Assembly (NCBI GenBank): GCA_035508655.1 | Contig: DATJMP010000123.1 | Location: 6,386 to 70,385, forward strand | Direction of reading: 5' to 3' | DNA: 64,000 nt | From: Bryobacteraceae bacterium | GTDB lineage: Bacteria; Acidobacteriota; Terriglobia; Bryobacterales; Bryobacteraceae | Shown here: in pieces, positions 1 through 64,000 of the stretch | How positions within the stretch are numbered: position 1 is the stretch's first letter | Layout of the letters: the number at the start of each line of letters is the position of its first letter | Translations under genes and position numbers: made by a program | Notes under the pieces: model-generated | Told to the model about the DNA's origin: nothing | Database searches by the model: none | The model's input: only the letters and a program-made list of their open reading frames with translations

Positions 1-494
1 ACGGCGCGAGCGATGCGGTCGGGATCCGGCAAAAAGTTCTCGTCGGTCTCCACTTCCACCACCCGGCCGCCGTGGTTTTCGATGTAGAAGCGGTACTCGG
101 GGAAGTACGGGCGCAGAACGATCACTTCATCGCCGGGGTCCAGCACCGCCTTGAGCACTGTGTTGAGCGCTCCCGCCGCCCCGTTACTCATGATGATGTC
201 TTCAGCCGTATAGGCGATGCCCGTTCGTGCTCGCAGCCGCTCGGCGATGCGCGCCCGCACTTCCGGAAATCCCGCGTTCGGCATATACCCGTGGCTGTGC
301 GGCCGGCGTTCCCCTGCCACGCGCTTCAGTGCATCGAGCACGGCCTCGGGTGGCTCCACGTCCGGATTCCCCAGAGAAAAATCGAAAACGTTCTCCGCGC
401 CCCGCTGCCTGCGGAGCTCGATTCCGATTTCGAACATGCGCCGGATCCACGACGCATGTTCCATCTGCCCCGCAATCGCCCGTGAAATTGCCAT
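1..494 (-). CDS. PLP-dependent aminotransferase class I/II (N-terminal part; 3' end runs off the left edge)
   Basis: Minus-strand frame is open from ATG (494-492) to base 1; absent from the track because it is truncated. My translation MAISRAIAGQMEHASWIRRMFEIGIELRRQRGAENVFDFSLGNPDVEPP...YMPNAGFPEVRARIAERL...MSNGAAGALNTVLKAVLDPGDEVIVLRPYFPEYRFY follows the AspC/AlaT-like N-terminal layout. Confidence 0.85.
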   Translation of the reverse strand, partial: MAISRAIAGQMEHASWIRRMFEIGIELRRQRGAENVFDFSLGNPDVEPPEAVLDALKRVAGERRPHSHGYMPNAGFPEVRARIAERLRARTGIAYTAEDIIMSNGAAGALNTVLKAVLDPGDEVIVLRPYFPEYRFYIENHGGRVVEVETDENFLPDPDRIARA

Positions 495-534
495 CGACAG
501 GCCGATTGTAGCGCCCGGCGCACCGCCGCCCAAC

Positions 535-561
535 AAAAAAGCCGGCGCGAAGCGCGCCGGC
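535..561 (-). terminator. Rho-independent terminator downstream of the 645..1163 gene
   Basis: Perfect 9-bp GC stem gccggcgcg (541-549) / cgcgccggc (553-561) with a 3-nt loop. A6 on the plus strand (535-540) gives U6 right after the stem on the minus-strand transcript. Confidence 0.6.
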
Positions 562-612
562 CTTCAAACCTGAATGGGATACATCAACGCCGGGCAGGGT
601 CCCGCAGAGTAA

Positions 613-644
613 CCCCCCGCTCCCCGACCCCTGATCCCTGACCC
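613..644 (-). repeat. G-tract heptad-like repeat directly after a stop codon (G-rich on the transcribed minus strand)
   Basis: Minus strand reads TAG-GGGTCAG-GGATCAG-GGGTCGG-GGAGCGG-GGGG. There are five or more G3+ runs, so G-quadruplex potential. Related tracts at 34298-34333, 54063-54093, 54202-54233 and 58808-58847. Confidence 0.6.
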
Positions 645-1163
645 CTATTTATTCAGTCCCCGCACGTAAATCGCCCGGTATCCATTCACCGAGGCTTCGG
701 TGCCGTTCACCTGGACGATGTGTCCCATGTGCTCGGCCGCCATCGCGCGCGCATCCACGCCGCCGTCGCGCCTCGGATCGTGCTCTTCCGGCATGACCAT
801 GTACAGGGTACCCTCCCGCGTCAGCAGCCCGATCGGCTGCCCGTTCTGCACGCACTTCTGGCCGCAAGAGCGGTGCGCTTCGCCGTGCTTGCCAAGCTGG
901 ATATAACAGGAAAAATCGACAATCTCGCCCGTGACCGACATCGGCCGCCCGGCCTCCGGCTGATGGTTCACGCCCGCCGCCACCGTAGTCGCCGTCCACG
1001 CCTCGGCCGGCTTTTCTCCGATCACCGCCGCCGGCTGTTCATACGTGCCGGTGGCGACCTTCATCTCCGGATGCAGAATCTTGCCCGCCTGTGCCGCCAG
1101 CGTAAGCGCGGCCAGACCCGCCACTGAAAACAGAATCAACTTGCGCTTCACAGTCGCCTCCAT
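645..1163 (-). CDS. Exported hypothetical protein (172 aa)
   Basis: C-terminal part of track ORF 645..2012. Start chosen at MEATVKRKLILFSVAGLAALTLAAQA (signal-peptide-like). The upstream part of that ORF is Arg/Gly-rich and overlaps the ygfZ-like gene. No family recognised; Cys motif CYIQLGKHGEAHRSCGQKC. Confidence 0.7.
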   Translation of the reverse strand: MEATVKRKLILFSVAGLAALTLAAQAGKILHPEMKVATGTYEQPAAVIGEKPAEAWTATTVAAGVNHQPEAGRPMSVTGEIVDFSCYIQLGKHGEAHRSCGQKCVQNGQPIGLLTREGTLYMVMPEEHDPRRDGGVDARAMAAEHMGHIVQVNGTEASVNGYRAIYVRGLNK

Positions 1164-1207
1164 TTCCCTGCCAGCATACCACGCACCGGCTTCTTTTCCA
1201 GGCCGCC

Positions 1208-2050
1208 TTAAACCCGGGTGTATGCCAGCGCCACCACCTTGCCCAGTTCCGGGGAAAAGACGGCCGAGGTCACGTCCACCTCCCGCTCGCCGATCATCTG
1301 CTTGCCCGGCAGGGGCAATTCCGTGCCTTCGATTTCCAGCCTCACCAGGTGGCGGTTCACGTGCCCGCGCGCGCGGATGCGCTCCACAATCTCCTGCCCG
1401 ATATAGCAGCCTTTGGTGAAACTCACTGCCTGCATCTGTTCGGTTTCCTGCGGCAGCGAGGTTTCGAGAATATCCACGCCGTACCGAGGCCGGCCGTTTT
1501 CGATGCGCACCATGCGCGCCTCTTCCCCCGTGGCTGCGACCGCTCCGGCCGCCTCCACGGCCCGCATGATCTCCGCCTTGTCTTCCGCAGCCGCGTAGAT
1601 CCGGTAGCCCGGCTGTCCGGTCTCGGTGATGGGCGGCATCTTCAGTCCGTGCCAGCATTCCGGCCGCGCCGCCACCGGCGGTTCGATCGCCTCCGACTGC
1701 GGCCCTTCTACACCGATGGCAACGGTGGTCTCGGTAACGTCTTCCAGCTCGATCTGGTCCGCAACCTTGTATCTCAGAATCTGCGCCCGCGCCTTCTCGC
1801 GCGTCTCCGGCTCGGTATCGATCAGGAAATGGTCCGCCCGGCACACGAGGTACAGGTCCGCCACGATCCGTCCCTGCGGCGAAAGCAGAAACGCGTAGCA
1901 ACTGTCTCCAGGCGCCATCTTTTTCACATCGTTGCTGGTCACATTGTGCAGGAAGCGCACCCGGTCCCGCCCACGCGCGATCATCCTCCCCCGCGCCGAC
2001 AAATCCAGCCACGCCGCTCCATGGCGAAGGGCTTGGTATCCGCTAGTCAT
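1208..2050 (-). CDS. ygfZ: YgfZ/GcvT-like folate-binding protein
   Basis: C-terminal 280 codons of track ORF 1208..2563 starting MTSGYQALRHGAAWLDLS. Contains FTKGCYIGQEIVERI (K-G-C-Y-x-G-Q-E signature of the YgfZ/aminomethyltransferase fold). Confidence 0.8.
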   Translation of the reverse strand: MTSGYQALRHGAAWLDLSARGRMIARGRDRVRFLHNVTSNDVKKMAPGDSCYAFLLSPQGRIVADLYLVCRADHFLIDTEPETREKARAQILRYKVADQIELEDVTETTVAIGVEGPQSEAIEPPVAARPECWHGLKMPPITETGQPGYRIYAAAEDKAEIMRAVEAAGAVAATGEEARMVRIENGRPRYGVDILETSLPQETEQMQAVSFTKGCYIGQEIVERIRARGHVNRHLVRLEIEGTELPLPGKQMIGEREVDVTSAVFSPELGKVVALAYTRV

Positions 2051-2101
2051 GAAGACCAGTCTAGCGCCCGCCTTAGCTACCATTGGTGTAGGTGGCTGGC
2101 T

Positions 2102-2812
2102 GTGAATCGCCGCGACCTCCAGCGCGAAATATATGAACGGCGCGACCGATCCTTGCCGCAGCGGATCGCATTGGCGGCCTTTGCGGGGGCGTGGCTCGCG
2201 CTGGTGTGGTGGCTGTTGTTGGGACCGGGCATCGCAACCACGGCAGGCTGGTTCGGCGTCGGTTGGCGACCGGGTGACCCGGTGCGGCGCGCAGTGCTGG
2301 CCGCGGCGCTTTCCATCTACTACGTCCGCATTCTCTTCACGGAATTCGTTTTTCTGAAGCGCGGTGTGAGCTGGAGCGAGGTCTTTGCTATCGTCCCCTG
2401 GATCCTCTGTATCGATCTCCTGCTGGCCATCGCCGGCGGCACCAACCCCCACGCGATCGGAGCGCCGGGAGGATGTGGGCTCGTCCTGTTCGTGCTCGGA
2501 TCGTGGATCAACTCGTACGGCGAGTACACGCGCCATGTCTGGAAACAGAAGCCGGAGAACCACGGGCGCCTCTATACCGAAGGATTATTCCGTTATTCCC
2601 GGCATCCGAACTACCTCGGCGACCTGCTTGGATTTTCGGGAATGTGCCTGCTTTCCGGCGCCTGGATCACGGCTGTGATTCCGGCGTTGATGGCGGGTGG
2701 GTTCGTTTTTGTGAATATTCCTCTGCTCGACGCCCACCTGCATGGGAAGTACGGCTCTGCCTTCGAACTCTACGCCAGGCGGACACGCAAGCTGATTCCC
2801 TTCGTCTATTGA
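2102..2812 (+). CDS. DUF1295/ICMT-type membrane methyltransferase-like protein
   Basis: In frame with track ORF 1349..2812, whose upstream part lies antisense to ygfZ. First plausible start is GTG 2102 (start uncertain). Hydrophobic helices and the motif LFRYSRHPNYLGDLLGF typical of the DUF1295/ICMT/PEMT superfamily. Confidence 0.7.
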   Translation: MNRRDLQREIYERRDRSLPQRIALAAFAGAWLALVWWLLLGPGIATTAGWFGVGWRPGDPVRRAVLAAALSIYYVRILFTEFVFLKRGVSWSEVFAIVPWILCIDLLLAIAGGTNPHAIGAPGGCGLVLFVLGSWINSYGEYTRHVWKQKPENHGRLYTEGLFRYSRHPNYLGDLLGFSGMCLLSGAWITAVIPALMAGGFVFVNIPLLDAHLHGKYGSAFELYARRTRKLIPFVY

Positions 2813-2829
2813 GACCCCCGGAATGCGGG

Positions 2830-3711
2830 TTACCGCATCAGGGCATAAATCCACCGCTCCTGCTCACGCAGCAGTTGGAGCGCACGCTCGATCGTGATCA
2901 GTTCGAACCGCACCTCCTCCCGCGGCCGCAATTGGCCGAGCCGCGTGAAATCCGCCGAGATTACATTGGCGGGCTTGGGATAGCCGCCGGTGGTCTGATG
3001 CTCGACGAACAGGATGATTGGCTGGCCGTTGGGCGGCACCTGTATGGCGCCGAGCGCCGTGCCTTCGGTTAGCATGCCGCCCGGAGGACTCGGGATGGCC
3101 GGCCCGCGCAGACGCAGTCCCATGCGGTTGGATTCCTCGGTGACCGTGTACGCCGCCGCATACAGTTCGTCGCCGAAACGGTCTGCCTGCGGGCCGGTGG
3201 TCACGCGGATCGGCCCATCGGCCTCCGGCGGCCTCCACGGCCCCGGCCGCGGCTTGCGCACCGCCTCTTTTCCGATTTCCAGCAGGTCCCCGGCCCGAAG
3301 TGGCCGGCCTCCGACTCCCGTGGCCACGTGCATCGAAGCGCTTCCCATGATTTTCCGAGCCTTGAGCCCGCCGCGCAGTGCCACGTATGCCCGCGCCCCC
3401 GCGCGCGTCCGGCCGAAGCTCAGCCTCGTCCCGCCCGCAACTTCGACGGCGGTCCAGATGGGTACGGCCGCGCCAAAATCCGAACCGGTCACCGCGATCA
3501 CGGCCGGGCCTTCGAATTCCAGCTCCGCGCCGGCCAGCGTCATTTCCAGCCCGGGGGCGTTCTCGGCGTTGCCCACCAGCAGGTTGCCCACGCGAAGCGC
3601 CACCACATCCGCCGCGCCCGAGGCCGAAACGCCATGGTGCGCCCATCCGAAGCGGCCCAGGTCCTGCACCGTGGTCAGCAGCCCGGGTGACAGCACGTGA
3701 ATACGGTTCAT
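2830..3711 (-). CDS. pxpC: 5-oxoprolinase subunit C (allophanate hydrolase subunit 2 / KipA family)
   Basis: Track ORF 2830..3810 trimmed to MNRIHVLSPGLLTTVQDLGRFGWAHHGV..., typical of the family. Its ATG overlaps the pxpB stop as ATGA (3708-3711). Confidence 0.85.
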   Translation of the reverse strand: MNRIHVLSPGLLTTVQDLGRFGWAHHGVSASGAADVVALRVGNLLVGNAENAPGLEMTLAGAELEFEGPAVIAVTGSDFGAAVPIWTAVEVAGGTRLSFGRTRAGARAYVALRGGLKARKIMGSASMHVATGVGGRPLRAGDLLEIGKEAVRKPRPGPWRPPEADGPIRVTTGPQADRFGDELYAAAYTVTEESNRMGLRLRGPAIPSPPGGMLTEGTALGAIQVPPNGQPIILFVEHQTTGGYPKPANVISADFTRLGQLRPREEVRFELITIERALQLLREQERWIYALMR

Positions 3712-4394
3712 GCAGGTGGGAACCGAACCCGGTCCCCCATTCTCAGAAGTGGTGGCGGCTCGCCGGCCGGATCGAACAGCGGGAGCGCGGTCCGCCCAAT
3801 CAGGCGCCATCCGCCGGGCGAGGCCAGCGGATAGATCCCGGCCTGCGCACCGCCGATGGCCACGCTGCCCGCCGGCACGTGTTTCCGAGGCGTCGCCAGA
3901 CGCGGCATAGCCAACTCCGGCGCCAGTCCTTCAAGATAAGGAAAGCAGGTGGCAAAGCCTACAAAGTACACCAGATAGTCGGCCGCGGAGAAAATCTTTA
4001 CCACCCGTTCCGCCGCCATCCCGGCGTGCCGCGCCACGTCTTCCAGGTCTGGGCCGGACTCCCCACCGTACTGCACAGGGATTTCGATTGTGCGCGCCGA
4101 TTCGACGGGATTGCCTGCCTCCAGGTCGACGCCCGCCAGCCGCCTACGCACGAGCGCTTCGATTTCTTCGTGCGTGCGGAAGCGCGGATCGAAATCGATC
4201 AGCACGGAAGCAAACGCCGGATGCAGATTCAACACGCCCCGTACGCCCGCCAGCGCCTCCGTGAGCCGCTTTACCCGAACATGATTCTCGACGCCGATTT
4301 CGTCGCCGAAGGAGACCAGAAGCGAGCGATCGCTCGCCGGACGGATACGCGGCGCCGGCGCTGTCTGCGCTTCCGTCCCGGAATCCTCGTCCAT
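3708..4394 (-). CDS. pxpB: 5-oxoprolinase subunit B (allophanate hydrolase subunit 1 / KipI family)
   Basis: 228-aa ORF with ...SLLVSFGDEI...LNLHPAFASVLIDFDP...YLVYFVGFATCFPYL...GGWRLIGRT, the family layout. Coupled 4-nt overlap with pxpC. Confidence 0.85.
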   Translation of the reverse strand: MDEDSGTEAQTAPAPRIRPASDRSLLVSFGDEIGVENHVRVKRLTEALAGVRGVLNLHPAFASVLIDFDPRFRTHEEIEALVRRRLAGVDLEAGNPVESARTIEIPVQYGGESGPDLEDVARHAGMAAERVVKIFSAADYLVYFVGFATCFPYLEGLAPELAMPRLATPRKHVPAGSVAIGGAQAGIYPLASPGGWRLIGRTALPLFDPAGEPPPLLRMGDRVRFPPA

Positions 4395-4483
4395 CCCTGC
4401 ACTCTACACCGAGTCCAGAACCCGTTCAATGGCTTACGTGGAGCTGCTGATGGCAGCCATGCACCCGGGTACCAGGCGCTCGG

Positions 4484-4888
4484 CTACTTGGCGACGTTCG
4501 AGAGCGCAGAAGGTTTAAGTATCTCCCGTACCTTGGCCTGCATCTGCTCAAGCGTGAACGGCTTGGTAAGCAGGGCGTGTCCCTTTTCGACGACGTATTT
4601 CTGCACGACCTGAGTGTTGTCGTAGCCGGAGATGAACAGGACCTTCAGGCCGGGCTGGAGGGCGGTGAGCTGATCGGCAAGCATCGGCCCGCTCATGCCG
4701 GGCGCGACCACGTCGGTAATCAGCAGGTCAATGGCTTCCTTGTGGTGGCGGTACAGCGTCAAGGCGTGTTCGCCGCTGTCGGCCGTCAGCACGGTGTAGC
4801 CGAATTGGCCCACCATCGCGCTGACCAGCTTGCGGATTTCCGGCTCATCGTCGACGACGAGAACCGTCATTTTGCCTTCATCGGACAT
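4484..4888 (-). CDS. Single-domain response regulator (CheY-like receiver)
   Basis: MTVLVVDDEPEIRKL...IDLLITDVVAPGMSG...VLFISGY...LLTKPF shows the acidic pocket, phospho-acceptor Asp and conserved Lys. No output domain. Confidence 0.85.
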   Translation of the reverse strand: MSDEGKMTVLVVDDEPEIRKLVSAMVGQFGYTVLTADSGEHALTLYRHHKEAIDLLITDVVAPGMSGPMLADQLTALQPGLKVLFISGYDNTQVVQKYVVEKGHALLTKPFTLEQMQAKVREILKPSALSNVAK

Positions 4889-4974
4889 GGCACCCTGATT
4901 CTAGCCGCGTGCCGGGATCGTGGCAAGCCCTCCAGGGTGTCCCCCCACACAGCCGCGGCCGGATTTCAGAGTCG

Positions 4975-6237
4975 CTATCTCACGTCGATCCGCACGGGTT
5001 CCAGCCGGGGCGTGAGAAGCTGCACAATGACAAGCGCGGTCAAGTAAGCGGATCCGGCGATCGCGAACAGCACCACGTAGCTCACCCGTCCCGCGAGCAA
5101 CTGCAAGAGCACCCCGCCCGCCGAACCCACCATGCCGCCGAATCCGACGACGCTTCCGATCGCCGCCTTCGGGAACAGGTCCGACGTAAGCGTAAAGAGA
5201 TTGGCCGACCAGCCCTGGTGAGCCGCCGCCGCCAGCCCCACCAAAGCCACCACGGCCCACACGCTGCCCGCATGCGTCACCATCGCCACCGGCGCCACTG
5301 CCAGCGCGCACACCAGCATGGCGGTCTTGCGGGAGAAATTGACGCTCTTCCCCCGCTGGATCATCACCGAGGAGAGCCATCCGCCGCCCACGCTGCCGAT
5401 GCAAGATATGGTGTAAATCGCTACCACCGGTCCGCTGCTCGCACCCAGCGTCAGGCCGAAGGTGCCTTGCAGATAGCGCGGAATCCAAAAAATATAGAAC
5501 CACCACACCGGGTCGGTGAGGAACTTACCGATGGCGAACGCCCATGCCTCTTTCCGGCCTACCACGCCGATCCACGGCAGTCTGCCCACCTTCTCCGGCG
5601 GGTCGCTTTGGATGTGCGCCAACTCCGCCTCGGAAACCCGCGGGTGGCGCTCCGGATTGCCGTACAGCTTCAGCCAGAACAATAGCCACACCACGCCCAG
5701 CGCGCCGGTGGCGAAAAACGCGCCTCGCCAGCCGACCGAAGCGTAGAGCAACGGCACCACCGCCGGCACGGCGATCGCGCCAATCGGCGCACCGGCATTG
5801 AAAATGCCCGCGGCCAGCGCCCGCTCGTTCTTGGGGAACCATTCCGCCACCGTCTTGATGCAAGCCGGAAAATTCGCCGATTCGCCCAAGCCCAGAAAGA
5901 ACATGGCGAGGCCAAAGGTGGCCACCGAATATGCCGCGCCCGGCGTCATCGCCGCCACGCTCCACACGCTGATGGCCACGGCAAAACCGCGGCGGGTTCC
6001 CAGCTTATCCGTCAACCAGCCCGCTGTCACCAGCCCGATAGCATAGGCGACCTGGAACGCCGCTGTCATGTAGCTGTACTGCTGCCGGTTCCAGCCGATG
6101 ATCGCTTCGAGAGTTTTCTCGAGGTAAGCCAGCACCCCGCGGTCGACGTAAGCAATTACCGTGGCGAGCAGCAGAAGCGTGCAGATCGTCCACCGAAAAC
6201 GCGACGATGCGGGCCGCTCGATGGCTGACGGTGCCAT
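4975..6237 (-). CDS. MFS transporter (anion:cation symporter / hexuronate-transporter-like)
   Basis: 420 aa, about 12 hydrophobic helices. N-terminal YVDRGVL and GWLTDKLGTRRG loop motifs are typical of ExuT-like MFS proteins. Confidence 0.85.
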   Translation of the reverse strand: MAPSAIERPASSRFRWTICTLLLLATVIAYVDRGVLAYLEKTLEAIIGWNRQQYSYMTAAFQVAYAIGLVTAGWLTDKLGTRRGFAVAISVWSVAAMTPGAAYSVATFGLAMFFLGLGESANFPACIKTVAEWFPKNERALAAGIFNAGAPIGAIAVPAVVPLLYASVGWRGAFFATGALGVVWLLFWLKLYGNPERHPRVSEAELAHIQSDPPEKVGRLPWIGVVGRKEAWAFAIGKFLTDPVWWFYIFWIPRYLQGTFGLTLGASSGPVVAIYTISCIGSVGGGWLSSVMIQRGKSVNFSRKTAMLVCALAVAPVAMVTHAGSVWAVVALVGLAAAAHQGWSANLFTLTSDLFPKAAIGSVVGFGGMVGSAGGVLLQLLAGRVSYVVLFAIAGSAYLTALVIVQLLTPRLEPVRIDVR

Positions 6238-6249
6238 AGGGAAAGCTGA

Positions 6250-7419
6250 TTATAACCGCGGTGCAGCTCCCGCGGTGACCGGCTCTTTGTGAAGCTCTAT
6301 GGCAATCCGCCGCAGGCCTTCGCGCAAGAATTCCGGTTTTCCACCAATCCAGATCCGCAGATACCCTTCCACACCAAGCTGCGCGCCGGGCACGATGAGC
6401 ACGCTCTGGTTCACGCGCATCCCTTCCGCCAGCTCGCGGCTAGGCCTGTCCGACCCGTAGCGGACCAGGCACAGCGCGCCGGCGCGCGGCTCGCGATAAC
6501 TCAGGAACCCCTCGAGGCTTTCCACCCAGTGCCGCATCGTGCCGGCATTTGCCTGCAGAATGGCCCGCGTGCGTGCGTATAGCTTCTCCCGGTTTTCCGG
6601 CCGAACCGCCACCAGCGCCACGGCGTCCGAAATCTTGTTCGGTCCGATCGTCAGGTAGTCGTGCTGCGCCCAGCATTCCGCTACGAAATCCGGCGGCCCT
6701 ACGATCCACCCGATGCGAACGCCGGGAATGCCGTACGCCTTCGAAAGCCCGCTGGTGACGATCACCCGCTGGCTCATGCCCCAGAAGCTGGGTGTGCGCG
6801 GACCCGAAATCTCCGCTCCTTGATAGACTTCGTCGGCCAGCAGCCACGCGCCGGCCTCTTCGCACCGCGCCACCATGCGCCGCATCGCCTCCTCGGAAAG
6901 CACCGCGCCGGTCGGATTATTGGGATTGGACACGTAAACCAGCCGTGTGCGCGCATTCACCGCGCGCTCAAACTCGTCCCAGTCCGGCTCCCAGTCGCTT
7001 TCCGGCCGCAGCCGGAAGCAGTTCACGCGGGCCCCCAGGCTCTCCGGCACGCCGCGGAGTTGCATATAATTTGGCGTTTCGAAAGCGACTTCGTCGCCCT
7101 CCCGTAGCAGCGCGAGCGCCGTAACGTAATTCGCCTCCGAGGTTCCGTTGGTAACTTCGATATGATCCGGCGTCGCGCCCGGATACTGCGCTGCCAGGTG
7201 TTCGCGTAACGGAATGGTCCCGTTGGATTGGCTGTAGCCGAGGGGCGTGCGCCAGATCGCCTCCAGATCCAGCCCCATCTCCGCCAGTTCCCCGAGCGTC
7301 ACCGGACGCACGCCGCTTTCGCTCAGGTCCATTTCCACCACGTTCTCCCACGTGGACTGCATCCGCTCCATTTCGAAAACCGGTATCTTCAAAGCAAGCT
7401 CCTGCCGGGAACCCCTCAT
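6250..7419 (-). CDS. PLP-dependent aminotransferase class I/II
   Basis: 389 aa; ...VSNPNNPTGAVL...SGLSKAYGIPGVRIGW... (Lys-containing PLP motif). Start may lie a few codons inside. Confidence 0.85.
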   Translation of the reverse strand: MRGSRQELALKIPVFEMERMQSTWENVVEMDLSESGVRPVTLGELAEMGLDLEAIWRTPLGYSQSNGTIPLREHLAAQYPGATPDHIEVTNGTSEANYVTALALLREGDEVAFETPNYMQLRGVPESLGARVNCFRLRPESDWEPDWDEFERAVNARTRLVYVSNPNNPTGAVLSEEAMRRMVARCEEAGAWLLADEVYQGAEISGPRTPSFWGMSQRVIVTSGLSKAYGIPGVRIGWIVGPPDFVAECWAQHDYLTIGPNKISDAVALVAVRPENREKLYARTRAILQANAGTMRHWVESLEGFLSYREPRAGALCLVRYGSDRPSRELAEGMRVNQSVLIVPGAQLGVEGYLRIWIGGKPEFLREGLRRIAIELHKEPVTAGAAPRL

Positions 7420-7420
7420 T

Positions 7421-8698
7421 TTACGGCAGCCGCACCACCGAGAACTCGCTCATCGCCACGCTGTCTCCGCCGGAAGCGCTGGCTTGAAAGTTGATGGTCA
7501 AACCGTTCGCGTATGCATCGGTTGCATTGCCGACGCCCGTCGCGAATCCCAGCACGGTCCCCCACGATTGCACGTCGAGCTGAGCACCACTGGAAAGAAT
7601 GGCTGCATCCGCGCGGCCCGCTATTTGCGCATCGCTCGCCGCGCCCGTCCGGTGCACGATCGCGGTGGCTCCCCAATCCACCTCGAACGTGAAGCCGGCG
7701 GCTGTTCCCTGGTGCGACAGGTCGAAGTGGATCTCTACCCGGTCCCCGGCCTGCAGAATGCCACCCGGAATGGTGCACGCCCCCACGCTCGCAAGCGCGG
7801 AGGAGCTGACCGATGTGCCGTTACCGCTGCACAGCACCTGCGCGACCGGATACGAAGAAGTGGTCCCGGCAGATCCGTCCAAACGGTAGGAGGCCAGGAG
7901 TGTATCGCCCGGCTGTGGCACAGCACCGGCCGCAAACTGCAGGCTCTGGCCGGTCAATGTATAGTCCTGGCCGGCTTTCTGCAGCAGTCCGTTGCGGTAG
8001 AGAGAGAGGCTGGCCGTGGGAGCGGGGGTGGCGGAGAGTGTAAATGTGGCATTGGAGCCGTCCACCACGCCCGCCGGAATGTCGGCATCGGTAAACGAGG
8101 GCGCCTGCGCACCGCACGGGCCCGAAGAGCCGTCTACGTGCAGGCAATCGGTGGGAACTCCGGCAGCCGTCTCCAGCAGGCCGGAACTGTCCACAATCGC
8201 CGCACCCGCCGGCGCATAGCCCGGTCCCTTGACCGGGCGGGAGCCCAGGTCCGCCAGCAATCCGGTCACATCCGATTCCGTCACCGAAGTCGTGCCCGAG
8301 CTCGTATCGCCTGCGGCCGTCGAACTGCCGGCGGAACTCGTCGCCACCCGCACCTGGCTGACCCTCAGCGGCTGCTGGCTAACTGGAACCGACCAGGTTT
8401 CCCGAAACTGCACCCGGCCGTCACTGTTGTACACGACCGAATAAGTCGAAGGCGGAGTGGCCGCCGCCCCCGGCACCAGTTGCACGCGCAGGTTGCCGTC
8501 CAGCACTCGCACCGTCGTGCTCTGCATGACCACCGCTGAGCTATCGGCGCTTTGAAAACTGTGCCAACTGATGGTCAGGGTGCCGTTGAAGCGCGTGCCG
8601 TCGGCTTTGTAAAGGACATCCTGAATGGTAGTGAGCGCTGGCTCCGCGGACACCGCAGAAGCCAGCAAGACTGTCGCGAGAAGAGAACGCGGTAACAT
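7421..8698 (-). CDS. Exported hypothetical protein, Ser/Thr/Gly/Ala-rich, tail-fibre/lectin-like flavour
   Basis: Signal peptide MLPRSLLATVLLASAVSA. No enzyme motifs. Stop lies 1 nt before the aminotransferase start, so probably co-transcribed. Confidence 0.75.
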   Translation of the reverse strand: MLPRSLLATVLLASAVSAEPALTTIQDVLYKADGTRFNGTLTISWHSFQSADSSAVVMQSTTVRVLDGNLRVQLVPGAAATPPSTYSVVYNSDGRVQFRETWSVPVSQQPLRVSQVRVATSSAGSSTAAGDTSSGTTSVTESDVTGLLADLGSRPVKGPGYAPAGAAIVDSSGLLETAAGVPTDCLHVDGSSGPCGAQAPSFTDADIPAGVVDGSNATFTLSATPAPTASLSLYRNGLLQKAGQDYTLTGQSLQFAAGAVPQPGDTLLASYRLDGSAGTTSSYPVAQVLCSGNGTSVSSSALASVGACTIPGGILQAGDRVEIHFDLSHQGTAAGFTFEVDWGATAIVHRTGAASDAQIAGRADAAILSSGAQLDVQSWGTVLGFATGVGNATDAYANGLTINFQASASGGDSVAMSEFSVVRLP

Positions 8699-8789
8699 AG
8701 ACCTCCGCGCACAGTCTAGTCGCCAGGCATCGCCCGGCTAAGTCGGACGGCTTCAGGCCCTCCTGCTCAACCCGCTGATACACCGTGGC

Positions 8790-9656
8790 TTAAGTAGCCC
8801 TGTTTTTTTTCGCTGTTGCGTTCACGGAAGCCGCCCAGGCGGTTCGCAGGCCTTCCATCACTTCCGCTGGAACGTGCAGGTTCCCATTGATCCCCGTCCC
8901 CAGACGCACGCCCGGCTTCACCGCGCCGTGGAAATCCGAGCCGCCTGTAACCAGAAGCCCGAACCGCCGCGCTAACCCCAGATAAACGGCCGTATCGGCC
9001 GCCGAGTGGTCGGTGTGATACGCCTCTATCGCATTCAGCCCGCGCGCGCAGAGCGATGGCAGCAGTTCCGCAAGGTCGGCGTTCACACGAATCGGGTGCG
9101 CCAGAGATGCGACTCCTCCCGCCCACCGGATCCGTTCCGCCGCCTCCGCCAGGTCCGGCTCGTGCCGGTAGACATATGCTGTCGCCGACTCGTCCAGGTA
9201 ATCGTCGAACGCCTGCCGGAAGTTCGAAACGTAGCCCTTATCCACCATGAGACGGGCGAAATGTGGACGTCCCGTCATCCCGCGACCGAGCGCTTCGGCT
9301 TCCTCCAGCGTGATGTCGAAGCCAAGTTCCCGCAAGCGCGCCGCCAGACGAATGTTCCGGTCCCGTCGCGAAACTTGTAAGTCGAGCACCCACTGCCGGA
9401 AACCCTCGATGCCGTCCCCGCCTGGAAAGTATCCGAGCAGATGCACGGACCTCCCGTTCAGCTTGCTGGACAGCTCGATTCCGCAAACCAGCTCCAGGCT
9501 GGGGGGCGTCAGCCCGACGGCTTGGTCGTACCCCGCGAATGTGTCGTGGTCGGAAATGGCCAGCACGCGGATTCCACACTGGACCGCCTCTTCAATAAGC
9601 TGTGCGGGAGATAGAGTCCCGTCTGATTGGTTGGTATGCGAATGGAGATCGATCAA
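8790..9656 (-). CDS. PHP-domain phosphoesterase (TrpH/YciV-like)
   Basis: MIDLHSHTNQSDGTLSP...LAISDHDT...HSAADT...GGSDFHG shows PHP metal-binding His/Asp motifs. Confidence 0.85.
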   Translation of the reverse strand: MIDLHSHTNQSDGTLSPAQLIEEAVQCGIRVLAISDHDTFAGYDQAVGLTPPSLELVCGIELSSKLNGRSVHLLGYFPGGDGIEGFRQWVLDLQVSRRDRNIRLAARLRELGFDITLEEAEALGRGMTGRPHFARLMVDKGYVSNFRQAFDDYLDESATAYVYRHEPDLAEAAERIRWAGGVASLAHPIRVNADLAELLPSLCARGLNAIEAYHTDHSAADTAVYLGLARRFGLLVTGGSDFHGAVKPGVRLGTGINGNLHVPAEVMEGLRTAWAASVNATAKKNRAT

Positions 9657-9768
9657 AACTGACCCGGCCTTGCATTCGTCCCGGCGTTGCGCCGAGATCG
9701 ATTTTCCAGTTTAGCCCAGGTCCACGGCGCAATTTGGGGCTGGATGTCGTCCAGCCCCGTTCAAACGG

Positions 9769-10260
9769 CTAGCGAAGACGATACGAAAACTCCGCCCGCT
9801 CCTCGCGCAGCTTCTCGAGATCCAGTTCCTCGGCCAGAGACAGATCGAGCACGGTCACCCGCTGGCCCTCGCGAAGTTCCTGCAGGCGCACCTCTCTTCC
9901 GTTCTGGAACCGCACCGCGTCGCGATAGCTGTTCACAGCGGCCGTGATCTGCGTAAATGTCACTTCTTCCACAGGGCCGATGCTAAACTCGTGCTGCAGC
10001 CGCGCCGGAATGTCGGCTAGCCGCAGGCGCGCGCCCGGCGGAATGCAGACCGCCGGAACCGGCTCCGCTTTGGGCGGATTGAAGAAATCCTTCACCGCGC
10101 TCCAAAAACTGCGTTTTACCGGAGCCGGAGCGTCGGCAATCCGCCGCAGATCGCATGGGGAAGCCAGCCCCAGCGAACCCGTCGGAAACCGGTGCGCCAC
10201 CAGTTCCTCCCCCTCTTGTGCCAAACGGTTGGGCACGTTCATCAGCGAGTAGTCACACAT
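9769..10260 (-). CDS. Conserved hypothetical protein (163 aa)
   Basis: Clean ORF starting MCDYSLMNVPNRLAQEGEELV. No domain recognised from sequence alone. Confidence 0.65.
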   Translation of the reverse strand: MCDYSLMNVPNRLAQEGEELVAHRFPTGSLGLASPCDLRRIADAPAPVKRSFWSAVKDFFNPPKAEPVPAVCIPPGARLRLADIPARLQHEFSIGPVEEVTFTQITAAVNSYRDAVRFQNGREVRLQELREGQRVTVLDLSLAEELDLEKLREERAEFSYRLR

Positions 10261-10320
10261 GATTCTTTAACCTCCTGTTAATTTTGCAAGTGGATCCCGC
10301 AGAGACCCACCCCCAATGCG

Positions 10321-10818
10321 CTACCTGGCGGACTTCGCCTCTTCGTTGATGTACGACTCTGCCAGGGCCGTCAATTTCTTGTCCGTCTCACCTTCCTCCT
10401 GAAGGGTCTCATGGAGCAGGCGAGCTTGACCGTCATATCCCAGACGCCGGGCATAGTTTCGCGCCGTGCCGTACGCCGCAATCTCGTAGTGCTCGACGCG
10501 CTGTGCCGAACCGATCAACCCGGCATCGCAAACGGCCGCCGGAGAATCTTCGCTCATCAGGTCTTCGCCTTCGTCGATAATACCCTCGACCCCTTTGCAT
10601 TTGCGGCCTTTGGGTGATTCATCGAGTTGCTGAAAGATCTGCTCCAGCCGTTCGACCTGACGGCGGGTCTGCTCCAGATGGGTCTCGAAAGCGTTGCGCA
10701 GTTCCTGCGAACTGGCTGCTTCCGACATCTTGGGTAGGGCCTTTATGATGCGGTTCTCCGCGTCGTATAAGTCCTTCAGTTCCATAACATACAGGTCGTG
10801 CAGAGAGTTGATTTTCAT
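10321..10818 (-). CDS. Ferritin-like DUF892 protein (YciE/YciF family stress protein)
   Basis: Track ORF trimmed to MKINSLHDLYVMELKDLYDAENRIIKALPKM, the typical family N-terminus. GGAGGGGG Shine-Dalgarno sits upstream of ATG 10818. Confidence 0.85.
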   Translation of the reverse strand: MKINSLHDLYVMELKDLYDAENRIIKALPKMSEAASSQELRNAFETHLEQTRRQVERLEQIFQQLDESPKGRKCKGVEGIIDEGEDLMSEDSPAAVCDAGLIGSAQRVEHYEIAAYGTARNYARRLGYDGQARLLHETLQEEGETDKKLTALAESYINEEAKSAR

Positions 10819-10903
10819 TGATCCGCCCCCTCCTACTTTGAGTTTCGGTTTGGCGGCCGGAAATGACAAGGTATCGGGGACTATCGAGGTCCGATTGATA
10901 ACC

Positions 10904-10925
10904 TAAAACGCGTGCGAAGCCGCAC
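10904..10925 (-). terminator. Weak intrinsic-terminator-like hairpin inside the 10.82-11.2 kb non-coding gap
   Basis: Minus strand reads GUGCG-GCUU-CGCAC followed by GCGUUUUA. Only a 5-bp stem and U4. Confidence 0.3.
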
Positions 10926-11205
10926 AAATCGGGCAGAACGTTAGCCTAAGGCTAGAACGTCGACGGAAGCTCCACGACAAAGGCTCGGCGAAACGTGCCA
11001 GGGACCCCCGTGGGAGTGCCTGCTCCCGTCCTCTTCCCTTTGTGACACGAGCGGAGAGCGGATCAAGCTAAGAAGGTAACTGATTCGACTTAGTCAGTAA
11101 GTTATGGAATAGGATCGCTCAAAGATCCACTTAACCGTAGCACACGCCCGCGCGAATAAGTCAAAATCCGCCTTAACTTATTGGCCGCATGCCTGCCCAC
11201 ATGAC

Positions 11206-12477
11206 TTATACGAACTTATAATCGCCTGGAACGGGTAGTGGCGGTACACCAAATGAGGCCTTGTAATCGAAGCTCTTCGGCAGTAAATCGAGCTGCGACT
11301 GGAGCATCATCTCCCACGTCACTTTGCGGCCCGAATACGCGGCCTCTCGCGCCATCAGGCAGGTCATAGTGCTCTCGGCAACGGCCATCGCTTCGTTCAG
11401 GTACGGCCCCTTGCCAAGAATGCTGCCGACCATGTCGATGTGCTCCTGGACGTACGGATCGAACGGTAGCTGCATCCCCCGCAGCGCGGCCGAATCGACG
11501 ACGCCCCGCGCGCACACGATCCGCTCGCTCACGTTCTGTTCCGCCGGAGCGCGGTATTGCCGGCATTGGCTGGACATGTGGACGCCGTTGGGGTAAACGA
11601 AATCGGCGTGCAGGTGGTCATAGATATTGCCGTACTCCTCTTCGCGCGGCCGCCACGCTGCGCCGCCGCTGGCGATGACCTCCACCGGATGAGTCCCCAT
11701 GAACCAATTGCATACGTCGATATTGTGCAGGTGCTGCTCCACCACCTGATCGCCCGAGAGCCAGGCGAAGGAATACCAGTTGCGGTGTTGGAATTCCATG
11801 TCGCCCCACTGAGGATCGCGCTTATGATTGGGGAACATCGGCGCCATGAAGTTCAGCACCGGCGAGCCCACCCAATTCGCGTCCAATGCTACGACATCGC
11901 CGTATTCGCCGCCCTTTAAGCGCTTGTACTGGTCCAGATACCACGTCTGGGAGCGCCGCTGCGCCCCCGATTTCACCGTGAGCTTACGCTGCTCCGATTT
12001 CTTCGCCGCCTCCATAAAACGCCGCAGATTGACGGGATCGGTGGCGAACGGCTTTTCGCAGAATACATGCTTGCCGGCTTCGATAGCGGCTTCGAAGTGC
12101 ATCGGCCGGTACGCCGGATAAGTCGCGAGCATGACGATATCGGCCGACTCGATCACTTTCTTGTAAGCGTCGAAGCCCACGAAGTGATGCTCGGGATCGA
12201 CCTTTACCCGGCTCGAAAGCGCCGGATCGAGCGCCTGGGATTTGCGCAGGCAGTCCTCCAGCCGGTCTTCGAAAATATCTCCCAGCGCTACAATCTCGAC
12301 GTTGTCGCAGCCGGTGAGAAGATTCTGGATGGCCTGCGTGCCGCGGCCGCCGCAACCCACCAGTCCGGCTTTCAATTTCTCATTGCCCGCGCCCCGCACC
12401 AGTTCCGGTTTGACAATCTGGAACGCGGCGGCTCCGGCGGCGGCGGAAGACAGAAACGACCTGCGCGATACGTTCAT
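11206..12477 (-). CDS. Gfo/Idh/MocA family oxidoreductase with Tat signal
   Basis: MNVSRRSFLSSAAAGAAAF (twin-Arg signal), then the Rossmann motif GLVGCGGRGTQA. 423 aa, typical of periplasmic Gfo/Idh/MocA enzymes. Confidence 0.9.
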   Translation of the reverse strand: MNVSRRSFLSSAAAGAAAFQIVKPELVRGAGNEKLKAGLVGCGGRGTQAIQNLLTGCDNVEIVALGDIFEDRLEDCLRKSQALDPALSSRVKVDPEHHFVGFDAYKKVIESADIVMLATYPAYRPMHFEAAIEAGKHVFCEKPFATDPVNLRRFMEAAKKSEQRKLTVKSGAQRRSQTWYLDQYKRLKGGEYGDVVALDANWVGSPVLNFMAPMFPNHKRDPQWGDMEFQHRNWYSFAWLSGDQVVEQHLHNIDVCNWFMGTHPVEVIASGGAAWRPREEEYGNIYDHLHADFVYPNGVHMSSQCRQYRAPAEQNVSERIVCARGVVDSAALRGMQLPFDPYVQEHIDMVGSILGKGPYLNEAMAVAESTMTCLMAREAAYSGRKVTWEMMLQSQLDLLPKSFDYKASFGVPPLPVPGDYKFV

Positions 12478-12576
12478 AGGCAGACCTCGAATTCAGAATC
12501 ATTTTATCCGAATTCAAGGCTCCCTACGCGTACCCGGTCCGAGCCTGTCGCAGCAACATGAGAAGTTCCGGTATGA

Positions 12577-12597
12577 GCAAAGTAGAAAGTTCCTGTT
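12577..12597. repeat. Left inverted repeat of the IS (gcaaagtagaaagttcctgtt)
   Basis: Its reverse complement aacaggaactttctactttgc matches aacaggaagtttctactttgc at 14016-14036 (20/21). A more degenerate second copy lies at about 12550-12575. Confidence 0.7.
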
Positions 12598-12617
12598 GAG
12601 GTCGGCGACCCTGGGGG

Positions 12618-13934
12618 GTGGCCGAGGAACAGGAGCAGTTGTTGCTGACGCAGAAGGAACGGGATCGGCTAAAGGTGCTGCACGAAGTGAAGCAGGGCCA
12701 TTTGACGCAGATTGCGGCGGCCGAGCAGCTCGGGATCAGCGAGCGATGGGTGCGGGAAATGGTGCGGCGCGTGCGAAAGAGGGGCGATCGGGCAGTGGTG
12801 CACGGGTTGCGCGGCAAGCCGTCGAAACGGCGCTGGAAAGCCAAGGTGAGGGATCGGGCGGTAGCGATCTACCGCAAGGAATATGGCGATTTCGGGCCGA
12901 CACTGGCGGCAGAGTATTTGACGGAAAAGCATCAGATCACCGTCAGCAGGGAGACTTTGCGGAAATCTCTGATCGAGGCTGGGGTATGGAAAGCGAAGCC
13001 ACGGCAGGTCAAAGAGGTACACACGTGGCGTCCGCGGCGCAGTTGCCGCGGCGAGTTGGTGCAGTGGGATACCAGCATTCACGACTGGCTGGAGGGGCGC
13101 AGCCGGGAGCCGTTGAAGCTGATCGCGATGATTGACGATGCCACCAGCGAGCTGTTTGCCTGCTTTGTGAGCGAGGACTCGACTGCCGAGCATATGCGCG
13201 TGCTGCGATGCTACCTGGAGCGCAACGGCCGGCCGCTGGCATTTTACACGGATAAGGCTGGATTGTTTCGGGTGAACGCGCGGCGCAAGGGGTATAGCGA
13301 GGAGAGGACCGAGGAGGGGGAAAGCCAGATCGGACGAGCCCTGCGGGAGTTGGGCATCGAGCTGATCCACGCCCATTCGCCGCAGGCCAAAGGACGGGTG
13401 GAGCGATGTTTCGGGACACTGCAAGACCGACTGGTGAAAGGGTTGCGGAAAGCTGGAGTGAGAAGCCTGGCGGAGGCGAACCGATATCTGGAGAAGGTAT
13501 TTCTGCCGGCCTGGCAGAAACGGTTCCGCCGCGCGCCGGCCAGCCCGGTGGATGCGCACCGGCCGGCGGCAGAGCGGCAGGATTTGGACAGCACCCTCAG
13601 CCACGTGGAAAACCGGCGGGTCGCCAACAACTACACCGTGAGCTGGGACGGCAAGGCGTACCAGATCCCCCGGGAGGCGGTTCGGCCGGGACTGCGCTCG
13701 TCATGGGTACGGGTCGAAGGACGGCTGGACGGCACGGTATGGGCGCGGATCGGCGAGCAGGCGATGGAATTGCGGCGATGCGAACCAGCGCTGCCGGAGG
13801 TAAAACTAAAAACCCCGGCGGACGTACGCAGAGATTACAACCGCGGTGGGAAGAGCGCGTGGATGAAGGACTTCGATTTGAAGACCGGTCCGCCGGATTG
13901 GGCGGTCGCCCAGGCAGTGCGGCGGGCCGGATGA
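12618..13934 (+). CDS. ISNCY-family DDE transposase (rve integrase core)
   Basis: 438 aa with GTG start. N-terminal HTH (LTQIAAAEQLGISERWVREMV). DDE core ...WDTSIHDW...IAMIDDATSE...FYTDKAGLF...HSPQAKGRVERCFGTLQDRL. Confidence 0.9.
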   Translation: MAEEQEQLLLTQKERDRLKVLHEVKQGHLTQIAAAEQLGISERWVREMVRRVRKRGDRAVVHGLRGKPSKRRWKAKVRDRAVAIYRKEYGDFGPTLAAEYLTEKHQITVSRETLRKSLIEAGVWKAKPRQVKEVHTWRPRRSCRGELVQWDTSIHDWLEGRSREPLKLIAMIDDATSELFACFVSEDSTAEHMRVLRCYLERNGRPLAFYTDKAGLFRVNARRKGYSEERTEEGESQIGRALRELGIELIHAHSPQAKGRVERCFGTLQDRLVKGLRKAGVRSLAEANRYLEKVFLPAWQKRFRRAPASPVDAHRPAAERQDLDSTLSHVENRRVANNYTVSWDGKAYQIPREAVRPGLRSSWVRVEGRLDGTVWARIGEQAMELRRCEPALPEVKLKTPADVRRDYNRGGKSAWMKDFDLKTGPPDWAVAQAVRRAG

Positions 13935-13983
13935 GCCGACCGGTTTGGCGCCAACTCCAGTCGCCCTACGGGCTCCTTCCGTC

Positions 13984-14118
13984 GGCGCCAAACCGGAAGC
14001 TCTTATTTTGCTGGAAACAGGAAGTTTCTACTTTGCCTTGACAGTCCGGCGCCAGTCCGGCGCCAAACCGGAAGTTTTCACTTTGCTGGAAACCGGAAGT
14101 TTCTACTTTGCCTTGACA
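13984..14118. repeat. Tandem duplication of the IS right end (two 60-nt units, period 75 nt)
   Basis: Units 13984-14043 and 14059-14118 are near-identical (ggcgccaaaccggaag...ctggaaac[a/c]ggaagtttctactttgccttgaca). Each holds two about 21-nt AACCGGAAGTTTCTACTTTGC-like subrepeats, starting at 13991, 14016, 14066 and 14091. Confidence 0.8.
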
Positions 14119-14148
14119 CGAAAGCGCCGCGACACGAAGGCGCCGCGG

Positions 14149-15606
14149 CTAGACGGCTACGGCGTGCCGAGCTTCGGTGCGAGGGCGCGGAGCCGGGCGG
14201 CGGGAGGCGGCGCGGTGGAGTTCCTCGTAGGATGCGTGCATGAAGTCGCGCAGGCGCTCGACGTCGGGAACTACTTTGGCATCGGCGGTGAAACCGCAAT
14301 AGAGCTGCCCGTCATAGCTCTGCACCGCGCAGTTTACGCCGAGTTCATAGCCGGTCGGAACGTGCGGATAGGACGCGATCATACGGCGGCCGACGGCGTA
14401 CAGCGGCGTGGGCGAGCCCGGAACGTTGGTGCAGATCATGTGGAGGAGCGGTACCGGCAGCGGAAGTTGGGGGATGGCCTTCCAGAACAGGGCCTGGAGC
14501 GGCGGCGGCGCGGCGCCCAGCCAGCTTGCCAGTAGCGCGATCAGGTGCGCTGCGTGGGCATTTTTCATGACCTCGGTGCGGGCGGAAACTTCGCGCAGGG
14601 TGCGGATGGGACTCGCAATGCCGAGCGGGAGCGCCACGGGGAGGAAAGTGATTTGGTTGCCCATGGTTTGGCCGCCATCCTGGCGGACGTTGACCGGGCA
14701 CATCACGCGCAGGAAGCGACCGGCCGGGGACTCGCCGTGAAGGCGCACATACTGCGAGACGGCACGGGCGAGGATACTGAGCAGGACGTCATTGGCCGTG
14801 CCGCCGGCCCGCTCGCGAATGGCCTGCACACCGGCGAAGGGAAATTCGGTCCAACAGAATTTGCGCTCGTCCGAGCAGGGCCTGTTGAAGACGAACCGGC
14901 CGGACGACGCCGCCATTTCCGGCAGCAGAGTGATCAGCTTTTCGAATGCCTCCCGCGTGCGGGGTTCCGTCAATGTCTGGGAGAAACTGAGCAGAACCGC
15001 TTCCGCCGAGATCATACTTTCGAGCGAACTGTGCACGCCGCTAGCGAGGGCATCCACGATGGATTGGCTGGGCGCGACGACGCCGGCCGGCTTGCGGCGC
15101 GGCTTGCGCAGGGCGTGCGAGCCGGCGGGCGTGGCGTCCAGGATGATCTTCATGATGGAAGCACCGGCCACGCCGTCGGCCAGCGAATGGTGGATGCGCA
15201 CGATGGCAGCGCCCTTTCCGCCCTCGAGGCCATCGACAAGGTGTATATCCCAGAGCGGCTTGCGGCGATCCATTACCTGGCTGAGAATATGGCCGGCCAG
15301 CGCTTCCAATTCGGGCTGGCCGCCGGGATGATCCAGATGATGCCGGAAAATGTGGCGGCGGATGTTGAAACCGGGGTCGTCCTGCCAGGTGGGGTAGCCG
15401 AGGTGGAAGGGTGGATCGGCCACCACCTGGCGGTAGCGCGGCAGCAGGTGAAGCCTGGAGTCGATGGCGCGCACGAACGGCTGGAACGGGATCTCGCCCT
15501 CGAAAATGCAGACGGCGGCGATGTGTAAGGGTATCTCCTTACGTTCGAGATAGAGAAAAGCAGCGTCTACCCCGGAGAGGCGCCGGGCCAAATCTGGGGA
15601 CGGCAT
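14149..15606 (-). CDS. Wax ester synthase / diacylglycerol acyltransferase (WS/DGAT)
   Basis: 485 aa; N-terminal LSGVDAAFLYLE and catalytic HHSLADG (HHxxxDG). Confidence 0.9.
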   Translation of the reverse strand: MPSPDLARRLSGVDAAFLYLERKEIPLHIAAVCIFEGEIPFQPFVRAIDSRLHLLPRYRQVVADPPFHLGYPTWQDDPGFNIRRHIFRHHLDHPGGQPELEALAGHILSQVMDRRKPLWDIHLVDGLEGGKGAAIVRIHHSLADGVAGASIMKIILDATPAGSHALRKPRRKPAGVVAPSQSIVDALASGVHSSLESMISAEAVLLSFSQTLTEPRTREAFEKLITLLPEMAASSGRFVFNRPCSDERKFCWTEFPFAGVQAIRERAGGTANDVLLSILARAVSQYVRLHGESPAGRFLRVMCPVNVRQDGGQTMGNQITFLPVALPLGIASPIRTLREVSARTEVMKNAHAAHLIALLASWLGAAPPPLQALFWKAIPQLPLPVPLLHMICTNVPGSPTPLYAVGRRMIASYPHVPTGYELGVNCAVQSYDGQLYCGFTADAKVVPDVERLRDFMHASYEELHRAASRRPAPRPRTEARHAVAV

Positions 15607-15665
15607 GGAGTTTGATCCTCTGGCGACCTTCCGGCCGGCTCAGAAGTTAGTGAGTCGGCGGTCGA

Positions 15666-15705
15666 TACGGATTACTTACCGCTTACAATCCGTACTCATC
15701 CGTAC
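15666..15705. promoter_or_regulatory. Candidate operator in the divergent WS/DGAT-aldehyde dehydrogenase promoter region
   Basis: TACGGATT (15666-15673), N13, AATCCGTA (15687-15694) form an inverted repeat. ATCCGTAC also occurs as a direct repeat at 15688-15695 and 15698-15705, 10 bp apart. The surrounding 184-bp gap is AT-richer. Confidence 0.4.
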
Positions 15706-15789
15706 GCATCAACAGCTAACTTCCAGTATTCATTCCTAAACGTATTAAGATCGATATATCCGATTTAAGAGTAGGATGTATCCTGATGC

Positions 15790-17343
15790 ATGTCAATGCG
15801 GGCTGAGGCGTCCAATCCGGATTTGTGGAAATATTTACAGAGCGATGTCGCGCTTGGCGGGGAATCTTACACACGGTTACCCGTGCGGGCTCCGTTCACC
15901 GGCGCGGTGGTGGCGCACATTCCGTGCGCGAGCGAAGCGGACGTGGACTCGGCGGTACGTCGGGCGCGCGAAGCCCAACCGGGGTGGGCGGCGGCCTCGC
16001 CGGCGGAGCGGGCGCGGATCTTTCTCCGCTTCCACGATCTCCTTCTGGACCGGCAGGACGAAGTGCTGGACCTGATCCAATGGGAAACGGGAAAGGCGCG
16101 CCGGCACGCGTTCGAAGAGATTCTGGACGCGGCCGTGGTAGCCCGGCACTACGCGCGGCACGCGGCACAGTTGCTCCGGCCTCGACGGCGCAGGGGCGCC
16201 ATACCGTTCTGCACCAAGACCTGGGAGATCCGCCACCCGATCGGGGTGGTAGGTTTCATCGTGCCGTGGAACTATCCGCTGAACCTTGCGGTCACGGATG
16301 CGAGCGCGGCACTGATGGCGGGGAATGCCGGCGTCCTTCGGCCCGATCCGCAAAGCAGCCTGACGGCGCTCTGGGCGGTGGCGCTGCTGCGGGAAGCGGG
16401 GCTGCCGCGAGATATCCTCGCTGTGGCGACTGGCGAAGGTGTTCTGCTGGGCGAAGCGCTCGTGGCGCGCGCCGATTACGTGATGTTCACCGGCAGCTCG
16501 CGGACCGGGCGGATTGTCGGGCGGCGGGCTGCGGAGCGGCTGATCGGATGCTCGCTGGAGCTCGGCGGCAAGAACCCGATGCTGGTGCTGGCGGACGCGG
16601 ATGTGGACAAGGCGGTGGAGGGCGCGGTGCGCGGCTGCTTTGCCGGCGCGGGGCAGGTGTGCGTTTCCATCGAGCGGATCTACGTGCAGGAATCGGTCTT
16701 GCCGCGGTTCCTGGAAGGCTTCGCGAAACGGGTCCGTGGAATGAAGCTGGGGCCGGAATTCGATTATTCGATCGAGATGGGCTCGCTGGCTTCGGACCGG
16801 CAACTGGCGCGCGTGGAGGAGCACGTCACGGATGCGCTGGCGAAAGGAGCGAAGCTGGTGGCCGGCGGGCGGCCGCGGCCGGACCTCGGGCCGTGGTTCT
16901 ATGAGCCTACCGTCTTCACCGGCGTCACTCCCGCGATGAAGCTGTTCGCGGAGGAGACGTTCGGGCCGGTGGTATCGGTCTATCCGTTCCGGGACGAGGA
17001 GGACGCGGTGCGGCTGGCGAATGCGAGCCGTTACGGGCTGAACGCGAGCGTCTGGACGCGCAATACGCGCCGAGGCGTGCGGCTGGCGCGCCGCATCGAA
17101 GCGGGCAGCGTGAATGTGAACGAGGCTTACGCGGCGGCATGGGGATCATCGGATGCACCGGCGGGAGGGAGGAAAGAATCCGGGCTTCACGCCCGCCACG
17201 GCGCCGAAGGCCTGCTGAAATACACGCAGCCGCAGACGGTGGCGGTGCAGCGGATCTTTCCGCTGGCGCCGCGGCACGATGCCGCCCGCTATGCGCGGGT
17301 CATGACACGGCTGGTGCGTTGGATGAAGTGGGCGAGGTTGTAG
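15790..17343 (+). CDS. NAD(P)-dependent aldehyde dehydrogenase (succinate-semialdehyde-dehydrogenase-like)
   Basis: 517 aa; ...VPWNYPL..., ELGGKNP, catalytic Cys context GQVCVSIERIYV, EETFGPV. Confidence 0.9.
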   Translation: MSMRAEASNPDLWKYLQSDVALGGESYTRLPVRAPFTGAVVAHIPCASEADVDSAVRRAREAQPGWAAASPAERARIFLRFHDLLLDRQDEVLDLIQWETGKARRHAFEEILDAAVVARHYARHAAQLLRPRRRRGAIPFCTKTWEIRHPIGVVGFIVPWNYPLNLAVTDASAALMAGNAGVLRPDPQSSLTALWAVALLREAGLPRDILAVATGEGVLLGEALVARADYVMFTGSSRTGRIVGRRAAERLIGCSLELGGKNPMLVLADADVDKAVEGAVRGCFAGAGQVCVSIERIYVQESVLPRFLEGFAKRVRGMKLGPEFDYSIEMGSLASDRQLARVEEHVTDALAKGAKLVAGGRPRPDLGPWFYEPTVFTGVTPAMKLFAEETFGPVVSVYPFRDEEDAVRLANASRYGLNASVWTRNTRRGVRLARRIEAGSVNVNEAYAAAWGSSDAPAGGRKESGLHARHGAEGLLKYTQPQTVAVQRIFPLAPRHDAARYARVMTRLVRWMKWARL

Positions 17344-17365
17344 GGCTGGGAGTTCCCGGCCCTAC
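17340..17365. terminator. GC-rich hairpin between convergent genes (possible bidirectional terminator)
   Basis: gtagggc (17340-17346) pairs with gccctac (17359-17365), plus inner ggg/ccc pairs. It overlaps the ALDH stop codon. No U-tract. Confidence 0.35.
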
Positions 17366-17392
17366 GGCCCCGGCCACGATGGCGCCGGAAGG

Positions 17393-18319
17393 TTAAGCGG
17401 TGGCCGGCTGTGGGGCGGTGTGGCGGCGCGCCGTTTTGTGGGGCCGCGCTTTCTGCTTTTCCGGAGCATGCGCAGCTTTCGGCGCGGGACGGCCCACCAT
17501 GTCGAGCATCGCCTTCTGGGCGTCGACGAAGCTATCGACGGCGCTGCGGGCCACGCTGGAGAGCAGAGCGCCGGGCAGCGGATTTAGCGCATCGACGGTC
17601 TGGCGGACGCCCTTGGCCTCGACGGCCATCTGCTGCGCTGCAATATCGAGCAGCTTCTTCTGGGCGTCGATGAAGGCTTCCGCGCCTTCCCGCGCCAGCT
17701 CGGCGAATTCGGCGTGCTTGTGGCTGGGCTTTTGCCCGTTGCCTTCGCCGGTGGCGTGGGCGGTCTCTTCGGCCAGCACGTCCAGGAATTTCTTCTGGCT
17801 GCGAACGAAGTTCTCCATGGCCGCCCGGCCGAGCTCGGCGAGCTGATATCCGTCCAGGCTGCGGCCTTCGCGGGCGGCATCGATCCAGATATCGGTCTGC
17901 TTGGCGGCGATGGTGAGGAAGTGCTGCTGCATGTCGATGAAGGTGTCGATGCCGCGGCGCAGCAACTCCGCCATAGCGGCCACTGGGGCCGGGCCGGCGG
18001 CGCGCTCGCTCACCGCTCCCATGACGATTTCGTTCTGGCGCTCGGCCAGTTGCAGCAGGACGCGCTGAGCGGCGATGAAATTGGAAATACCTTCGCCGGC
18101 CACCTCGGTGAGCGCGTTGGCTGACGCGGAACCGGCGCTGGAGAGACGGTCGCGGACGACTTTGAGCGTATTTGTGTTCTGCCGCACAACCAGATCCAGG
18201 AGGATGCGTTGGGTGGCAAAGAAGCTTTCGGTCCCCTGACGGACCCAATCGGAAAGAATGCCCATGGTGGATGATCCCCAGCCGCGCGCTGCGGCCGCGG
18301 TCTTCGGCTTCGTTGGCAT
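17393..18319 (-). CDS. Phasin-like granule-associated protein with six tandem repeats and a basic tail
   Basis: 308 aa. Six about 46-residue repeats each carry F-[FIV]-x-x-Q-[RKQ]-x-[LF]-L-x-[LIVM] (ESFFATQRILLDLV, SNFIAAQRVLLQLA, DTFIDMQQHFLTIA, ENFVRSQKKFLDVL, EAFIDAQKKLLDIA, DSFVDAQKAMLDMV). Divergent from phaR. C-terminal tail is Pro/Lys/Arg-rich. Confidence 0.75.
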   Translation of the reverse strand: MPTKPKTAAAARGWGSSTMGILSDWVRQGTESFFATQRILLDLVVRQNTNTLKVVRDRLSSAGSASANALTEVAGEGISNFIAAQRVLLQLAERQNEIVMGAVSERAAGPAPVAAMAELLRRGIDTFIDMQQHFLTIAAKQTDIWIDAAREGRSLDGYQLAELGRAAMENFVRSQKKFLDVLAEETAHATGEGNGQKPSHKHAEFAELAREGAEAFIDAQKKLLDIAAQQMAVEAKGVRQTVDALNPLPGALLSSVARSAVDSFVDAQKAMLDMVGRPAPKAAHAPEKQKARPHKTARRHTAPQPATA

Positions 18320-18333
18320 GATCTACTCCTCGA

Positions 18334-18350
18334 TTGCTGCATCGCAGCAA
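18334..18350. promoter_or_regulatory. Candidate PhaR operator (TTGCTGC-atc-GCAGCAA palindrome)
   Basis: Perfect 7+7 palindrome in the 69-bp gap between the phasin-like gene and phaR. Its core is CTGC-N3-GCAG (18337-18347). Confidence 0.55.
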
Positions 18351-18388
18351 CTATCGGTATACTAGACCTGAAACTCGTTTGTGTCAAG

Positions 18389-18928
18389 ATGGAGAGAATG
18401 GCTGAGCCCACGGTAATCCGCAAATATCCGAACCGGCGGCTGTACAACACGTCCTCGGGCCGGTACGTGAACCTCGAGGAGCTGGCGGGGATGGTGCGGA
18501 GCGGAGCGGAAATCCAGGTGCTGGACGCGAAGAGCGGCGAGGACGTGACGCGTGTGGTGCTGACGCAGATCATTGTGGAGGATGCCAGGGAACGGCCCGC
18601 CGGCCTGCCGCTGGAACTGCTGCGGCAGCTCATTATGGCGACCGACCGGGCGGGGCAGGAGTTCCTGATGTGGTATCTCCAATCAGCGTTCGATGCGTAC
18701 CGCAAAGTACAGGAGCGCGTGCAGACGGGGCTGAGCGACGTGCAATCGGCGGCGCTTTCACCGCTGGGAATCGTGCGGAGCCTGTTCGCGCCGCAACCGG
18801 CATCGTCAGAGGCAGGAGAAGTGAAGGAGCTGCGGCGGCGCGTCCAGGAGCTCGAGATGATATTGACGGCTTCCGGGCGGCGGACAGGCGGAAAAAGAGC
18901 ACGGCCGAAAAAGAACAGGCGTGGCTGA
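18389..18928 (+). CDS. phaR: Polyhydroxyalkanoate synthesis repressor PhaR
   Basis: VIRKYPNRRLYNTSSGRYVNLEELAGMVRSGAEIQVLDAKSGEDVTRVVLTQIIVE is the hallmark PhaR N-terminal DNA-binding domain. Confidence 0.9.
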   Translation: MERMAEPTVIRKYPNRRLYNTSSGRYVNLEELAGMVRSGAEIQVLDAKSGEDVTRVVLTQIIVEDARERPAGLPLELLRQLIMATDRAGQEFLMWYLQSAFDAYRKVQERVQTGLSDVQSAALSPLGIVRSLFAPQPASSEAGEVKELRRRVQELEMILTASGRRTGGKRARPKKNRRG

Positions 18929-18941
18929 AGGGAGGTGACCC

Positions 18942-20519
18942 GTGGGGGCGGCGTGGGCGCCTTGGATGATGGCGTTGGGGGGAGCGCCGGCCGCGGAGAA
19001 GGTCCGGCTGATCCGTGAGTTGCTCGCCTCGCCGCCGGGGCAGGCGTGGCGGCGCGAAGCGGGTGCATGGGTGACGGCCCTCGCGCCTGTGGAAGCGCTG
19101 GTTCCGGAGTCCGCGCGGCAGTGGCGCCCGCTGGTGGCCGATGCGCTGCACTTTTTCTTTTCCCGCCTCTCGGATGAGCGTCTGGCCGTCAAGATCGCCG
19201 AGCAGATCGAGATGCCGCCGGATACGCCGCCCGAGCGGCGATTGCTTCGGCTCATTTCGAAGATGCCAGGACTGCAGAAGATCGGGCAGGTGCTGGCGCG
19301 CAACCGGAGCTTGACCCCAGCTCTACGGCAGGAGCTGACCCGGCTGGAGAACGGCATGTCGGACGTAAGTGCGGAGGAGGTGCGCGCGCGCATCGAAGCC
19401 GAACTCGGCCGGCGGCTGCAAGAATACCAGGTGGAGATGGAGGGCCGCATCCTCTCCGAAGCCAGCGTCAGCGCGGTGGTACGGTTCACCTGGAAGAACC
19501 CCGACCGCGAGCGCGAGCGCGGCGTGTTCAAAGTGCTCAAGCCCTACGTGCCGGATTGTTTCGCGGAGGATATGGCGCTGCTGCAGGGGCTGGGAAATTA
19601 CCTGGCCGGGGGCGGCCACGAATACGGATTCGCTCTGCGCGATATCGACGAGATGATTACCGAGGTGCGGCTGCTGCTGGAGCGCGAGCTGGATTTCACG
19701 CGCGAGCAGTCCACCCTGGCCGAGGCGGCGCGCACGTACCGGTCGACGCTGGGCGTGCGGGTGCCGCGGGTCATCGCACCGCTTTCGACGCCGCGCATCA
19801 CGGCGATGACGGAAGAGACGGGGGTCAAAGTGACGGACGCCTTCCGCCGCTCGCCGATTCGCCGCAGCCGCATTGCAGGACAGATCGTGGAGGCGCTGAT
19901 CGCGGTACCGCTGTTTTCCGGGCAGCGGGTCTCCATGTTTCACGCCGACCCGCACGCCGGCAACCTGCTCTACGACGAGCCGAACCGCGAGCTGATCGTG
20001 CTCGACTGGGCGTTGGCGGAGAGCCTCAGCCGAGAGGCGCGGCGGGGTTTGGTGATGCTGGCGGTGATGACGGTGCTTGAGAACGCGGGGGGCGTGCGCA
20101 AAGCGGTGCGCAGCCTGCGAAAGCCGGGCGCGGGACGGCGGGCGGCGTTACGCATCATCGACCGCGCCGTGGATGATTTCTTCGCATCGATTCCACCCGG
20201 CCGGATGCCGGGAGTGCTGGACGCGATGCATCTGCTGGATGAAATCGCGCTGCAGGGGGTGCATTTCGCTGCGCCGCTCTTCCTGTTCCGCAAGAGCCTG
20301 TTTACACTGGACGGCGTGCTGCAGGATGTGGCGGGCGAGGAAGTGCGTATGGATACGGTGATGGTACGGCATTTCCTGACGCGATGGGCGGCGAGCCTGG
20401 GTCTACTGTATGCTCCGCTGGAAATGGCCGATTTCCTGAAGCTGGAATGGAGCGCGCTGCTGTACGCGGCGCGGACGTGGATACCGGGCCTGCGGGCGGG
20501 TGATGCCAGTGCCGGATGA
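18942..20519 (+). CDS. ABC1/UbiB/AarF-family atypical protein kinase
   Basis: 525 aa; GTG start 13 nt after the phaR stop. ...KIGQVLA...SEASVSAVVRF...VFKVLKP...FHADPHAGNLLY...VLDWA, the ABC1 kinase motifs. Confidence 0.9.
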   Translation: MGAAWAPWMMALGGAPAAEKVRLIRELLASPPGQAWRREAGAWVTALAPVEALVPESARQWRPLVADALHFFFSRLSDERLAVKIAEQIEMPPDTPPERRLLRLISKMPGLQKIGQVLARNRSLTPALRQELTRLENGMSDVSAEEVRARIEAELGRRLQEYQVEMEGRILSEASVSAVVRFTWKNPDRERERGVFKVLKPYVPDCFAEDMALLQGLGNYLAGGGHEYGFALRDIDEMITEVRLLLERELDFTREQSTLAEAARTYRSTLGVRVPRVIAPLSTPRITAMTEETGVKVTDAFRRSPIRRSRIAGQIVEALIAVPLFSGQRVSMFHADPHAGNLLYDEPNRELIVLDWALAESLSREARRGLVMLAVMTVLENAGGVRKAVRSLRKPGAGRRAALRIIDRAVDDFFASIPPGRMPGVLDAMHLLDEIALQGVHFAAPLFLFRKSLFTLDGVLQDVAGEEVRMDTVMVRHFLTRWAASLGLLYAPLEMADFLKLEWSALLYAARTWIPGLRAGDASAG

Positions 20520-20608
20520 CGTGCAGTCCGCAGCCCGCGCCTCGGCATCAGGCGACGGCCCAGACAGGGCCGGATGCGCCCCACCGCGGAAGCTCAATCG
20601 GCTTTAAC

Positions 20609-21382
20609 TCAATTCCGCTTTAAGATGTTCCCGCCGAAATTGAAACAGGGGCCGGCGGCGAATCGAACCGTGAAACGGCCGTCCTTGAGCAAATCGTTGA
20701 ACAAATGATCGTAAACCAGGTCCGCCTGGGTGCGCCAGCCGAGATGCTTGGTAAAGAGCACGTCGAAGCCGCCCCCGAAGCCGTAAAACACGGTGTTATC
20801 GGTTTTGGTTCCGGAAGCTGGCACCAGTCCCAGTTGCTGAAAACCGGACACGACCAGATTCTGAATTGCATCGACGGGGTGCGGGGTGGCGCTTTCGTGA
20901 ATCACGCCGGCAAATACCGGGCGCAAGAATAAAGTCACGTGCTTCAGGTGCCGGTAGGCAAGCTGCGGGCCGGCGGCAAAGGTCTGAGTGACGGAATGGG
21001 CCGGAATCACGAGCGAGTATCCTGCCGGGACCAGTCCCGCGGCCGCCAGTTGCTGCAGTTCTCCGCCCAGCGTGGTTTGCAGCGACGTCAGGAGCAGGTT
21101 CGGTGTGAGGGTCAGATCGCCCGACGAACGGGTGTAGTCGAACCCCAGCGACAACCACTGGCGCGGCCTGACCCCGAATTGAAAGCCAAAACCATTTTCG
21201 AAAAGACCGATGTGCGGGCTATCGAGAAAGGAATATCCCACGAAAGAGTCAAAGCGCTGCACATCCGTCTGCTGGGCATGCACCGGGGCTGCAAGCAGAG
21301 CGAACGCCAACAGCACTGCGGAAACAAAATAGGTGAGAAACCGTATTCGGGCATCGGTTCCAGCGCTCCGAAGTTTGGGCAT
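20609..21382 (-). CDS. Outer-membrane beta-barrel protein
   Basis: Track ORF trimmed to MPKLRSAG...LLAFALLAAPVHAQQ (signal peptide; AGGAAGGAAGG upstream). Alternating hydrophobic beta-strand pattern and a C-terminal aromatic residue close to the end (NFGGNILKRN). Start uncertain; 21481 is possible. Confidence 0.7.
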   Translation of the reverse strand: MPKLRSAGTDARIRFLTYFVSAVLLAFALLAAPVHAQQTDVQRFDSFVGYSFLDSPHIGLFENGFGFQFGVRPRQWLSLGFDYTRSSGDLTLTPNLLLTSLQTTLGGELQQLAAAGLVPAGYSLVIPAHSVTQTFAAGPQLAYRHLKHVTLFLRPVFAGVIHESATPHPVDAIQNLVVSGFQQLGLVPASGTKTDNTVFYGFGGGFDVLFTKHLGWRTQADLVYDHLFNDLLKDGRFTVRFAAGPCFNFGGNILKRN

Positions 21383-21486
21383 GAAGACCTTCCTTCCTCT
21401 GGGTGCCATGATTTCAGCCGGAATTTCCATTTGCGATGCTTGGCCCCAACGATTATATATCCCGATTGCAGATTTTGACATCTTTT

Positions 21487-23136
21487 TTACGCTTGTCCAT
21501 CCTGGATCAATTGAACGTCACCCGGCGGCTGCGCGCGCGGGATGAAACTCATGGCGCGCTCGGTCATGGCGAGAATGGTCAAACTGGGATTGACGCCCAA
21601 GTTATCCGCGATCACCGAGCCATCACAGACGTAAGCATTGCGGTAGCCGAACAGGCGCTGGCGCGCATCCACCACGCCCGTGCTCGGGGAAAAGCCGATG
21701 GGGCAGCCGCCTAGGATGTGGGCTGTGGTGGGGACATCGAAGAGAATTTCGGTCAGCATACTCATGGGCATCCCGCCGGTAAGGCCGGCAATGGTGCGGG
21801 CATACTCATTGGCCCGGGGAATGAAGGTGGGAACACGCGCGCCGCGGCTCATCAGCATGGAGTGAAAAGGCCAGAACCAGGGCCGGCCAAGCCGCATTTC
21901 GATCTGCACGTCGCGCGTCTGCATGCACAGCAGGATGAGGGCTTCGCGGGCGAAGCCGAAGGGATGCAGGCAGCGCAGGGTGCGCAACGGATGACGGGCC
22001 AGGGCGGCGGCCAGCGTACCCACCCAGAAGAGCAGGCGGGCACGCCCGCGGCGGCGGGTGAGCGGCGTGGCGAGGAGTCCCATGGCGTCGGACCCGGAGG
22101 GGTAGCGGACGGCCTCGACGTGCGTCTCGTGGTCGAGGTAGACGCCGGAGCCGATGGCGACGCCTTGCGATAGGTCCTGGCGGAAACCCGGGGAGCGCAC
22201 GCCAATCAGCGATTCGGCGTTGGTGCGGACGTGCGTACCGAGGCAGTCGCTGACAGCCGGCATCGAACCGCGCCGCTTTAGCCGGAACAGGAGGTCCATG
22301 GTGCCCAACGCGGAGGCGGCGAACACCACGCCGCGGCAGGTGAAGCGGCTCGGCCGTCGGCGCATCCACGCGGTGGAGCAGACGGTGCGAAGTTCGTAGC
22401 CCCGGCTGCCGTCCAGGGTGCCGTCCAGCGGTTTGACATCCACCACGCGCGTGGCCGGGAACACGCGTGCGCCATGTTTTTCCGCCAGGAATAGATAGTT
22501 CTTATCCAGGGTATTTTTGGCATTGTAACGGCAGCCCATCATGCAGCCGCCGCAGCCGATGCAGGTGGCGCGATCCGGCCCTTCTCCGCCGAAATAGGGA
22601 TCGGAATGGGTCTGGCCCGGCGGTTCGCCAAGCGGCGCGAAGTAGGTGGCCACTTGCGTGGGCCGGAAGGTCGCAGCCGCACCGGAGGCTTCGGCGGCGC
22701 GCCGAAGGAGCTCGTCGGCCGGGCCTGGGATGCAGTTTTCGACCACACCGAGCATGCGGCGGGCTGTGGCGTAGTGCGCGCGCATTTCGGCCCGCCAGTC
22801 GGCCAGGCCTGCCCAGCAGCCGGTCTCCCAGGCGGAATCCGCAGGAGCCAGCAGCGTGTTGGCATAGGTGATGGAACCGCCGCCCACCGCCGACCCGTGC
22901 AGAATCAGGACGTGGCGGAACGGCTCGATATTGAAGAACCCGCGCAGGCCCAGATGCGGCCGCCAGATCCAGCGCCGGATACTCCAGTTGGTTTTGGGGA
23001 GGTTTCGGGGTGCCCAACGAAGGCCCATCTCCATGACCGCCACGCGGTAGCCCTTTTCCGTCAGCCGGTGAGCGGCCACGCTTCCACCGAAACCGGAACC
23101 GATCACGATGTAGTCGTAATCGAATGCGCCGGCCAT
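21487..23136 (-). CDS. GMC-family FAD oxidoreductase (cholesterol/alcohol-oxidase-like)
   Basis: DYIVIGSGFGGSVAAHRLTEKGYRVAVMEMG (FAD GxGxxG fold); 549 aa; C-terminal ...HILGGCPIG...DGSVI. Confidence 0.9.
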   Translation of the reverse strand: MAGAFDYDYIVIGSGFGGSVAAHRLTEKGYRVAVMEMGLRWAPRNLPKTNWSIRRWIWRPHLGLRGFFNIEPFRHVLILHGSAVGGGSITYANTLLAPADSAWETGCWAGLADWRAEMRAHYATARRMLGVVENCIPGPADELLRRAAEASGAAATFRPTQVATYFAPLGEPPGQTHSDPYFGGEGPDRATCIGCGGCMMGCRYNAKNTLDKNYLFLAEKHGARVFPATRVVDVKPLDGTLDGSRGYELRTVCSTAWMRRRPSRFTCRGVVFAASALGTMDLLFRLKRRGSMPAVSDCLGTHVRTNAESLIGVRSPGFRQDLSQGVAIGSGVYLDHETHVEAVRYPSGSDAMGLLATPLTRRRGRARLLFWVGTLAAALARHPLRTLRCLHPFGFAREALILLCMQTRDVQIEMRLGRPWFWPFHSMLMSRGARVPTFIPRANEYARTIAGLTGGMPMSMLTEILFDVPTTAHILGGCPIGFSPSTGVVDARQRLFGYRNAYVCDGSVIADNLGVNPSLTILAMTERAMSFIPRAQPPGDVQLIQDGQA

Positions 23137-23196
23137 TGCTTTTTGCCTCCGAGTCTATTATTAAGTAATTTCAGATTCTCTTGACAGGAAAATTAC

Positions 23197-23574
23197 ATGC
23201 GTAAGTTGCCGGCCGTGGAAGAGGCGAAGCAGTTATTCGAAGAAGCTAAGGAGTGGGGCATGTGGCGCTGGCTGGCGGAAAAGCGGCGGGCGCGGCGCAC
23301 GGCCGATTCGGCGTGGGAAGCCCTGGAGGCGTGCGAAAAGAAAGTGAGGGACGGTTGGGATACCGCGACACGGGAAGCGTTTCAGCACGACAAGGCGCTG
23401 CACGCCGCCGACCGCAAGGCCCACAAAGCGCGAATGGATGCGGAAGCACACTTCGACGAGGCCGACCGTCGCATGAGCGCGGAGATGGCGCGGGAGGGTG
23501 CGCAGATGGCGATCGACGCGTGGGAGATGCGAGAGCAGCTTATCCGGAGGCTGGAATCCTTAGGCCGCAAGTAA
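23197..23574 (+). CDS. Hypothetical helical protein (125 aa, charged, Trp-rich)
   Basis: Only good ORF in the gap; ATG start. No family recognised. Confidence 0.55.
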   Translation: MRKLPAVEEAKQLFEEAKEWGMWRWLAEKRRARRTADSAWEALEACEKKVRDGWDTATREAFQHDKALHAADRKAHKARMDAEAHFDEADRRMSAEMAREGAQMAIDAWEMREQLIRRLESLGRK

Positions 23575-23741
23575 GTAGACGCAGCCCTAAATCACCGCGT
23601 TCCACATCGAGCTGACTGTTAAGTTAACTTCTAGTGCTGCAGCTTACAGTTTGCGCGAGCGGAATGGGCAAATACGGCGACGATTGGGTGTAAGTGCTGC
23701 AGACTCCAACAGGTTACACGTTGGATCGCGAACCATCCGCA

Positions 23742-23771
23742 TTGACAGTCCGGGCAAATAATTGATATGTT
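23742..23771 (+). promoter_or_regulatory. Sigma-70-like promoter upstream of the acyl-CoA synthetase gene
   Basis: TTGACA (23742-23747), 18-nt spacer, extended -10 TGaTATGTT (23763-23771), about 20 nt before ATG 23790. Confidence 0.4.
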
Positions 23772-23789
23772 ACCGGTGGGTAAGTTTCG

Positions 23790-25547
23790 ATGAAGATCGC
23801 CCGGGAAGATCTGCCGCTCCAGCGAGTCTACAGCTGGGAGCGAGAGCGCTCCGGCCGCGTCTTCCTCACGCAGCCTTCGGGCGGCGGCCACGTGCGGAAC
23901 TGGACTTGGGCCCAGGCGCTGGACGAAGCCCGCCGGATGGCGGCATATCTTCGCGCGCAGGGTTGGGAGCCGGGGTCGCGGGTTGCCATTTTCTCCAAAA
24001 ACTGCGCGTGGTGGATCATGAGCGACTTGGCCATCTGGATGGCAGGCCACGTTAGCGTACCCATCTATCCGTCCCTGCGCCCCTTCTCTGCGCGTCAAAT
24101 TCTGGAGCATAGTGGTGCCAAGGCCTGCTTCCTCGGAGCGACTGAAGAGAAGCAGCCGGCCGGATGGCCGCTGCCGGATGGCGTGGCCTGGATCGAGTTC
24201 CCGAACGCGAATCATGATGGCGACCCGTACGGACCTGGCTGGGATGAAGTGATGCAGGCTCATTCGCCCGTGACCGGTTTTCCGGAACGGTCCGCTGAAG
24301 AGCTGGCAACCATCATCTACACCTCCGGCACGACAGGCACGCCGAAAGGTGTCATGCACCGGTTCGGCAGCTTGGCGTTCGACGCCCGCATTCTGGCCGA
24401 CGCGCTGGGGCTGAGGAACGGCGAGCGGGTTTTGTCTTACCTGCCGCTGGCGCATATCGTGGAACGGGCGGGAATCGAGGCCAACGCGTTCCTGCTGGGC
24501 TGGCATCTCTTCTTCACCGAAAGCCTGGAGACCTTCCTTGCCGATCTGCGCCGCGCTCGTCCCACGCTCTTCGTCTCCGTGCCGCGCCTGCTGCTGAAGT
24601 TTCAGCAAGGAGTATTCGCCAGGATCCCGCGAGAAAAACTCGCGCGGCTGCTGCGCATACCAGGCGTCCGCGCCCTGGTGAAGCGGCGGATTCTGCGGCA
24701 GCTCGGCCTGGACACGGTACGGTATGCCGCATGCGGCGCCGCGCCGCTTCCGCCAGATCTGCTCCACTGGTACCGCAACCTGGGGCTCGAACTATTGGAA
24801 GGCTACGGCATGACGGAGACCATGATCACCCACCTGCCGCGTCCGGGCGGGGTGCGGGTCGGGTACGTGGGCGCTGCGCTGCCGGGCGTCGAAACCAGGC
24901 TCGGGGAAAACGGCGAGCTGCTGGTTCGCAGCCCGATGAACATGGCCGGCTACTACCGGGAGCCGGAGATGACGGCGGTGGCGTTCACCGAAGACCAATT
25001 TTTCAAAACCGGCGACATGGTGAGCATCGACGAAGCCGGCCAGGTAAAAATCATCGGACGCCTCAAGGAGCAATTCAAAACCAGCAAGGGGAAGTACGTG
25101 GCGCCGGCGCCGATCGAATCGCGGCTGATGGAGCATCCATCGGTCGAAGCCTGCTGCCTGATGGGCAGCGGGCAGCCGAGCCCGTTTGCTGTGCTGACGC
25201 TGTCGGAAGGCGCCCTGCGGCAATCCAGCGACCCCGCGGCGCGCGCAGCGATCGAGCGGTCATTGCGAGAGCTGATGGAGTCAGTGAACGCCACGCTCAA
25301 TCCGTTCGAGCGCCTTTCGATGATCGTCATCGCCGAAGGCCCCTGGACGGTGGCCAACGGGCTGGTCACGCCCACTCTTAAGCTGCGCCGCAGCCTGCTG
25401 GAGGCCCGCTACCAGGAGAGAATCGACGAATGGCGGGCAGAGGGTGCGATCGTGGTGTGGGAATCGAATCCCGCTCGAGCCGCCGGTGTGCCGTCGAACC
25501 CCGCTCCGAACCCGCAGGAACAGGGTGCGCCTCCCGTACGCTCTTGA
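23790..25547 (+). CDS. Long-chain acyl-CoA synthetase (AMP-forming, FadD-like)
   Basis: 585 aa; AMP-binding motif IIYTSGTTGTPKGVMH, ...EGYGMTE..., ...GDMVSIDEAGQVKIIGRLKEQFKTSKGKYVAP. Confidence 0.9.
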   Translation: MKIAREDLPLQRVYSWERERSGRVFLTQPSGGGHVRNWTWAQALDEARRMAAYLRAQGWEPGSRVAIFSKNCAWWIMSDLAIWMAGHVSVPIYPSLRPFSARQILEHSGAKACFLGATEEKQPAGWPLPDGVAWIEFPNANHDGDPYGPGWDEVMQAHSPVTGFPERSAEELATIIYTSGTTGTPKGVMHRFGSLAFDARILADALGLRNGERVLSYLPLAHIVERAGIEANAFLLGWHLFFTESLETFLADLRRARPTLFVSVPRLLLKFQQGVFARIPREKLARLLRIPGVRALVKRRILRQLGLDTVRYAACGAAPLPPDLLHWYRNLGLELLEGYGMTETMITHLPRPGGVRVGYVGAALPGVETRLGENGELLVRSPMNMAGYYREPEMTAVAFTEDQFFKTGDMVSIDEAGQVKIIGRLKEQFKTSKGKYVAPAPIESRLMEHPSVEACCLMGSGQPSPFAVLTLSEGALRQSSDPAARAAIERSLRELMESVNATLNPFERLSMIVIAEGPWTVANGLVTPTLKLRRSLLEARYQERIDEWRAEGAIVVWESNPARAAGVPSNPAPNPQEQGAPPVRS

Positions 25548-25659
25548 ACGGTTCGGTTCTCTTTTGCCTTCGTGTCAAGCGGTCGCCTGCCCGCGGGACA
25601 GCGTGAATTGTTTCGGATCTGGCAATCCGTTATCCTTGTGTGTGGAGGGTGTTGCTTCG

Positions 25660-26019
25660 ATGGGCGCCGTGAATCTGCTGGTATCGGGAATCAGTTACTT
25701 CGGGCATTTGATCGGTGCGGGCTGGCAAGGCGCGGCGGAGGTGCGGCCGCCGGAGGAGAGGCGGCCGGATGCGGGCTTGTGGACCCCGGCCGCGGTCGGC
25801 GCCGCCTTGGGGCTTTTGAGCGTGCGCGTTCTCGGGAAGCGGAAATCCGCCGCCATGGTCGCCCTGGGCGGCGCGATCGGAACGGTTGTCGGCTTCAGCG
25901 CGGCCGCGGCGTGGGCATCGCGCGGGATGGTCGGTCCGGCGGTGCGCGGTGCAGTGCGAAACATGGGCGCCGTGCGGGACGCACGCTGGCTGGAAACCAA
26001 CCCTATCGATTACGCCTGA
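25660..26019 (+). CDS. Small hypothetical membrane protein (119 aa)
   Basis: Part of track ORF 25444..26019 from MGAVNLLVSGISYF, with GGAGGG 10 nt upstream. Two or three Gly/Ala-rich hydrophobic segments. Confidence 0.5.
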   Translation: MGAVNLLVSGISYFGHLIGAGWQGAAEVRPPEERRPDAGLWTPAAVGAALGLLSVRVLGKRKSAAMVALGGAIGTVVGFSAAAAWASRGMVGPAVRGAVRNMGAVRDARWLETNPIDYA

Positions 26020-26264
26020 GGGCGTTTCGAAAACCTGTCGGACGGCTGAAAAGAGCGAAACTACCGCTCTCTCGAAAGTCAGCGCGCAAACCCTTCAGCA
26101 TTCAGTGAAGTGCTACCAACCCGACCTTCATTCCCTTTGGCGCACCACGCTCAGCGCGCCTTCCTTCAGGTAGTTGTATACCTCTGAGCGCTTTCCGGCG
26201 GCTCGCCGCCTAGACAGATCATTCAGACAGCTTGTTTGACTTCGGCGCGGCGAGAGGGACCGCG

Positions 26265-28064
26265 CTACCACGCCAGCGCGTATGCCTCTACGCGCGGATC
26301 GGCTCCCGCGCTGAGCGTACCGGTCTTCTGGTCGAGGTAAATCGCGCCGATCGAGCCCATTACCCATGGGCCGCTGACCGTCAGCTTATGGCCGCGCGCG
26401 ATCAGCGCCTCCCGCACCGAAGCCGGAATCCTGCTCTCCACCGCCATCGCCGCCGGCACCATCACGTGCGGAAAAGGCGAGGCGGGGAAACTGGTGGTGT
26501 TGTAACGCGGCGCTTCAATCGCCTGCTGCACGTTCATTCCGAATTCCACCACGTTCAAAAATGTCTGGATGGTGCGCAGCACCTGGTCGTCGCCGCCCGG
26601 GCTGCCCAGAACCATCAGCGGCCGGCCGTCGCGCATCACGAGCGTGCTTTGCAGCGTGCTGCGCGGACGCTTGCCGGGCGCGAGCGCGTTGGCGTGACCC
26701 GGCACCAGCGAATAATAATCGCCGCGGCAGTTGAAGATGAACCCCAGGTCGCCCATCACCACGCCCGTGCCGAAGGCGCTGTGCAGGCTGGGCTCGAAGC
26801 TCACCATGTTGCGGTCCCGGTCCACCACGGCCAGGTAGCTGGTGTCGCCCGTGTGGTTGGCCGGGCCGCGCATCTGGACATCCAGCGGCCGCTCCACTCC
26901 TTCCGCGCCGGGCGGCACGCCGGGCCGGAACTCGGCTGACGCGTGCAGCGGGTCGATCAGCTTCCGCCGCTCGGCCGCGTAATCCTTCGAGAGCAACCCG
27001 CCGAAGGGCACGGAAATGAAGTCCGTGTCTCCCAGCCAGGTGTCGCGATCGGCCATCGCCAGTTTGATAGCCTCCACCGACGTGTGGATGTAATCCGCCG
27101 AGTTCAGGCCCATGTTCTTGAGGTCATAGCCCTCCAGCAGATTCAGAGCGATTAGTTCCGCCGGGCCCTGTGTCGACGACGCGTTCTTATAAACGCGGTA
27201 TCCGCGATAATCGATGGAAGCTGGCTCCTCCACCTCCGCGTGGTACGCCGCAAAGTCCTCGTACCGGTAGAGACCGCCGTTCTTCTCGGAAAACTCGCCC
27301 ATTTCGCGCGCGATGTCGCCCTTGTAGAACCGGTCGCGCGCCGCCCGCAAACCGGCCGATCGCCCCTGCCCTGCCGCCTGCCGCTCCGCCTCCACCAGTT
27401 TTCGGAGAGTAGCCGCCAAGTCCGGGTTGCGCCAGATTTCGCCTGGTTCTGGCTGGTGCGTGTCCAGGTGGAACAGTTTGACCGTCGTCGGGTATTTGTG
27501 GATCTTCCGCGAGCCTCGCAGATTGTGAGCCAGCGCGTCGCTGATGGGAAATCCGTTCTCCGCCAGTTCAATCGCCGGCTCGAGCACCTGCGCGAACGTC
27601 ATCGTCCCCCAGCGGTCCAGAAGCGTGTACCACGCATCCACCACGCCGGGAAGCGACGCCGAAAGCAACCCGTCGCTCTCCGGAATACGGCCATCCGCAT
27701 TTTTCCGGTACCACTCGATCGTGGCCAGCCGCGGCGCCGTGCCTTCGGCGTTAATCGAATAGACCTTCTTTGTCTTGGAGTCGTATACCAGTAGAACGGC
27801 GTCGGAGCCGACGCCGTTCATTGGGAAATCCACCAGTCCGAGCACCGCCTGTGCAGCCACTGCCGCATCGAACGCGTTGCCGCCGGCCCGTAGAATCTGC
27901 TCGCCTACCTGCGAGGCTTGCGGCTTCATCGCTACCACCGCGTACTGAGTACCGCGAATCACCGGACGCGTCGTCCGGTTCGCCGGTTGCGGCGGATCCT
28001 CCTCGGCCTGCCCGGTCAGGACAGCCACGGAGAGAATCAAAACGGCCCACAGACGGCACTTCAT
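26265..28064 (-). CDS. Gamma-glutamyltransferase family protein (exported)
   Basis: Signal peptide MKCRLWAVLILSVAVLTG; autoprocessing region HTGDTSYLAVVDRDRNMVS; ...GSPGGDDQ.... Confidence 0.9.
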   Translation of the reverse strand: MKCRLWAVLILSVAVLTGQAEEDPPQPANRTTRPVIRGTQYAVVAMKPQASQVGEQILRAGGNAFDAAVAAQAVLGLVDFPMNGVGSDAVLLVYDSKTKKVYSINAEGTAPRLATIEWYRKNADGRIPESDGLLSASLPGVVDAWYTLLDRWGTMTFAQVLEPAIELAENGFPISDALAHNLRGSRKIHKYPTTVKLFHLDTHQPEPGEIWRNPDLAATLRKLVEAERQAAGQGRSAGLRAARDRFYKGDIAREMGEFSEKNGGLYRYEDFAAYHAEVEEPASIDYRGYRVYKNASSTQGPAELIALNLLEGYDLKNMGLNSADYIHTSVEAIKLAMADRDTWLGDTDFISVPFGGLLSKDYAAERRKLIDPLHASAEFRPGVPPGAEGVERPLDVQMRGPANHTGDTSYLAVVDRDRNMVSFEPSLHSAFGTGVVMGDLGFIFNCRGDYYSLVPGHANALAPGKRPRSTLQSTLVMRDGRPLMVLGSPGGDDQVLRTIQTFLNVVEFGMNVQQAIEAPRYNTTSFPASPFPHVMVPAAMAVESRIPASVREALIARGHKLTVSGPWVMGSIGAIYLDQKTGTLSAGADPRVEAYALAW

Positions 28065-28147
28065 GACGAACCTCCTTGCCTGGGATGGTCAGGAACTACA
28101 AATTGCATCACAAACCGGTCCCACAGACAAGGTCTGGCAGGATTCGT

Positions 28148-29356
28148 TTACATCGGACCCCGTCCTCCCGAGGGTCCGGCAGGTGCGCTAGGAACCGGAG
28201 ACGCCAGAAACGGCGTCGAACCGATCGCCTTCCCGCTCACCGAAGAGCATCCGCCCGTTGTCCCCGGTCCGCTCGCGCAGCCGAAGTAGTTCAAAGTCGC
28301 ATCCACAGTGCCGGTGCCCAGGTTCGCCACGCCCACCGCCCCGCCAAGCAGGTTGTTCAGGTGCACAGCGCTGCCGCCGGGATTGTTGATCACCACGTCC
28401 AGCGCTTCGTTCTCGATGGTGTTCTCGAGAATTTGCGTCGCATAAATGGGAGCGACAGCGTAAATGTTGATTCCCGCTGTTCCCGGTGTCGCGGAGTCCT
28501 GCACGTCCGCGCCGTTGCCTGAAATGTAATTGCCCAGAATTACCAGATCGTTCAAATTGACGCCTGGCGCGCCCGGAGGCGCCGCATGATTGTGCACGGT
28601 AACTCCCGGCAGCCCGTTGTCCAGGATTACGTTGCCGATGATCTTGTTTTCAAACGCCACATTTCCCGGTCCCGGCGCGAAAACCCCAATGCCGGCGCCT
28701 TCTCCCGCAATCCCGTTCCGCGACACGTTGTTGCCAACGATGTTATTGCTCACCACCCCGTAAGGCAGCTTGGAAGACGCCTGCGGCGACGGCGGATGCG
28801 ACGCCAGCGTGATCCCGCAATCCAGTGCGTTGTCGTGCACGGAGTTGCCGGTGATCAGGTTTTCGAACGTCTCGCCAGTCTCATCGCTGAGCAGAATGCC
28901 GCCCGAGTTCAATTCCACGTCGTTGTTGGCGACGTGGTTATTCGAAATCACGCTGTTGATGGTGTTGGTGACCAGAATGCCCTCATAGTTCGCGTTGGTC
29001 ACCGTCAGCCCCGTCACCAGCACGCCGGAAAGCCCACCGTTATCCAGTCCGTCCACGTAGATCCCGTTGGCCAGTCCGCGCGCATTAATGATGGTGGAAG
29101 ACGCGCCCGATCCCACCAGCGCCAGCGGTTTGCTGATGACCACGTCTTCCGCATATTGGCCCGTCCCAATGTTGATCAGGTCGCCGGCCGATGCCGCCTT
29201 TACCGCCGCGCCGATGGTGGAATAGCACCCCGACGCGCCGCTCGGATTGACGCACAAAGTTGCTGCCGATGCGGCAGAATCGAAAAACAAAACTGCCAGG
29301 CCGCACAAGACGATCACGTTAAGGGCGTGCGGCGCCCCTCTTCTCCAGAACGACAT
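28148..29356 (-). CDS. Exported right-handed parallel beta-helix repeat protein
   Basis: Track ORF trimmed to MSFWRRGAPHALNVIVLCGLAVLFF (GGAGGG upstream). Repeated ...N.I.GN... turns (NNHVANN, ITGNSVHDN, VGNNVSRN, IIGNVILDN, ILGNYISGN). Confidence 0.8.
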   Translation of the reverse strand: MSFWRRGAPHALNVIVLCGLAVLFFDSAASAATLCVNPSGASGCYSTIGAAVKAASAGDLINIGTGQYAEDVVISKPLALVGSGASSTIINARGLANGIYVDGLDNGGLSGVLVTGLTVTNANYEGILVTNTINSVISNNHVANNDVELNSGGILLSDETGETFENLITGNSVHDNALDCGITLASHPPSPQASSKLPYGVVSNNIVGNNVSRNGIAGEGAGIGVFAPGPGNVAFENKIIGNVILDNGLPGVTVHNHAAPPGAPGVNLNDLVILGNYISGNGADVQDSATPGTAGINIYAVAPIYATQILENTIENEALDVVINNPGGSAVHLNNLLGGAVGVANLGTGTVDATLNYFGCASGPGTTGGCSSVSGKAIGSTPFLASPVPSAPAGPSGGRGPM

Positions 29357-29666
29357 AATCCCTCCATGTATTGGAACCGCGCTCGCGCTTCGATCGTTCG
29401 ATCCCGCTGCGCGCTCCGAGATTATACCTTGCACTCGGGGCAAAACAAGTCGGGCCAAACCCGTAGTTTTGGGAGAAGAGTTGAATCCTGAACAGTTTCG
29501 TCCCGGACGCACATATTGGAGTTATGTTGGGCTCTCGGGAGCCACCCGCTCGCTAACGGAGGCGCCCGATGCCCGAACCTACTATCGGATATGAAACAAT
29601 GAAATTTCATCGCCCGGTGGGAGCGTCCGGCAAACCGGCGTCACCCATCCCTTCTGGTTGATTCTC

Positions 29667-31931
29667 ATGACCAAGCCATCCATCCCGTTCCATTTCCTCT
29701 GCCTGGCGGCCGCTGCGAGCCTGGCTTTCGGCGCGCAGGCCGCGCGCCAGGAGGAACCTGTCGATTACGTAAATCCGAATATCGGCACCATCGGCCATTT
29801 GCTGACTGCCACTGCGCCCTACGTCCAATACCCGCACGGGATGGCCCGCATTGCGCCGGTCACCACTCCGGGCATCGAAGACCGCTACCTGGCCGATCGC
29901 ATTTTCGGTTTCCCCGCCGGTCCGGCCACCCTCATGGCCTATACCGGAGATCTTTCCATCGATCCCGCCCGCACCGCTTCCCACTACGACCACGATTTCG
30001 AAACCGCCACGCCCTACTGGTACAAGGTCCGCTTGGACGATTCGGATGTCGAGGCGGAAGCGACAGCCACGCCGCTCGCGGCCTATTACCGCTTCACTTT
30101 CCCCGCCGCTTCCCACGCCCATCTTTCCCTGAACCTCAGAAATGGTGAACTCGAAGCCACGGGCCCGGATTCGCTTTCCGGCTCGGGCAGCCTCGGCCGA
30201 GGCGAAAGCGTGCGCTATTACTTCTATGCCGTATTCTCCCGGCCCATCGCCGGCTATCGCACCTGGAACGGCGGCAATCTGTCCTCGGAAGCCCGGCAGT
30301 CCGGCAATGTCATCGGCTTTGTCACGGATTTCGCCGCCCGCACCGGAGAGCGCATCGAGGTGCGCGTCGGCCTCTCCTACATCAGCGTGGAGCAGGCCAG
30401 GAACAATCTCGGAAACCAGATTCCAGGCTGGACTTTCGATGCCGTCAAGGCCCGCGCTCGTGCAGCCTGGAATGCCGCGCTCGGCACAATCGAAGTGACC
30501 GGCGGCACCCGCCGCCAGCGCACCATTTTCTACACGGCCCTCTACCGCACTCTCAGCCGCATGACGGACATCACCGAAGATGGCCGCTACTACAGCGGCT
30601 ACGATCATCAGGTGCATGCGGCCGAAGGCCACGATTTCTACGTCGATGACGGCCTCTGGGACACGTACCGCAGCGCCCACCCCCTATCTCTGCTTATTGA
30701 ACCCGGCCGCCAGTTGGATATGGTCCGGTCTTATATCCGCATGTACGAGCAGAGCGGCTGGATGCCCTCGTTTCCCTCCGTCGGCGGCGAACGCGCCGTC
30801 ATGATCGGCCATCACTCCACCGCGCTCATCGCCGACGTCTACGCCAAAGGCTATCGCGCCTTCGACATCGAAAAGGCCTATGAAGGCATGCGCAAGAACG
30901 CCACCGAAGCCACCATGCTGCCCTGGCGCCGCGGCCCGCTGACCGCCCTGGACAAGGTCTACTTCGAAAAGGGCTTCTTCCCTGCGTTGGCCAAGGGCGA
31001 AGCGGAAAACGTCGCGGAGGTGCATCCGTTCGAAGCCCGTCAGGCGGTCTCTGTCACTCTGGAAAACGCCTACGACGACTGGTGTCTCGCCCAGGTGGCG
31101 AAAGCCCTCGGCAAGCAGGACGACTACGCCTATTTCCTGAAGCTCGCCCACAATTACGTCAACGTCTTCGACCCAAAGACCGGCTTTATGGCGCCCAGAA
31201 GCGCCGATGGCCGGTGGGTGGAGGGCTTCGACCCACGCCTCGGCGGCGGCCAGGGCGGCCGTGCATGGTTCACCGAATGCGATGCCTGGGTCTACCTCTG
31301 GCACGTCCAGCACGATCCCGCGGGCCTCATCGCCCTCCTGGGCGGTCCCGAAAAATTCGCTGCCAGGCTGAACCAGCTATTCGAGGAGCCGTCCGGAACT
31401 TCCAAGTTCACCTTCCTGGCACAGTTCCCGGACATGACCGGTCTCATCGGTCTCTATCCGCAGGGCAACGAGCCGGCCTTCCATATCCCTTACCTGTTCG
31501 ATTATTGCGGCCGGCCGTGGGAAACCCAGAGACGCGTCCGCCAGATCATGGATGTGTGGTACGGCGACGGTCCGCTCGGCATTTGCGGAGATGAAGACGG
31601 CGGCGCCATGTCTTCCTGGTACGTATTCAGCGCCATGGGCTTCTACCCCGTCACACCCGGCGAACCGACTTATGAAATCGGAAGTCCGCTGTTCGGCGAA
31701 ACGCGCATCCGCCTCGAAAATGGCAAGGTCTTTACCGTCCGCGCCGAAAATGTTTCCGCACAGAACAAGTACATCCAATCGGCCACGCTCGATGGCAAGC
31801 CGTGGAACCAGCCGTGGTTTCCGCATTCGGCCCTTGCCAATGGCGGCACCCTTGTCCTGGTCATGGGCCCCAAACCGAATCGCGAATGGGGCAGCGCGCT
31901 CGCTGCCGTCCCCCCATCCATGTCGCGCTAG
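29667..31931 (+). CDS. Glycoside hydrolase family 92 (alpha-mannosidase-like), exported
   Basis: Track ORF starts at TTG 29658; ATG 29667 gives MTKPSIPFHFLCLAAAASLAFGAQA. VDYVNPNIGT...PYGM-like N-terminus and 754 aa are typical of GH92. Confidence 0.9.
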   Translation: MTKPSIPFHFLCLAAAASLAFGAQAARQEEPVDYVNPNIGTIGHLLTATAPYVQYPHGMARIAPVTTPGIEDRYLADRIFGFPAGPATLMAYTGDLSIDPARTASHYDHDFETATPYWYKVRLDDSDVEAEATATPLAAYYRFTFPAASHAHLSLNLRNGELEATGPDSLSGSGSLGRGESVRYYFYAVFSRPIAGYRTWNGGNLSSEARQSGNVIGFVTDFAARTGERIEVRVGLSYISVEQARNNLGNQIPGWTFDAVKARARAAWNAALGTIEVTGGTRRQRTIFYTALYRTLSRMTDITEDGRYYSGYDHQVHAAEGHDFYVDDGLWDTYRSAHPLSLLIEPGRQLDMVRSYIRMYEQSGWMPSFPSVGGERAVMIGHHSTALIADVYAKGYRAFDIEKAYEGMRKNATEATMLPWRRGPLTALDKVYFEKGFFPALAKGEAENVAEVHPFEARQAVSVTLENAYDDWCLAQVAKALGKQDDYAYFLKLAHNYVNVFDPKTGFMAPRSADGRWVEGFDPRLGGGQGGRAWFTECDAWVYLWHVQHDPAGLIALLGGPEKFAARLNQLFEEPSGTSKFTFLAQFPDMTGLIGLYPQGNEPAFHIPYLFDYCGRPWETQRRVRQIMDVWYGDGPLGICGDEDGGAMSSWYVFSAMGFYPVTPGEPTYEIGSPLFGETRIRLENGKVFTVRAENVSAQNKYIQSATLDGKPWNQPWFPHSALANGGTLVLVMGPKPNREWGSALAAVPPSMSR

Positions 31932-32183
31932 TGTGGTATTCCGGTCACCGGTCACCGCCCCTTACGTACGCCACGAACACAGCCGCGACCGTAAGGGAGT
32001 TCACCATGGCCGTGCCGGCCGCCAAGAGGATGAAAGTCCGCCTGGCTGGCACCCGTAGAGCCGGCCTCCTGGCCGGCCATGCCGGCATCCGTGCCGGCAT
32101 TCCGGACCAGCCGGATACCAGTCCGGCATGACTTTCAACGGAGCGGTCGCTCGGTGTCCGCACTAGTCGCAGCAACGGATTCG

Positions 32184-33320
32184 CTATCGCGCCGCCAGCA
32201 CGTCGGCGTAATGCCGCTCGTACTGCGGAATGATCTTCTCCGTGCAGAAGCGCTCGTTGGCGTTCCAGCGGCCGGTCTTGGCCATGCGGTAATGCAGCGT
32301 GTCGTCTGTCAGCAGCTGCACCACCCGCGCAGCCTGCGCCGCGATGTCGCCGACAGGTTCCAGAAAGCCGTCTTCGCCGTCCGTGATCAGCTCCGGCACG
32401 CCGCCTACCCGCGTCGCCACCGGCACCACCCCGCAAGCCATCGCCTCCAGAGCCACCAGGCCGAACGATTCCAGTTCGCTCGGCATCAGCAGCACGTGCG
32501 CCAGCGGAATCAGCCGCTCCACGTGATTCTGCTTGCCCAGGAAGGACACGTGGCGTTCTACCCCAAGCTCCCGCGCCAGGTGTTCCGCCGGGCCGCGCTC
32601 CGGCCCGTCTCCCACCATCAGCAGGTGCGCGCCCACGCTGCGCCTCACCTCGGCCAGGATTCGCACGCAATCCAGCACGCGTTTCACCGGCCGGAAATTG
32701 GAAAGGTGGATTAGCAGCTTTTCGCCGCCCGGTGCATAGTCCGCCGCACGCTTCTTCTCGTTGTCCGGATGGTAAAGCTCGCAATTGACGAAATTGCGGA
32801 TCACCCGAATCTCGTTCGGCACGCCGAACACGGCCACCGTCCGCTGCCGCAGGTATTCGCTGATGGAGGTAATGCCGTCGGATTTCTCGATGGAAAACTT
32901 GGTAATCGGGAAGTACGAAGGCTCGGTCCCCACCAGCGTGATGTCCGTGCCGTGCAACGTGGTGATGAATGGCAGCCGCTGTTTGTGCCCCGAATGCTCA
33001 AGCATCTGCTGCGCCAGCAACGCCGAAATCGAATGCGGAATGGCATAATGCACGTGCAGCAGATCGAGCTCGTACGCCTCCGCCACTTCCGCCATCCGCG
33101 AAGCCAGCGCCAGCGTATAGGGCGGATACTGAAACAGCGGATACGTCGCCACTTCCACCTCGTGATAGTCGATGCGCGGAATGCCCGGATCGAGCCGGAT
33201 GGGGTTGGCGTAGCTGATGAAATGGACGTGATGGCCGCGGTTGGCGAGCTCCAGGCCCAGTTCCGTGGCCACGATGCCGCTGCCGCCGTACGTCGGGTAG
33301 CACGTGATGCCGATATTCAT
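32184..33320 (-). CDS. bshA: N-acetyl-alpha-D-glucosaminyl L-malate synthase (bacillithiol glycosyltransferase BshA)
   Basis: Trimmed to MNIGITCYPTYGGSGIVATELGLELANRGHHVHFI, the hallmark BshA N-terminus. GT4 C-terminal E-x7-E region. ATGA overlap with the upstream gene. Confidence 0.85.
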   Translation of the reverse strand: MNIGITCYPTYGGSGIVATELGLELANRGHHVHFISYANPIRLDPGIPRIDYHEVEVATYPLFQYPPYTLALASRMAEVAEAYELDLLHVHYAIPHSISALLAQQMLEHSGHKQRLPFITTLHGTDITLVGTEPSYFPITKFSIEKSDGITSISEYLRQRTVAVFGVPNEIRVIRNFVNCELYHPDNEKKRAADYAPGGEKLLIHLSNFRPVKRVLDCVRILAEVRRSVGAHLLMVGDGPERGPAEHLARELGVERHVSFLGKQNHVERLIPLAHVLLMPSELESFGLVALEAMACGVVPVATRVGGVPELITDGEDGFLEPVGDIAAQAARVVQLLTDDTLHYRMAKTGRWNANERFCTEKIIPQYERHYADVLAAR

Positions 33321-34291
33321 TTTGCGGTTATGTGCAGTACACCGTAGCCGATTTGCCCGTCCAGGTTCTCGTCGGGCCGGGGGATATCCCCGCCGCCGAA
33401 CCATACCCCCACGGTAGAGTCGTCCAGCGGTTCCACACTAGGATCGCATATCACCTTCGCATCCCACGCCGAAGCGCCTGAGATTACCTGCGGAAGCTTC
33501 ATCCAGTGGACTCCGTCGGTAGATTGTGCCAGCCCCAGCCGCCGGATTTCGCCCGCGCCTCGGCCGGTGTAGAGCATCCAGTAGAAGCCGTGCGCCTGCC
33601 ACACGGCCGGTTCTCCCAACCCGTTTTCGTCGAACGCGCCGGGCGCGCCCAGTTCCAGCACCGGATTGGAGATCAGCTTCTGCCAGTGCACTCCGTCTTC
33701 CGAACGCGCCATGCCGATCCGCTGCCGCGTCGCGCGATCCTGCCCGAGATAGTAGAGATAGAAATACGGGCCGACGCGGATCACGTCCGGATCCGCCACG
33801 CCCTCCTCATCCCAGCTCATGTACGGCCCGGGCTCGAACACCGGCTCAGGCAGCTTGCGCCAGTCTTGCGCCAGCCCTATCCGTGGGGTCTCGCGCGGTC
33901 CGGCCACGTACCAATACCAGACCGCCCCGTTGAATTCCAGCGCGGAGCCGTTGGCTGCAATATAGGAACCTTCCCAGGTTCTCGGATCCGGCGAGAGCAC
34001 TGCACCCAGATCCTGCCATTGACGTAAATCGCCGGTAAACGCGTGCCGCGTGCGCCATGTCGCGCCGTCCCATGCGGAGTAATAGACGTGCCACTTGCCG
34101 GTGACCGAAGGGTTTAATACATCGCGCGCCTGTCCGCGGCTCAGCACGGGCTCCGGGCGTTCCTCGAAGGTGATCGAAAAATCGGAGTTCCCGCCGGGCA
34201 GTTGGGGAAGAGTGAACGTGGTGTATCGGCCGCACCCCGGCAACGTGAGACTAATCGCCGCCAGCGCTGCCGCCCATCCCCCCCGCCTCAT
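33317..34291 (-). CDS. Lipoprotein with five-bladed beta-propeller glycoside-hydrolase-like fold (GH43/GH130/DUF377-like)
   Basis: Lipobox LTLPGC. Five recurrences of aromatic-rich blade motifs (VYYSAWDG, WYWYVAGP, FYLYYLGQD, YWMLYTGRG, GVWFGGGD). Confidence 0.7.
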   Translation of the reverse strand: MRRGGWAAALAAISLTLPGCGRYTTFTLPQLPGGNSDFSITFEERPEPVLSRGQARDVLNPSVTGKWHVYYSAWDGATWRTRHAFTGDLRQWQDLGAVLSPDPRTWEGSYIAANGSALEFNGAVWYWYVAGPRETPRIGLAQDWRKLPEPVFEPGPYMSWDEEGVADPDVIRVGPYFYLYYLGQDRATRQRIGMARSEDGVHWQKLISNPVLELGAPGAFDENGLGEPAVWQAHGFYWMLYTGRGAGEIRRLGLAQSTDGVHWMKLPQVISGASAWDAKVICDPSVEPLDDSTVGVWFGGGDIPRPDENLDGQIGYGVLHITAK

Positions 34292-34297
34292 GATGGA

Positions 34298-34333
34298 GTC
34301 CCGATCCCCGGTCCCGGGTAGCCGGCCCCTCGC
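34298..34333 (-). repeat. G-tract element directly after the histidine-kinase stop codon
   Basis: Minus strand reads TGA-AGCGAGGGGCCGGCTACCCGGGACCGGGGATCGGGAC, with several G3-4 runs. Confidence 0.45.
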
Positions 34334-34334
34334 T

Positions 34335-35465
34335 TCATGCCAGCGGAACTCTGTATTTCAGGCTGGCGCCGCGGCCCGGCCGCGATTCGAGCAGCAGTTC
34401 CGCATTCAGGGCCCGGGCGCGACGCTTCAGGCTTGCCGGACCGAGGCGCAACAGCTCCAGTTCTTCCAGCGAGTAGCTGCCCGCGAACGGAAAACCGTGG
34501 CCGTTATCGTCCACAGAGATCTCCAGCCCCTTATCCGTCTTTTCCAGCGAAACCGCCACCCGCGTGGCTCCGGCGTGCTTCTGCACGTTATGCAGCGACT
34601 CCCGCAGCATCTGCAAAACTTCGAGCGTCGTCTCCCGCGGCAGACCGACCGGCGTTTTCTCTCCCTGGAATGTCACCGGGATGCTGCTTTCCTTCTGGAA
34701 GGTTTCGGTCAGGCGCCGGACCACCGCCACGAAATTACCCCCGTCCACGTCGACCGGACGCATGCTGTGCAGGAAAGTGCGCAGGTCCCGAACCTGGGTT
34801 TGCGCAAGCACCTGGAGATCTTTCAGGTCCTGCAAGCCTGCCTGAGCGTCCCGATCCAGCAGCTTACGCACGATCTCCAGGCGCATCTGCAAGCTGATAA
34901 AACTTTGCAGCGGGCCGTCGTGGAAATCGGAAGCGATGCGTTGCCGTTCCTCTTCGCGCGCCTTGGCCGCGCTATTCTCCGCATCGGCCAGCCGGTGGCT
35001 CAGCCCATCCGTCTCCCGTTTCTGCCGTTGCTGGGCGAGTGCGCAGCCGATGGCCAGCACGCCGGTGGTGATCACCACCGGTTCCAGCGCCCGTGTCGGC
35101 GGCTTCGAGATCGCCCCGCAGAAAACCGCGCAAATGCCTACGATCACCGTCAGTTCCAGCGGGGCATAAAATGCCAGGGTTTCGCCCAACAAGTATACGA
35201 AGGCGGCTGGGGCGATCCACATGGCCGCCCCCGGTGCATTGGCCAGAGCCAGAAAGAAAACCAGGTCCGCGAACAGCACCAGCAGCCCGGAGATCCCGCG
35301 CAGGCCCCTCGATCGGAAGGCCATCACCAAGGCCACAATCAGGAAGACGGCAATCGCCGCGCTTAGCAGCAGCGGCGACTTCAGCGCCAGGTTCACGGCC
35401 AGCGCAACGGCAGCGAGCACCACCCGCCCCCAGCCGCTATAGCGCAACACGGTGGTTCCAGTCAC
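34335..35465 (-). CDS. Membrane sensor histidine kinase (HisKA_3/NarX-DesK type), orphan
   Basis: N-terminal hydrophobic helices; H-box IASDFHDGPLQSF; HATPase_c region. No LuxR-type regulator gene adjacent. Confidence 0.85.
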   Translation of the reverse strand: MTGTTVLRYSGWGRVVLAAVALAVNLALKSPLLLSAAIAVFLIVALVMAFRSRGLRGISGLLVLFADLVFFLALANAPGAAMWIAPAAFVYLLGETLAFYAPLELTVIVGICAVFCGAISKPPTRALEPVVITTGVLAIGCALAQQRQKRETDGLSHRLADAENSAAKAREEERQRIASDFHDGPLQSFISLQMRLEIVRKLLDRDAQAGLQDLKDLQVLAQTQVRDLRTFLHSMRPVDVDGGNFVAVVRRLTETFQKESSIPVTFQGEKTPVGLPRETTLEVLQMLRESLHNVQKHAGATRVAVSLEKTDKGLEISVDDNGHGFPFAGSYSLEELELLRLGPASLKRRARALNAELLLESRPGRGASLKYRVPLA

Positions 35466-35468
35466 GGC

Positions 35469-36005
35469 TCATTTCCGATACAGGTACAGGGTGTGGCTCC
35501 GCCCTTCGCCGTCGTCGGCTATGTCCTCCACTTTCTCCGGCGTCCACGCCTGAAACGCGAAATCGTGAGCCACCACACGCGCGCCCTTTTTGAGTTTCCG
35601 GGCCAGCATTGGCTCCACTTTTGTATCGATGGATTCGGGCAGCAAGTAAACGGTTACAAGGTCAGCCGAGCTATAATCCTGCTGGAGAAGGTCCCCGCTG
35701 ATAATGTGCGCCCGATTGTCCAGCCCAAGCTTGTGAATCCGGCTCGTACTCTGCCGGCACAGATCCGGCATCAATTCGACGCCGAACGCTTGTGCATGGT
35801 ATTTCTGGGCCGCCATAATCACGATGCGGCCGTCGCCTGAGCCAAGATCGAACATCGTCTCGCCGGTTTTGAGCCCACCCAGTTCCAGCATCTTTTCCAC
35901 GATGCTCTGCGGAGTGGGGTAGTAGGGCGCAAGCTTTTCCTCCGCAGTGCTTTGGGCGCACACGGGGAGAAAGGCTGCGAGCCAGATGAAGCAGATCTTT
36001 CGCAT
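35469..36005 (-). CDS. Class I SAM-dependent methyltransferase with an apparent signal peptide
   Basis: MRKICFIWLAAFLPVCAQS, then motif I FDLGSGDGRIVI; 178 aa. Confidence 0.8.
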   Translation of the reverse strand: MRKICFIWLAAFLPVCAQSTAEEKLAPYYPTPQSIVEKMLELGGLKTGETMFDLGSGDGRIVIMAAQKYHAQAFGVELMPDLCRQSTSRIHKLGLDNRAHIISGDLLQQDYSSADLVTVYLLPESIDTKVEPMLARKLKKGARVVAHDFAFQAWTPEKVEDIADDGEGRSHTLYLYRK

Positions 36006-36240
36006 CCGAACCCCGTTCGTTATCTAACAATTTAACATTTTTGGTTTGGGAACAAGACGGGGATTCACCTCACCCCTACCCAAATTGGGTACTGTCGCCC
36101 GGCCATTTCCTGCACGAAATCATCCCCGCCGGACAACCGTGCGGTGGCACCCACCGGAAGCGCCCAAACCGGGTGGATCGCCACACGGTGCCAAGGCGGT
36201 GTCCAGGCCGGATATGGTATCCCAGGAATCGGAGCTTATC

Positions 36241-36450
36241 ATGGCAAGCCGAGCATTGAAAATCGACCCCAAAAAGACGGCCGCTACGCAGCGCGAGGCG
36301 GTCTCCACTCAAACCACGGAGCAGTCCATTGCGGCCCTTGCTTACCAACTTTGGCTGAATCGCGGCTGCCCTATCGGGTCTCCGGAAGCGGACTGGTTCC
36401 AGGCCGAACGGGAACTGAAAGCTAAAGAGCCCGCATCGGCAACCTCCTAG
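36241..36450 (+). CDS. DUF2934-family small protein
   Basis: Track ORF 36046..36450 trimmed to MASRALKID, with GGAG 8 nt upstream. IAALAYQLWLNRGCPIGSPEADWFQAEREL is the DUF2934 signature. Confidence 0.7.
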   Translation: MASRALKIDPKKTAATQREAVSTQTTEQSIAALAYQLWLNRGCPIGSPEADWFQAERELKAKEPASATS

Positions 36451-36453
36451 CCT

Positions 36454-36999
36454 TTAAGCCGTTGCCGAAGCAGGGGTTTCGTCCAGTACGCAGACGGCAT
36501 CCAGATTCCGGTACCTCTCCGCGTAATCCAGTCCATAGCCAACCACAAATTGATCCGGAATGCGGAATCCTACGTAGCACACCTCCACCGGTCGCAGGCG
36601 GCGCTCCGGCTTGTCCAGGAGCGCCGCGATGCGTAGCGAACGCGGTTTGCGCTGCTGTAGCACGTGCACCAGGTAGGTCAGCGTCACGCCGCTATCCACG
36701 ATGTCCTCGACAATTACCACGTCCGCCCCTTCCAGCGAGATGTCCAGATCCTTGGTCACCTTCACCTCGCCGGAGCTGGTTTTACCCTTACCATACGTGG
36801 AAATGCCCATAAAATCGACGAAGACGTCGCGGGTCATCGCACGCGCCAGATCGGTCAGGAAAAAGCAAGCTCCCTTGAGGATGCAGATGAGGTGAAGGTT
36901 TCCCGCCGGATAATCGCGGGAAATTTCCGCCCCCAGTTCGCGAATGCGAGCCTGGATGCGATCGGACGAAATCAGCACGCGCAGATTGGGATCGGTCAT
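36454..36999 (-). CDS. hpt: Hypoxanthine phosphoribosyltransferase (paralogue 1)
   Basis: 181 aa; ...LICILKGACFFLTDLARA...VVIVEDIVDSGVTLTYL...FVVGYGLDYAERYRNL. Confidence 0.9.
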   Translation of the reverse strand: MTDPNLRVLISSDRIQARIRELGAEISRDYPAGNLHLICILKGACFFLTDLARAMTRDVFVDFMGISTYGKGKTSSGEVKVTKDLDISLEGADVVIVEDIVDSGVTLTYLVHVLQQRKPRSLRIAALLDKPERRLRPVEVCYVGFRIPDQFVVGYGLDYAERYRNLDAVCVLDETPASATA

Positions 37000-37034
37000 G
37001 AAACACTCATCTTAACGCGCTATGCTGGAGTTCC

Positions 37035-39548
37035 ATGCGGACCACCCTCGCGGGCGCGGCGGTCACGGCAGTGGTGGCCCTGCTGGCGCAGCAGCCCGGA
37101 CTTCATCCCCACCTGAAAACCAACGCCTTTCTGGGCCGTCAGACGGAAGGCTTCTACCTGGTCCCCACCAACCAGATACTGGAACCCTCCGGCGAGCAGA
37201 CCCGCCTTCCGGGCCGTCCCGTCGACATGGTCTTCGATTCCCGGAAGCAGATCCTCGCGGTACTGAACTGGCATAGCGTGATGCTTCTCGATGCCAACTC
37301 CGGTGCCACTCTGGCCGACATTCCGTCCCGCTCCACCTCGTATGCCGGTGTCGCGTTTCGCCCCCGGAGCCGCGAAATCTGGGCCAGCGAAACCACCCGC
37401 AACGGACCCGACAGCATCCTCGTGGCGACGCTCTCCTCCGACGGCAAGTCCAGCGAAACCGCGCATATTGCTCTCAAGGGTCATCCCGTGCCCGCCGGCC
37501 TGGCCTTTTCCGGCGACGGCAAATCCGTCTACGTCGCTTTCAGCCGCAACAATACCCTGGCAGTCATCGATGCTGCATCCCGGGAGATCGTCCGGGAAAT
37601 CGAGGTTGGGGTGGCGCCGTTCGGGGTTGCGGTCGCGTCGGCGCGAGGCTTGGTCTTTGTGAGCAACCGAGGCGGGCGCCGGGCTCATGCGGGCGATACC
37701 ACCGCGCCTTCCAGCGGAACCGCGGTTGTGACCGATCCGGTTACCGGATCCTCCGTTTCAGGAACCGTCAGCGTAGTGGATGCCAAAACTCTGGCCGTGC
37801 GCGAAGTCGCCACCGGTCTTGCGCCCTCGCAACTGGCGCTCAGCTCCGACCAGCAGCACCTGGCTGTCGCCAACGGCCATTCCGATTCGGTGACGGTCGT
37901 GGACACCGAGACTCTCCGCACAACCGAAACCAAAATCCCCACCTTCCCTGAAGCCCCCCTCGGCAGCCAGCCCATTGCCGTCGCCTTTGCACCCGATGGC
38001 GCCACGCTCTACGTCGCTTGCGGCGGCAACAACGCCATCGCCGTCCTTCGGCGCGCGGGTGCGGCGTGGCAAGTAGCCGGTGCCATGCCCACAGCCTGGT
38101 TCCCTTCCGCCGTCGCCATCGATGGCGAGGGTGCGCTCCGTGTCCTCAACCTCAAAGGGATGGGTAACACCGCGGACAAAAAGGGGACGTTCAATTCACG
38201 CCAGTATGAAGGCTCGCTCGAGCGCATCCCTGCGCCCACCGGTGAACAACTCGCCAGCGGCACCCGCGCGGTCGAAGCTGCCAACAGCCCCGTCTATGAA
38301 CCCGCCGGCGGCATCGCCAACCTCTCCTCGCTGGGCATCCAGCACGTCTTCCTGATTGTTAAGGAGAACCGTACCTACGATCAGGTCTTCGGCGATATCG
38401 CCAAGGCCAATGGCGATCCCAAACTGGTCATGTACGGCCGCGATATCACCCCCAACCACCACGCCTTGGCCGAGCGTTACGTGCTGCTCGACAATTTCTA
38501 CACGGCTGGCGCAATCAGCTTCGACGGCCACCAGTGGTTGATGCAGGCCTTTGTCAGCGATTACACCGAGCGGGCCTTCGCCGCCTCGCCCCGCGGCTAC
38601 GCCTGGAACATGGCGGACGCGCTCACGGTTGCGCCCACCGGCTTCTTCTGGCAAAGCGCAACCCGCCCCCTCGATGTCCGCATCTACGGCGAATTCCAAT
38701 TGCCCGCCCGCTGGGACCCGGCGAGCCGAAGCGCCGTCGACATGGACGAAAGCCAGGAGCTTTCCTGGCCGGAATATCTCAAGCTTTACCGTGAAGGCAA
38801 ATGGCAGACCGCCGTGGGCGCGCGCAGCGGCGTACCCGCCCTCCAGCCCTATTGCAGCCAGCGCTACCCCGATAATTCGCTCGCCATTCCCGACGACATC
38901 CGCGCCGAGGAATTCCTCCGCGAACTGGGCGAGCGCGAAAAGAGCGGCAGCATGCCCAATCTGAACATCCTCACGCTCACCAGCGATCACACCATGGGCA
39001 CGCGCCCCGGCGCGCCCACTCCCCGCGCCATGGTGGCGGATGATGACCTCGCCCTCGGCCGGATCGTGGAAGGGATCTCCAAAAGCCGCTTCTGGCCGCA
39101 TAGCCTCATCCTGGTCGTCGAGGATGACGCGCAAGACGGTGTGGATCACGTGGACGGCCATCGCACGCTGGTGCTGGCCATTGGACCGTTCATCCGCCGC
39201 AATGCCGTCGATTCCAACAATTACAATCAGCTGAGCCTGATCCGCACCATTCAGGAGATTTTCCGCATTCCTCAGCACACCCGCTATCTGGCCGCCGCGC
39301 GGCCCATGACCAGCATCTTCACCGCCCAGGCCGATGCCACGCCCTACCAGCACGTGGTGCCAAAACCTTCGCCGGACGAAACCAATCCGCCGCTCCGGGG
39401 GCTGGCTGGGCGCCGTCTTTGGGCGGCGAAGCAGTCGGCGTCCATGAATTTCCGGGATGTGGATGATGCGCCCGAAGATACTCTCAACCACGTGCTGTGG
39501 TGGGACGCCAAGGGATACGACACGCCCTATCCCGGCGAGGGCAAGTAG
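37035..39548 (+). CDS. Exported YncE-like beta-propeller fused to a phosphoesterase (phospholipase C/acid phosphatase family) domain
   Basis: 837 aa. N-terminal half has repeated ...G..P.G.A.S.DG..LYVA... propeller blades. C-terminal half has IQHVFLIVKENRTYDQVFGD...LTSDHT...VVEDDAQDGVDHVDGHR phosphoesterase motifs. Confidence 0.85.
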   Translation: MRTTLAGAAVTAVVALLAQQPGLHPHLKTNAFLGRQTEGFYLVPTNQILEPSGEQTRLPGRPVDMVFDSRKQILAVLNWHSVMLLDANSGATLADIPSRSTSYAGVAFRPRSREIWASETTRNGPDSILVATLSSDGKSSETAHIALKGHPVPAGLAFSGDGKSVYVAFSRNNTLAVIDAASREIVREIEVGVAPFGVAVASARGLVFVSNRGGRRAHAGDTTAPSSGTAVVTDPVTGSSVSGTVSVVDAKTLAVREVATGLAPSQLALSSDQQHLAVANGHSDSVTVVDTETLRTTETKIPTFPEAPLGSQPIAVAFAPDGATLYVACGGNNAIAVLRRAGAAWQVAGAMPTAWFPSAVAIDGEGALRVLNLKGMGNTADKKGTFNSRQYEGSLERIPAPTGEQLASGTRAVEAANSPVYEPAGGIANLSSLGIQHVFLIVKENRTYDQVFGDIAKANGDPKLVMYGRDITPNHHALAERYVLLDNFYTAGAISFDGHQWLMQAFVSDYTERAFAASPRGYAWNMADALTVAPTGFFWQSATRPLDVRIYGEFQLPARWDPASRSAVDMDESQELSWPEYLKLYREGKWQTAVGARSGVPALQPYCSQRYPDNSLAIPDDIRAEEFLRELGEREKSGSMPNLNILTLTSDHTMGTRPGAPTPRAMVADDDLALGRIVEGISKSRFWPHSLILVVEDDAQDGVDHVDGHRTLVLAIGPFIRRNAVDSNNYNQLSLIRTIQEIFRIPQHTRYLAAARPMTSIFTAQADATPYQHVVPKPSPDETNPPLRGLAGRRLWAAKQSASMNFRDVDDAPEDTLNHVLWWDAKGYDTPYPGEGK

Positions 39549-39588
39549 GGTAGGCTTCCCGGCCTGCCCGCGCGCCGGAGGCGCGTAA

Positions 39589-40344
39589 TTACTCGGCTGC
39601 GCCTTGTCCTTCCGCCGGCGGTGCCTCTTCCTGCCGGAGTCGCTCGTAGACGCCGCGCGCCGCCCGCTGCGCCGCTACTTTCTTGGTCCTGCCGTCGGCC
39701 TGCCCGAAACAGTCACGGCCGATCCGCACCTCCACGGTGAACACCTTGGCGTGTTCGGGGCCGCGCTCGCGCACGATGGCATAACGGGGTTGCGGCATGC
39801 CGCGGCTCTGTGCCAGTTCTTGCAGCGCGCTTTTGAAGTTCGCAATGGCGGGCTGGATGTCCGTCCCCGCCTCCTCGTCGCCCTCGAGCGGTGCGTCCAG
39901 CACGAAACCGCGCACCAGGCCGCGCGCCGCCTCCAGCCCGCCGTCCAGGTAGACGGCCGCAATCAGGGCTTCAAACGCGTCCACAAGCAGGGTTTTCTTG
40001 GAGCGTCCGCCGCTCATCTCCTCGCTGCGGCCCAGGTCGAGAAACGCCCCGATATCGAGCCGCCGCGCCACACCGTGCAGGTGCGCGGCCGAAACCAGGT
40101 GCGCCTTCTGGCGGGAAAGCTGACCCTCGCTCTGGTCCGGGAAGCGCTCCACCAGAGCCTCGGCAACCAGAAAACCCAGCACCGAATCGCCCAGGAATTC
40201 CAGTTGCTCGTTATCGTTCACCTCGATGCCGCTGCCGCGGCTTTCGTTGGCGAGCGAACTATGGGTGAGCGCGCGGCGCAGCAACTGCGCATCCGAGAAG
40301 CGGAAAGCAATCCGCTCCTCCAGCGTGGACGGCTCCGCGCGCAT
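39589..40344 (-). CDS. rnc: Ribonuclease III
   Basis: Trimmed to MRAEPSTLEERIAFRFSD...; RNase III signature NEQLEFLGDSVLG; C-terminal dsRBD. Confidence 0.9.
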   Translation of the reverse strand: MRAEPSTLEERIAFRFSDAQLLRRALTHSSLANESRGSGIEVNDNEQLEFLGDSVLGFLVAEALVERFPDQSEGQLSRQKAHLVSAAHLHGVARRLDIGAFLDLGRSEEMSGGRSKKTLLVDAFEALIAAVYLDGGLEAARGLVRGFVLDAPLEGDEEAGTDIQPAIANFKSALQELAQSRGMPQPRYAIVRERGPEHAKVFTVEVRIGRDCFGQADGRTKKVAAQRAARGVYERLRQEEAPPAEGQGAAE

Positions 40345-40349
40345 CCCGC

Positions 40350-41120
40350 CTATTTCTTCGCGGATGAGGCGGCCTTGATGTTCTGCGCCACCTGCCGGAT
40401 CTGCGCATTCAGTTGCGGATTGGCCAGAAGCTTGTCGCAAACCGCAATCGCCTCCGCGTTCTTCCCGCCCTGCATATACGCCGAGGCCAGCCGTACCTGG
40501 AATGCCGGCTCGTCCGGCGCATCATCGGTCGCCGACTTGAATTCCGCTATGGCGGAATCGAAGCTCTTCTTGTCGAGCTCTACCAGTCCCAGCCCATTAT
40601 GGGCTTCCGCGGTCAGATACTTCTTCGCCTGCGTCCACTGCTCGTCGCTCATTTGCTTGTTGGGCTTCTCGGCAGACTTCAGGTCGTCGAGTGTGAGGTT
40701 GAAATACTTCTGCGCGCTCGCCAGCTTGTCGTCGCGGTCCAGGTCGTGCTCGTGTGTCTGCTGCACAATCAGAGTTCCAAGCATATTCGGAACCTGGAAA
40801 TTCTTGGGGTTGACCTTCAGCACCTGTTCGCCGTATACCTGGGCCCTGGCCTGGTCGCCCTTCTGCTGGTAAGCATTGGCCTCGATGACCAGTGCCGTTT
40901 CCTTGTAATACGTGTCCGAGTACTTCGTGATCAGGTCCTCGGCCGCCTTAATCTCGGCGTCCGGGCCCGCCTGCTGCGCCTGCATCAGCGCGATGACCGC
41001 CTGCGATTCGCCCTGCGACTTGGTGTTTACCACCAGTCCCTTCTGCGCCTGCGCCAGCGGGAGGGTCATACCGGCGGCCAAGCCCAGGACGCCGGTGAGA
41101 ATCAGTCGTTTCATTGCCAA
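40350..41120 (-). CDS. Exported TPR-repeat protein
   Basis: Signal peptide MAMKRLILTGVLGLAAGMTLPLAQA; TPR-like helical repeats. Confidence 0.8.
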   Translation of the reverse strand: MAMKRLILTGVLGLAAGMTLPLAQAQKGLVVNTKSQGESQAVIALMQAQQAGPDAEIKAAEDLITKYSDTYYKETALVIEANAYQQKGDQARAQVYGEQVLKVNPKNFQVPNMLGTLIVQQTHEHDLDRDDKLASAQKYFNLTLDDLKSAEKPNKQMSDEQWTQAKKYLTAEAHNGLGLVELDKKSFDSAIAEFKSATDDAPDEPAFQVRLASAYMQGGKNAEAIAVCDKLLANPQLNAQIRQVAQNIKAASSAKK

Positions 41121-41131
41121 CTCACTCCTTC

Positions 41132-42595
41132 TTATTTCGAGGTTTGTGCCACACCCTGCTGGGCGGCTTTGCGCGCCATGTCAGACGCACCGGTCACCTG
41201 CAGAGCATCGCTAAAATATTTGCCCGCCGCGTTGTTGTCACCCGCCGCTATGGAAAGCCGGCCCAGGTAAACCAGGGTCCATGCCTTCACGGGGGCTTCC
41301 GGCTCCAATTCCAGAACCTTTTGAAACAAGCGCTCCGAAGTCTCCGGATCCTTCTGCAGCGCCGCAATCCGAGCCAGTCCGTAATATGCCGCCGCGTGCA
41401 CCGGTTTCTGGTCCGTTTGCTGCAAAACCTGCAGATACAAATTCTTGGCCTTATCGAGATCGCGCTGCGAATAAAGCTGCTCAGCCTCGTCCAGCGTCTT
41501 CGCCGCTCCGGTTAGAGGCGGCGGAGCGGGTGCCGTCACGGCCAGCGTGTGTGCCGGCAGCGGCTTGCTGTCGAATTCCACATTTCCCAGCCGCGCCTCC
41601 TCCTTCGCCATGTCGATGCCGTAAATCAGGTCGCGATAGTAGACCACCATGGCCGCTTCCTGCTTTTCGTAGACGGGCAGCGCCTCCGCGAAATACGGCG
41701 TCAGGATATACCCCTGTTTCAAGGATTGCTGGACGAATGCGGGCTGCTTGTCCAGCCGCGCCTCAATCGCCTTCACCAGCGATTCCGTCGTCAGCAGCAG
41801 GTAATCGAACCGCAAATGCTCCGGCAGCGCCTCAGCCCGCTGCGCATGATCGAAAATCGGCTTCTTCCGCGCGATCGCTTCCTGGTATTTTGTCGCCAGC
41901 GGATCGAGCAGGTACGTCAGGTATCCGTGGCGGATGTCAAAAATCCGGAGGTCGGGCGACGGCGTCACCACCACCGTGAACTCGTTCCCGTAACTCCGCG
42001 TCTGGATCTGGTTCGGCGGCGCCTGCAATTCGATATAGATCTGGAAGCGCCGTCCGCTGAACCCCGAAGTCTGCTGCCGCAGATACAGGTTGCATTGAAG
42101 CACGGCCTCGGATACCGGATCGTGATATCGCTCGATGGCCTGGTCGATAGCCCGCTGCGCGCGCTTCCACAGGTCTTCAATATTGGCTTCCTTGTAGAAT
42201 CGCACCAGTAGCGGCTGCAAATCGCTCAACTCGCTCACGTCCGGCGGAATGTCTGCGCCCTTTTCCTTGAACTCGAAATTGGGCGGCGGTCCCACGCTCA
42301 GAGCGAACGAAATATACTGGCTCAGCTCGGCTGTCGGATTCGCCCGATGATGCTTGGCGACGAACGACTTGAGGGCCTCCAGAGAAGGGATATTGCGCTT
42401 TGCCAGCTCCTGCCGGATCTCCTTGCGGATCGGATGATTGTTCGGCGAATCCAGATCGGCGTCGTACCCGGCCGCGTTGATGGCGGCCATGACCGTGAAC
42501 AAGGTAGGGCTGGCGTCAAGCTGGCCCGTTTCGGCGGGCGCGGCATGGGCCGCCGCAGCCGCCGTTAGAATTGCTGCTAGGGTAAACCGAAACAA
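41132..42595 (-). CDS. Exported hypothetical protein with C-terminal TPR repeats
   Basis: Signal peptide MFRFTLAAILTAAAAAHA; 487 aa; C-terminal TPR-like region (AEQLYSQRDLDKAKNLYLQVL...). Confidence 0.8.
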   Translation of the reverse strand: MFRFTLAAILTAAAAAHAAPAETGQLDASPTLFTVMAAINAAGYDADLDSPNNHPIRKEIRQELAKRNIPSLEALKSFVAKHHRANPTAELSQYISFALSVGPPPNFEFKEKGADIPPDVSELSDLQPLLVRFYKEANIEDLWKRAQRAIDQAIERYHDPVSEAVLQCNLYLRQQTSGFSGRRFQIYIELQAPPNQIQTRSYGNEFTVVVTPSPDLRIFDIRHGYLTYLLDPLATKYQEAIARKKPIFDHAQRAEALPEHLRFDYLLLTTESLVKAIEARLDKQPAFVQQSLKQGYILTPYFAEALPVYEKQEAAMVVYYRDLIYGIDMAKEEARLGNVEFDSKPLPAHTLAVTAPAPPPLTGAAKTLDEAEQLYSQRDLDKAKNLYLQVLQQTDQKPVHAAAYYGLARIAALQKDPETSERLFQKVLELEPEAPVKAWTLVYLGRLSIAAGDNNAAGKYFSDALQVTGASDMARKAAQQGVAQTSK

Positions 42596-42655
42596 TCCTC
42601 CTCAGTTTAACATCGTGAGCAAAAGCCGGGCCGGAAGCCGGACAGCGGGAATTTA

Positions 42656-42741
42656 GGAGTCAAAAGACAGGAGCCAGAATGCAGAATGCCGCCCCCATCG
42701 CCCATTCCGACTCCTGACTTCTGACTCCTTCCGCATTCTGC
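42656..42741. repeat. Heptad-based palindromic element (CAGAAGT/CAGAATG family) upstream of phzF
   Basis: ggagtcaaaagacaggag (42656-42673) is the inverse of ctcctgacttctgactcc (42711-42728), 16/18. cagaatgcagaatgc (42675-42689) is the inverse of gcattctgc (42733-42741). The two repeat pairs are interleaved. Confidence 0.6.
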
Positions 42742-42753
42742 TACCCTCCTTTC

Positions 42754-43551
42754 ATGGGCATTCGCATCGTGCAGGTGGACGCGTTTACTGATCGTCCTTT
42801 CGCCGGCAATCCGGCTGCGGTCTGTGTCTTGCGCGAACCGAAGCCGGACCAGTGGCTCCACGACGTCGCGCGCGAGATGAACCTCTCCGAAACCGCGTTC
42901 CTTTGGCAGCACGAAGACGGCTATCAACTCCGTTGGCTCACCCCCGCGGTTGAGGTGGACCTCTGCGGCCACGCCACCGTGGCCAGTGCCCACGTCCTCT
43001 GGGAAGACGGCCACCTGCCGGAAGGGCGCCAGGCGCGCTTCCACACCCGCAGCGGCCTGCTCACCGCCGACCGCCGCGGCGCCTGGATCGAGCTGAATTT
43101 TCCCTCCAAAATCGCCCAGCCCGCCGATGCGCCGCCCGCGCTCCTGTCGAGCCTGGGCGTAGAGCGTGCCGCCTTCGTCGGTCGCAATGCGTTCGATTAC
43201 TTGGTCGAAATCGAATCCGAACAGGCCCTTCGCAGCCTTGCGCCGGATTATTCCAGCCTCCGCCGAATCGAGGTGCGCGGCGTCATTGTCACTGCCAAAG
43301 CCGAGGGCGGGGAATTCGATTTCGTCTCGCGTTTCTTCGCCCCGGCGGCCGGCGTCGATGAGGACCCGGTCACCGGCTCCGCCCACACTGCGCTCGCGCC
43401 GTATTGGGGCGCCAAGCTAGGCCAATGCGAGATGACCGGCTACCAGGCTTCGCCCCGTGGCGGTATTGTCCGCGTCCGCCTCAAAGGCGAGCGCGTGATT
43501 CTCGGGGGCCAGGCGGTAACGGTGATGACGGGGGAATTGGTAGCCGGGTAG
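42754..43551 (+). CDS. PhzF-family isomerase
   Basis: IVQVDAFTDRPFAGNPAAVC...MNLSETAFL...DLCGHATVASAH, the PhzF family N-terminus. Confidence 0.9.
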   Translation: MGIRIVQVDAFTDRPFAGNPAAVCVLREPKPDQWLHDVAREMNLSETAFLWQHEDGYQLRWLTPAVEVDLCGHATVASAHVLWEDGHLPEGRQARFHTRSGLLTADRRGAWIELNFPSKIAQPADAPPALLSSLGVERAAFVGRNAFDYLVEIESEQALRSLAPDYSSLRRIEVRGVIVTAKAEGGEFDFVSRFFAPAAGVDEDPVTGSAHTALAPYWGAKLGQCEMTGYQASPRGGIVRVRLKGERVILGGQAVTVMTGELVAG

Positions 43552-43554
43552 AAC

Positions 43555-43611
43555 CAGAAGTCAGAATGGGCGGCTCAGGTACGTCCCCGGCCTTCTGAAT
43601 TCTGACTTCTG
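43555..43611. repeat. 13-bp perfect inverted repeat (same heptad family) between phzF and hpnI
   Basis: cagaagtcagaat (43555-43567) and attctgacttctg (43599-43611) with a 31-nt loop. The hpnI stop (43575-43577) lies in the loop, and the right arm encodes the last hpnI codons. Confidence 0.7.
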
Positions 43612-44753
43612 ACCACTGTCCCCCGCGCTTCGATCCTCCCGTCCCTCCTCAGCCGCAGCCGCTGCCCGCGCCATTCCACCTCGCTGCCGAACGCACCCGC
43701 CAGCCATACCGCAAACCCGAACAGGTCGCGCAACGGCATCATCCACCAGTCCCGGGCGATCCGCTTGTATCCGAGCACCCCGCCCGCTACCGCCGCCCCC
43801 GCAGCCATCCGCATCCCCAGCGCCGCCGCTCCCGCCCACCACGCACCCGTCGCAAATGCCGCCAGCGCCCACAGCGTCGCATGCGTCACTACATATCCGT
43901 AATAACCTGAGGGCCGCGACACGCGCACCGTCCGCGACCACCGAACCTGGTGCCGCCAAACCTGTGCCCACGTTCCCTCGCCCAGGTGTGTCTCCACCAC
44001 CGCCGGTGCAAACTCGATCCGGTATCCCAGATCGTGGATCCTCCGGCCAAGCTGGTAGTCGTCAGCCAGGTAATCGGCGATGGATTCGAAGCCGCCGATT
44101 TTTTCCAGCGTCTCCGCCCGAAATGCCATGGTCGAACCCAGCGCGAATTCCGCCACTCCCAGCAATCGCGCCACCACCACGCTGGGCGCGAACTCCGTAG
44201 CGATCCCGAGAGCCTCGGCCCTCGCCGCCGGCGATTCGCCGTTCGCCCGGTACAGGCACGTCACCAACCCTACCCGGGGATCCGCAAGCGATGCCGCCAC
44301 CGCCCGCAGATAACCCGGCTCCACGGTAATGTCGCTATCGTTTACCAGTAGCACCGGGTGCCGGGCTTGGCGCGCCAGTTGGGCCAGCACGCCCGCCTTG
44401 GCGTTGGGCGCTTTGGTGGCAACCGAATAGAAGGAGATCGGAACCCGCGGGAATTCCGCTCGCAGCCGTTCGATATCGGCCGCGGCGGGCTCGTCCGGAT
44501 CGCTGCAGCCGAACAGGATTTCGAATTCTGGGTAACTCTGTTCGGCGTGAGAGCGCAGAGCCTCATAAAGTCCGGCGTCCCGGCCGCGAATCGGCTTCAA
44601 AATGGAAATCGAAGGGTAAGTGAGTGGGATAGGCTTCCCGGCCTGTCCCCGGGCCGAAGGCCCGCTTCTCCGCCACCGCACCGCCGCGGCCAGCGCCAGC
44701 GCGTAGTAGCCGGCTGCCGCCAGCGCCAGGGCCGCCGCCAGCCAGCTCATCAA
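43575..44753 (-). CDS. hpnI: GT2 glycosyltransferase, hopanoid-associated HpnI-like
   Basis: 392 aa. N-terminal TM, ...PSISILKP..., NDSD, DDYQLG, ...RWSRT motifs of the HpnI/ceramide-glucosyltransferase-like GT2 clade. ATGA overlap with the hpnJ-like gene. Confidence 0.75.
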   Translation of the reverse strand: MMSWLAAALALAAAGYYALALAAAVRWRRSGPSARGQAGKPIPLTYPSISILKPIRGRDAGLYEALRSHAEQSYPEFEILFGCSDPDEPAAADIERLRAEFPRVPISFYSVATKAPNAKAGVLAQLARQARHPVLLVNDSDITVEPGYLRAVAASLADPRVGLVTCLYRANGESPAARAEALGIATEFAPSVVVARLLGVAEFALGSTMAFRAETLEKIGGFESIADYLADDYQLGRRIHDLGYRIEFAPAVVETHLGEGTWAQVWRHQVRWSRTVRVSRPSGYYGYVVTHATLWALAAFATGAWWAGAAALGMRMAAGAAVAGGVLGYKRIARDWWMMPLRDLFGFAVWLAGAFGSEVEWRGQRLRLRRDGRIEARGTVVRSQNSEGRGRT

Positions 44754-46219
44754 TCGCCGGAACTGGCCGGCGCCGGGGCCGTCTTGGCGGCCGCCTTGTG
44801 CTGGGCCACGAACTTCTTTCGCTTGGAGCGCAGCGCCATATACTCGCGCGCTTCTTTCGTCAGCCGCCGCCGCTCGTCCGCGTCGAATGCCGCCTTCTTC
44901 ACAATCCGCCAGATCACCCGCGGACGGAAGAAATATTCGCCGTAAAAACGCTCCACCCAGTCCACCAATTCGCCCCGGTCCAATCCCGGATACGTAATGT
45001 TGGGGAGCTGGTGGCCGGTTTCGTCGGTCATGGAGTCGATCGTGATCAGTCCGTTCTGCTTCACGTGCTCGTAGAACTCCGTGCCCGGATACGGGTGGGC
45101 GATCGAAACCTGAATGGTTTCCGTGTCCATCCGCTTGGCGAAATCGATCGTCTTCCGGATGCTCTCCCGCGTCTCCCCCGGCAGCCCGATAATGTAATCC
45201 CCGTGAATGACGAGTCCCAGCTTCTTGCAGTTGGCCGTGAAACGCTGCGCCATGTCGATGGTGGCGCCCTTCTTGATGTTCTTCAGAATCTGCTGGTCGC
45301 CCGACTCATAGCCCACGATCAGCAGCCGGCAGCCGGCTTCTTTCATCGCCTTCAGCGTGTCGTAATCGGTGGTGACCCGCGACGTGCACGACCACGTGAA
45401 ATTCAGCGGCTTCAACTTCTTGCACAGCTCGATCGTACGTTCCTTGCGGTAATTGAAGGTATCGTCGTCGAAGAAGATTTCCTTGATGTTGGGGAATTGT
45501 TCCAGCGCGAACCGCGCCTCGTTGGCCACGTCGTCGCTTGAGCGCAGCCGCCAGCGGTGCCCCGAATGTGTCTGCGGCCACAGACAGAACGTGCACAACG
45601 CCGGGCAGCCCCGGGATGTGTAGAACGAGAGGAACGGGTTCAGCAGGAACGGCACATTGTAGCGGGTCACGTCCAGGTCCCGCTTGTACACCTTTGTCAC
45701 CCACGGCAGCTCGTCCAGATTTTCGATCACCGGCCCTTCCGGATTGTGCCGGATGGTGCCATTCTGCCGGAAGCTCACGCCCGGCAGTTCCTCGAGCGGC
45801 TTGCCCTTGGCATAATCCGCAATCTGGTAATCGAATTCGCGCCGAACCAAAAAGTCGATAGCCTTATTGGTGCGCAGCGTCTTCTCCGCATCCACCGTCA
45901 CCGGCGGTCCGACGAACGCCACCTTCAGCTTCGGGTTCGAATCCTTCATCATCTCCGCCATCCGGACGTCGACGTGAAAGCCGGGCGTGGAGGTGAACAG
46001 CACAAGCAGCTCGAACTGCTTCGCCATCTCGACCGTCTGCTCGATGGAGATTTTGTGCGGCGGCGCGTCCACTACTTTGCTGTCCGGCAGCATGCCGGCG
46101 GGATAGCACAACCACACCGGGTACCAATACGATTCGATCTCTCGCGACGCCGGCCACCGGGAACTGGCTCCGCCATCAAAGCCCTCGAAAGAAGGAGGAT
46201 TCAGGAAAAGCGTTCTCAT
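44750..46219 (-). CDS. hpnJ: B12-binding radical SAM protein, hopanoid-associated HpnJ-like
   Basis: Trimmed to MRTLFLNPPSFEGFDGGASSRW...; radical SAM CxxxCxxC (SRGCPALCTFCLW); 489 aa. Confidence 0.85.
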   Translation of the reverse strand: MRTLFLNPPSFEGFDGGASSRWPASREIESYWYPVWLCYPAGMLPDSKVVDAPPHKISIEQTVEMAKQFELLVLFTSTPGFHVDVRMAEMMKDSNPKLKVAFVGPPVTVDAEKTLRTNKAIDFLVRREFDYQIADYAKGKPLEELPGVSFRQNGTIRHNPEGPVIENLDELPWVTKVYKRDLDVTRYNVPFLLNPFLSFYTSRGCPALCTFCLWPQTHSGHRWRLRSSDDVANEARFALEQFPNIKEIFFDDDTFNYRKERTIELCKKLKPLNFTWSCTSRVTTDYDTLKAMKEAGCRLLIVGYESGDQQILKNIKKGATIDMAQRFTANCKKLGLVIHGDYIIGLPGETRESIRKTIDFAKRMDTETIQVSIAHPYPGTEFYEHVKQNGLITIDSMTDETGHQLPNITYPGLDRGELVDWVERFYGEYFFRPRVIWRIVKKAAFDADERRRLTKEAREYMALRSKRKKFVAQHKAAAKTAPAPASSGD

Positions 46220-46284
46220 GCACTCTCCGACTGAGCAAACCGCCTGCCTAGGAAACCGGGCCGAACGCGGGGTCGTGACCGGAC

Positions 46285-47058
46285 CTACTGGTCCAGGTCC
46301 TCGTCCGCGTGTTGATCCATGGAAAAATGTGCGAAGTCGACCGTCAGCTCCGCCTTGCCGAAAAACCACACCTCGGTCTCGCTCTCCATTCGGCGCGGAA
46401 CCGCGATGCCGTTCTCGATGTCGTACTGCCGCACAAATGTGACCGTGCGCACCCCCATCGGGGTCTTCACCAGCCGCCCCGACTCCCTGACGGGGAGATA
46501 GGTCGCGGCATCGATCCAGATTTCGCCCTTGTACAGCTTCTCGCGCTTCTTCCGCGGCGAAACCTGCAAAACATAGGTGTCACGGCCTTCCACTTCCGCC
46601 GTGCCCTTGAATTTGAATTTGTAGTTGTCGGGAGTCACCGCGATGGAAGCATCGCCCAGGCTCTGCGCCTCTTGCTCCAGGTAGCGGTTAATCACTTCTT
46701 TTTTGATGGTATTGTCGCCTTGGAAACGAAAAGCCCCATAGGTGATGCGCCCCAGCCGGGTAATGTGACGCAGAGCGTGCAACTTCCCCTGCTTCTGCAG
46801 TTTGGGCAGTGAGCCGGAAATCTCGACTTCCATGGACGCGCCACGCACCAGTTCATCCTGCCGCCTGGCGGCCGCACAGTAGTTAGCGACGATAATGTCG
46901 CCGTTCACACGGCCGGACCGCGTAACGGCATCCTGAAACTCCGCCGGTCCGCCGGAAGCATCTTGCTGCCCTGTTGCCGGCGCGGCGGATTCCGAAGCGG
47001 CTTCCACCAGCACAGACCAGCCCACCAGGCCGGCGAATACCAAAAGGACGACCTTCAA
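46285..47058 (-). CDS. LolA-like / outer-membrane lipoprotein-sorting-protein-like exported protein
   Basis: TTG start; signal peptide MKVVLLVFAGLVGWSVLVEA. ...GRDTYVLQVSPRKK...GEIWIDAATYLPVRE... resembles the LolA_like family. Confidence 0.6.
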   Translation of the reverse strand: MKVVLLVFAGLVGWSVLVEAASESAAPATGQQDASGGPAEFQDAVTRSGRVNGDIIVANYCAAARRQDELVRGASMEVEISGSLPKLQKQGKLHALRHITRLGRITYGAFRFQGDNTIKKEVINRYLEQEAQSLGDASIAVTPDNYKFKFKGTAEVEGRDTYVLQVSPRKKREKLYKGEIWIDAATYLPVRESGRLVKTPMGVRTVTFVRQYDIENGIAVPRRMESETEVWFFGKAELTVDFAHFSMDQHADEDLDQ

Positions 47059-47188
47059 ACGAGCAACCCCAATTGAGAATTTCAGTCCAGAAAATATAAG
47101 TCTAGCAAAATCAGGCTCTCCCCGGCAATCGGGCAGGCCCGCGCCGTTTCACACACATGCGATTCCACGAACGTGGGGACAATGAATC

Positions 47189-47449
47189 ATGCCCCGCAAA
47201 ATAACAAGCATGGGAGAGGCGAAGCAGGAGCGCAAAACTTCGCAGAAGCGGGCCATGGGGGCCAAAGGGCCAAGCGGCCGCAATACCCGCTCCGGCGTCA
47301 CCGACGGGGGGAAATGGGCCGGTTCCGGCCGCAAAACCGTGGAGCACGGTGAGGGCCCTGCAATCGCCCGAAAGCGCCAGCCCGGTCGGGGTCCGAAGAG
47401 CCATCCGGCCATTCGCACCCTAAGGGCGAGTCACCCCAGCCACGGTTGA
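47189..47449 (+). CDS. Possible small, very basic protein (86 aa)
   Basis: ATG ORF with high third-position GC by eye, in an otherwise empty 396-bp gap. No homology recognised, and competing antisense ORFs exist. Confidence 0.3.
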   Translation: MPRKITSMGEAKQERKTSQKRAMGAKGPSGRNTRSGVTDGGKWAGSGRKTVEHGEGPAIARKRQPGRGPKSHPAIRTLRASHPSHG

Positions 47450-47453
47450 GTCG

Positions 47454-48374
47454 CTAACCCAGGTAGTCGAACAGACTCTTGTGCGGCATCTCCGCCTCCA
47501 TCTCGAACGAGGCCTGAAGTTGCGTCTGGCTCTCGGTCAGCTGCGTCGCCGCGCTGGCGATGTCGGCGTCCTGAATCCCGCTGATTTCCGTCTGCAACTG
47601 CGTATCATAATTCGTAGAAAAGCTCTGCGCATTCTGGATGCGGTTCTCGGCCTGCCCGTAAAATGCCTGTTCCTGGTTGAGGTAAGCCGAGGCTGTCTTG
47701 ACCGAATTGATCGCCTGCTCGACGCTGACGGTATCCCCGCTGGCCAGCGCGCTTTCCAGGCCGCTCAGAGCCGCGAACACGTTTCCTGAGGCGGTGGTTC
47801 CATCGGCGTTGCGCTCATCGAAAATCTGCTGCGCCGTCAGCGCCGCCGGAAACGATCCGCCGGCCGGGTTTTCCATCTGCTGGGTAGCCAGGGCATCGGA
47901 AACCTGCGCCACACCGTCCGGTGCGGCGGCATCGATTTCGTATGTCGGATATTGGCTCTGGTCGCCGCTGAAAATGTACTGTCCGTCCACCACCGTCTGG
48001 CTGTAGGACACCATCTCGGACAAAATCGTCCCCACCTGCTGCGAGAGCGTCGTCATGTCCGTGCCGCTGGCGGCCGAATTCGCCCCCTCCGTGCCCAGTT
48101 GCACCGCCTGGTCCATCAACTGGATGGAGGAGCCGAGGGCGCCGTCGGCCGCCTCGGTATTTGTCTCGGCCAGCTTCAGGTTGGATTGGATCTGCTGATT
48201 GTGCTGCTGGTTGGCGCGCAACTGCAACAGATCTTCAACCTGGTCCGGAGCGTCGGACGCCTGGTTTATCTTCTTTCCGGAAGATACTTCTTCGCTGGCT
48301 TGGTTTAACCGTTGCTGGATCCGGCCCACGTTCGCTAGAAAGAGTTGCGCTGCGGGATCGAGATTGGTAGTCAC
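47454..48374 (-). CDS. flgL: Flagellar hook-associated protein 3 (FlgL)
   Basis: Flagellin-like N-terminus (...RLNQASEEVSSGKKINQASDAPD...) and C-terminus (...ASAATQLTESQTQLQASF). Sits downstream of flgK. Confidence 0.85.
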   Translation of the reverse strand: MTTNLDPAAQLFLANVGRIQQRLNQASEEVSSGKKINQASDAPDQVEDLLQLRANQQHNQQIQSNLKLAETNTEAADGALGSSIQLMDQAVQLGTEGANSAASGTDMTTLSQQVGTILSEMVSYSQTVVDGQYIFSGDQSQYPTYEIDAAAPDGVAQVSDALATQQMENPAGGSFPAALTAQQIFDERNADGTTASGNVFAALSGLESALASGDTVSVEQAINSVKTASAYLNQEQAFYGQAENRIQNAQSFSTNYDTQLQTEISGIQDADIASAATQLTESQTQLQASFEMEAEMPHKSLFDYLG

Positions 48375-48382
48375 GGCGTCTC

Positions 48383-49810
48383 CTAGGATGTCGGCAGCAT
48401 GTTGATCGTATCTTGGACCAGTTGGTCGAGAACGGTCAGCATCCGAGCATTGGCGTCATAAGCGTTTTGAAACTGGATCAGCAGCGTGGCTTCTTCGTCC
48501 AGCGATACACCCGACATCTGCTGCTGGATATTTTTGGCCTGGGCTACGGCCGATTGCTGCACGGTGAGGTCATTGTTGGCGGTGTCCAGCGCATCGCCTA
48601 CCTGCGCTGCCATGCTGCCGTAGAACTGGGTGAAGCTTTCGCCATCGATTTCGTCGGCGCTCGCGGTCGGATTCTCCAGTCCCGAAAGTGCCAGGGCCAC
48701 GCCGTTCGAAGACGATCCGTCGCCTGCCGCCAGTTGGTCGGCCGTGATCTCCGGGTTCACCGCCAGGCTGGCGGCAGCGTTGGTCGGGTCGCTCGCATTG
48801 TAGGTGAACAGCGCCGCCCCTGCGGCCCCGGCCGTTGTCTGCCCGCCCTCCAGCAGTTGGTTCACGCGATCCGCAAACTGTTGCGCCATCTGGTTCAACT
48901 GCCCCTGCTGGTACCCGTCGCCGATGAAAGATGGCAGCACCGAGTCGCGAAAGTTCACCAGCGCTCCCAACTGCCCGCCCGTGGTGGCTGAGGTGATGTC
49001 GGTTCCGTCGCTCGCCAGAATCTCCACCGGCGGTCGGCCGTTGCTGTTCACCGGCGGCGGCGAGGCCGGCTGCTCCATACCGGCCGAAATCTGGTATTGC
49101 TGATTCTCCACCAGCAGCGGTGTCTGGCCATTCAACAGCAGCGAAACCGTGCCATCCGGATTGTTCAACGTGGTGAAGCTCACGTACTGCGCCAACTGTT
49201 CGAGCGTGGAATGGACCTGCGCGTCCAGCCCCGAGTCGCCACGGTCCCCCTGCATGATCTGGCTGTTGTAGCTTTGTAACTGCCCCACCAGGCTGTTTAC
49301 CGTGCTGACGGTTTGCGTGATCCCGTTTTCGGCATCCTGTTCTGCCAGCGTCAGACCCGTGGCGGTCTGTTGGAAGGCTGTGGCCAGGTCGCTGGCGTCA
49401 TTCAGTACGCTCTGTTGCGACACTGCATCGTTGGGCGATTGTGCCCATCCCGAGAAGCTATCCAACAAGTTATTCAGCGCTACCGAGATGCCCGATGTGC
49501 CCGAAATATCGAACAGGCTTTGGAGGGAGGTCAAACTGTTGACCTGCTGTTGCGCCTGGCCGAGCAGCGTGGTCTGCTGTTGTACCTGCTGGTCCGCGTA
49601 CTGGTTCCGCTCGCTTTGGATCTGCCCCGCCTCTACTCCGCCGATCAGCCCTCCAGAGGGGTCGAGAGGCATTGCCTCGAGCGTCTGCACTTGAGCGGCA
49701 TAGCCCGGTGTCTGAGCATTGGCGACGTTGTTTTCCGTTACATCCAGCACGCGCTCGTAGGCGCGGAGCGCGCCTGCGGCAACCGTCATCGAACTCAGCA
49801 GGCTGCCCAT
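48383..49810 (-). CDS. flgK: Flagellar hook-associated protein 1 (FlgK)
   Basis: Trimmed to MGSLLSSMTVAAGALRAYERVLDVTENNVANAQTPGY...; C-terminal ...SGVSLDEEATLLIQFQNAYDANARMLTV. Confidence 0.9.
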   Translation of the reverse strand: MGSLLSSMTVAAGALRAYERVLDVTENNVANAQTPGYAAQVQTLEAMPLDPSGGLIGGVEAGQIQSERNQYADQQVQQQTTLLGQAQQQVNSLTSLQSLFDISGTSGISVALNNLLDSFSGWAQSPNDAVSQQSVLNDASDLATAFQQTATGLTLAEQDAENGITQTVSTVNSLVGQLQSYNSQIMQGDRGDSGLDAQVHSTLEQLAQYVSFTTLNNPDGTVSLLLNGQTPLLVENQQYQISAGMEQPASPPPVNSNGRPPVEILASDGTDITSATTGGQLGALVNFRDSVLPSFIGDGYQQGQLNQMAQQFADRVNQLLEGGQTTAGAAGAALFTYNASDPTNAAASLAVNPEITADQLAAGDGSSSNGVALALSGLENPTASADEIDGESFTQFYGSMAAQVGDALDTANNDLTVQQSAVAQAKNIQQQMSGVSLDEEATLLIQFQNAYDANARMLTVLDQLVQDTINMLPTS

Positions 49811-49814
49811 TTGG

Positions 49815-50219
49815 CTATCCTTCCACCCAGAATCGGCTCGGCCGGGCCAGCGGCGCGGGTTGCCCGCCGGCTCGATAGCCGCCGGTCCGCGCTCCCAGGT
49901 ACCCGCTCCAGCCGGAATGATATTGTTGCGCCTTCCGCAACAGAGCACCCGCCGTCTGAATCGCCCGCTGGATCCGCTTTAGCTCCCGCGCCTGCCCCAC
50001 GCCGTCGGACGCACATCCGGACCGGTCCCGTACCGCCGTCAGACAGGCAATGGCCGACTGCAAAAGCAGGGCAGTCCGGTCCAGCACTTCCGGCGCCGGC
50101 GAGACGGCCAGAGCCGCCACTTCCTCCACCGCCGCCCGCGCCGTCTCCAGGGTCCCGGCACCCTCGCCCGCGGCGGTAAATTTATCTTCGGTTTCGCGCT
50201 CCATCGCCTTTTCGGCCAA
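49815..50219 (-). CDS. Hypothetical protein in the FlgN position (possible export chaperone)
   Basis: 134-aa helical ORF between flgM and flgK. Call rests on synteny only; no sequence motif recognised. Confidence 0.45.
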   Translation of the reverse strand: MAEKAMERETEDKFTAAGEGAGTLETARAAVEEVAALAVSPAPEVLDRTALLLQSAIACLTAVRDRSGCASDGVGQARELKRIQRAIQTAGALLRKAQQYHSGWSGYLGARTGGYRAGGQPAPLARPSRFWVEG

Positions 50220-50238
50220 CCCTCCGCCCCGTCGATAG

Positions 50239-50550
50239 TCAGATCCCGCTGGGGCCGCCCGCGAGGGCTTCGGAAATCATCCCCCGGCTGATCGCCTGGG
50301 AGTTCGGCTGGTAGGTCCCGTTCTGTACCTGCTCTGCCAGCGCCTGGATCCGGGATGCGTGACTGGTCTGGTCGGAAGCGGCCGCGCGCGCCAACGCCCC
50401 GATAGTGTTGGAAAAGTCTACGCGGTCTTCCCCACTGCTCGCGGTTCCGGATGCCTGGGCAGAGCTGAAACCGGTGGAACTCTGACTTTCCCGCACTCGG
50501 GACGATTCCTGGCCGGAGCTGCCCGACACGCTGCTGTCATAAATTCGCAT
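50239..50550 (-). CDS. flgM: Anti-sigma-28 factor FlgM
   Basis: 103 aa, Ser/Gly-rich and disordered N-terminal half. C-terminal ...RIQALAEQVQNGTYQPNSQAISRGMI is typical of FlgM. Confidence 0.8.
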   Translation of the reverse strand: MRIYDSSVSGSSGQESSRVRESQSSTGFSSAQASGTASSGEDRVDFSNTIGALARAAASDQTSHASRIQALAEQVQNGTYQPNSQAISRGMISEALAGGPSGI

Positions 50551-50572
50551 AGTGAGGCTTCACCTGTGCAAC

Positions 50573-50600
50573 ATATCGGCAGCCTTCCCCCGTTGCTTTA
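50573..50600 (-). promoter_or_regulatory. Sigma-28 (FliA)-type promoter upstream of flgM
   Basis: Minus strand reads cTAAAg-N16-GCCGATAT, against the consensus TAAA-N15-GCCGATAA. AGGTGA Shine-Dalgarno and ATG lie 23 nt downstream. Confidence 0.55.
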
Positions 50601-50662
50601 GCGCCCGTGTCACGTCCTCTAAAGTTTTCCATGCGCCTGTCGATTGCTCTCGTGAAAACCCA

Positions 50663-51658
50663 ATGGAAATGGATTGGGAACGCCTGCTCGTCGGGAAAAG
50701 TCCGGAAATCCGCCAGGTGGCGCACATCATTGAAATGGTGGGATGCCGCCGCGCCACCGTCCTGATCACAGGCGAAACGGGCACCGGTAAAGAATTGGCC
50801 GCCACGGCCCTCCATCTGGCGGGTCCGCGGTGCCACGGCCCCCTGGTCGCCGTGAACTGCTCCGCCATTCCCGGCAACCTGTTGGAATCGGAACTGTTCG
50901 GCCACACCCGCGGCGCTTTCACCGGCGCCGTGCAAAGCCGCACCGGTATGTTCCAGCGGGCCCACGGCGGCACTCTGTTCCTGGATGAAATCAGCGACCT
51001 GCCACTCGACCTCCAGCCTAAGCTCCTCCGTGTCCTGCAGGAGCGAACCGTTCAGCCGCTGGGCAGCTCGGAGGCCATGCGCGTGGATGTGCGGGTGGTG
51101 GCCGCGACGAACTGTGACCTCCTGCGCCGCGTCGAGCAGGGCCGCTTCCGCGAAGATCTCTACTACCGCCTCAATGTCGTGCCGGTCGTGATGCCGCCCC
51201 TGCGCCACCGGCCCGGCGATATCCCCCTCCTGGCGGAGCATTTCGTGGAAAAGATCTGCCGGCTCGAAGGCATCTCGCGCAAACGGCTGAGCCCGGATGC
51301 CCTGGACCGTTTGTCTCGCCATTCCTGGCCAGGCAACGTGCGCGAGTTGGAAAACGTCATCGAAATGGCGGTGGCGCTGAGCGGTGAACGCGACTGGCTT
51401 TCCGCCGCGGATTTCCCCGACCCCCACCGCGCCGGATCTCCGGCCCCCGTCTCCGCAGCCGGCTCCCCCGTCATCGCCCTGCCGGAGGGGGGCTTGGACT
51501 ATCAGCAGACCATGGCCTTCATCGAGCGCAGCATCCTGGAGCAGGCTCTCCGCAAGACCGGCGGTAATAAAAAGGCCGCCGCCCGTATGCTCCGCCTCAA
51601 GCGCACCACCCTTTCCGCTAAGGTCCGCGCTCTCGAGGCGCTGGCCCCCGCATCTTAG
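50663..51658 (+). CDS. Sigma-54-dependent transcriptional activator (AAA+ plus Fis-type HTH, no N-terminal sensory domain)
   Basis: Trimmed to MEMDWERLLVGKSPEIRQV. Walker A GETGTGKE; GAFTGA motif (TRGAFTGAV); C-terminal HTH GGNKKAAARMLRLKRTTL. Confidence 0.9.
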   Translation: MEMDWERLLVGKSPEIRQVAHIIEMVGCRRATVLITGETGTGKELAATALHLAGPRCHGPLVAVNCSAIPGNLLESELFGHTRGAFTGAVQSRTGMFQRAHGGTLFLDEISDLPLDLQPKLLRVLQERTVQPLGSSEAMRVDVRVVAATNCDLLRRVEQGRFREDLYYRLNVVPVVMPPLRHRPGDIPLLAEHFVEKICRLEGISRKRLSPDALDRLSRHSWPGNVRELENVIEMAVALSGERDWLSAADFPDPHRAGSPAPVSAAGSPVIALPEGGLDYQQTMAFIERSILEQALRKTGGNKKAAARMLRLKRTTLSAKVRALEALAPAS

Positions 51659-51744
51659 TCCCGTTCCAACTCGTTTCGGCTAAGCGCCGGCAGCTTTGAG
51701 AAGCTTAGGCTTCGCCTGGCGCCAGCTGATAAACTCGGGGAGAA

Positions 51745-52371
51745 ATGAGCGATGCCCCATTTGACGAACCCCGCCTGGCAATCACTCGCGTGTACACCCG
51801 GCAGGGCGACGCAGGCAATACCATGCTGGCCGGCGGACAGCGGGTGCCCAAGGACAGCCTGCGGATCTCGGCATACGGTACCGTAGATGAGTTGAACGCA
51901 TTCGTCGGCGCGGCCCGCGTGACCGCCGCTACCGACCCCCGGCTGGCAGAACTCTCAGGAATTCTGCTGCGTGTGCAGCACGAGCTGTTCAATCTGGGTT
52001 CGATCCTGGCTACTCTGCCCGAGGACGTGCATCCGCGACAGGCCCGCGTCACCGAAGCCGAAGTCGCGCGGCTGGAAAGCGAAATCGACCGTATGAACGA
52101 AGTGGTTCCGCCGCTACGCTCGTTTGTGCTCCCCGGCGGGTGCCGTTTGAATGCCGAGCTGCACATTTGCCGCACGGTTTGCCGCCGCGCGGAGCGGCAG
52201 GTGGTCACGCTGTCGCGGGCGGAGCCCGAGCCGCCGGAGGCCGTCCGTTACCTCAATCGGCTCGGAGATGCGCTGTTTGTCTGGAGCCGCTGGGCCAGCC
52301 ACGCTTCCGGCGCCCCAGAGACCCTGTGGGAGCCCAACCGTGCGGCCTCGGGAAGACCGGAGGGGTCTTAG
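51745..52371 (+). CDS. PduO-type ATP:cob(I)alamin adenosyltransferase
   Basis: ITRVYTRQGDAGNTML...ISAYGTVDELNAFVG...QHELFNLG...FVLPGG...HICRTVCRRAER are the family motifs. Confidence 0.9.
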   Translation: MSDAPFDEPRLAITRVYTRQGDAGNTMLAGGQRVPKDSLRISAYGTVDELNAFVGAARVTAATDPRLAELSGILLRVQHELFNLGSILATLPEDVHPRQARVTEAEVARLESEIDRMNEVVPPLRSFVLPGGCRLNAELHICRTVCRRAERQVVTLSRAEPEPPEAVRYLNRLGDALFVWSRWASHASGAPETLWEPNRAASGRPEGS

Positions 52372-52570
52372 CGTCAGCTGTCCGCTATTCAGCTTTCGGC
52401 TCGCGCGCAAAGTTCTGGTAGGGGCCACGCATGCACGACCCGCGACGGGACGTCGGGAGATTCGCATCGCCTCGCACTGGAAGACAGCGGCCCCTGAACC
52501 AACCCAACCCAAGCTGATAGCTCACGGCTGAAAGCCGATCTCTTGTTCCGCGATATCATGAACGTGTGAC

Positions 52571-53524
52571 ATGGCGCTGATCGCGATCTCGGGCCATCCC
52601 GGATGCCGCTTCGAGGAAGTGGCGCGCATCACCGCGCAGCGTCTGGGGTTCGAATTGCTGACCCAGGCCCGCATCCGGCATCTCACCGGTGAGGAGTTTG
52701 GCGCGGAAACCGCCATCCCCCATAAAGCGTGGGCGAGCCTGGCGACGTCTGTGCTTGCCCGTATCGCCACCGAGCATCACATCGTGTACTGCGCACTGGG
52801 CGGCGAGCTGCAGGCGCGCCACTTCCCCGGTATGCTGCGCGTCCACGTGGTCGCGCCGGAGAGCGTGCGCATCGGCAACCTCATGCTGGACCGGCGCCTG
52901 GAGCGTCCCGCCGCGCGTGAGCTTTTGCTTCAGATGGAGGCCGCGGAGCGCGAGGATCGGAAAGCCAAATTCGGCAAAAGCAAGGCGACCGCCGAAATGT
53001 TCGACCTCGTATGCAACGCCGAATCCCTCAGTTCCGAACAGATTGCCGGTCTGGTGGCAGCAGCGGTCGAATCCGGCGGCTTGAAGGAGCGAGGCCTGCT
53101 CTCCCATGCCGCCGAAGCGCAACTCCAGTTTCAGATGCGCCTGAATCTGGCCCGCTACGGCATCGTTCCGCCGGATAAAATCACGCTGCGGCAGAAGATC
53201 TTCGCGCATCAAAGCGAGGAGATGTTCGCCAATCTGCTGGATTTCTACCGCATCGCCTGGGAGTACGAGCCGCGCAGTTTTCCCATTCAATACGATCGGG
53301 ATGGCCACGCGCTCGAGTCCTTCACACCCGATTTCTATCTTCCCGAATTCGACCTCTACGTCGAACTCACCACCATGAAACAGGCGCACGTGACGCGCAA
53401 GAACCGCAAGGTCCGCCTCTTGCGGGAACTGTACCCGCAGATCAATATCCAGGTCTTCTATCAGAAGGATTTCGAAAACCTGATCTTCAAGTATGGGCTG
53501 ACGGAACGGACGGTTCGGGTATGA
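52571..53524 (+). CDS. Fusion protein: cytidylate-kinase-like (Cytidylate_kin2-type) N-domain plus T7-endonuclease-I-like PD-(D/E)xK C-domain
   Basis: N-domain: IAISGHPGCRFEEVARITAQRLGFELL ... LRVHVVAPESVRIGNLM ... FDLVCNAESLS. C-domain: SEEMFANLLDFYRIAWEYEPRSFPIQ...SFTPDFYLPEFDLYVELTT...RKNRKVRLLRELYPQINIQVFY, which is collinear with my recollection of T7 gp3 (sgLEdk..L...IkFEYE...YTPDFLLPNGIFVETKG...RKKHLLIREQHPELDIRIVF). Confidence 0.8.
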   Translation: MALIAISGHPGCRFEEVARITAQRLGFELLTQARIRHLTGEEFGAETAIPHKAWASLATSVLARIATEHHIVYCALGGELQARHFPGMLRVHVVAPESVRIGNLMLDRRLERPAARELLLQMEAAEREDRKAKFGKSKATAEMFDLVCNAESLSSEQIAGLVAAAVESGGLKERGLLSHAAEAQLQFQMRLNLARYGIVPPDKITLRQKIFAHQSEEMFANLLDFYRIAWEYEPRSFPIQYDRDGHALESFTPDFYLPEFDLYVELTTMKQAHVTRKNRKVRLLRELYPQINIQVFYQKDFENLIFKYGLTERTVRV

Positions 53525-54057
53525 CAGGCGCGCCCCCTCCCGGTCTGGATCGCGTGCTCTTCACGGAAGAGCAGATCGCGGCGCGCGTGGCCGAAGTGGC
53601 GGCGGCCATCTCGCGAGATTATCAAGGCCGGACGGTGAAACTGATCGGAGTGCTGAAGGGATCGGTCTTCTTTCTCACCGCGTTGGCACGCCACCTCCGC
53701 GTGCCCGTGAAAATCGACTTCCTCGGCATTTCCAGCTTCTCCAACCGCAGCGGCGCGCCCGGCGTGGTGCGCATCGCCAAGGACCTCGATGACAGCATCG
53801 AAGGCGAAGACGTGCTGCTTGTGGAGGACATTGTCGATACCGGCTTCACCCTGCGCTACCTTCTGCAGACGCTGGCCGGCCGCGCCCCCAATTCGCTGGC
53901 CGTCTGCACCTTCCTCGACCGCAACTCCCGCCGCATCGTTCAGGTTCCCGTGGACTACCGCTGCTTCGAGATTCCCGACCGCTTCGTGGTCGGCTACGGC
54001 CTCGACTACAATCAGCTCTACCGGAATCTGGGGTATGTGGCCGTGATGAAGCCCTAG
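53521..54057 (+). CDS. hpt: Hypoxanthine phosphoribosyltransferase (paralogue 2)
   Basis: 178 aa; ...LIGVLKGSVFFLTALARH...VLLVEDIVDTGFTLRYL...FVVGYGLDYNQLYRNL. Its ATG overlaps the upstream stop as ATGA. Confidence 0.9.
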   Translation: MTGAPPPGLDRVLFTEEQIAARVAEVAAAISRDYQGRTVKLIGVLKGSVFFLTALARHLRVPVKIDFLGISSFSNRSGAPGVVRIAKDLDDSIEGEDVLLVEDIVDTGFTLRYLLQTLAGRAPNSLAVCTFLDRNSRRIVQVPVDYRCFEIPDRFVVGYGLDYNQLYRNLGYVAVMKP

Positions 54058-54062
54058 AACCA

Positions 54063-54233
54063 GGGATTGGGGATTCGGGATTAGGGATTGGGCCGTTGAG
54101 GACCGCGGCGGGGCGCCGCGATGAACGTGCACGTGCGGTCCTCAGGCAGGTGGTTCTCGACCGGGCCGCGCGCACAGGTTCGGAGTGCCTTACACTCCAT
54201 CGCCCTAATCCCCAATCCCTAGTCCCCAACCCC
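54063..54233. repeat. Large nested palindromic element with G-rich heptad arms between convergent genes
   Basis: Arms gggattggggattcgggattagggattgggc (54063-54093) and gccctaatccccaatccctagtccccaaccc (54202-54233), about 26/31 complementary. Inner 10-bp stem 54097-54106/54135-54144; a 7-bp stem cgcggcg/cgccgcg; a ggagtg/cactcc hairpin at 54182-54198. Confidence 0.75.
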
Positions 54234-54239
54234 TTCCGT

Positions 54240-55802
54240 TTAGGCCCCTGCCCGCAGGCCCGCCACCTGTACTACGCTTTCCATCGTGTCGGCACCCACA
54301 CCGCTGGCGGGGAGCTTTACCGTGAACTGCGTACCCTCTCCCGGCGTGCTGGAAACGTCGATGGTGCCTTTGTGTGCCTTCACGATCCAGGCCACAAAAC
54401 TAAGGCCCAATCCCAAGCCCTGCTCCGGGGCCGTCGCCGCGCCTGATCCGGGCACGCGATAGAACCGGTCGAAGATATGTGGCAGCGATTCGGTGGGAAT
54501 GCCTTGGCCGGTGTCGGCCACTATGATCTTCACTTCTCCATCTCCCTCCTGCACGGATAGCCGGACCTGGCCGCCGGTGGGCGTGAATTTGATGGCATTG
54601 GAGAGCAGGTTGGTGATCAGACGATCGATCTGCACGCGGTCGGCCAGCGCGAAGCAGTGCTCCGGCAGGTCGGCCGTTAGCCGGACCCCGGCCTCCTCGG
54701 CCGGAATCTGGAACTGGTCCACCAGGTCGCGCGCCGCCGCGCAGAGGTCCAGCCGCGATTTTTGCAGCGCCAGCTGTCCCGATTCCGCCTGCGAAAGCAG
54801 CAGCAGCGCGCGCACGATCTGCGAAAGCCGGTCGATATCCTGAAGCGCGTTGAACATCGCTTCCCGATACTGTTCCGTGGTCTGGGCCGTGAACAGCGCC
54901 ACCTCGAGCTGGCCGCGGATGGCGGTGATGGGCGTCCGCAGTTCGTGCGAAACGTCGGTAGAGAACTGTTTCATCTGCTGGAAGGAGGCTTCCAGCCGTT
55001 CGATCATACGGTTGAAGGTGAGGATCAGATAATCCAGTTCGTCGCCCGCGCGCCGCGTCGGAATACGCAGGCTAAGGTTGGAGCCGGAGATGCGCTGCGC
55101 TGCCTGTGCCACTTCCAGCACCGGCGTGAGCGCGCGTCCGGCCATCACCCACCCCACCACAGAACCCAGAATCAGCGCGACGGGAATGATGCCGAGGTAG
55201 ACCAGCGTGAATTCGCGAAGCACGCGCTGGTTCGGGCCGAGCGGCGCGCCCAGTGAAACGTAAAACGGCGGCCCGTGCCCCTTGTCGTATTTACCGACGG
55301 CATACACGATGCCCGAGCGCATCAGGTAGCGCTCCCCGCTCGAATCGCGCCGCTCGCGGAAACGAGGCTTGTTGTCGGCCAGCGCCGCCCGGACCGTGGC
55401 GCGAATATAAGCGGGGTCGATGCCGATGTCCTCGTATTCCGTGGAGAGTTCCTGCTCTTTGGTGGTTGCGTTCAGGACGATATTGCCATCGGCATCGGTG
55501 ATGACGTATGTCTTCTTGATATCCAGTACGATCGTCGTTTCGTCGGGGTCCTCTTTGTCGTAATACCAGGAAGCGGCGTATTTACCGGTGTCGGGAATCC
55601 GCTCAATTTGCAGGTAGCCCTTCATGGCGGCCCATTCCTGCCCGAGAGTGTCCCGCACCTCGTTCGTCTGCACCGAATCCAGCCGCTGCCGGAACAGCGC
55701 CGCGACGCCGATCAGCACCACCGCAAAGACCAGCGCATAACTGGCCATCAGGCGGAAACGCAGGCCGCGCGTAAATCGGCGAAGATCGCGCTTGCGGATC
55801 AC
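54240..55802 (-). CDS. Sensor histidine kinase (HAMP-HisKA-HATPase, CusS/heavy-metal-sensor-like)
   Basis: 520 aa; two TM segments flanking a periplasmic domain; H-box FSTDVSHELRTPIT; N, G1 and G2 boxes. Confidence 0.9.
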   Translation of the reverse strand: MIRKRDLRRFTRGLRFRLMASYALVFAVVLIGVAALFRQRLDSVQTNEVRDTLGQEWAAMKGYLQIERIPDTGKYAASWYYDKEDPDETTIVLDIKKTYVITDADGNIVLNATTKEQELSTEYEDIGIDPAYIRATVRAALADNKPRFRERRDSSGERYLMRSGIVYAVGKYDKGHGPPFYVSLGAPLGPNQRVLREFTLVYLGIIPVALILGSVVGWVMAGRALTPVLEVAQAAQRISGSNLSLRIPTRRAGDELDYLILTFNRMIERLEASFQQMKQFSTDVSHELRTPITAIRGQLEVALFTAQTTEQYREAMFNALQDIDRLSQIVRALLLLSQAESGQLALQKSRLDLCAAARDLVDQFQIPAEEAGVRLTADLPEHCFALADRVQIDRLITNLLSNAIKFTPTGGQVRLSVQEGDGEVKIIVADTGQGIPTESLPHIFDRFYRVPGSGAATAPEQGLGLGLSFVAWIVKAHKGTIDVSSTPGEGTQFTVKLPASGVGADTMESVVQVAGLRAGA

Positions 55803-55852
55803 GTTCGTACTCTTGTGAGGCAGGCCCTGAATCTTTCCGCTCCGCGCATAAT

Positions 55853-56572
55853 TTATACTTGCCGTTCCAGCGGCTGTTCGGCCGCAGACCGGTCCGCCGG
55901 TTTATCGGGCGCGTCGATCATATAGCCGATGCCCCGCACGGTCTGGATCAGCTTCTGCTGGTAGCGGTCGTCGATCTTGCTGCGCAGGTGGCGGATATAG
56001 ACGTCCACAATGTTGGTCAGGCCGTCGTAATCCATGTCCCAGACGTGCTCCACGATCATGGTGCGGCTCAGGGGCCGGCCGCGATTGCGCATCATGTACT
56101 CGAGGATGCCGAATTCCTTGGGCGCCAGGTCGATGGTCTCGGCGCCGCGCGTCACCTTGCGGCGGATGCAATCCAGGCTCAGATCCGAAACCTGCAGCCG
56201 CTCCGGCGCCGGCTGGCCGCGCCGCAGCAGTGCGCGCACCCGGGCCAGAAGCTCCACAAAGGCGAACGGCTTGACCAGGTAATCGTCCGCGCCCTGTTCC
56301 AGTCCTTTGACGCGGTCGTCGAGCGCGCCCCGCGCGCTCAGAATCAGGACCGGCGGACCAGTCACGCGGTTCCGGATCTTCTCCAGAACTTTGAGACCGT
56401 CCATATCGGGCAGCATGCGGTCGAGAATTACCAGGTCGTAATCCGTGGCGTGAATGTTTTCAATGGCCGCACCGCCTGTGGGAGCGGCGTCTACTGCGTA
56501 GCCGGCGCCCTCCAGGCCCCGGCACAAAAAATCGGCAATCCGCTTCTCGTCCTCGACCACCAGAATGCGCAT
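55853..56572 (-). CDS. OmpR-family response regulator (CusR/CopR-like)
   Basis: MRILVVEDEKRIADFL...LVILDRMLPDMDG...DYLVKPF plus a winged-helix domain (...TVRGIGYMI). Confidence 0.9.
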   Translation of the reverse strand: MRILVVEDEKRIADFLCRGLEGAGYAVDAAPTGGAAIENIHATDYDLVILDRMLPDMDGLKVLEKIRNRVTGPPVLILSARGALDDRVKGLEQGADDYLVKPFAFVELLARVRALLRRGQPAPERLQVSDLSLDCIRRKVTRGAETIDLAPKEFGILEYMMRNRGRPLSRTMIVEHVWDMDYDGLTNIVDVYIRHLRSKIDDRYQQKLIQTVRGIGYMIDAPDKPADRSAAEQPLERQV

Positions 56573-56623
56573 AGATTCCGTATACAGCTTAGCGCACGGC
56601 GGCAGCTCACGCGCCCTTGCCCG

Positions 56624-57202
56624 CTATGGTTTGAAGCGCAGGCTGATGCGGTTCTCCCGGCCGCCATACTGGAGTTCCAGGTCCTTCATCTTCTGCTTTT
56701 CCATGGGGAAATAGAGCATGCCGCTCACCGGTTTGCTGGTTTTACCTTCCGGAAGAATCTTGCCGTCCAGCAGCTTCTTCAGGGCGCTATCGCCGCCCGC
56801 ATTCGCCTTCTGCACTACGGGTACGGTCGTGTCCGTCCACCCAGGTGAGGCGATGCCCTGCGTGCGTGCCGTCTCCTGAATGACGAGACCGCCGCTGCCG
56901 GCAATCTGGCTGGCCGAATACGGTGTGGCCTTTTCGCCATCCTTATCCGTGCGGAGGACGAAATCGTCACGATCGATCAGGATGTCCTTGCCGTACTTCG
57001 GCTCCACCTTGACCTCGGCCACAAAATAATGGCCGCCCAGGTCGTTGCCGACCACCTGTTGGATATCCTCAGGGTCGATATGAAGCGTGACCGTGATGGC
57101 GAGGTCTTCATTTTCGCCGTGGGCTGTGGCGAAGACCGGTTTTTTGGCGGCCGGCAGCAGGAGCGCCGGCAAAAGGAGAAGCGCAAACAAACGGACTGGC
57201 AT
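56624..57202 (-). CDS. Exported hypothetical protein (192 aa)
   Basis: Signal peptide MPVRLFALLLLPALLLPAA. Sits upstream of, and probably in an operon with, the two-component genes. No family recognised. Confidence 0.7.
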   Translation of the reverse strand: MPVRLFALLLLPALLLPAAKKPVFATAHGENEDLAITVTLHIDPEDIQQVVGNDLGGHYFVAEVKVEPKYGKDILIDRDDFVLRTDKDGEKATPYSASQIAGSGGLVIQETARTQGIASPGWTDTTVPVVQKANAGGDSALKKLLDGKILPEGKTSKPVSGMLYFPMEKQKMKDLELQYGGRENRISLRFKP

Positions 57203-57253
57203 AGAAACGCGCCTTCTCTGATTATATAGGTCCAGGACGATGAGCCCTGCGTT

Positions 57254-57341
57254 TCAGACAGCGCTGTCTGAGCACACTCGCGAAAGTGATTCATTCTAAA
57301 AGGGGAGGCTGTCGCAGGTTCAGACATCCTGTCTGAACCTG
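57254..57341. repeat. Two hairpins sharing TCAGACA/TGTCTGA arms downstream of the CMD-family gene
   Basis: tcagacagcgctgtctga (57254-57271, perfect palindrome) and caggttcagaca-tcc-tgtctgaacctg (57315-57341, 12-bp stem). The second may terminate the MBL-CMD operon; there is no clear U-tract. Confidence 0.5.
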
Positions 57342-57387
57342 GGAAGCGAAGGGCGTGGTCCGATTTCCTTTCTGAGGCTTTCTCCCT

Positions 57388-57981
57388 CTAGCGCACATAC
57401 CCGCTTTGAGCCATCCGTTTGCCGCCGGCGCGATGGGCCTCCTCCGACATCGGATGGACGCCGGTGGCGTCAATCCAGCGATTATAGAAATTGAACAGCG
57501 AGCAGACGGTGATGGCGTAGAAAATCGCATCATCCTCCCAGCCGGCCGCATGCAGCGCCTCGATATCCGCCGGGGTAATGTGGCGGGAATCCGCATTGAC
57601 CTTGGTGACGAATCGGAACAACGCCTTGTGGCGATCGTCCAACGGCGAGTTTTCGAAATCGCGCAGGACCGCCTCCACTAGCGTCTCGCTACCCAACAAT
57701 TCCGCCGCGACCGCGGCGTGGGCCTTAATTCAAAATGGACAGTCGTTGCGGTAGGAGGTAAACGCCGCGATCAGTTCCCGGATGCCCGGGCTGAGTGGCG
57801 CATCGCCCCGCATGATCTCCTGAGTGAAACGGGAGAGGTGGTCGCCGGCTGCCTGGCGGAAGGCGAACAGGCGCCAGATCTGGGGGTACTCTACGCCGGC
57901 CTTTTGCAGCATCTCGATGGTGTCGCGGTAGGGGCCCGGCTGCGAACCGTTTTCGACTCCGGGAAGGAACAGCGGATCCAT
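57388..57981 (-). CDS. Carboxymuconolactone-decarboxylase/AhpD-family peroxidase-related protein, probable selenoprotein (UGA 57730-57732 read as Sec)
   Basis: Track ORFs 57730..57981 and 57388..57699 are in the same frame. Read-through gives ...SYRNDCPF-U-IKAHAAVAAELLGSETL..., matching the N-x-C-x-[YF]-C-x-x-x-H AhpD core motif. The joined length of 197 codons fits the family. Confidence 0.65.
57703..57718 (-). promoter_or_regulatory. Candidate bacterial SECIS hairpin
   Basis: mRNA CGCCGC-GGUC-GCGGCG has a 6-bp GC stem and a GGUC tetraloop. The loop begins 17 nt after the UGA. Confidence 0.55.
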
Positions 57982-57983
57982 GA

Positions 57984-58691
57984 CTATTTCCCATACCAGT
58001 CGCGCAGGCGAACGTCGATGCCGGTGCCGTTGAGCGCCTGCGCGAAGATCTTGGTGTCCTGCCCACGGTAGTGATAGGGATAGACCACAGCCGGATGGAA
58101 AGCGCGGACGGCTTCGGCTGCCGCCTGAGGCGTCATGGTGAAGGGCAGGTTCATGCAGACAAACGCAACATCGATGTTCCGGAGGGCCTTCATTTCCGGA
58201 ATGCCCTCGGTGTCGCCCGAAAAGTAGAAGCGCTTGCCGCCATACGTCAGGATGTAGCCGTTGCCGCGTCCTTTGGGGTGGTAGAGAGTGCCGTCGGCGG
58301 CCGGCTTCATGTTGTACATGGGGATGGCTTCCACCTGGAAGGGGCCGATTGGCTTCGTTTCGCCATTTGTAATGACGGTTGCTCCCTTCACGCTGGCGGC
58401 CACGGCCTGCGGCGCGAGGATGACCGTGTCGGGTTTGCGGAGTTTCTCAACCAGCGGCGGCGCCATGTGGTCGCCGTGGATATCGGTGATGAGGATGAAG
58501 TCGGCCTTGGGAAGACCGTCGTAGGAACCTTGGGCGGGGTCCACGTAGAGCACCTTCCCGCCGGCCTGGATCATGAGGCTGGCATGCTGGATGGGGGTGA
58601 GACGGAGTTGGCCGGCAGAGGTCGGGAAGTCTTCCGTGGCGGCCGCTATAAGCGGAACGGCGCAGCAGAGGGCAAGGGCGAATCGGTACAT
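57984..58691 (-). CDS. Exported MBL-fold metallo-hydrolase
   Basis: Signal peptide MYRFALALCCAVPLIAAA; ...ILITDIHGDHM... metal motif; 235 aa. Its stop lies 2 nt before the CMD-family start. Confidence 0.85.
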   Translation of the reverse strand: MYRFALALCCAVPLIAAATEDFPTSAGQLRLTPIQHASLMIQAGGKVLYVDPAQGSYDGLPKADFILITDIHGDHMAPPLVEKLRKPDTVILAPQAVAASVKGATVITNGETKPIGPFQVEAIPMYNMKPAADGTLYHPKGRGNGYILTYGGKRFYFSGDTEGIPEMKALRNIDVAFVCMNLPFTMTPQAAAEAVRAFHPAVVYPYHYRGQDTKIFAQALNGTGIDVRLRDWYGK

Positions 58692-58807
58692 AGCGGAGAC
58701 ATGCTAACACAGGGGCTGGGGGGCTTGGGGCCAGGGGCCGGAGAAAAGCGCCTCTCCTCGGGCGCCCATCGGGTGGATAGGAGTGGGCCTGCGATGACGC
58801 CTTTCCA

Positions 58808-58847
58808 CTCCCTGGCCCTGATCCTGATCCCAGACCCCTATTCCCTG
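58808..58847. repeat. C-rich/G-rich heptad-like tract in a divergent promoter gap
   Basis: ccctggccctgatcctgatcccagacccctattccctg. Its complement is G-tract rich, like the elements at 613-644 and 54202-54233. Confidence 0.5.
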
Positions 58848-58852
58848 TTACG

Positions 58853-59698
58853 ATGCAAAGCATGACAAGACGTACGGCTTTGCACGTGGGCGCGGGAATC
58901 GCAATGGCGGCGTCCCAGGCGGGCGCGGCCGAGCCAGGGCCGGCGGGACGGCTGCATCAGTCGGTCGCACGATGGTGCTTCAACAAAATGTCGCTGGACG
59001 ATCTTTGCCGGCAGGCGGCCGAGATGGGAATCACCGGTATCGATCTGGTGGACGCGCCGGATTGGCCAACGGTGAGGAGGTACGGCCTGACGCCGACGGT
59101 GACGCAGGGCAAAGGGCGCATTCCGGACGGATGGAACCGGACCGAAAGCCACGAGCGGCTGGAGGCCGATCTGAAAGAGCTGATCGTGGGCGCGGCCGAA
59201 GGCAAGGTGCCGAACGTGATCACGTTTTCAGGCAACCGGGCCGGTATGGCAGACGATGTGGGCAAGGAGAATTGCATCATCGGCCTGCGGCGGGTGGCGA
59301 AGTTTGCCGAAGATCACGGTGTCACGGTGCTGCTGGAACTGCTGAACAGCAAGATCGACCACCACGATTACATGGCTGACCACACGGCGTGGGGCGTGGA
59401 CGTGATCAAAGCGGTGGATTCTCCGCGGGTGAAGCTGCTTTACGACATCTATCATATGCAGATCATGGAGGGCGACATCATCCGCACGGTGCGACAGAAT
59501 ATCCAGTTCATCGGCCACTTCCATACCGGCGGCGTGCCCGACCGGCACGAACTGGACGATACCCAGGAATTGCAGTGGAGGACCGTCTCAAAGGCGATCG
59601 CGGACCTGAATTTCCAGGGATTTTACGCGCACGAGTTCGTGCCGGTACACGATCCGATGGCGTCGCTGCGGCAGGCGGTAGAACTGTGCACGGTCTGA
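58853..59698 (+). CDS. Hydroxypyruvate-isomerase-family TIM-barrel protein with Tat signal
   Basis: MTRRTALHVGAGIAMAAS...; ...LLELLNSK...HFHTGGVPDRHE...YAHEF are xylose-isomerase-like TIM barrel motifs. Confidence 0.85.
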   Translation: MQSMTRRTALHVGAGIAMAASQAGAAEPGPAGRLHQSVARWCFNKMSLDDLCRQAAEMGITGIDLVDAPDWPTVRRYGLTPTVTQGKGRIPDGWNRTESHERLEADLKELIVGAAEGKVPNVITFSGNRAGMADDVGKENCIIGLRRVAKFAEDHGVTVLLELLNSKIDHHDYMADHTAWGVDVIKAVDSPRVKLLYDIYHMQIMEGDIIRTVRQNIQFIGHFHTGGVPDRHELDDTQELQWRTVSKAIADLNFQGFYAHEFVPVHDPMASLRQAVELCTV

Positions 59699-59756
59699 AG
59701 GGCGGATTACCAATCCGCCGCAGGGGTACAACCTGCCCCACGGAGAACAACCAGTG

Positions 59757-60641
59757 ATGCTGGCGGGAATCGAAGCCGGAGGCACGAAATTCATCTGCGC
59801 GGTAGGAGCCGGGCCTGGCGATCTGGAGACGGTTCAGATTCCCACCACCACTCCGGTGGAGACGGTAGCGAAGGCGGTCAATTTTCTACGTAGTTTTCGC
59901 GCGGAAATGCGTGCGGTGGGGATTGCGGCGTTCGGACCGGTGGACCTGCATCCGGCCTCCCGGACTTACGGCTACATCACCACCACGCCCAAGGCGGGCT
60001 GGCACAATTTCGACCTTGCGGGCACGGTGCGCGAGGCGCTCGATCTGCCGGTGGGATTTGATACGGACGTGAATGCGGCCGCCCTGGGGGAAGCGCGATG
60101 GGGCGCGGCTCAGGGGCTGACGGATTTCCTCTACCTCACCGTGGGAACCGGGATTGGCGGCGGAGCGCTGGTCAACGGGCGGCTGGTGCACGGGTTGGTG
60201 CATCCGGAAATGGGACATATCCGGGTGCCGCGGGACAAGGCGGAAGACCCGTTTTCCGGCTGCTGTCCGTTTCACGGCGACTGTCTGGAAGGCATTGCCG
60301 CCGGACCGGCCATTCGGGCGCGATGGGGCATGGACGCGCGCGAGTTTCCGGTGGATCATCCGGGCCTGCTGCTCGAGGCGCGGTATCTGGCCCTGGGGCT
60401 GGCGAATTGGGTATGCACGCTTTCGCCGCAGCGGATCGTAATGGGAGGCGGGGTGATTGAACAGCCGCTCCTGCTACCGCTGATGCGAAAGGAACTGCTC
60501 CGAATCCTGAACGGATATGTGCAGGCGCGCGAACTGACGGAGCGTCCGGAGCAGTATGTGGTGCCCGCGATGTTGGGTTCCCGGGCGGGCGTACTGGGAG
60601 CGTTGGTGCTGGCGGAAGAGGCGAGCGAACGTTCTTCGTAA
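59757..60641 (+). CDS. ROK-family fructokinase/sugar kinase
   Basis: Track start is GTG 59754; ATG 59757 gives MLAGIEAGGTKFICAV. ROK zinc motif HPEMGHIRVP...CCPFHGDCLEG. Confidence 0.85.
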   Translation: MLAGIEAGGTKFICAVGAGPGDLETVQIPTTTPVETVAKAVNFLRSFRAEMRAVGIAAFGPVDLHPASRTYGYITTTPKAGWHNFDLAGTVREALDLPVGFDTDVNAAALGEARWGAAQGLTDFLYLTVGTGIGGGALVNGRLVHGLVHPEMGHIRVPRDKAEDPFSGCCPFHGDCLEGIAAGPAIRARWGMDAREFPVDHPGLLLEARYLALGLANWVCTLSPQRIVMGGGVIEQPLLLPLMRKELLRILNGYVQARELTERPEQYVVPAMLGSRAGVLGALVLAEEASERSS

Positions 60642-60662
60642 ATCGGGCGCCCGGTACGGCGC

Positions 60663-61043
60663 TTACATCACGCCCGCGTGCCGTTTGAATAACTGGAGCA
60701 GATTTTGCGAGAAAGCGGAGCGAGCCAGCACCATGTCGCAGCCGGCCTCTTGCGCCTGCTGCTTCAATTCGGCCTGCACGTGGGAGAGATAGCCGATCAG
60801 GCGCACGCCTTTGGTGGCGGCCGAACCTTTAATCTCCCGGATCACTTCGAGGGGCTGCACGGCATCGAAATTCAGATCCATGACAATGAGGGAAGGGGCA
60901 GTCTTGGCCTTCTCAATGACCTGGTCGTGGTCCTTGACGAATTCGAGCGCCAGGCCTGAGCGTTTGGCAGCTTCGGATAGCTTGACCGAGAAAAACAGAT
61001 CGCTCACAACAGCGAGCACCCGCTTCGATTCCTGATTTGGCAT
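60663..61043 (-). CDS. Stand-alone receiver-like protein with a degenerate phospho-acceptor pocket
   Basis: CheY-like beta-alpha pattern. VLAVVSDLFF replaces the usual acidic DD/DE pair. LIVMDLNF is retained. The conserved Lys-Pro is replaced by LARSAF. Confidence 0.65.
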   Translation of the reverse strand: MPNQESKRVLAVVSDLFFSVKLSEAAKRSGLALEFVKDHDQVIEKAKTAPSLIVMDLNFDAVQPLEVIREIKGSAATKGVRLIGYLSHVQAELKQQAQEAGCDMVLARSAFSQNLLQLFKRHAGVM

Positions 61044-61083
61044 GTAGGAGGCTGAGTAGGTTCGATTTTATCATGAAAGCGCG

Positions 61084-62040
61084 ATGGATCTTCTCGAACT
61101 GCGGGCGGAAGGGGTCTACTGCGCGGCGGGAGATTTCTATATCGACCCGTGGGAAACGGTGGAACGGGCCGTGATTTCGAACGCGGGCCGCGCGCGGGCC
61201 GGGTGCGGCGCCTATCTGACGGCCCGCAGCGGCGCCGGTCTGGTGGCGCAACGAACCGCGGCCGGCGCGGGCATCCAAACGGCCGCGTACGGGGAGCGGA
61301 AAGCCATGGGAGACGCGATGGTGTCGCTCCATCCCGCAGGGTATATGCCCGGTTCGGCGCAGGTGCGGATTGAGTTGGGAGGAGAGGTGTGGGTCTTCGC
61401 CAGCGATTTCCGGCCGGCGGTGGACGGGACGTGCGAACCGTTCGAGCCGATCCGCTGCCACACGCTGCTCACGGGAGCGGCGTTCGCGCTGCCGATCTTC
61501 CGCTGGCCGGCGGTGGAGGAAACCATGGCGGCCATTCACGAGTGGTGGCGGGCGAACCGGGAGGCAGGGAAGACGAGCGTGCTGTATGCGGCGCCGCTGG
61601 GGCTGGCACAGCGGGTGCTGGCGAGGCTGGACGTCTCGATAGGCGGAATCTGGTTGCACGAGGAAGTCGAAAGGTATTGCGCGATTTATCGGGCCGGAGG
61701 AATCGACCTGCCGGCCGGAGGCGAGGAGCGGAGCGCGACGCTGAAGATCGTACCGCCGGGATCGACCCCGGGATCGGGCGAGCGCGGGGCGCGGGTTTCC
61801 ACGGCGATGGTTTCGGGCTGGATGCGCATTCGCGGCACGCGGCGGAGGCGGTCGCTCGACCGCGGTTTCGTACTTTCGGGGCAGGCGGATTGGCCGGAAA
61901 TTCTGGGCGCGATCGATGCCACGGGCGCGGAGACGGTCTGGGTGCTGCACGGGTTCAGGGCGCCCCTGGGGCGCTGGCTGGAGGAGCACGGGCGGCGGGC
62001 GCGGGTGGTGGAAACGCGCTTCGAGGAGACGGAAGGGTGA
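61084..62040 (+). CDS. Ligase-associated DNA damage response exonuclease homologue (MBL/beta-CASP fold), apparently with a degenerate active site
   Basis: MDLLELRAEGVYCAAGDFYIDPW...SLHPAGYMPGSAQVRIE...CEPFEPIRCHTLL...GWMRIRGTRRRRSLDRGFVLSGQADW is collinear with the family. The expected HxHxDH position reads SNAGRARAG. Confidence 0.8.
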   Translation: MDLLELRAEGVYCAAGDFYIDPWETVERAVISNAGRARAGCGAYLTARSGAGLVAQRTAAGAGIQTAAYGERKAMGDAMVSLHPAGYMPGSAQVRIELGGEVWVFASDFRPAVDGTCEPFEPIRCHTLLTGAAFALPIFRWPAVEETMAAIHEWWRANREAGKTSVLYAAPLGLAQRVLARLDVSIGGIWLHEEVERYCAIYRAGGIDLPAGGEERSATLKIVPPGSTPGSGERGARVSTAMVSGWMRIRGTRRRRSLDRGFVLSGQADWPEILGAIDATGAETVWVLHGFRAPLGRWLEEHGRRARVVETRFEETEG

Positions 62041-63689
62041 AGCGCTTCGCCGAACTTTACGCCGCGTTGGACGAGACCACCAAAACCAGCGCAAAGGTGG
62101 CCGCCCTGGAGCGTTACTTCCGCGCGGTGCCGCCGGAGGACGCGGCTTGGGCGCTGAGCTTCCTGATCGGGCGGCGCCCCAAGCGGCTGCTGGAATCGCG
62201 CAAGCTGGCGCAATGGGCGATGGAAGAGGCCGGCGTTCCGGACTGGCTGTTCGCCGAGTGTTTCCATGCGGTGGGCGATTTCGCCGAGACCATTGCCCTG
62301 CTGCTGCCGAAGGCGGGAGCGTCCACCGCCCTGCCGCTGCACTACTGGGTGGAAGAGAGGATGCTGCCGATGCGCGAAGCCGATGACGACATCCGGCGCG
62401 CGTGGCTGGTGGAGGCCTGGCGAGCCATGGACGACGGGCAGCGGTTCGCGTGGAACAAGCTGCTGACGGGCGAATTCCGCGTGGGCGTTTCGCAGAGGCT
62501 GGTGGTGCGAGCCGTGGCGGAGGCGAGCGGCCATTCAACGGATGCTATTGCGCACCGGCTGATGGGCGACTGGCAGCCCTCGGCCGCATTCTGGGCGCGG
62601 CTCATCGAGCCGGAGCGCAGCGTTCCGAGCCGCGACCGTGAGGGCGCGGTCTTGCCCGCCGAGGTCGAAGCCTCAAAATCGCCCATTCCCAGCACCGATC
62701 TCAGCCGGCCGTATCCGTTCTGCCTGGCGTATCCGCTGGAAGGCGCGGTGGACGAATTGGGCGACCGGCAGGAGTGGCAGGTGGAATGGAAGTGGGACGG
62801 CATTCGGGCGCAGCTCATCCGGCGGCGGGGGCAGACGTTCCTGTGGTCGCGCGGGGAGGAGCTGATTACGGAGCGGTTTCCGGAGATCGCGGCGGCGGGC
62901 GCGCGGCTGCCGGATGGGACGGTGATGGATGGCGAGGTGCTGGCCTGGAGGGACGGTGTGCCGCTGGGGTTCGCGCAGATGCAGCGGCGGATCGGGCGCA
63001 AGGAGCTGACGAAGCGGATTCTGGCCGAGGTGCCGGCGGTGCTGCTGGCGTTCGACCTGCTGGAATGGAACGGCGAGGACGTGCGCGAGCGGCCTCTCGA
63101 ATGGCGGCGGGCACGGCTGGAGGAGGCGGCGCCGGCGGCGGCCGAGGCGGTAGTGGTTTCGCCGGTGGTGCTGGAAGAGAGCTGGGAAGAACTGAAGAAG
63201 GTGCGGGAAGAATCGCGGCTGCGCAAGGTGGAAGGCTTCATGCTGAAGCGGCTGGGCTCGCGGTACGGCGTGGGGCGGCGGCGCGGCGATTGGTGGAAAT
63301 GGAAGATCGATCCGTACTCGGTGGATTGCGTATTGATCTACGCGCAGCCGGGGCACGGGCGGCGGGCAAGCCTGTTCACGGATTACACTTTCGGCATCTG
63401 GGACAACGGCAAGCTGGTGCCGTTCGCCAAAGCCTATTCCGGGCTGAGCGATGAAGAGATCCGGGAAGTGGATGCATTCGTCCGCCGGAACACCATCGGG
63501 ACATTCGGACCGGTGCACGCGGTGAAGCCGGAGCTGGTATTCGAGCTGGCGTTCGAGGGGATTCAGAAATCGGGACGGCATGCATCGGGGATCGCGGTGC
63601 GGTTCCCGCGCATGGCGCGCTGGCGGCACGACAAGCGGCCGGAGGACGCGGATTCGGTGGATACGATCCGGGCGTTGCTGGGAGCGTGA
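62037..63689 (+). CDS. ATP-dependent DNA ligase (ligase-associated damage-response type)
   Basis: In frame with track ORF 61389..63689. GTG 62037 overlaps the upstream stop as GTGA. VKRFAELYAALDETTKTSAKV...; motif I EWKWDGIRAQ; FDLL, EGFMLK, WWKWK motifs. Confidence 0.9.
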   Translation: MKRFAELYAALDETTKTSAKVAALERYFRAVPPEDAAWALSFLIGRRPKRLLESRKLAQWAMEEAGVPDWLFAECFHAVGDFAETIALLLPKAGASTALPLHYWVEERMLPMREADDDIRRAWLVEAWRAMDDGQRFAWNKLLTGEFRVGVSQRLVVRAVAEASGHSTDAIAHRLMGDWQPSAAFWARLIEPERSVPSRDREGAVLPAEVEASKSPIPSTDLSRPYPFCLAYPLEGAVDELGDRQEWQVEWKWDGIRAQLIRRRGQTFLWSRGEELITERFPEIAAAGARLPDGTVMDGEVLAWRDGVPLGFAQMQRRIGRKELTKRILAEVPAVLLAFDLLEWNGEDVRERPLEWRRARLEEAAPAAAEAVVVSPVVLEESWEELKKVREESRLRKVEGFMLKRLGSRYGVGRRRGDWWKWKIDPYSVDCVLIYAQPGHGRRASLFTDYTFGIWDNGKLVPFAKAYSGLSDEEIREVDAFVRRNTIGTFGPVHAVKPELVFELAFEGIQKSGRHASGIAVRFPRMARWRHDKRPEDADSVDTIRALLGA

Positions 63690-64000
63690 TTCGGACAGTG
63701 GGCCGGTTTCGTTACGAAGGGTGGGCTCACCGCCTAGCCTGGCTGACCCCAAAGAGCCAGGCGATAACTTCGGGAATGGTATCGACCAATATGGTATCGG
63801 CTGACAGAGTTCGGTACGTAACGGACGGCAGGCGGCAGGCAGGGGATCATGGACGTATGTGAGGCAGCCACAATGCGGCAGGCGAGGGCGAGCACCGTTC
63901 CTCCGGAAGGAGTCCGGTCTTCGATCTCGTTGCCTCGCGGCTAGTGGACTGTCCCGGTCAATTCGTCACCGGCCAACGTTCCCTTACGGTGGCGGCTTCG

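What the first reader, a model, noticed from the sequence alone, without database searches (positions are those of the whole stretch)
17393..18319. Six-fold tandem-repeat phasin-like protein with a basic Pro/Lys tail
Seen: six about 46-residue repeats each contain an amphipathic F-[FIV]-x-x-Q-[RKQ]-x-[LF]-L-D/Q-[LIVM] helix: ESFFATQRILLDLV, SNFIAAQRVLLQLA, DTFIDMQQHFLTIA, ENFVRSQKKFLDVL, EAFIDAQKKLLDIA, DSFVDAQKAMLDMV. They are followed by PAPKAAHAPEKQKARPHKTARRH. Typical phasins carry a single such unit. The basic tail recalls the Lys-rich DNA-binding tail of PhaM (established for Ralstonia). No PHA synthase gene is in the window, but a WS/DGAT is about 2 kb away. It may therefore coat wax-ester/TAG bodies rather than PHA (inference).
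Basis: partly seen in the sequence, partly recalled or inferred. Interest (0 to 1): 0.62.

Follow-up and report, generated by a model that had tools for sequence, protein, structure and literature searches.

The report
PhaR-controlled six-repeat lipid-body coat protein
This gene encodes a real six-repeat helical protein from an unannotated acidobacterial family that sits where a phasin gene normally sits, next to a PhaR repressor, but is linked to a wax-ester/triacylglycerol synthase in genomes lacking a PHA synthase, so it probably coats neutral-lipid bodies.

Summary
Window 17393-18319 (minus strand) encodes a 308-aa protein with six in-register 44-48-aa helical repeats and a conserved basic Pro/Lys/Arg tail.

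It is not a Pfam or NCBIfam phasin. Matches to Phasin_2 and PhaE are recurrent but below threshold, and profile-profile tests against one Phasin_2 subfamily are negative.

Context argues that it works like a phasin:
- A PhaR-family repressor is transcribed divergently in 78 of 80 related loci.
- A TGCTGC-N3-GCAGCA palindrome, which contains the published PhaR site CTGCNNNGCAG, lies between the two genes in 76 of 77 loci.
- A four-repeat, roughly 195-aa homologue (hhalign 98%) occupies the same position in acidobacterial PhaR/class-III PhaC loci.

The six-repeat form goes with WS/DGAT instead:
- 29 of 29 carrier genomes have WS/DGAT, and none has an intact PHA synthase.
- In a 101-genome order sample, the protein, PhaR and WS/DGAT occur in exactly the same three genomes.
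- In a 301-genome phylum sample, 10 of 11 carriers have WS/DGAT against 27 of 290 non-carriers.

Best reading (about 0.6): a PhaR-regulated coat protein of wax-ester/TAG bodies. This would be a PHA-type control module re-used for neutral lipids. No localisation or expression data exist.

The parts
17393..18319 (-). Gene for the 308-aa six-repeat helical protein (P0001), long form of a previously unannotated acidobacterial phasin-like family
   Evidence: No Pfam or NCBIfam match over cut-off. The AF2 model shows six long helices (18-64, 67-106, 111-150, 158-190, 200-245, 251-276) and a disordered tail.
18122..18265 (-). Repeat unit 1 (residues 19-66)
   Evidence: Absent from the five-repeat variants.
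17984..18121 (-). Repeat unit 2 (residues 67-112)
17852..17983 (-). Repeat unit 3 (residues 113-156). The region homologous to the four-repeat PHA-locus form starts here.
17717..17851 (-). Repeat unit 4 (residues 157-201)
   Evidence: It has the highest hydrophobic moment, 0.58.
17573..17716 (-). Repeat unit 5 (residues 202-249)
17486..17572 (-). Repeat unit 6 (residues 250-278, shortened)
17396..17485 (-). Basic Pro/Ala/Lys/Arg/His tail (residues 279-308; the 31-aa tail counted from residue 278 has net charge +6). It is predicted disordered.
   Evidence: Its composition is conserved but its sequence is not. It is absent from the short PHA-locus form and from some distant members.
18334..18350 (.). 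Perfect palindrome TTGCTGC-ATC-GCAGCAA, the candidate PhaR operator. It contains CTGC-N3-GCAG and YGCR-N-YGCR.
   Evidence: The TGCTGC-N3-GCAGCA core is conserved in 76 of 77 homologous intergenic regions. The published PhaR site CTGCNNNGCAG is quoted in PMC12542648.
18359..18387 (-). Sigma-70-like promoter for the repeat-protein gene (TTGACA, 17 nt, TAGTAT). The operator lies immediately downstream of the -10 element.
   Evidence: Ten of 12 positions match. One site was found against 0.2 expected in shuffles. This is a consensus match only.
18389..18928 (+). PhaR-family repressor gene, transcribed divergently
   Evidence: PHB_acc_N 2e-26 and a weak PHB_acc match (0.005). TIGR01848 scores 101.8 bits, just under its cut-off of 109.45. 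It is adjacent in 78 of 80 loci.
18942..20519 (+). ABC1/UbiB-type atypical kinase gene, starting 13 nt after the phaR stop
   Evidence: PF03109 3e-28. It lies next to phaR in 50 of 80 loci.
14149..15606 (-). [quoted passage not shown]
   Evidence: It lies within 10 kb of the homologue in 31 of 42 fully flanked loci.
15790..17343 (+). Aldehyde dehydrogenase gene between WS/DGAT and the repeat-protein gene
   Evidence: PF00171 1.5e-142. It is syntenic in 25 of 80 loci.

Best explanation
The 308-aa protein is the long form of an acidobacterial phasin-like family that no Pfam or NCBIfam model matches over its cut-off. It most likely acts as an abundant amphipathic-helix coat on cytoplasmic neutral-lipid bodies (wax ester and/or triacylglycerol) made by the nearby WS/DGAT. 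Proposed mechanism:

1. When no lipid bodies are present, the divergently encoded PhaR-family repressor binds the TTGCTGC-N3-GCAGCAA palindrome. This site lies just downstream of the -10 element of the repeat-protein promoter, so transcription is blocked. The presence of the site and its conservation are shown; binding is inferred.
2. When WS/DGAT builds hydrophobic bodies, PhaR is drawn onto their surface and the gene is derepressed. This is inferred from the established PhaR/PhaP logic and from PhaR's reported non-specific binding to hydrophobic surfaces.
3. The six amphipathic helical units spread over the body surface, stabilising it and controlling its size and number (inferred).
4. The basic, disordered tail may attach the bodies to nucleic acid, as in PhaF, PhaM and MLDS (inferred from composition only).

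In evolutionary terms, the family's four-repeat form is the phasin-position gene of PhaR/class-III PhaC loci. The six-repeat form equals that form plus two N-terminal units and a basic tail. It is found where WS/DGAT, not PhaC, is the storage enzyme.
For: Repeats and amphipathicity:
- Repeats.
- The mean of the top 30 hydrophobic-moment windows is 0.54, against 0.43 +/- 0.05 in shuffles. There is no transmembrane segment.
- The predicted model is all-helical.

PhaR link:
- The PhaR-family gene is divergent in 78 of 80 loci, and in 42 of 42 loci with full flanks.
- The operator core is conserved in 76 of 77 intergenic regions that differ in length (69-395 bp) and in flanking sequence. It matches the experimentally defined PhaR site.
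- The promoter geometry fits repression.

Homology to a PHA-locus form:
- The long form aligns to the 190-195-aa form at hhalign 98%, E 2e-13, over residues 113-282.
- In 4 of 4 loci examined, the short form lies in the order PhaR, short form, PhaR_Bmeg-like subunit, class-III PhaC.

Link to WS/DGAT rather than PHA:
- Carriers have WS/DGAT in 29 of 29 genomes, PhaC_N in 0 of 29 and TIGR01836 over cut-off in 0 of 30.
- The window's own genome has one WS/DGAT and no PhaC_N match.
- In the order sample, the same 3 of 101 genomes carry the protein, WS/DGAT and PhaR (Fisher 6e-6).
- In the phylum sample, 10 of 11 carriers have WS/DGAT against 27 of 290 non-carriers (Fisher 2.4e-9).
- In other classes, four-repeat relatives at 25-30% identity lie in the order PhaR, relative, WS/DGAT, directly upstream of WS/DGAT on the same strand.

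Precedents:
- PhaR binds hydrophobic polymers non-specifically (PMC2873406).
- PhaP1 binds TAG inclusions (PMC6273058, citing Hanisch 2006).
- The MLDS/MLDSR lipid-droplet system in Rhodococcus jostii (PMC5504291).
Against: There is no direct evidence of localisation or expression, or that these bacteria make lipid bodies at all. Neutral-lipid storage in Acidobacteriota is described as unexplored (PMC10351704). No known phasin family gives a significant profile match. The structure model has low confidence (pLDDT 60) and found no informative structural match. Co-occurrence counts are inflated by shared ancestry and by physical linkage of the genes. In the phylum sample, 27 WS/DGAT-positive genomes lack the family, so WS/DGAT does not require it. 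In 11 of 42 fully flanked loci, WS/DGAT is not within 10 kb. The window's own genome is only 74% complete. The amphipathicity excess is modest, about 2 sd.
Confidence: 0.6

Rival explanations
1. It is a non-catalytic partner or activator of WS/DGAT, analogous to PhaE or PhaM for PHA synthases. In this reading it recruits or activates the acyltransferase at the nascent body rather than serving mainly as a bulk coat.
For: There are recurrent, position-consistent but sub-threshold matches of residues about 117-230 to the N-terminal 4-120 positions of PHA_synth_III_E: 12 of 28 members, best E 7e-4. In other classes the relative lies directly upstream of WS/DGAT on the same strand. In Terriglobales PHA loci the short form lies in the same gene row as the synthase subunits.
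Against: All PhaE matches are below the Pfam cut-off (at most 19.4 bits against 25.7). In the window, the gene and WS/DGAT are separated by an oppositely oriented aldehyde dehydrogenase gene, so they are not one operon. In 11 of 42 fully flanked loci WS/DGAT is more than 10 kb away. Control by PhaR is typical of phasins rather than of synthase subunits. In PHA loci a separate PhaR_Bmeg-like subunit already fills the partner role.
Confidence: 0.15
2. It is a true PHA phasin. In this reading the carriers make PHA with a synthase that the searches missed, and the WS/DGAT linkage is incidental.
For: The regulator is PhaR-family. The short homologue is in genuine PHA loci. There are weak Phasin_2 and PhaE matches. 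One carrier (G116) has class-III PhaC fragments.
Against: PhaC_N was found in 0 of 29 carriers and class-III PhaC over cut-off in 0 of 30, including two genomes that are 98-99% complete. The PhaC_N search did detect PhaC in a control genome, and on direct scans TIGR01836 scores the class-III PhaC of L107 at 331 bits and Pfam gives it a PhaC_N match of 27.5 bits. The G116 fragments carry in-frame stops. The WS/DGAT association holds down to 25-30% identity and across classes.
Confidence: 0.08
3. It is not an inclusion protein. In this reading it is a nucleoid-associated, stress-protective helical protein (LEA- or chaperone-like), or a co-regulator of PhaR, whose basic tail binds DNA.
For: The basic tail is conserved and disordered, and the N-terminus is also basic. 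Phasins are reported to have chaperone-like activity (PMC5658603). There are no localisation data.
Against: This does not explain the tight genomic coupling to WS/DGAT, or to PhaC for the short form. The tail is missing from about a quarter of distant members and from the short form, while the repeats are always kept.
Confidence: 0.1

Closest known systems
PhaP/PhaR phasin-repressor module of PHA producers (Paracoccus denitrificans, Rhodobacter sphaeroides, Cupriavidus necator, Sinorhizobium meliloti)
   Same: A PhaR-family regulator lies next to a gene for an amphipathic helical protein. The operator contains CTGC-N3-GCAG / YGCR-N-YGCR. The likely logic is titration of the repressor by the storage body.
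   Different: The protein does not match Phasin_2 or any other Pfam phasin family over threshold. It is 308 aa with six tandem units. The carriers lack PHA synthase and have WS/DGAT. The PHB_acc (granule-binding) region of the regulator is only weakly recognisable (0.005).
Four-repeat, about 195-aa acidobacterial protein in PhaR/class-III PhaC loci (P0391 family; unannotated)
   Same: It is homologous over its whole length to units 3-6 of the window protein (hhalign 98%, E 2e-13). It has the same divergent PhaR and the same palindrome (TTGCTGCACTGCAGCA in L107).
   Different: It has four units and no basic tail. It is followed by a PhaR_Bmeg-like subunit and a class-III PhaC instead of being linked to WS/DGAT.
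PhaF (Pseudomonas putida) and PhaM (Cupriavidus necator)
   Same: The architecture is similar: a helical granule-binding part plus a basic C-terminal part that attaches granules to DNA (PMC5658603; PMC3556143).
   Different: There is no sequence similarity (PF05597 not matched). The tail here has basic composition but no tandem AAKP/PAKKA-type repeat (sequence read directly). DNA binding is untested.
MLDS/MLDSR of Rhodococcus jostii RHA1 (and TadA of R. opacus)
   Same: It is a major neutral-lipid-droplet protein with a Lys-rich C-terminus that binds DNA. Its regulator binds both a palindromic operator and the droplets (PMC5504291). The overall logic matches what is proposed here.
   Different: The protein families are unrelated: MLDSR is an XRE-type HTH protein, not PhaR. 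The phylum differs. In Rhodococcus, mlds and mldsr share one operon, whereas here the genes are divergent.
PhaE subunit of class-III PHA synthase (PF09712)
   Same: Weak but position-consistent similarity of units 3-5 to the N-terminal third of the PhaE profile.
   Different: All scores are below the cut-off. There is no partner class-III PhaC in carriers.

Membership tests
Phasin_2 (PF09361) | Profile match at or above the Pfam gathering score | tested here: not met
   P0001 gave no hit. 14 of 28 close and 8 of 30 distant homologues hit weakly, with a best E of 0.0012-0.0026 and at most 18.4 bits against a cut-off of 24.9.
Phasin_2 (PF09361) | Profile-profile similarity to bona fide Phasin_2 proteins | tested here: not met
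   hhalign of A1, A2, the pooled repeat-unit profile and A4 against a 30-sequence Phasin_2 alignment gave probabilities of 0.2-1.9%. Caveat: that alignment is one narrow subfamily (Neff 2.3).
Other Pfam/NCBIfam phasin families (PF05597, PF09602, PF09650; TIGR phasin models) | Profile match | tested here: not met
   None is listed at E up to 10 in Pfam, and there are no NCBIfam hits.
Phasin as a functional class | Small, mostly alpha-helical protein with amphipathic helices and no transmembrane segment | tested here: met
   Six long predicted helices. Hydrophobic moment is 0.37-0.58 per unit, and the top-30 mean is 0.54 against a shuffle value of 0.43 +/- 0.05. Maximum KD19 is 0.99. At 308 aa it is larger than most phasins.
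Phasin as a functional class | Gene under PhaR control (adjacent PhaR plus a PhaR operator in the promoter) | tested here: met
   Adjacency and the site are shown; binding itself is not tested.
Phasin as a functional class | Bound to the surface of storage inclusions and abundant when they form | not testable with these tools
   This needs microscopy or proteomics.
Phasin as a functional class | Organism has a PHA synthase | tested here: not met
   PhaC_N was found in 0 of 29 carriers and class-III PhaC over cut-off in 0 of 30. The window's own genome has none.
PhaE (PF09712) | Profile match over cut-off and an adjacent class-III PhaC | tested here: not met
   The best score is 19.4 bits against 25.7. 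No class-III PhaC is present in carriers.
DNA-tethering granule proteins (PhaF/PhaM/MLDS type) | Basic Lys/Pro/Ala-rich terminal extension | tested here: met
   Tail net charge is +6 and 81% of its residues are K, R, H, P or A. This is conserved in 26 of 28 close homologues.
DNA-tethering granule proteins (PhaF/PhaM/MLDS type) | Tandem AAKP/PAKKA-like motifs and demonstrated DNA binding | tested here: inconclusive
   No tandem motif is seen in the tail sequence (read directly). DNA binding cannot be tested here.
New acidobacterial phasin-like family (short and long forms) | Repeat unit with consensus ..aLtELARqGvE.FiaaQkkLLDlaarQn and homology between the forms | tested here: met

The most novel reading that the evidence does not exclude
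In Acidobacteriota the PhaR/phasin control module was taken over from PHA granules to neutral-lipid (wax-ester/TAG) bodies. A PhaR-family repressor would then sense lipid droplets. A six-repeat descendant of a PHA-locus phasin would coat them and tether them to nucleic acid through an acquired basic tail. An ABC1 kinase co-transcribed with PhaR would add a plastoglobule-like regulatory layer. Members of one genus carry either the PHA version or the WS/DGAT version. If this is right, PhaR is not a reliable marker of PHA storage in soil metagenomes.
Probability: 0.45. Interest if true: 0.78.

Novelty: new variant of a known kind. Interest (0 to 1): 0.68.

Why it matters
Structural proteins of bacterial neutral-lipid bodies are known almost only from Actinobacteria (MLDS, TadA). 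Lipid inclusions have been said to lack specific abundant proteins (PMC6273058). Neutral-lipid storage in Acidobacteriota, a dominant soil phylum, is called unexplored (PMC10351704).

This locus offers a concrete, testable candidate for a lipid-body coat protein and its sensor-repressor in Acidobacteriota. It also suggests an evolutionary switch of one regulatory and coat module between two storage materials, PHA and WE/TAG.

There is a practical consequence. Surveys that use PhaR as a marker of PHA capacity (bioRxiv 10.1101/2024.12.02.626346) would misclassify these lineages. In the order sampled here, PhaR occurred only together with WS/DGAT, and the two complete carriers (G042, G094) lacked PhaC.

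The family has more than 1000 members at 90% clustering and is not matched over cut-off by any Pfam or NCBIfam model.

Tried and rejected
- **Profile search against PDB sequences:** 0 hits at E up to 10.
- **AF2 model and Foldseek against PDB:** pLDDT 60, and only generic long-helix proteins, none at E <= 0.001. Uninformative.
- **NCBIfam:** no hit.
- **hmmsearch of 1.84 billion representatives with the family profile:** 522 hits, but the 150 listed all belong to the same family (E <= 4e-28). The weak tail that might have bridged to annotated phasins could not be seen.
- **Canonical Phasin_2 in the phylum:** 1 of 301 genomes over cut-off. I used that protein to seed a Phasin_2 alignment, and all comparisons with it were negative.
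- **Operator statistics within the window:** the 11-bp core CTGCN3GCAG occurs 3 times against 1.85 expected, so it is not significant by itself. The case for the operator rests on conservation across loci.
- **Exact CTGCN3GCAG in distant-class loci:** absent. A related TCGCA-N2-TGCGA palindrome is found there instead.
- **Considered and rejected:**
  - Spurious ORF in a GC-rich genome. Rejected because of conservation.
  - Secreted or membrane protein. Rejected because there is no signal peptide or transmembrane segment.
Full report
**1. The observation**

The ORF lies on the minus strand at 17393-18319 and encodes 308 aa. The motif F[FIV]xxQ[RKQ]xxL occurs six times, at residues 33, 81, 127, 171, 216 and 264, spaced 44-48 residues apart. 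The best off-diagonal self-alignment score is 95, against 30.5 +/- 4 in shuffles.

I cut six units out of an alignment of 28 orthologues and compared them as profiles. All 15 pairs align in register, with hhalign probability 57-98% and E from 1e-4 to 4e-14. The pooled unit consensus is ..aLtELARqGvE.FiaaQkkLLDlaarQn.

The C-terminal 31 residues are PAPKAAHAPEKQKARPHKTARRHTAPQPATA, with net charge +6. The sequence of this tail varies among homologues, but its basic Pro/Ala-rich composition is kept: net charge is at least +4 in 26 of 28.

AlphaFold2 with the family alignment gives six long helices and a disordered tail, at low confidence (pLDDT 60). There is no transmembrane segment. The helices are moderately more amphipathic than shuffled sequence.

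The gene is real. More than 1000 clusters of homologues were found, all unnamed or "hypothetical" and without Pfam domains, from Bryobacterales/Solibacteraceae and Terriglobales.

**2. It is not a catalogued phasin**

Pfam gives only sub-threshold matches (PHA_synth_III_E, E 0.011), and NCBIfam gives none.

Across homologues, the two commonest weak matches are both PHA-granule families:
- Phasin_2: 14 of 28 close and 8 of 30 distant members.
- PHA_synth_III_E: 12 of 28 members, always units 3-5 against the first 120 or so positions of the PhaE profile.

None reaches the cut-off.

I built a Phasin_2 alignment from the only canonical Phasin_2 found in 301 genomes of the phylum. Profile-profile comparisons with the full-length family, the wider family, the pooled unit and the short form were all negative, with probability below 2%. 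A PDB sequence-profile search and Foldseek gave nothing useful. Membership of a known phasin family is therefore not supported. At most there is a faint, unproven remote relationship.

**3. Its context is that of a phasin**

The gene at 18389-18928 on the plus strand starts 69 bp upstream of the repeat-protein gene and is transcribed divergently. It encodes a PhaR-family regulator (PHB_acc_N 2e-26; TIGR01848 at 101.8 bits, just under its cut-off).

The 69-bp gap holds a perfect palindrome, TTGCTGC-ATC-GCAGCAA, at 18334-18350. It lies directly downstream of a sigma-70-like promoter on the minus strand (TTGACA, 17 nt, TAGTAT).

I examined 80 related loci from species-representative genomes, at 45-84% protein identity:
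- PhaR is the divergent neighbour in 78 of them, and in 42 of 42 with full flanks.
- The TGCTGC-N3-GCAGCA core is present in 76 of 77 intergenic regions, although these differ in length (69-395 bp) and in flanking sequence.

The core contains CTGCNNNGCAG, the experimentally defined PhaR site of Rhodobacter sphaeroides. It also fits the YGCR-N-YGCR core reported for Sinorhizobium meliloti (PMC12542648). Within the window the short core alone is not statistically unusual. The evidence is the conservation across loci.

**4. A homologous short form sits in true PHA loci**

One carrier in the phylum sample (G277) lacks WS/DGAT. Its relative is a 193-aa, four-unit protein with no basic tail (P0391). 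It is divergent from PhaR and has the same palindrome. It is followed by a 150-aa PhaR_Bmeg-like synthase subunit (TIGR02132, 3e-11) and a 355-aa class-III PhaC (TIGR01836, 331 bits). A ketosynthase-reductase fusion lies nearby.

Three further loci of this short form show the same gene order. The short form is common in Terriglobales and is also unannotated.

The long form aligns to the whole short form over residues 113-282 (hhalign 98%, E 2e-13). The window protein therefore equals the PHA-locus form plus two extra N-terminal units and a basic tail.

**5. The long form goes with WS/DGAT, not PHA**

- The window's own genome (74% complete) has no PhaC_N match and a single WS/DGAT, the one 1.8 kb away.
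- In 29 other carrier genomes, PhaC_N is absent (0 of 29), and none of the 30 genomes searched, the window's own included, has a class-III PhaC over cut-off. One genome has fragments with in-frame stops. WS/DGAT is present in 29 of 29, usually as a single copy.
- In 101 genomes sampled from the order, the repeat protein, WS/DGAT and PhaR each occur in exactly the same three genomes.
- In 301 genomes sampled from the phylum, 10 of 11 carriers have WS/DGAT against 27 of 290 non-carriers (Fisher 2.4e-9). The eleventh carrier is the PHA-type G277.
- WS/DGAT lies within 10 kb in 31 of 42 fully flanked loci.
- In other classes of the phylum, four-unit relatives at only 25-30% identity lie in the order PhaR, relative, WS/DGAT, directly upstream of WS/DGAT on the same strand. 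They carry a basic N-terminal rather than C-terminal extension and a variant palindrome, TCGCA-N2-TGCGA.

These counts are not phylogenetically independent, and the genes are physically linked. Even so, the association survives deep divergence.

**6. Mechanism proposed**

Shown:
- the repeat architecture;
- the PhaR neighbour;
- the conserved operator in a repressor-like position;
- homology to the PHA-locus form;
- co-occurrence with WS/DGAT;
- absence of PHA synthase.

Inferred:
- PhaR represses the gene until hydrophobic bodies made by WS/DGAT titrate it away.
- The six amphipathic units coat those bodies.
- The basic tail binds nucleic acid.

Precedents make this plausible:
- PhaR binds polyethylene, polystyrene and PLA non-specifically (PMC2873406).
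- PhaP1 binds TAG inclusions in Rhodococcus and Mycobacterium (PMC6273058, citing Hanisch 2006).
- Rhodococcus jostii has an analogous coat-protein and droplet-titrated-repressor pair, MLDS/MLDSR, in which a Lys-rich C-terminus binds DNA (PMC5504291).
- PhaF and PhaM tether PHA granules to DNA.

The nearby genes suggest fatty alcohol, aldehyde and acid turnover. They are an aldehyde dehydrogenase, a GMC oxidoreductase, an AMP-binding enzyme and an ABC1 kinase co-oriented with PhaR. They do not decide between wax ester and TAG.

**7. Rivals**

- A PhaE/PhaM-like partner of WS/DGAT (0.15).
- A true PHA phasin with an undetected synthase (0.08).
- A nucleoid-associated or stress protein unrelated to inclusions (0.1).

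The first overlaps with the main reading. The second is contradicted by the synthase searches. The third does not explain the genomic coupling.

**8. Novelty and verdict**

I found no paper describing this family, a PhaR/WS-DGAT association, or lipid-body proteins in Acidobacteriota. I rate it a new variant of a known kind: the PhaR-phasin module re-used for neutral-lipid storage, with an unannotated repeat protein. Everything rests on sequence and comparative genomics.

- Confidence in the main reading: 0.6.
- Interest: 0.68.

Noticed in passing
window 18942-20519 (+): An ABC1/UbiB-type atypical kinase gene starts 13 nt after the phaR stop. It is next to phaR in 50 of 80 related loci but absent from the four PHA-type loci (L107, L109-L111). 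From general knowledge, ABC1 kinases in plants are plastoglobule (lipid-droplet) proteins, so a lipid-body regulatory role is conceivable.
   Followed up: partly
G116 contig C8 274804-275336 (L089, L092): One carrier of the six-repeat form has two adjacent fragments of a class-III PhaC (101 and 27 bits), each in a frame with a TGA stop. This looks like a decayed PHA synthase and fits replacement of PHA by WS/DGAT.
   Followed up: no
G277 (L107) versus G296, both in genus g51: Two genomes of one genus differ. G277 has the four-repeat form with class-III PhaC and no WS/DGAT. G296 has the six-repeat form with WS/DGAT 7 kb away.
   Followed up: partly
P0148, P0155, P0159, P0168, P0170 (alignment A2): These variants are about 250 aa with five repeats. 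They lack unit 1 but keep a strongly basic tail (net charge +9 to +10), so repeat number varies within the long form.
   Followed up: no
L102-L106 and L108, intergenic regions: In other classes of the phylum the PhaR/relative gap carries a TCGCA-N2-TGCGA palindrome instead of TGCTGC-N3-GCAGCA. In L106 it extends to a 42-bp perfect palindrome. This is a possible operator variant with different half-site spacing.
   Followed up: partly
L107 9265-11952, L110 648-3332, L111 2126-4837: Terriglobales PHA loci encode a roughly 895-aa fusion of a KAS-III-like (ACP_syn_III) domain with an acetoacetyl-CoA-reductase-like SDR. This is an unusual candidate PhaA/PhaB replacement.
   Followed up: no
L005 10983-11780: In a Solibacteraceae locus an alpha/beta hydrolase with LCAT/PGAP1/DUF676-type lipase signatures lies directly downstream of the six-repeat gene. 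It is a candidate lipid-body lipase.
   Followed up: no
window 12618-13934 (+): An ORF with HTH and weak rve integrase-core matches (a transposase) lies beside the 3' end of the WS/DGAT gene. It is absent from the syntenic loci inspected.
   Followed up: no
window 18389-18928 (+): The PHB_acc (granule-binding) region of this PhaR is only weakly recognisable (E 0.005, 17 bits against a cut-off of 27), while the DNA-binding domain is strong. This fits a changed ligand surface, but it is untested.
   Followed up: no
window 20609-21481 (-): A 290-aa ORF with no Pfam match is syntenic in 24 of 80 loci, usually next to the GMC oxidoreductase. Its function is unknown.
   Followed up: no

Follow-up and report, generated by a model that had tools for sequence, protein, structure and literature searches.

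A locus in a contig from the Bryobacteraceae raises the question of why a domain resembling a phage junction-resolving nuclease should be encoded immediately ahead of a hypoxanthine phosphoribosyltransferase (HPRT). Textbooks treat HPRT as a standard salvage enzyme, and (p)ppGpp is known to target it, yet we know of no dedicated protein partner described for it. An earlier note on this DNA had read the locus as a nucleotide-linked stress, defense or toxin-like module. From the strong conservation of the nuclease-like domain, the replacement of a key lysine (K67 of T7 endonuclease I) by threonine and the adjacency or fusion of the domain to hpt in several phyla, the pair looks like a housekeeping partnership rather than a defense or toxin module.

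Organization of the locus

The window analyzed here is the whole 64,000-nucleotide stretch of the contig. Its relevant features are as follows.

52571..53524, plus strand: fusion gene taken from the open reading frame list (317 aa; Cytidylate_kin2-like domain, linker helix and endonuclease I-like domain)
52571..53080, plus strand: NMP-kinase-fold domain of Cytidylate_kin2 type, approximately residues 1-170, without the Walker A Lys/Thr
53192..53500, plus strand: C-terminal endonuclease I-like PD-(D/E)xK domain, approximately residues 208-310
53216..53371, plus strand: active-site-equivalent residues E216 (53216-53218), D254 (53330-53332), E265 (53363-53365) and T267 (53369-53371)
53521..53524, plus strand: ATGA stop/start overlap from the fusion gene to hpt2, by direct sequence reading
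53521..54057, plus strand: hpt2, the partner HPRT, a complete gene (178 aa)
52554..52559, plus strand: -10-like box TATCAT, 11 nt upstream of the ATG, identified by conservation
54059..54234, no strand assigned: inverted-repeat element with 37-nt arms of GGGATTN heptamers, lying where hpt2 and a histidine-kinase gene converge
36454..36999, minus strand: hpt1, a second, unlinked HPRT paralogue with the canonical Tyr and Lys, used as a comparator and lying outside the module

Both open reading frames of the module, a kinase-like/endonuclease I-like fusion and a complete hpt, are as the earlier note described them, and its proposal of translational coupling agrees with the ATGA shared by the two genes, an overlap that is common across measurable pairs. 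The start of the fusion gene is confirmed by a conserved ATGGCGCTGA in every Bryobacterales locus of the upstream-region alignment. The fusion protein has more than 3,900 homologues, the best 120 of which are 78-100% identical to it and nearly all 317 aa long, and the pLDDT of its AF2 model averages 86.3. The base composition of the pair, GC content included, is normal, and its neighbors here are flagellar-type, regulatory and cobalamin genes.

A conserved domain descended from T7 endonuclease I

The C-terminal domain carries the signature FAHxSE..F...LDFY.I.W.YEP..F...G...E.FTPDFYLP..DLY.ELTT..Q..VT.KNRK. A phmmer search of the PDB matched T7 endonuclease I (3cae, E=1.8e-4), and a profile of the family searched against the same database returned this enzyme as its sole significant solved relative (E=4.8e-6), confirming the endonuclease I homology that had been proposed. 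Matches to PHROGs included a Holliday-junction resolvase family (E=2.8e-7) as well as endonuclease families. The gathering score of Pfam Phage_endo_I (PF05367, 29.1 bits) was not reached either by the full protein (16 bits) or by the domain alone (19.2 bits), and even at E<=1 this model was matched by only 5 of 39 stand-alone members. Of the two Pfam families suggested for the fusion protein, Cytidylate_kin2 was matched above its threshold and Phage_endo_I below it, and the wider PD-(D/E)xK fold was examined by structural comparison.

For that comparison a separate model of the domain was submitted to Foldseek, the matches of the full-length model being dominated by NMP kinases. The domain model (pLDDT 83.5) has the secondary-structure order H, E, E, E, E, H, E, H and contains the alpha-beta-beta-beta-alpha-beta core of PD-(D/E)xK enzymes; its top Foldseek matches are all PD-(D/E)xK nucleases, with weak E-values (best 2e-3). 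T7 endonuclease I itself is missing among these matches, presumably on account of its domain-swapped chains.

In an alignment of 65 sequences, all 27 invariant columns lie within the endonuclease I-like domain and none in the kinase-like half, and the identity of the domain between phyla is 55-65%. As judged by sequence comparison, the domain is a strongly conserved, undescribed family descended from phage T7 endonuclease I. We found no description of this family in Pfam, NCBIfam, PADLOC or the literature, nor any precedent there for the architecture as a whole, as the earlier note had supposed, and a literature search on the pairing of such a domain with hpt returned nothing relevant. We propose the name 'HPRT-associated endo-I-like' for the family. 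It shares with T7 endonuclease I (gp3; PF05367; 1fzr, 1m0d, 2pfj, 3cae) the PD-(D/E)xK core, the order of secondary-structure elements and the FEYE/YEP and TPDF(L/Y)LP motifs. It differs in being cellular and vertically inherited, whereas the T7 enzyme is viral, and in having an extra invariant helix, Q...VT-K-N-R-K.

A remodeled active site

Residues E216, D254 and E265 align with E20, D55 and E65 of T7 endonuclease I (2pfj, 1m0d), so that the metal-binding carboxylates of that enzyme are kept, whereas its catalytic K67 aligns with T267 and is replaced by an invariant Thr-Thr. The lysine-to-threonine change reported for this protein extends to the whole family, with Thr at this position in 175/175 loci; E216, D254, E265, T268, Q271, K277 and K280 are equally invariant in these 175 loci, and the wider set of residues that are invariant or nearly so comprises E216, E233, D254, E265, T267, T268, K277, N278, R279 and K280. 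Viral endonuclease I relatives, which are 25-48% identical to the domain and never adjoin hpt, have Lys in 42 cases and Thr in none at the K67-equivalent position. The nearby K270 was considered as a relocated catalytic lysine and ruled out, since this position is occupied by K, R, Q, N or S in a diverse sample.

K67 is the essential lysine of T7 endonuclease I, and the K67A protein (2pfj, which carries Ala at position 67 in our alignment) retains junction binding. Because this lysine is gone, the endonuclease I-like domain may cleave nothing; the invariance of the carboxylates, on the other hand, argues against a purely passive binding role.

An optional kinase-like N-terminal half

The N-terminal half passes the threshold of Pfam Cytidylate_kin2 (PF13189; 46.7 bits versus 28) and falls well below that of (d)CMP kinase proper (TIGR02173; 24.2 bits versus 102.1). 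The best Foldseek matches of the full-length model are 3hdt and 3fdi (target-normalized TM-score 0.77-0.86, E 1e-10 to 2e-8), both of them uncharacterized putative kinases from structural genomics. The P-loop position reads ISGHPGCRF here and ISRxPGxxGEE in relatives, with no Walker A GxxxxGK[ST]. A lysine-less, non-canonical P-loop is also found in distant full-length Cytidylate_kin2 relatives (ITISRQxGSGG), from which the Bryobacterales loop differs in having degenerated further. Our literature search found no characterized function for the Cytidylate_kin2 family. The conserved pair does not require the kinase-like domain, which is missing where the endonuclease I-like domain stands alone or is fused to MerR or to HPRT; this half is an optional, lineage-specific addition, and the conserved unit is the endonuclease I-like domain together with hpt.

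The partner is an ordinary HPRT

The hpt2 product scores 200.9 bits on TIGR01203 (cut-off 150) and matches the HGPRT of T. tengcongensis (1r3u) over residues 4-178 at E=3e-58. Like other bacterial HPRTs (TIGR01203; 1r3u, 4rht) it is full length, with its PRPP motif VLLVEDIVDTGFT intact and FVVGYGLDY also present. It departs from them in that F73 and R134 replace the loop Tyr (SSY) and the purine-O6 Lys (LDK) of solved HPRTs, a Phe/Arg pair found in 79/80 Bryobacterales partner HPRTs, whereas partners elsewhere mostly have Tyr/Lys. It is further set apart by the endonuclease I-like gene that precedes it and by the second, canonical hpt in the same genome. This second gene, hpt1, is present at the position given in the earlier note, its strand being corrected here to minus; its product reaches 210 bits on TIGR01203 and shares 51% identity with that of hpt2, and its neighbors encode a methyltransferase and a beta-propeller/phosphoesterase protein. 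Weak matches of hpt2 to the NCBIfam PyrR models reflect the shared PRT fold and nothing more.

In a distance tree, the characterized HGPRTs of T. tengcongensis and M. tuberculosis (4rht) nest among the partner HPRTs. With these enzymes intermingled and the Phe/Arg changes confined to one lineage, we rejected the possibility that the partners form a specialized subfamily, and hpt2 does not represent the 'extra' class of HPRT that it had been taken for. The earlier note had also allowed that the pair might be the ordinary hpt context of its clade, which is largely the case: the pair is order-wide and, because characterized HGPRTs nest among them, its HPRTs are ordinary.

Linkage to hpt across lineages

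An hpt gene lies directly downstream of the fusion gene in 80/80 Bryobacterales genome loci, each locus being single and syntenic, with 75-91% protein identity and, in most, a PduO-type gene upstream. The fusion and hpt pair also occurs in four other, distant clades with unrelated flanks, and the adjacency seen in the window is thus conserved in related genomes and beyond. In Armatimonadota-type contigs it is stand-alone domain genes (~120 aa) that adjoin hpt, and besides these and the kinase fusion the domain is found fused to a MerR-type sequence (P0233) and to HPRT itself; a MerR-type HTH is encoded beside the domain gene in a further 4 loci. Direct fusions of domain and HPRT in a single open reading frame were found at two loci and are independent of each other. 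One of them is WP_012643103.1 of Thermomicrobium roseum, in which the endonuclease I-like domain is followed by the HPRT and to which mutM lies convergent.

Overall, hpt follows the domain in ~95% of informative loci, usually with a stop/start overlap: in 150 separate-ORF pairs the position of the hpt start is measurable, and the two genes overlap in 108 of these and are no more than 30 nt apart in another 24. A diverse metagenome sample had a downstream hpt in 60/80 loci; of the other 20, 12 have less than 300 nt of downstream DNA left and 5 have 327-469 nt, and the clear exceptions are three loci (L148, L159 and L174), each with more than 700 nt of downstream DNA. Every genome fragment examined carries a single domain locus. 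A census of 132 neighboring ORFs, filtered by composition (antisense shadow ORFs occur in high-GC contigs) and identified by Pfam, revealed no universal third gene and no repair gene recurrently linked to the pair.

The linkage of the pair extends over four or five phyla at least and survives full turnover of the flanking genes. Domain gene and hpt are co-transcribed, usually translationally coupled and occasionally joined in one polypeptide. Linkage alone need not mean joint function, because hpt operons with an unrelated gene are known. The tilS-hpt-ftsH operon of Firmicutes and Actinobacteria resembles the present pair in the translational coupling, likewise with no known rationale, of hpt to a preceding gene whose product acts on nucleic acids; it differs in that this upstream gene, tilS, encodes a PP-loop ATPase and not an endonuclease I-like protein.

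Sequences flanking the pair

Of 21 regions upstream of the pair in Bryobacterales, most keep a GCGCGnTATnATGAGCTTGTGACATGG block, and the sequence beyond it is not alignable. No Shine-Dalgarno sequence is present between the TATCAT box and the ATG, and a consensus promoter scan upstream of the pair gave no match. From its conservation, the box is likely to be the pair's own promoter, with a leader that would be very short or absent. An Rfam E-value scan for upstream riboswitches or leader RNAs (purine, PRPP, ppGpp) returned nothing relevant, and with upstream conservation limited to the -10-like box we rejected leader-RNA control of the pair. On the other side, the pair is bounded at its 3' end by the inverted-repeat element. 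All four matches to its repeat pattern in the 64-kb window fall inside the element, with none expected by chance, and its sole Rfam match is far under threshold; it may be a bidirectional terminator or a small repeat element.

Candidate functions of the pair

A nucleotide-linked defense, stress-toxin or toxin-antitoxin-like module, the function first suggested for this locus, now appears highly improbable. The locus does have the look of one, being a small cassette of two overlapping genes that combines a nuclease-fold domain with a PRTase, and PRTase toxins occur in defense systems. A search of PADLOC-DB 2.0 matched the domain to HEAT_CxxC_PD-DEXK (2e-5) and, weakly, hpt2 to PsyrT and ShosT (E ~0.03), but these matches are generic to fold or motif and identified no system. 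The locus is moreover single-copy, syntenic and vertically inherited throughout the order at 75-91% protein identity, of normal composition and, both here and in the neighbor census, without defense genes among its neighbors. Phages and viral contigs hold only distant, lysine-bearing endonuclease I relatives and no member of the family, and mobile plasmids likewise have none, the only plasmid match being a non-mobilizable 0.9-Mb replicon. The partner HPRTs of the family cannot be told apart from housekeeping HGPRTs. Toxin-antitoxin modules are multicopy, fast-evolving and mobile, and we rejected this possibility for a family with a single locus per fragment, 27 invariant columns and 55-65% cross-phylum identity.

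The reading we favor, tentatively and at somewhat less than even odds, is that the pair is a vertically inherited two-gene housekeeping operon in which an endonuclease I-derived protein is the partner of an ordinary HPRT. The retention of the three metal-binding carboxylates, the substitution of the essential Lys by an invariant Thr-Thr and the gain of the basic VT-K-N-R-K helix would make the domain a Mg2+-dependent module that binds phosphodiester or phosphate groups. The domain protein and HPRT would form a stoichiometric complex in which the domain binds, and possibly cleaves, such groups with altered chemistry, its target most likely being nucleic acid; the HPRT active site would sense purine, PRPP or (p)ppGpp status and in this way gate the action of the domain or keep it in step. 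Where present, the lysine-less NMP-kinase-fold domain would probably serve as an accessory nucleotide-binding or scaffolding element. The persistence of the linkage through complete flank turnover speaks for this operon, while the three loci without a downstream hpt, and the loss of a lysine without which there may be no cleavage, weigh against an HPRT partner of this kind. A bolder proposal, which we regard as possible but doubtful, makes the lysine-less domain an obligate subunit through which HPRT would gain a second function linked to nucleic acids, either as a nuclease or nucleic-acid binder that purines, PRPP or (p)ppGpp would gate, or as a two-protein analogue of PurR and PyrR.

Three other explanations bear on what the domain does. 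It is unlikely, though conceivable, that the pair is a purine-sensing regulator in the manner of PurR or PyrR, in which a non-cleaving DNA- or RNA-binding domain is joined to an HPRT acting as both enzyme and PRPP, nucleotide or (p)ppGpp sensor, and in which the pair or the T. roseum fusion would control purine-related gene expression. B. subtilis PurR has a nucleic-acid-binding domain followed by a PRT domain, the order seen in the T. roseum fusion, and PurR, PyrR and GfcR all offer a possible mode of action, without implying membership, in that a PRPP- and nucleotide-binding protein of PRT fold is combined with a nucleic-acid-binding module. The family-wide loss of the catalytic lysine, together with the junction binding retained by T7 K67A, would suit such a regulator, as would the MerR-type HTH fused to the domain in P0233 and adjoining it in 4 loci; the weak PyrR matches of hpt2 also point this way, although they reflect the shared fold only. 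The DNA-binding parts of those regulators are, however, not homologous to the endonuclease I-like domain, carboxylates invariant across phyla are unexpected in a passive binder, the partner HPRTs appear to be fully catalytic, and no conserved operator, leader RNA or RNA target was found upstream, where the Rfam scan was empty and only the promoter-like box is conserved. We give a similarly low probability to a nuclease that is active with a variant catalytic site, is structure-specific or serves in repair, and is merely co-transcribed with hpt, without physical or regulatory coupling. Homology to a junction-resolving enzyme, the retained metal ligands, the exclusively PD-(D/E)xK nature of the top Foldseek matches of the domain model, the mutM gene convergent to the T. 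roseum fusion and the co-transcription of hpt with the unrelated tilS in many bacteria are all in keeping with it. Against mere co-transcription stand two independent single-ORF fusions, the stop/start overlap of most pairs and a linkage that outlives the flanks across phyla; against a repair nuclease, the missing equivalent of Lys67, essential in the homologue, and the lack of any other recurrently linked repair gene in the census. Less probable still is a small-molecule phosphohydrolase assisting HPRT, in which the carboxylates, Thr-Thr and K-N-R-K helix would bind Mg2+ together with a compound that carries phosphate or pyrophosphate. Such a helper might hydrolyze PPi and so pull HPRT catalysis forward, or its substrates might be PRPP, nucleotides or alarmones. 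HPRT uses Mg-PRPP and releases PPi, the domain is linked or fused to this enzyme, its site is remodeled and not lost (E216, E233, D254, E265, T267, T268 and K277-K280 are kept), and some lineages add a nucleotide-kinase-fold domain. The proposal is nevertheless purely inferential, the fold and strongly basic helix are typical of nucleic-acid binders, and we know of no PD-(D/E)xK protein that acts on small molecules.

Implications and cultured carriers

Thousands of genomes from abundant lineages of soil and thermal environments (Bryobacterales, Armatimonadota and Thermomicrobia among them) encode the domain before, or fused to, an HPRT, with 27 invariant positions in ~100 residues, an ancestry in a phage junction-resolving nuclease and a remodeled active site. 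If the two proteins cooperate, they would constitute a new layer of control on purine salvage or a nucleic-acid transaction tied to purine status. Were the domain indeed an obligate subunit, it would define a new and widespread family and, in Acidobacteriota, Armatimonadota, Chloroflexota (Thermomicrobia) and further environmental lineages, a form of HPRT holo-complex not known before, and in the version analogous to PurR and PyrR it would provide purine regulation in phyla lacking those regulators. Current annotations name stand-alone domain proteins 'hypoxanthine phosphoribosyltransferase' and the fusions 'cytidylate kinase', a systematic misannotation that recognition of the domain would correct. 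The pair is experimentally tractable through cultured carriers, which probably include the cultured Bryobacterales (Bryobacter, 'Ca. Solibacter usitatus') and of which T. roseum DSM 5159 is confirmed.

Organization of the gene pair

Both ORFs of the pair lie exactly where an earlier note had read them, and the fusion-gene stop and the hpt2 start share an ATGA, as it stated. It had also described the second ORF as a complete additional hpt, which is borne out by the match of hpt2 to the hypoxanthine phosphoribosyltransferase model TIGR01203 (200.9 bits, cut-off 150) and to the T. tengcongensis HGPRT structure 1r3u (E=3e-58). The other hpt that it placed at 36454-36999 (hpt1, 51% identical to hpt2) does exist, but on the minus strand.

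Features of the pair and its surroundings (window positions)
36454..36999 (-), hpt1, second hpt of the window
48383..49948 (-), flagellar hook-associated (FlgK-like) ORF upstream of the sigma-54 activator, read from translation alone
50239..50550 (-), small anti-sigma FlgM-like ORF upstream of the sigma-54 activator, read from translation alone
51745-52371 (+), PduO-type cob(I)yrinic acid a,c-diamide adenosyltransferase gene (TIGR00636, 179.9 bits)
52571..53524 (+), fusion gene, 317 aa, ORF reading
53521..54057 (+), hpt2, 178 aa, ORF reading
53521-53524 (+), ATGA, fusion-gene TGA over hpt2 ATG, sequence reading
54059-54234, inverted-repeat element, 175 nt, lying where hpt2 and the histidine-kinase gene converge

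On sequence grounds, the two genes constitute an operon with translational coupling. The fusion-gene start is set by ATGGCGCTGA, which is kept in every related locus aligned. Most Bryobacterales loci keep a -10-like box, TAT(C/G)AT, 11 nt ahead of the fusion ATG, with no Shine-Dalgarno sequence; this suggests that the pair is transcribed from a promoter of its own and with a very short leader, as a leaderless or near-leaderless transcript. The conserved block GCGCGnTAT(C/G)ATGAGCTTGTGACATGG directly precedes the fusion start (52548-52573 in the window; ~5975-6003 in L001-L078 of the Bryobacterales loci), and no Rfam match was found upstream of the pair. The inverted repeat that closes its 3' end is unique within the 64-kb window and consists of 37-nt arms of GGGATTN heptamers with an inner 10-bp perfect hairpin (54097-54106 / 54135-54144); its sole Rfam match is a spurious sub-threshold miRNA family.

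Relationships of the two domains

The N-terminal half belongs by score to Pfam Cytidylate_kin2, the family the earlier note had named (46.7 bits vs a threshold of 28), and falls short of the true CMP-kinase equivalog (24 vs 102 bits). Its "P-loop", correctly called degenerate, reads ISGHPGCRF, with neither Lys nor Thr. The structure models of the full-length fusion (pLDDT 86.3) and of the C-terminal domain alone (pLDDT 83.5) are confident predictions; in Foldseek, the N-terminal half superposes best on 3hdt and 3fdi, two uncharacterised Cytidylate_kin2 structures, and a literature search found no established function for this family.

The proposed likeness of the C-terminal half to T7 endonuclease I holds as homology, both for the sequence itself (phmmer against the PDB, E=1.8e-4) and for a family profile (E=4.8e-6, with no second significant relative among solved structures), and a PHROGs Holliday-junction resolvase matches at 2.8e-7. 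The leading structural matches of the domain model, including R2 RLE, Bax1, PvuRts1I, PspGI, Vsr and TnsA, are all PD-(D/E)xK nucleases, with weak E-values. Alignment to the T7 enzyme structure 2pfj places E216/D254/E265 on E20/D55/E65 and T267 on K67, in agreement with the retained acidic residues and the Thr at the ExK lysine position read previously. In its fold and its metal ligands the domain is like T7 endonuclease I, but it lacks the catalytic Lys, scores below the gathering threshold of Pfam Phage_endo_I and differs in biology; no Pfam or NCBIfam model covers it.

A 65-sequence alignment spanning the lineages described below has 27 invariant columns; the C-terminal domain contains every one of them, and the kinase-like half has no such column. 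Over 175 loci, there is no variation at E216, E233, D254, E265, T267, T268, Q271, K277 or K280 and very little at N278 or R279. K270 was considered as a relocated catalytic lysine and rejected, because the position varies (K/R/Q/N/S).

Viral contigs contain only distant relatives (25-48% identity) that keep E/D/E; position 267, where alignable, is Lys in 42 and Thr in none, and hpt adjoins 0/80 of them. Hits in GenBank phages are restricted to annotated endonuclease I genes (~30% identity). Since the viral relatives keep the Lys and never adjoin hpt, the HPRT-linked family, whose defining signature is E...PD...E-L-T-T...Q..VT-K-N-R-K, is a distinct cellular offshoot of the endonuclease I lineage.

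Conservation of the pair

Homologues of the fusion number more than 3,900, and the best 120 are nearly all 317 aa long, 78-100% identical and attributed by their sources to Bryobacteraceae as "cytidylate kinase family protein". Contigs from one genome per species yielded 204 stretches encoding a relative. Nearly all of the best 80 (L001-L080) carry the label Bryobacterales, Solibacteraceae or a wider acidobacterial taxon, and an hpt2 orthologue (81-90% identical) lies directly 3' in 80/80. Four distant fusion-bearing clades likewise have hpt directly downstream within entirely different flanks, so that the fusion-hpt adjacency, which the earlier note had made one of its tests, is conserved. 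The PduO-type gene lies upstream in most Bryobacterales loci at varying distance (0.1-4 kb); this synteny is conserved, but no functional connection is obvious. Other neighbours in the window are flagellar-looking ORFs, a sigma-54 activator and a heavy-metal-type two-component system.

Among 1.84 billion representative proteins, searched exhaustively, there were 1,836 clusters in three groups: full-length fusions, with identity down to 33-40%; many stand-alone proteins of ~110-220 aa, matching only residues 207-312 at 55-65% identity; and other architectures, with a MerR HTH or a kinase-like domain and long linker preceding the domain. The stand-alone proteins form a family of at least 7,975 members without a Pfam domain, and in Armatimonadota-type contigs a PRTase gene lies directly 3' of the stand-alone gene. 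In Thermomicrobium roseum, domain and HPRT form a single 333-aa ORF (WP_012643103.1).

When metagenomes were scanned with actinobacteria-like and MerR-fused members as seeds, 80 loci were recovered, 60 with a same-strand hpt after the domain gene; of the remaining 20, 12 have <300 nt and 5 have 327-469 nt of downstream DNA, leaving only 3 clear exceptions. Of 155 loci in which both genes are present, 2 have them fused and the other 153 have them as separate ORFs; where the hpt start of a separate pair could be placed (n=150), 108 pairs overlap and another 24 are no more than 30 nt apart. The conserved unit is the endonuclease I-like domain plus hpt. Pfam assignment of 132 ORFs in the neighbourhood revealed no third gene common to all loci, and the families that do recur are lineage-specific.

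Families in the neighbour census
CsoR-type repressor, 12 loci
ABC transporter, 6 loci
HEAT-repeat protein, 4 loci
MerR, 4 loci
Cytidine deaminase, 2 loci
PNP, 1 locus

The CsoR/RcnR-type metal-sensing repressor gene (Trns_repr_metal) adjoins the pair in one high-GC lineage, in 12 loci among L096-L145; in that lineage a gene for a small membrane protein (~140 aa) is also found repeatedly just 3' of hpt (e.g. L099, 4113-4532). The MerR-type HTH is a separate neighbour gene in 4 metagenome loci and N-terminal to the domain in some proteins (P0233), where the domain takes the usual effector-binding position of MerR regulators. In an Armatimonadota-type lineage (L085-L087, 4890-8343), the pair is followed by overlapping genes for a double-ABC ATPase and two BPD_transp_2 permeases, a layout typical of nucleoside/sugar importers that suggests a salvage operon in that lineage. 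The T. roseum fused gene (L095; NC_011961.1, 368419-370265) is convergent with mutM (Fpg glycosylase), overlapping its 3' end, and has a merA and ferredoxin cluster upstream; the proximity to mutM could be coincidence or a hint at a base-damage repair link.

The partner HPRT

In a distance tree, the characterised T. tengcongensis and M. tuberculosis HGPRTs nest among the partner HPRTs, to which their mean identities are 55% and 52%, against 49% for hpt1. By these comparisons, the partners are not a special clade, and hpt1 is no closer to them than characterised HGPRTs. In the Bryobacterales partners, the loop Tyr (SSY) is replaced by Phe and the LDK Lys by Arg in 79/80 (F73 and R134 in hpt2), whereas hpt1 and most partners from other phyla keep both. 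These changes may reflect constraints relaxed or shifted once hpt1 was present, or may represent subfunctionalisation after hpt duplication.

Proposed function

The domain-hpt linkage is conserved across phyla and includes Rosetta-stone fusions; the carboxylates are invariant, the lysine is lost family-wide and the partner is an ordinary HPRT. We tentatively favour, at somewhat under even chances, a reading in which domain protein and HPRT would form a stoichiometric complex. The domain would be a module that requires Mg2+ and, with altered chemistry, binds phosphodiester or phosphate groups and possibly cleaves them, most likely in nucleic acid. It would work in step with the HPRT active site and its purine, PRPP or (p)ppGpp state, and the Cytidylate_kin2 domain would be accessory.

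A PurR/PyrR-like regulator is an unlikely account of the same pairing, and we consider an independent repair or recombination nuclease, merely co-transcribed with hpt, to be similarly improbable; a helper phosphohydrolase acting on small molecules seems less probable still. The stress, defence or toxin module suggested by the earlier note has become very improbable: fusion and hpt2 are a pair of core genes rather than an island, their GC content is unremarkable, and PADLOC returned only fold-level matches. Its statement that no such architecture had been described stands, the domain-HPRT pairing finding no mention in the searchable library. We rate the domain family as a widespread subfamily, so far undescribed, whose partnership with HPRT is obligatory; the association is robust and testable.

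Public annotation

Several stand-alone domain proteins (~120 aa) are called "hypoxanthine phosphoribosyltransferase" by JGI yet lack a PRT domain, a label explained by their gene contexts (adjacent PRTase/hpt, the T. roseum fusion) and probably carried over from fused genes like that of T. roseum. The kinase-like fusions, in turn, are called "cytidylate kinase" despite the missing Walker-A lysine, and the misnaming of both is a systematic annotation problem.

What the first reader, a model, noticed from the sequence alone, without database searches (positions are those of the whole stretch)
57388..57981. Probable selenoprotein: in-frame UGA at the catalytic Cys of an AhpD/CMD-family gene with an fdhF-like SECIS hairpin
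Seen: two same-frame minus-strand ORFs are separated only by TGA (57730-57732). Read-through gives ...ELIAAFTSYRNDCPF-[UGA]-IKAHAAVAAELLG.... The AhpD/CMD core redox motif is N-x-C-x-[YF]-C-x-x-x-H, so the UGA replaces the second redox Cys. The joined 197-codon product has full family length. The downstream 'ORF' only starts at a TTG. Seventeen nt after the UGA the mRNA can fold CGCCGC-GGUC-GCGGCG. As I recall, the E. coli fdhF SECIS also has a GGUC apical loop about 18 nt after its UGA. AhpD-like proteins are a reported bacterial selenoprotein family. Automated annotation would call two fragments or a pseudogene.
Basis: partly seen in the sequence, partly recalled or inferred. Interest (0 to 1): 0.85.

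Follow-up and report, generated by a model that had tools for sequence, protein, structure and literature searches.

The report
Selenocysteine-containing AhpD-like peroxidase-related gene
This is one intact gene for a small redox enzyme whose apparent internal stop codon almost certainly encodes selenocysteine; it belongs to an already catalogued selenoprotein family, and its main practical importance is that gene callers routinely split or mistranslate it in soil Acidobacteria.

Summary
Window 57388-57981 (minus strand) is a 197-codon frame with one in-frame TGA (57730-57732). It sits at the second Cys of the C-x-x-C redox motif of an AhpD/CMD-fold protein. The joined protein passes the curated TIGR01926 cutoff.

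- All 163 related loci fetched from metagenomes and named Acidobacteriota MAGs keep the TGA.
- The frame after it stays open and under purifying selection (dN/dS about 0.12, versus 0.15 upstream).
- No conserved restart codon follows the TGA.
- TGA is an ordinary stop elsewhere.

A 6-bp hairpin with an N-G-U-N loop, 17 nt after the UGA, is conserved at synonymous sites and covaries (A..U in 89, G..C in 57). It degenerates in Cys-form relatives encoding the same peptide, and it meets every published bacterial SECIS criterion.

In five MAGs, a deiodinase-like gene with its own catalytic TGA lies next to the orthologue. Its hairpin presents G-U at the same +19/+20 spacing.

The Sec machinery could not be checked in this genome, only at lineage level.

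"AhpD-like, TIGR01926, CxxU" is already a listed selenoprotein family. This is a new member of a known kind, of modest interest.

The parts
57388..57981 (-). Complete AhpD-like (TIGR01926, peroxidase-related) selenoprotein gene: 197 codons including one UGA (Sec84), with a TAG stop at 57388-57390
   Evidence: All 161 complete orthologues keep the frame open on both sides of the TGA. dN/dS is 0.145 upstream and 0.119 downstream.
57730..57732 (-). In-frame TGA, the predicted selenocysteine codon (residue 84). It is the second position of the C81-P-F-U84 redox motif.
   Evidence: Aligns with Cys in 93 of 120 homologue clusters. It is TGA in 163 of 163 related loci and in four near-identical strains.
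57703..57718 (-). SECIS hairpin. The 5' arm CGCCGC is at 57718-57713, the loop GGUC at 57712-57709, and the 3' arm GCGGCG at 57708-57703. G-U sits at +19/+20 after the UGA. The hairpin lies inside the codons for H88-A-A-V-A-A93.
   Evidence: dG is -10.8 kcal/mol. Pairing is 98.7% with covariation at three pairs, 0 of 500 shuffles. RNAalifold gives the same helix. Synonymous-site entropy and pS are depressed only here. The pairing is lost in Cys forms with the same peptide.
57739..57741 (-). Cys81 codon (TGT), the predicted resolving cysteine of the CxxU centre
   Evidence: Invariant in all Sec-type orthologues.
57775..57777 (-). Glu69 codon (GAA) in the invariant R-E-L-I-A-A segment. It lies 12 residues before Cys81, the spacing I recall for the AhpD proton-relay Glu.
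   Evidence: Invariant in alignments A1 and A3. Aligned to RE[ML]IA in PDB 2pfx, 3c1l and 6k40. The catalytic role is inferred from M. tuberculosis AhpD, from my own knowledge.
57718..57720 (-). His88 codon (CAC), four residues after Sec84 (the C-x-x-[C/U]-x-x-x-H motif). Its third base is also the first base of the SECIS stem.
   Evidence: His is invariant. The CAC/CAU third base pairs with position +27 as C-G in 131 sequences, U-A in 3 and U-G in 3.
57733..57735 (-). Phe83 codon UUU immediately 5' of the UGA, a conserved codon-context feature
   Evidence: TTT in 110 of 113 unique orthologues, although 73% of the other Phe codons in the same genes are TTC.
57984..58691 (-). Upstream MBL-fold (Lactamase_B_2/3) gene. 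It ends 2 nt before the ATG of the selenoprotein gene, so the two are probably co-transcribed in this lineage only.
   Evidence: This neighbourhood is shared only with the nearest relative L084.

Best explanation
Window 57388-57981 (minus strand) is one intact gene for a 197-residue AhpD-fold thiol/selenol oxidoreductase of the TIGR01926 'peroxidase-related' family.

How the UGA is read. UGA at codon 84 is recoded as selenocysteine. During translation, a SelB-type elongation factor carrying Sec-tRNA(Sec) binds a small hairpin in the mRNA: a 6-bp G+C stem with a 4-nt loop N1-G-U-N2, with G-U at +19/+20 after the UGA. SelB then delivers Sec to the ribosome in competition with release factor 2. 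This step is inferred from the established bacterial mechanism.

What the product does. The product carries a C81-x-x-U84 redox centre with His88 at +4 and Glu69 at -12. By analogy with AhpD, Sec84 is the nucleophile that attacks a peroxide or an oxidised partner. Cys81 resolves the intermediate as a selenenylsulfide, which a cellular thiol or lipoyl reductant recycles. The physiological substrate is unknown.

Shown versus inferred. Shown here: family membership, the Sec/Cys pair, conservation of the TGA, selection on the downstream frame, and RNA-level selection on the hairpin. Inferred: actual Sec insertion, SelB binding, and the chemistry.
For: 1. Family. TIGR01926 scores 100.8 bits against a cutoff of 81.8, and PF02627 scores 29.3 against 23. 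The closest solved structures are CxxC AhpD-fold proteins 2pfx, 3c1l and 6k40, at E = 1e-18 to 3e-15.

2. Sec/Cys pair. The TGA column holds Cys in 93 of 120 homologue clusters.

3. Conservation of the TGA. It is present in 163 of 163 related loci, including 80 species-representative Acidobacteriota MAGs, and in four near-identical strains.

4. The downstream part is translated. 161 of 161 genes have open frames. dN/dS is 0.119 downstream and 0.145 upstream. There is no conserved restart codon; the window's TTG is start-capable in only 31-38% of orthologues.

5. The genetic code is not reassigned. TGA ends about 19 of 50 long ORFs in the window, and it is the terminal stop of 51 of 161 of these same genes.

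6. SECIS.
- 98.7% of cells are paired. Positions +18/+21 covary as A-U in 89 and G-C in 57. Compensatory changes also occur at 12/27 and 15/24. No shuffle out of 500 reached the observed values.
- Third-position entropy is 0.10-0.14 bits at the hairpin Ala codons, against 1.5-1.7 bits at the invariant Ala codons upstream.
- pS is 0.26 in the six SECIS codons, against about 0.67-0.80 elsewhere.
- Four Cys-form relatives encoding the same H-A-A-V-A-A peptide have lost the wobble pairing.
- All four bSECIS criteria quoted in PMC13188914 are met: a 4-nt loop, a 6-bp stem, G then U in the loop flanked by pairing N1/N2, 17-nt spacing, and -10.8 kcal/mol.

7. Independent sign of Sec decoding in carriers of this gene. 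In five named MAGs and two metagenome contigs, a T4_deiodinase-family gene (96.7 bits against a cutoff of 27) with TGA at the canonical GSYT-U-PPF site lies 0.3-3.8 kb downstream. Its hairpin presents GGU at +18 to +20, so G-U sits at the same spacing as here.

8. Lineage. Solibacter usitatus (Bryobacterales) has SelA and SelB (PMC1794560 supplement 3). SelA homologues at 71-90% identity are common in Bryobacteraceae and Acidobacteriia MAGs.

9. The family is already listed as 'AhpD-like protein, TIGR01926, CxxU'.
Against: - No selA, selB, selD or tRNA-Sec was found in the 64-kb window or in the ±10 kb around 80 orthologues. The Sec trait of this particular organism is therefore not shown.
- SelA-bearing contigs could not be tied to the same assemblies as the orthologue loci.
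- No Rfam family matches the hairpin.
- The single-sequence fold is not better than shuffles.
- No protein-level evidence exists, such as 75Se labelling or mass spectrometry.
- The hairpin lacks the bulged U of the E. coli fdhF element.
- The biochemical function of TIGR01926 proteins is not established.
Confidence: 0.9

Rival explanations
1. The UGA is read through, but with a standard amino acid (Trp, Cys, Arg or Gly) by near-cognate or suppressor decoding. On this reading the conserved hairpin acts as a generic read-through stimulator rather than a SelB-binding SECIS.
For: Nothing in the sequence identifies the inserted residue directly. The Sec machinery was not found in the DNA available. 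JGI callers already read the codon as Trp.
Against: - The codon sits exactly at the catalytic Cys of a family already listed as CxxU selenoproteins.
- The hairpin fits the SelB-type bSECIS model, including the G-U loop and the spacing.
- A neighbouring deiodinase-like gene has TGA at its canonical Sec site with G-U at the same spacing.
- Trp or Gly at a redox Cys position would inactivate the centre, and a Cys could simply be encoded as UGY.
- SelA and SelB exist in the order.
Confidence: 0.04
2. Two separate products. Translation ends at the UGA to give an 83-residue N-terminal protein, and a C-terminal protein of about 100 residues is started independently, so the family is split in two.
For: Gene callers report 83-aa plus 96- or 103-aa genes. 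A TTG lies 11 codons after the TGA in the window.
Against: - No conserved start codon follows the TGA. The best candidates are synonymous Leu or Val codons that are start-capable in 31-52% of orthologues.
- The ten codons between the TGA and that TTG include the invariant catalytic His88 and are under strong purifying selection.
- A split would separate C81 from H88 and cut a single helical domain that is continuous in the solved homologues.
- The two pieces are always in the same frame, 161 of 161.
Confidence: 0.03
3. Pseudogene: a nonsense mutation has inactivated a former Cys-form AhpD-like gene.
For: An in-frame stop in an otherwise full-length family member is the usual signature of a pseudogene.
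Against: - The same TGA is present in 163 of 163 relatives spanning 59-100% protein identity and several orders.
- No other disabling mutation appears in 161 genes.
- dN/dS downstream is 0.12 while synonymous sites are near saturation.
Confidence: 0.01
4. Sequencing or assembly error: the true codon is TGC or TGT.
For: A single-base error would produce exactly this picture in one assembly.
Against: The TGA is identical in the window and in three independently assembled contigs from different samples that differ from it elsewhere. It is also present in 160 further loci from many projects, including long-read MAGs.
Confidence: 0.005

Closest known systems
AhpD-like selenoprotein family (COG2128 / TIGR01926, CxxU). 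First reported from Sargasso Sea and GOS metagenomes, and listed in the 2026 prokaryotic selenoproteome review (PMC2398784, PMC13188914).
   Same: The HMM family is the same and the score is above the curated cutoff. The C-x-x-U motif is the same, with Sec at the second redox position. Cys homologues are abundant, and a bSECIS follows directly after the UGA.
   Different: Nothing that defines the family differs. This member and its 163 nearest relatives come from soil and peat Acidobacteriota rather than marine samples. Among the loci recovered, this clade appears uniformly Sec-containing. The SECIS is very compact, and the UUU-UGA context is conserved.
Mycobacterium tuberculosis AhpD, the alkylhydroperoxidase that recycles AhpC through lipoamide (role summarised in PMC8945050)
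   Same: Both have the AhpD/CMD all-helical core domain (TIGR00778, 28.4 bits against a cutoff of 27.8). Both have a C-x-x-C-x-x-x-H motif with a Glu 12 residues upstream. The MtAhpD residue numbers Glu118, Cys130, Cys133 and His137 are from my own memory.
   Different: MtAhpD was not among the PDB sequence matches at E <= 0.01. There is no ahpC next to the gene; the neighbours are an MBL-fold protein and a hypothetical protein. It has Sec in place of the nucleophilic Cys. It is not an AhpD orthologue in the strict sense.
Cys-form 'peroxidase-related' AhpD-fold proteins with solved structures: 2pfx, 3c1l, 2oyo, 2prr and 6k40. A Deinococcus radiodurans AhpD-like protein, DR1765, has been characterised (Zhao et al. 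2020, as summarised in PMC8945050).
   Same: They have the same length (about 190-200 residues), the same RE-x-IA...N-x-C-x-[FY]-C-x-x-H core and the same C-terminal FN-x-x-NR motif, with E = 1e-18 to 4e-14. The DR1765 mutant is sensitive to H2O2, and complementation depends on the CxxC Cys residues.
   Different: They have Cys, not Sec. Identity is only about 30%. Whether 6k40 is DR1765 itself was not checked here.
Escherichia coli fdhF SECIS
   Same: Both have a GGUC apical loop with G-U exposed, at almost the same distance from the UGA: the loop starts at +19 in fdhF and at +18 here. This was verified on NC_000913.3.
   Different: The fdhF upper stem has a bulged U and continues into a longer lower helix. 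Here the stem is a perfect 6 bp with no conserved lower helix. The loop's first and last bases covary (G..C or A..U), and the loop may read AGUU or AGGU.
NF041238 AhpD_rel_CFYUT and NF053654 YciW-related (seleno)proteins
   Same: They are also AhpD-related selenoprotein families with CxxU.
   Different: The scores are far below their cutoffs: 35.2 against 175, and 19.9 against 310. The gene belongs to neither family.

Membership tests
AhpD-like selenoprotein (TIGR01926 / COG2128, CxxU) | Whole-protein score above the curated TIGR01926 cutoff | tested here: met
   100.8 bits against a cutoff of 81.8, covering profile positions 6-176 of 178, with C substituted for U.
AhpD-like selenoprotein (TIGR01926 / COG2128, CxxU) | C-x-x-[C/U] redox motif, with the in-frame UGA aligned to Cys in homologues (a Sec/Cys pair) | tested here: met
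   C81-P-F-U84. The column is Cys in 93 of 120 clusters and TGA (called 'W') in 22.
AhpD-like selenoprotein (TIGR01926 / COG2128, CxxU) | UGA conserved in orthologues, with both flanks under purifying selection | tested here: met
   163 of 163 loci keep the TGA. dN/dS is 0.145 upstream and 0.119 downstream.
AhpD-like selenoprotein (TIGR01926 / COG2128, CxxU) | Bacterial SECIS after the UGA: a 3-9 nt loop, a 4-16 bp stem, G in the first two loop positions followed by G or U, 16-37 nt spacing, and MFE <= -7.5 kcal/mol (criteria quoted in PMC13188914) | tested here: met
   The loop is 4 nt (GGUC, AGUU or AGGU). The stem is 6 bp. Seventeen nt lie between the UGA and the loop. The energy is -10.8 kcal/mol. 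Covariation supports the helix.
AhpD-like selenoprotein (TIGR01926 / COG2128, CxxU) | Sec-decoding machinery (selA, selB, selC, selD) in the same genome | not testable with these tools
   Only 64 kb of the genome is available. No sel genes or tRNA-Sec are in it or in the flanks of 80 orthologues.

The indirect evidence is as follows:
- S. usitatus has SelA and SelB.
- SelA is common in Bryobacteraceae MAGs.
- A second TGA-containing selenoprotein-family gene lies next to the orthologue in five MAGs.
AhpD-like selenoprotein (TIGR01926 / COG2128, CxxU) | Selenium actually incorporated at residue 84 | not testable with these tools
   This needs 75Se labelling or mass spectrometry.
Canonical AhpD (AhpC-recycling alkylhydroperoxidase, M. 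tuberculosis type) | Close sequence relationship to MtAhpD, and genomic pairing with ahpC | tested here: not met
   Only the generic core-domain model TIGR00778 is reached, barely (28.4 against 27.8). MtAhpD is not among the PDB matches at E <= 0.01. No AhpC/Prx gene lies next to the gene in the window.
NF041238 AhpD_rel_CFYUT selenoprotein | Score above the curated cutoff | tested here: not met
   35.2 bits against a cutoff of 175.
E. coli fdhF-type SECIS | GGUC-type loop with G-U about 20 nt after the UGA | tested here: met
   In fdhF the loop GGUC is at +19 to +22. Here it is at +18 to +21.
E. coli fdhF-type SECIS | [quoted passage not shown] | tested here: not met
   The stem is a perfect 6 bp. 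RNAalifold finds no further conserved pairs.
Rfam SECIS families | Covariance-model match | tested here: not met
   There is no match at gathering thresholds over the whole window. There is no SECIS family match even at E <= 10 on 57640-57780. This is uninformative for so short a bacterial element.

The most novel reading that the evidence does not exclude
The gene may represent a large clade of TIGR01926 proteins, spread across Acidobacteriota, that always uses Sec; no Cys form appeared among the 163 nearest loci. That would make it one of the commonest soil selenoproteins.

On this reading, a lineage-specific SelB requires only a minimal 6-7 bp hairpin that presents G-U exactly at +19/+20, with a covarying N1-N2 loop-closing pair. 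A UUU codon 5' of the UGA would be an additional context requirement. In some lineages the protein would work as a two-selenoprotein module with an adjacent deiodinase-like selenoprotein, or as a Sec/Cys tandem fusion.
Probability: 0.35. Interest if true: 0.45.

Novelty: new member of a known kind. Interest (0 to 1): 0.3.

Why it matters
The first point is about annotation. Standard gene callers split this gene into two hypothetical proteins. On short contigs they switch to a code that reads the TGA as Trp, which produces at least 22 'W' protein clusters in public databases. Hundreds of soil and peat contigs are affected; 495 of the first 600 pattern matches in the metagenome collection encode a relative.

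The second point is about biology. The gene adds to evidence that Acidobacteriota, a dominant soil phylum, use selenium in redox defence. It also gives a clean, heavily sampled natural alignment of a minimal bacterial SECIS, which could guide SelB-specificity studies and SECIS predictors.

It does not change what is known about selenoprotein families or about the recoding mechanism.

Tried and rejected
1. Sec machinery.
- ARAGORN on the window and on 83 loci found no tRNA-Sec.
- Pfam scans of 36 window ORFs, together with the precomputed annotation of about 48-64 kb, found no SelA, SelB or SelD.
- I tried to tie SelA to the same assemblies as the orthologue loci.

2. Rfam. Scans at gathering thresholds on the whole window, and at E <= 10 on the SECIS region, found no SECIS family.

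3. Other selenoprotein genes.
- A scan of the window for ORF pairs separated by a TGA found only this gene to be credible.
- A hairpin-constrained scan of all loci returned three junk hits and missed the deiodinase-like genes, because its stem criteria were too strict. Those genes were found later by homology.

4. Conserved gene neighbourhood. The MBL-fold, hypothetical and two-component neighbours are shared only with L084, so context gives no functional clue.

5. Look-ups that failed. P0001 was not on record.

6. Not done. I judged structure prediction unnecessary, because sequence matches to solved AhpD-fold structures were already significant.

7. Rejected readings. Pseudogene, sequencing error, split gene and code reassignment are rejected for the reasons given under the rival explanations.
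Full report
**The observation.** On the minus strand, window 57981 to 57388 is a single 197-codon reading frame. It runs from ATG to TAG and is interrupted only by TGA at 57730-57732, reading ...RELIAAFTSYRNDCPF-[TGA]-IKAHAAVAAELLG.... Mechanical ORF calling gives an 83-aa piece and a 103-aa piece that begins at a TTG. The hairpin CGCCGC-GGUC-GCGGCG lies at 57703-57718. Its stem starts 11 nt after the UGA and its loop 17 nt after. For this one sequence the predicted fold is no better than shuffled controls (z = -0.46). The case for the hairpin must therefore rest on comparison with relatives.

**Family.** With Cys placed at the TGA, the joined protein passes the curated cutoff of NCBIfam TIGR01926, 'peroxidase-related enzyme' (100.8 bits against 81.8, nearly full length). 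It also passes Pfam CMD PF02627 (29.3 against 23). It falls far short of two other AhpD-related selenoprotein models, NF041238 and NF053654. The nearest solved structures are CxxC proteins of the AhpD fold: 2pfx, 3c1l, 6k40, 2oyo and 2prr, at E = 1e-18 to 4e-14. They share the RE-x-IA...N-x-C-x-[FY]-C-x-x-H core. In an alignment with database homologues, the TGA column is Cys in 93 of 120 clusters. In 22 clusters, all JGI calls on contigs of about 1-2 kb, the column reads 'W'. I read the DNA of one of these (P0009). It matches the protein at every residue except that the 'W' is a TGA codon. Those clusters are therefore Sec forms read under a code in which TGA means Trp.

**Not an error and not a pseudogene.**
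- The upstream MBL-fold protein led to three separately assembled contigs, one from ENA and two from JGI samples. They are near-identical to the window but not identical, and all carry the same TGA.
- Locus searches in metagenome contigs and in one genome per GTDB species returned 160 further relatives. These included 80 named MAGs, mostly Bryobacterales, Bryobacteraceae and Solibacteraceae, with some Vicinamibacterales, Terriglobia and Acidobacteriaceae. Every one has TGA at this codon.
- All 161 complete genes keep the frame open for 112-122 codons after the TGA (one runs to 219), with no other internal stop.
- Synonymous sites are close to saturation (pS about 0.64-0.70), yet dN/dS is 0.145 upstream and 0.119 downstream of the TGA. 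The downstream part is therefore translated in this frame.
- No conserved restart codon exists. The window's TTG is a synonymous Leu codon that could serve as a start in only 31-38% of orthologues.
- TGA is a normal stop codon in this organism. It ends about 19 of 50 long ORFs in the window. It is also the terminal stop of 51 of 161 of these very genes. Reassignment of the genetic code is therefore excluded.

**The hairpin is selected as RNA.**
- Across 147 distinct sequences, the six stem pairs plus the +18/+21 pair are formed in 98.7% of cells. No shuffle out of 500 reached the observed pairing or covariation score, and every slid-register control collapses.
- RNAalifold independently predicts the same 6-bp helix and nothing else.
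- Positions +18 and +21 are both third codon positions (Ala and Val). They covary almost perfectly: A..U in 89 sequences, G..C in 57, and one exception. The resulting loops are AGUU, GGUC or AGGU.
- Compensatory changes also occur at 12/27 (C-G to U-A) and 15/24 (C-G to U-A). An Ala-to-Val substitution keeps pair 13/26 as G-U.
- Third-position entropy is 0.10-0.14 bits at two of the hairpin's Ala codons. At the invariant Ala-Ala of RELIAA, 40 nt upstream, it is 1.5-1.7 bits.
- pS is 0.26 in the six SECIS codons, against 0.80 in the next six.
- The decisive control uses four Cys-form relatives that encode the identical H-A-A-V-A-A peptide. They use other synonymous codons. Three of the four break pair 15/24, and none has the G..C or A..U arrangement at 18/21. 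The structure is therefore not a by-product of the peptide sequence.

**Comparison with the SECIS consensus and with fdhF.** The 2026 review PMC13188914 quotes four criteria for a bacterial SECIS: a loop of 3-9 nt, a stem of 4-16 bp, a G in the first two loop positions followed by G or U with flanking N1/N2 that pair, and 16-37 nt between the UGA and the loop with MFE <= -7.5 kcal/mol. The element meets all of them, with a 4-nt loop, a 6-bp stem, 17-nt spacing and -10.8 kcal/mol. That sequence reads UGA-CACGGCCCAUCGGUUGCA-GGUC-UGCACC, so its GGUC loop starts at +19, against +18 here. Its stem has a bulged U and a longer helix that this element lacks. Rfam has no matching family.

**Sec decoding in the carriers.** The window and the ±10 kb around 80 orthologues contain no tRNA-Sec, SelA or SelD. 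Three indirect lines support the trait.
- The 2006 survey lists Acidobacteria as Sec decoders, with 3 families and 4 selenoproteins. Its supplement gives SelA and SelB sequences of Solibacter usitatus, a member of Bryobacterales.
- A search with that SelA found more than 120 clusters at 71-90% identity. Several are named as Bryobacteraceae or Acidobacteriia MAG proteins. The two contigs I could read belong to assemblies other than those of my loci.
- On two metagenome contigs and in five named MAGs (L110, L115, L125, L091, L134), a T4_deiodinase-family gene (96.7 bits against a cutoff of 27) lies 0.3-3.8 kb downstream of the orthologue. On L175 it overlaps the orthologue's end by 14 nt. It carries an in-frame TGA at the canonical ...FGSYT-U-PPF... 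site. Its post-UGA RNA folds into a 7-bp hairpin with GGU at +18 to +20. The G-U therefore sits at +19/+20, as in the AhpD-like gene, and the closing pair changes from A-U to C-G in L134. Two unrelated genes with TGA at their catalytic sites and the same hairpin geometry are what a shared SelB would require.

**Mechanism.** The recoding steps are inferred from the established bacterial pathway: SelB with Sec-tRNA(Sec) binds the hairpin and competes with release factor 2 at the UGA. The product has C81-x-x-U84, with His88 at +4 and Glu69 at -12. As I recall, M. tuberculosis AhpD has the same spacing (Glu118, Cys130, Cys133, His137), and there the second Cys is the nucleophile. By that analogy, Sec84 would attack a peroxide or an oxidised partner, and Cys81 would resolve the intermediate. 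In D. radiodurans, an AhpD-like Cys homologue protects against H2O2 in a CxxC-dependent way (Zhao et al. 2020, as summarised in PMC8945050). The true substrate of TIGR01926 proteins is unknown. There is no ahpC next to the gene, so I do not file it as an AhpD orthologue.

**Novelty.** AhpD-like proteins with CxxU (COG2128 and PF02627) were among the most abundant selenoprotein families in the GOS data, with 299 and 70 sequences. The 2026 review lists 'AhpD-like protein, TIGR01926, CxxU' explicitly. This is therefore a new member of a known selenoprotein family, decoded by the known mechanism. The additions here are modest:
- Every relative recovered from the Acidobacteriota carries Sec.
- The SECIS is very compact, with a covarying loop-closing pair.
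- The UUU-UGA context is conserved.
- The gene is sometimes paired with a deiodinase-like selenoprotein.
- Public gene calls for it are systematically wrong.

**Verdict.** Confidence that this is a genuine Sec-encoding gene is about 0.9. Interest is about 0.3.

Noticed in passing
L175:806-1519 (TGA at about 1124-1126); also L176, L110:5801-6502, L115:10663-11310, L125:10766-11452, L091:1940-2530, L134:10457-11179: A deiodinase-like/Prx-fold gene (PF00837, 96.7 bits) with an in-frame TGA at the canonical FGSYT-U-PPF site lies 0.3-3.8 kb downstream of the Sec-AhpD orthologue. This is seen in five named Acidobacteriota MAGs and two metagenome contigs. On L175 it overlaps the orthologue's end by 14 nt. 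Its hairpin presents GGU at +18 to +20, the same G-U spacing as in the AhpD-like gene. The window has no such gene.
   Followed up: partly
L169:2083-3366 (TGA at 2332-2334): This is a 427-codon tandem fusion of two AhpD-like domains. Domain 1 has C-P-F-TGA followed by the same SECIS (CACGCCGCGGTCGCGGCG). Domain 2 has an ordinary C-R-Y-C. Gene callers report it as 83 aa plus 332 aa. The database proteins P0001, P0007, P0010 and P0015 all begin just after the TGA.
   Followed up: partly
window 57733-57735 and the same codon in the orthologues: The Phe codon directly before the UGA is UUU in 110 of 113 unique orthologues, whereas 73% of the other Phe codons in the same genes are UUC. The base after the UGA is C in 85, A in 25 and G in 3, and never U. 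This suggests a codon-context constraint on recoding, beyond the hairpin.
   Followed up: partly
window 57254-57271 and 57312-57344; L084:10704-10724 and 10776-10803: Two inverted repeats sharing the core TCAGACA...TGTCTGA are the only two matches in the 64-kb window, where chance predicts none. Both lie in the 185-nt spacer between this gene's stop and the next gene. The same-species contigs L001-L003 have them too. The 89%-identical relative L084 has two inverted repeats at the same place with a compensated core, GAGACA...TGTCTC. They could be RNA hairpins or a paired operator. I did not resolve which.
   Followed up: partly
database proteins P0002-P0028 and P0055 (22 clusters); L174/L175:232-819: JGI gene calls on contigs of about 1-2 kb translate the Sec TGA as Trp (C-P-F-W). 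The resulting full-length 'uncharacterized peroxidase-related enzyme' entries therefore carry a wrong residue at the active site. I verified this on the DNA of P0009.
   Followed up: yes
P0005 (L164:3001-3597, L165) and P0038 (L168:79-699): The Cys-form relatives closest to the Sec clade (up to 76% identity) have T-x-F-C: the first Cys of the motif is replaced by Thr. Their former SECIS codons have drifted, partly so in P0038. They may be Sec-to-Cys reversions that lost the resolving Cys. No phylogeny was done.
   Followed up: partly
window 57982-57986 and 57984-58691; L084: An MBL-fold (Lactamase_B_2/3) gene ends 2 nt before the ATG of the selenoprotein gene. A 192-aa protein with no Pfam match and an OmpR/HisKA two-component pair follow downstream. 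This arrangement is shared only with L084 among 79 genome loci, so it is specific to this lineage.
   Followed up: yes
window 57388-57981 versus L001:10711-11304, L002:3596-4189 and L003:2174-2767: The window is identical to none of the three public contigs that carry the same gene. The four sequences differ at four columns (303, 348, 349 and 447 of alignment A2): two synonymous changes and one Arg/Ser codon difference. Several closely related strains of this organism have therefore been sampled in different soils.
   Followed up: yes
window about 14.1-20.5 kb and about 47.5-50 kb: Other content of the window:
- a WS/DGAT wax-ester synthase, an aldehyde dehydrogenase, a PhaR-like PHB_acc_N regulator and an ABC1 kinase at 14-20.5 kb;
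- flagellar genes (FlgM, FlgK, flagellin) and a sigma-54 activator at about 47.5-52 kb;
- a B12-binding radical SAM protein next to a family-21 glycosyltransferase at 43.6-46.4 kb.

None relates to selenium.
   Followed up: no
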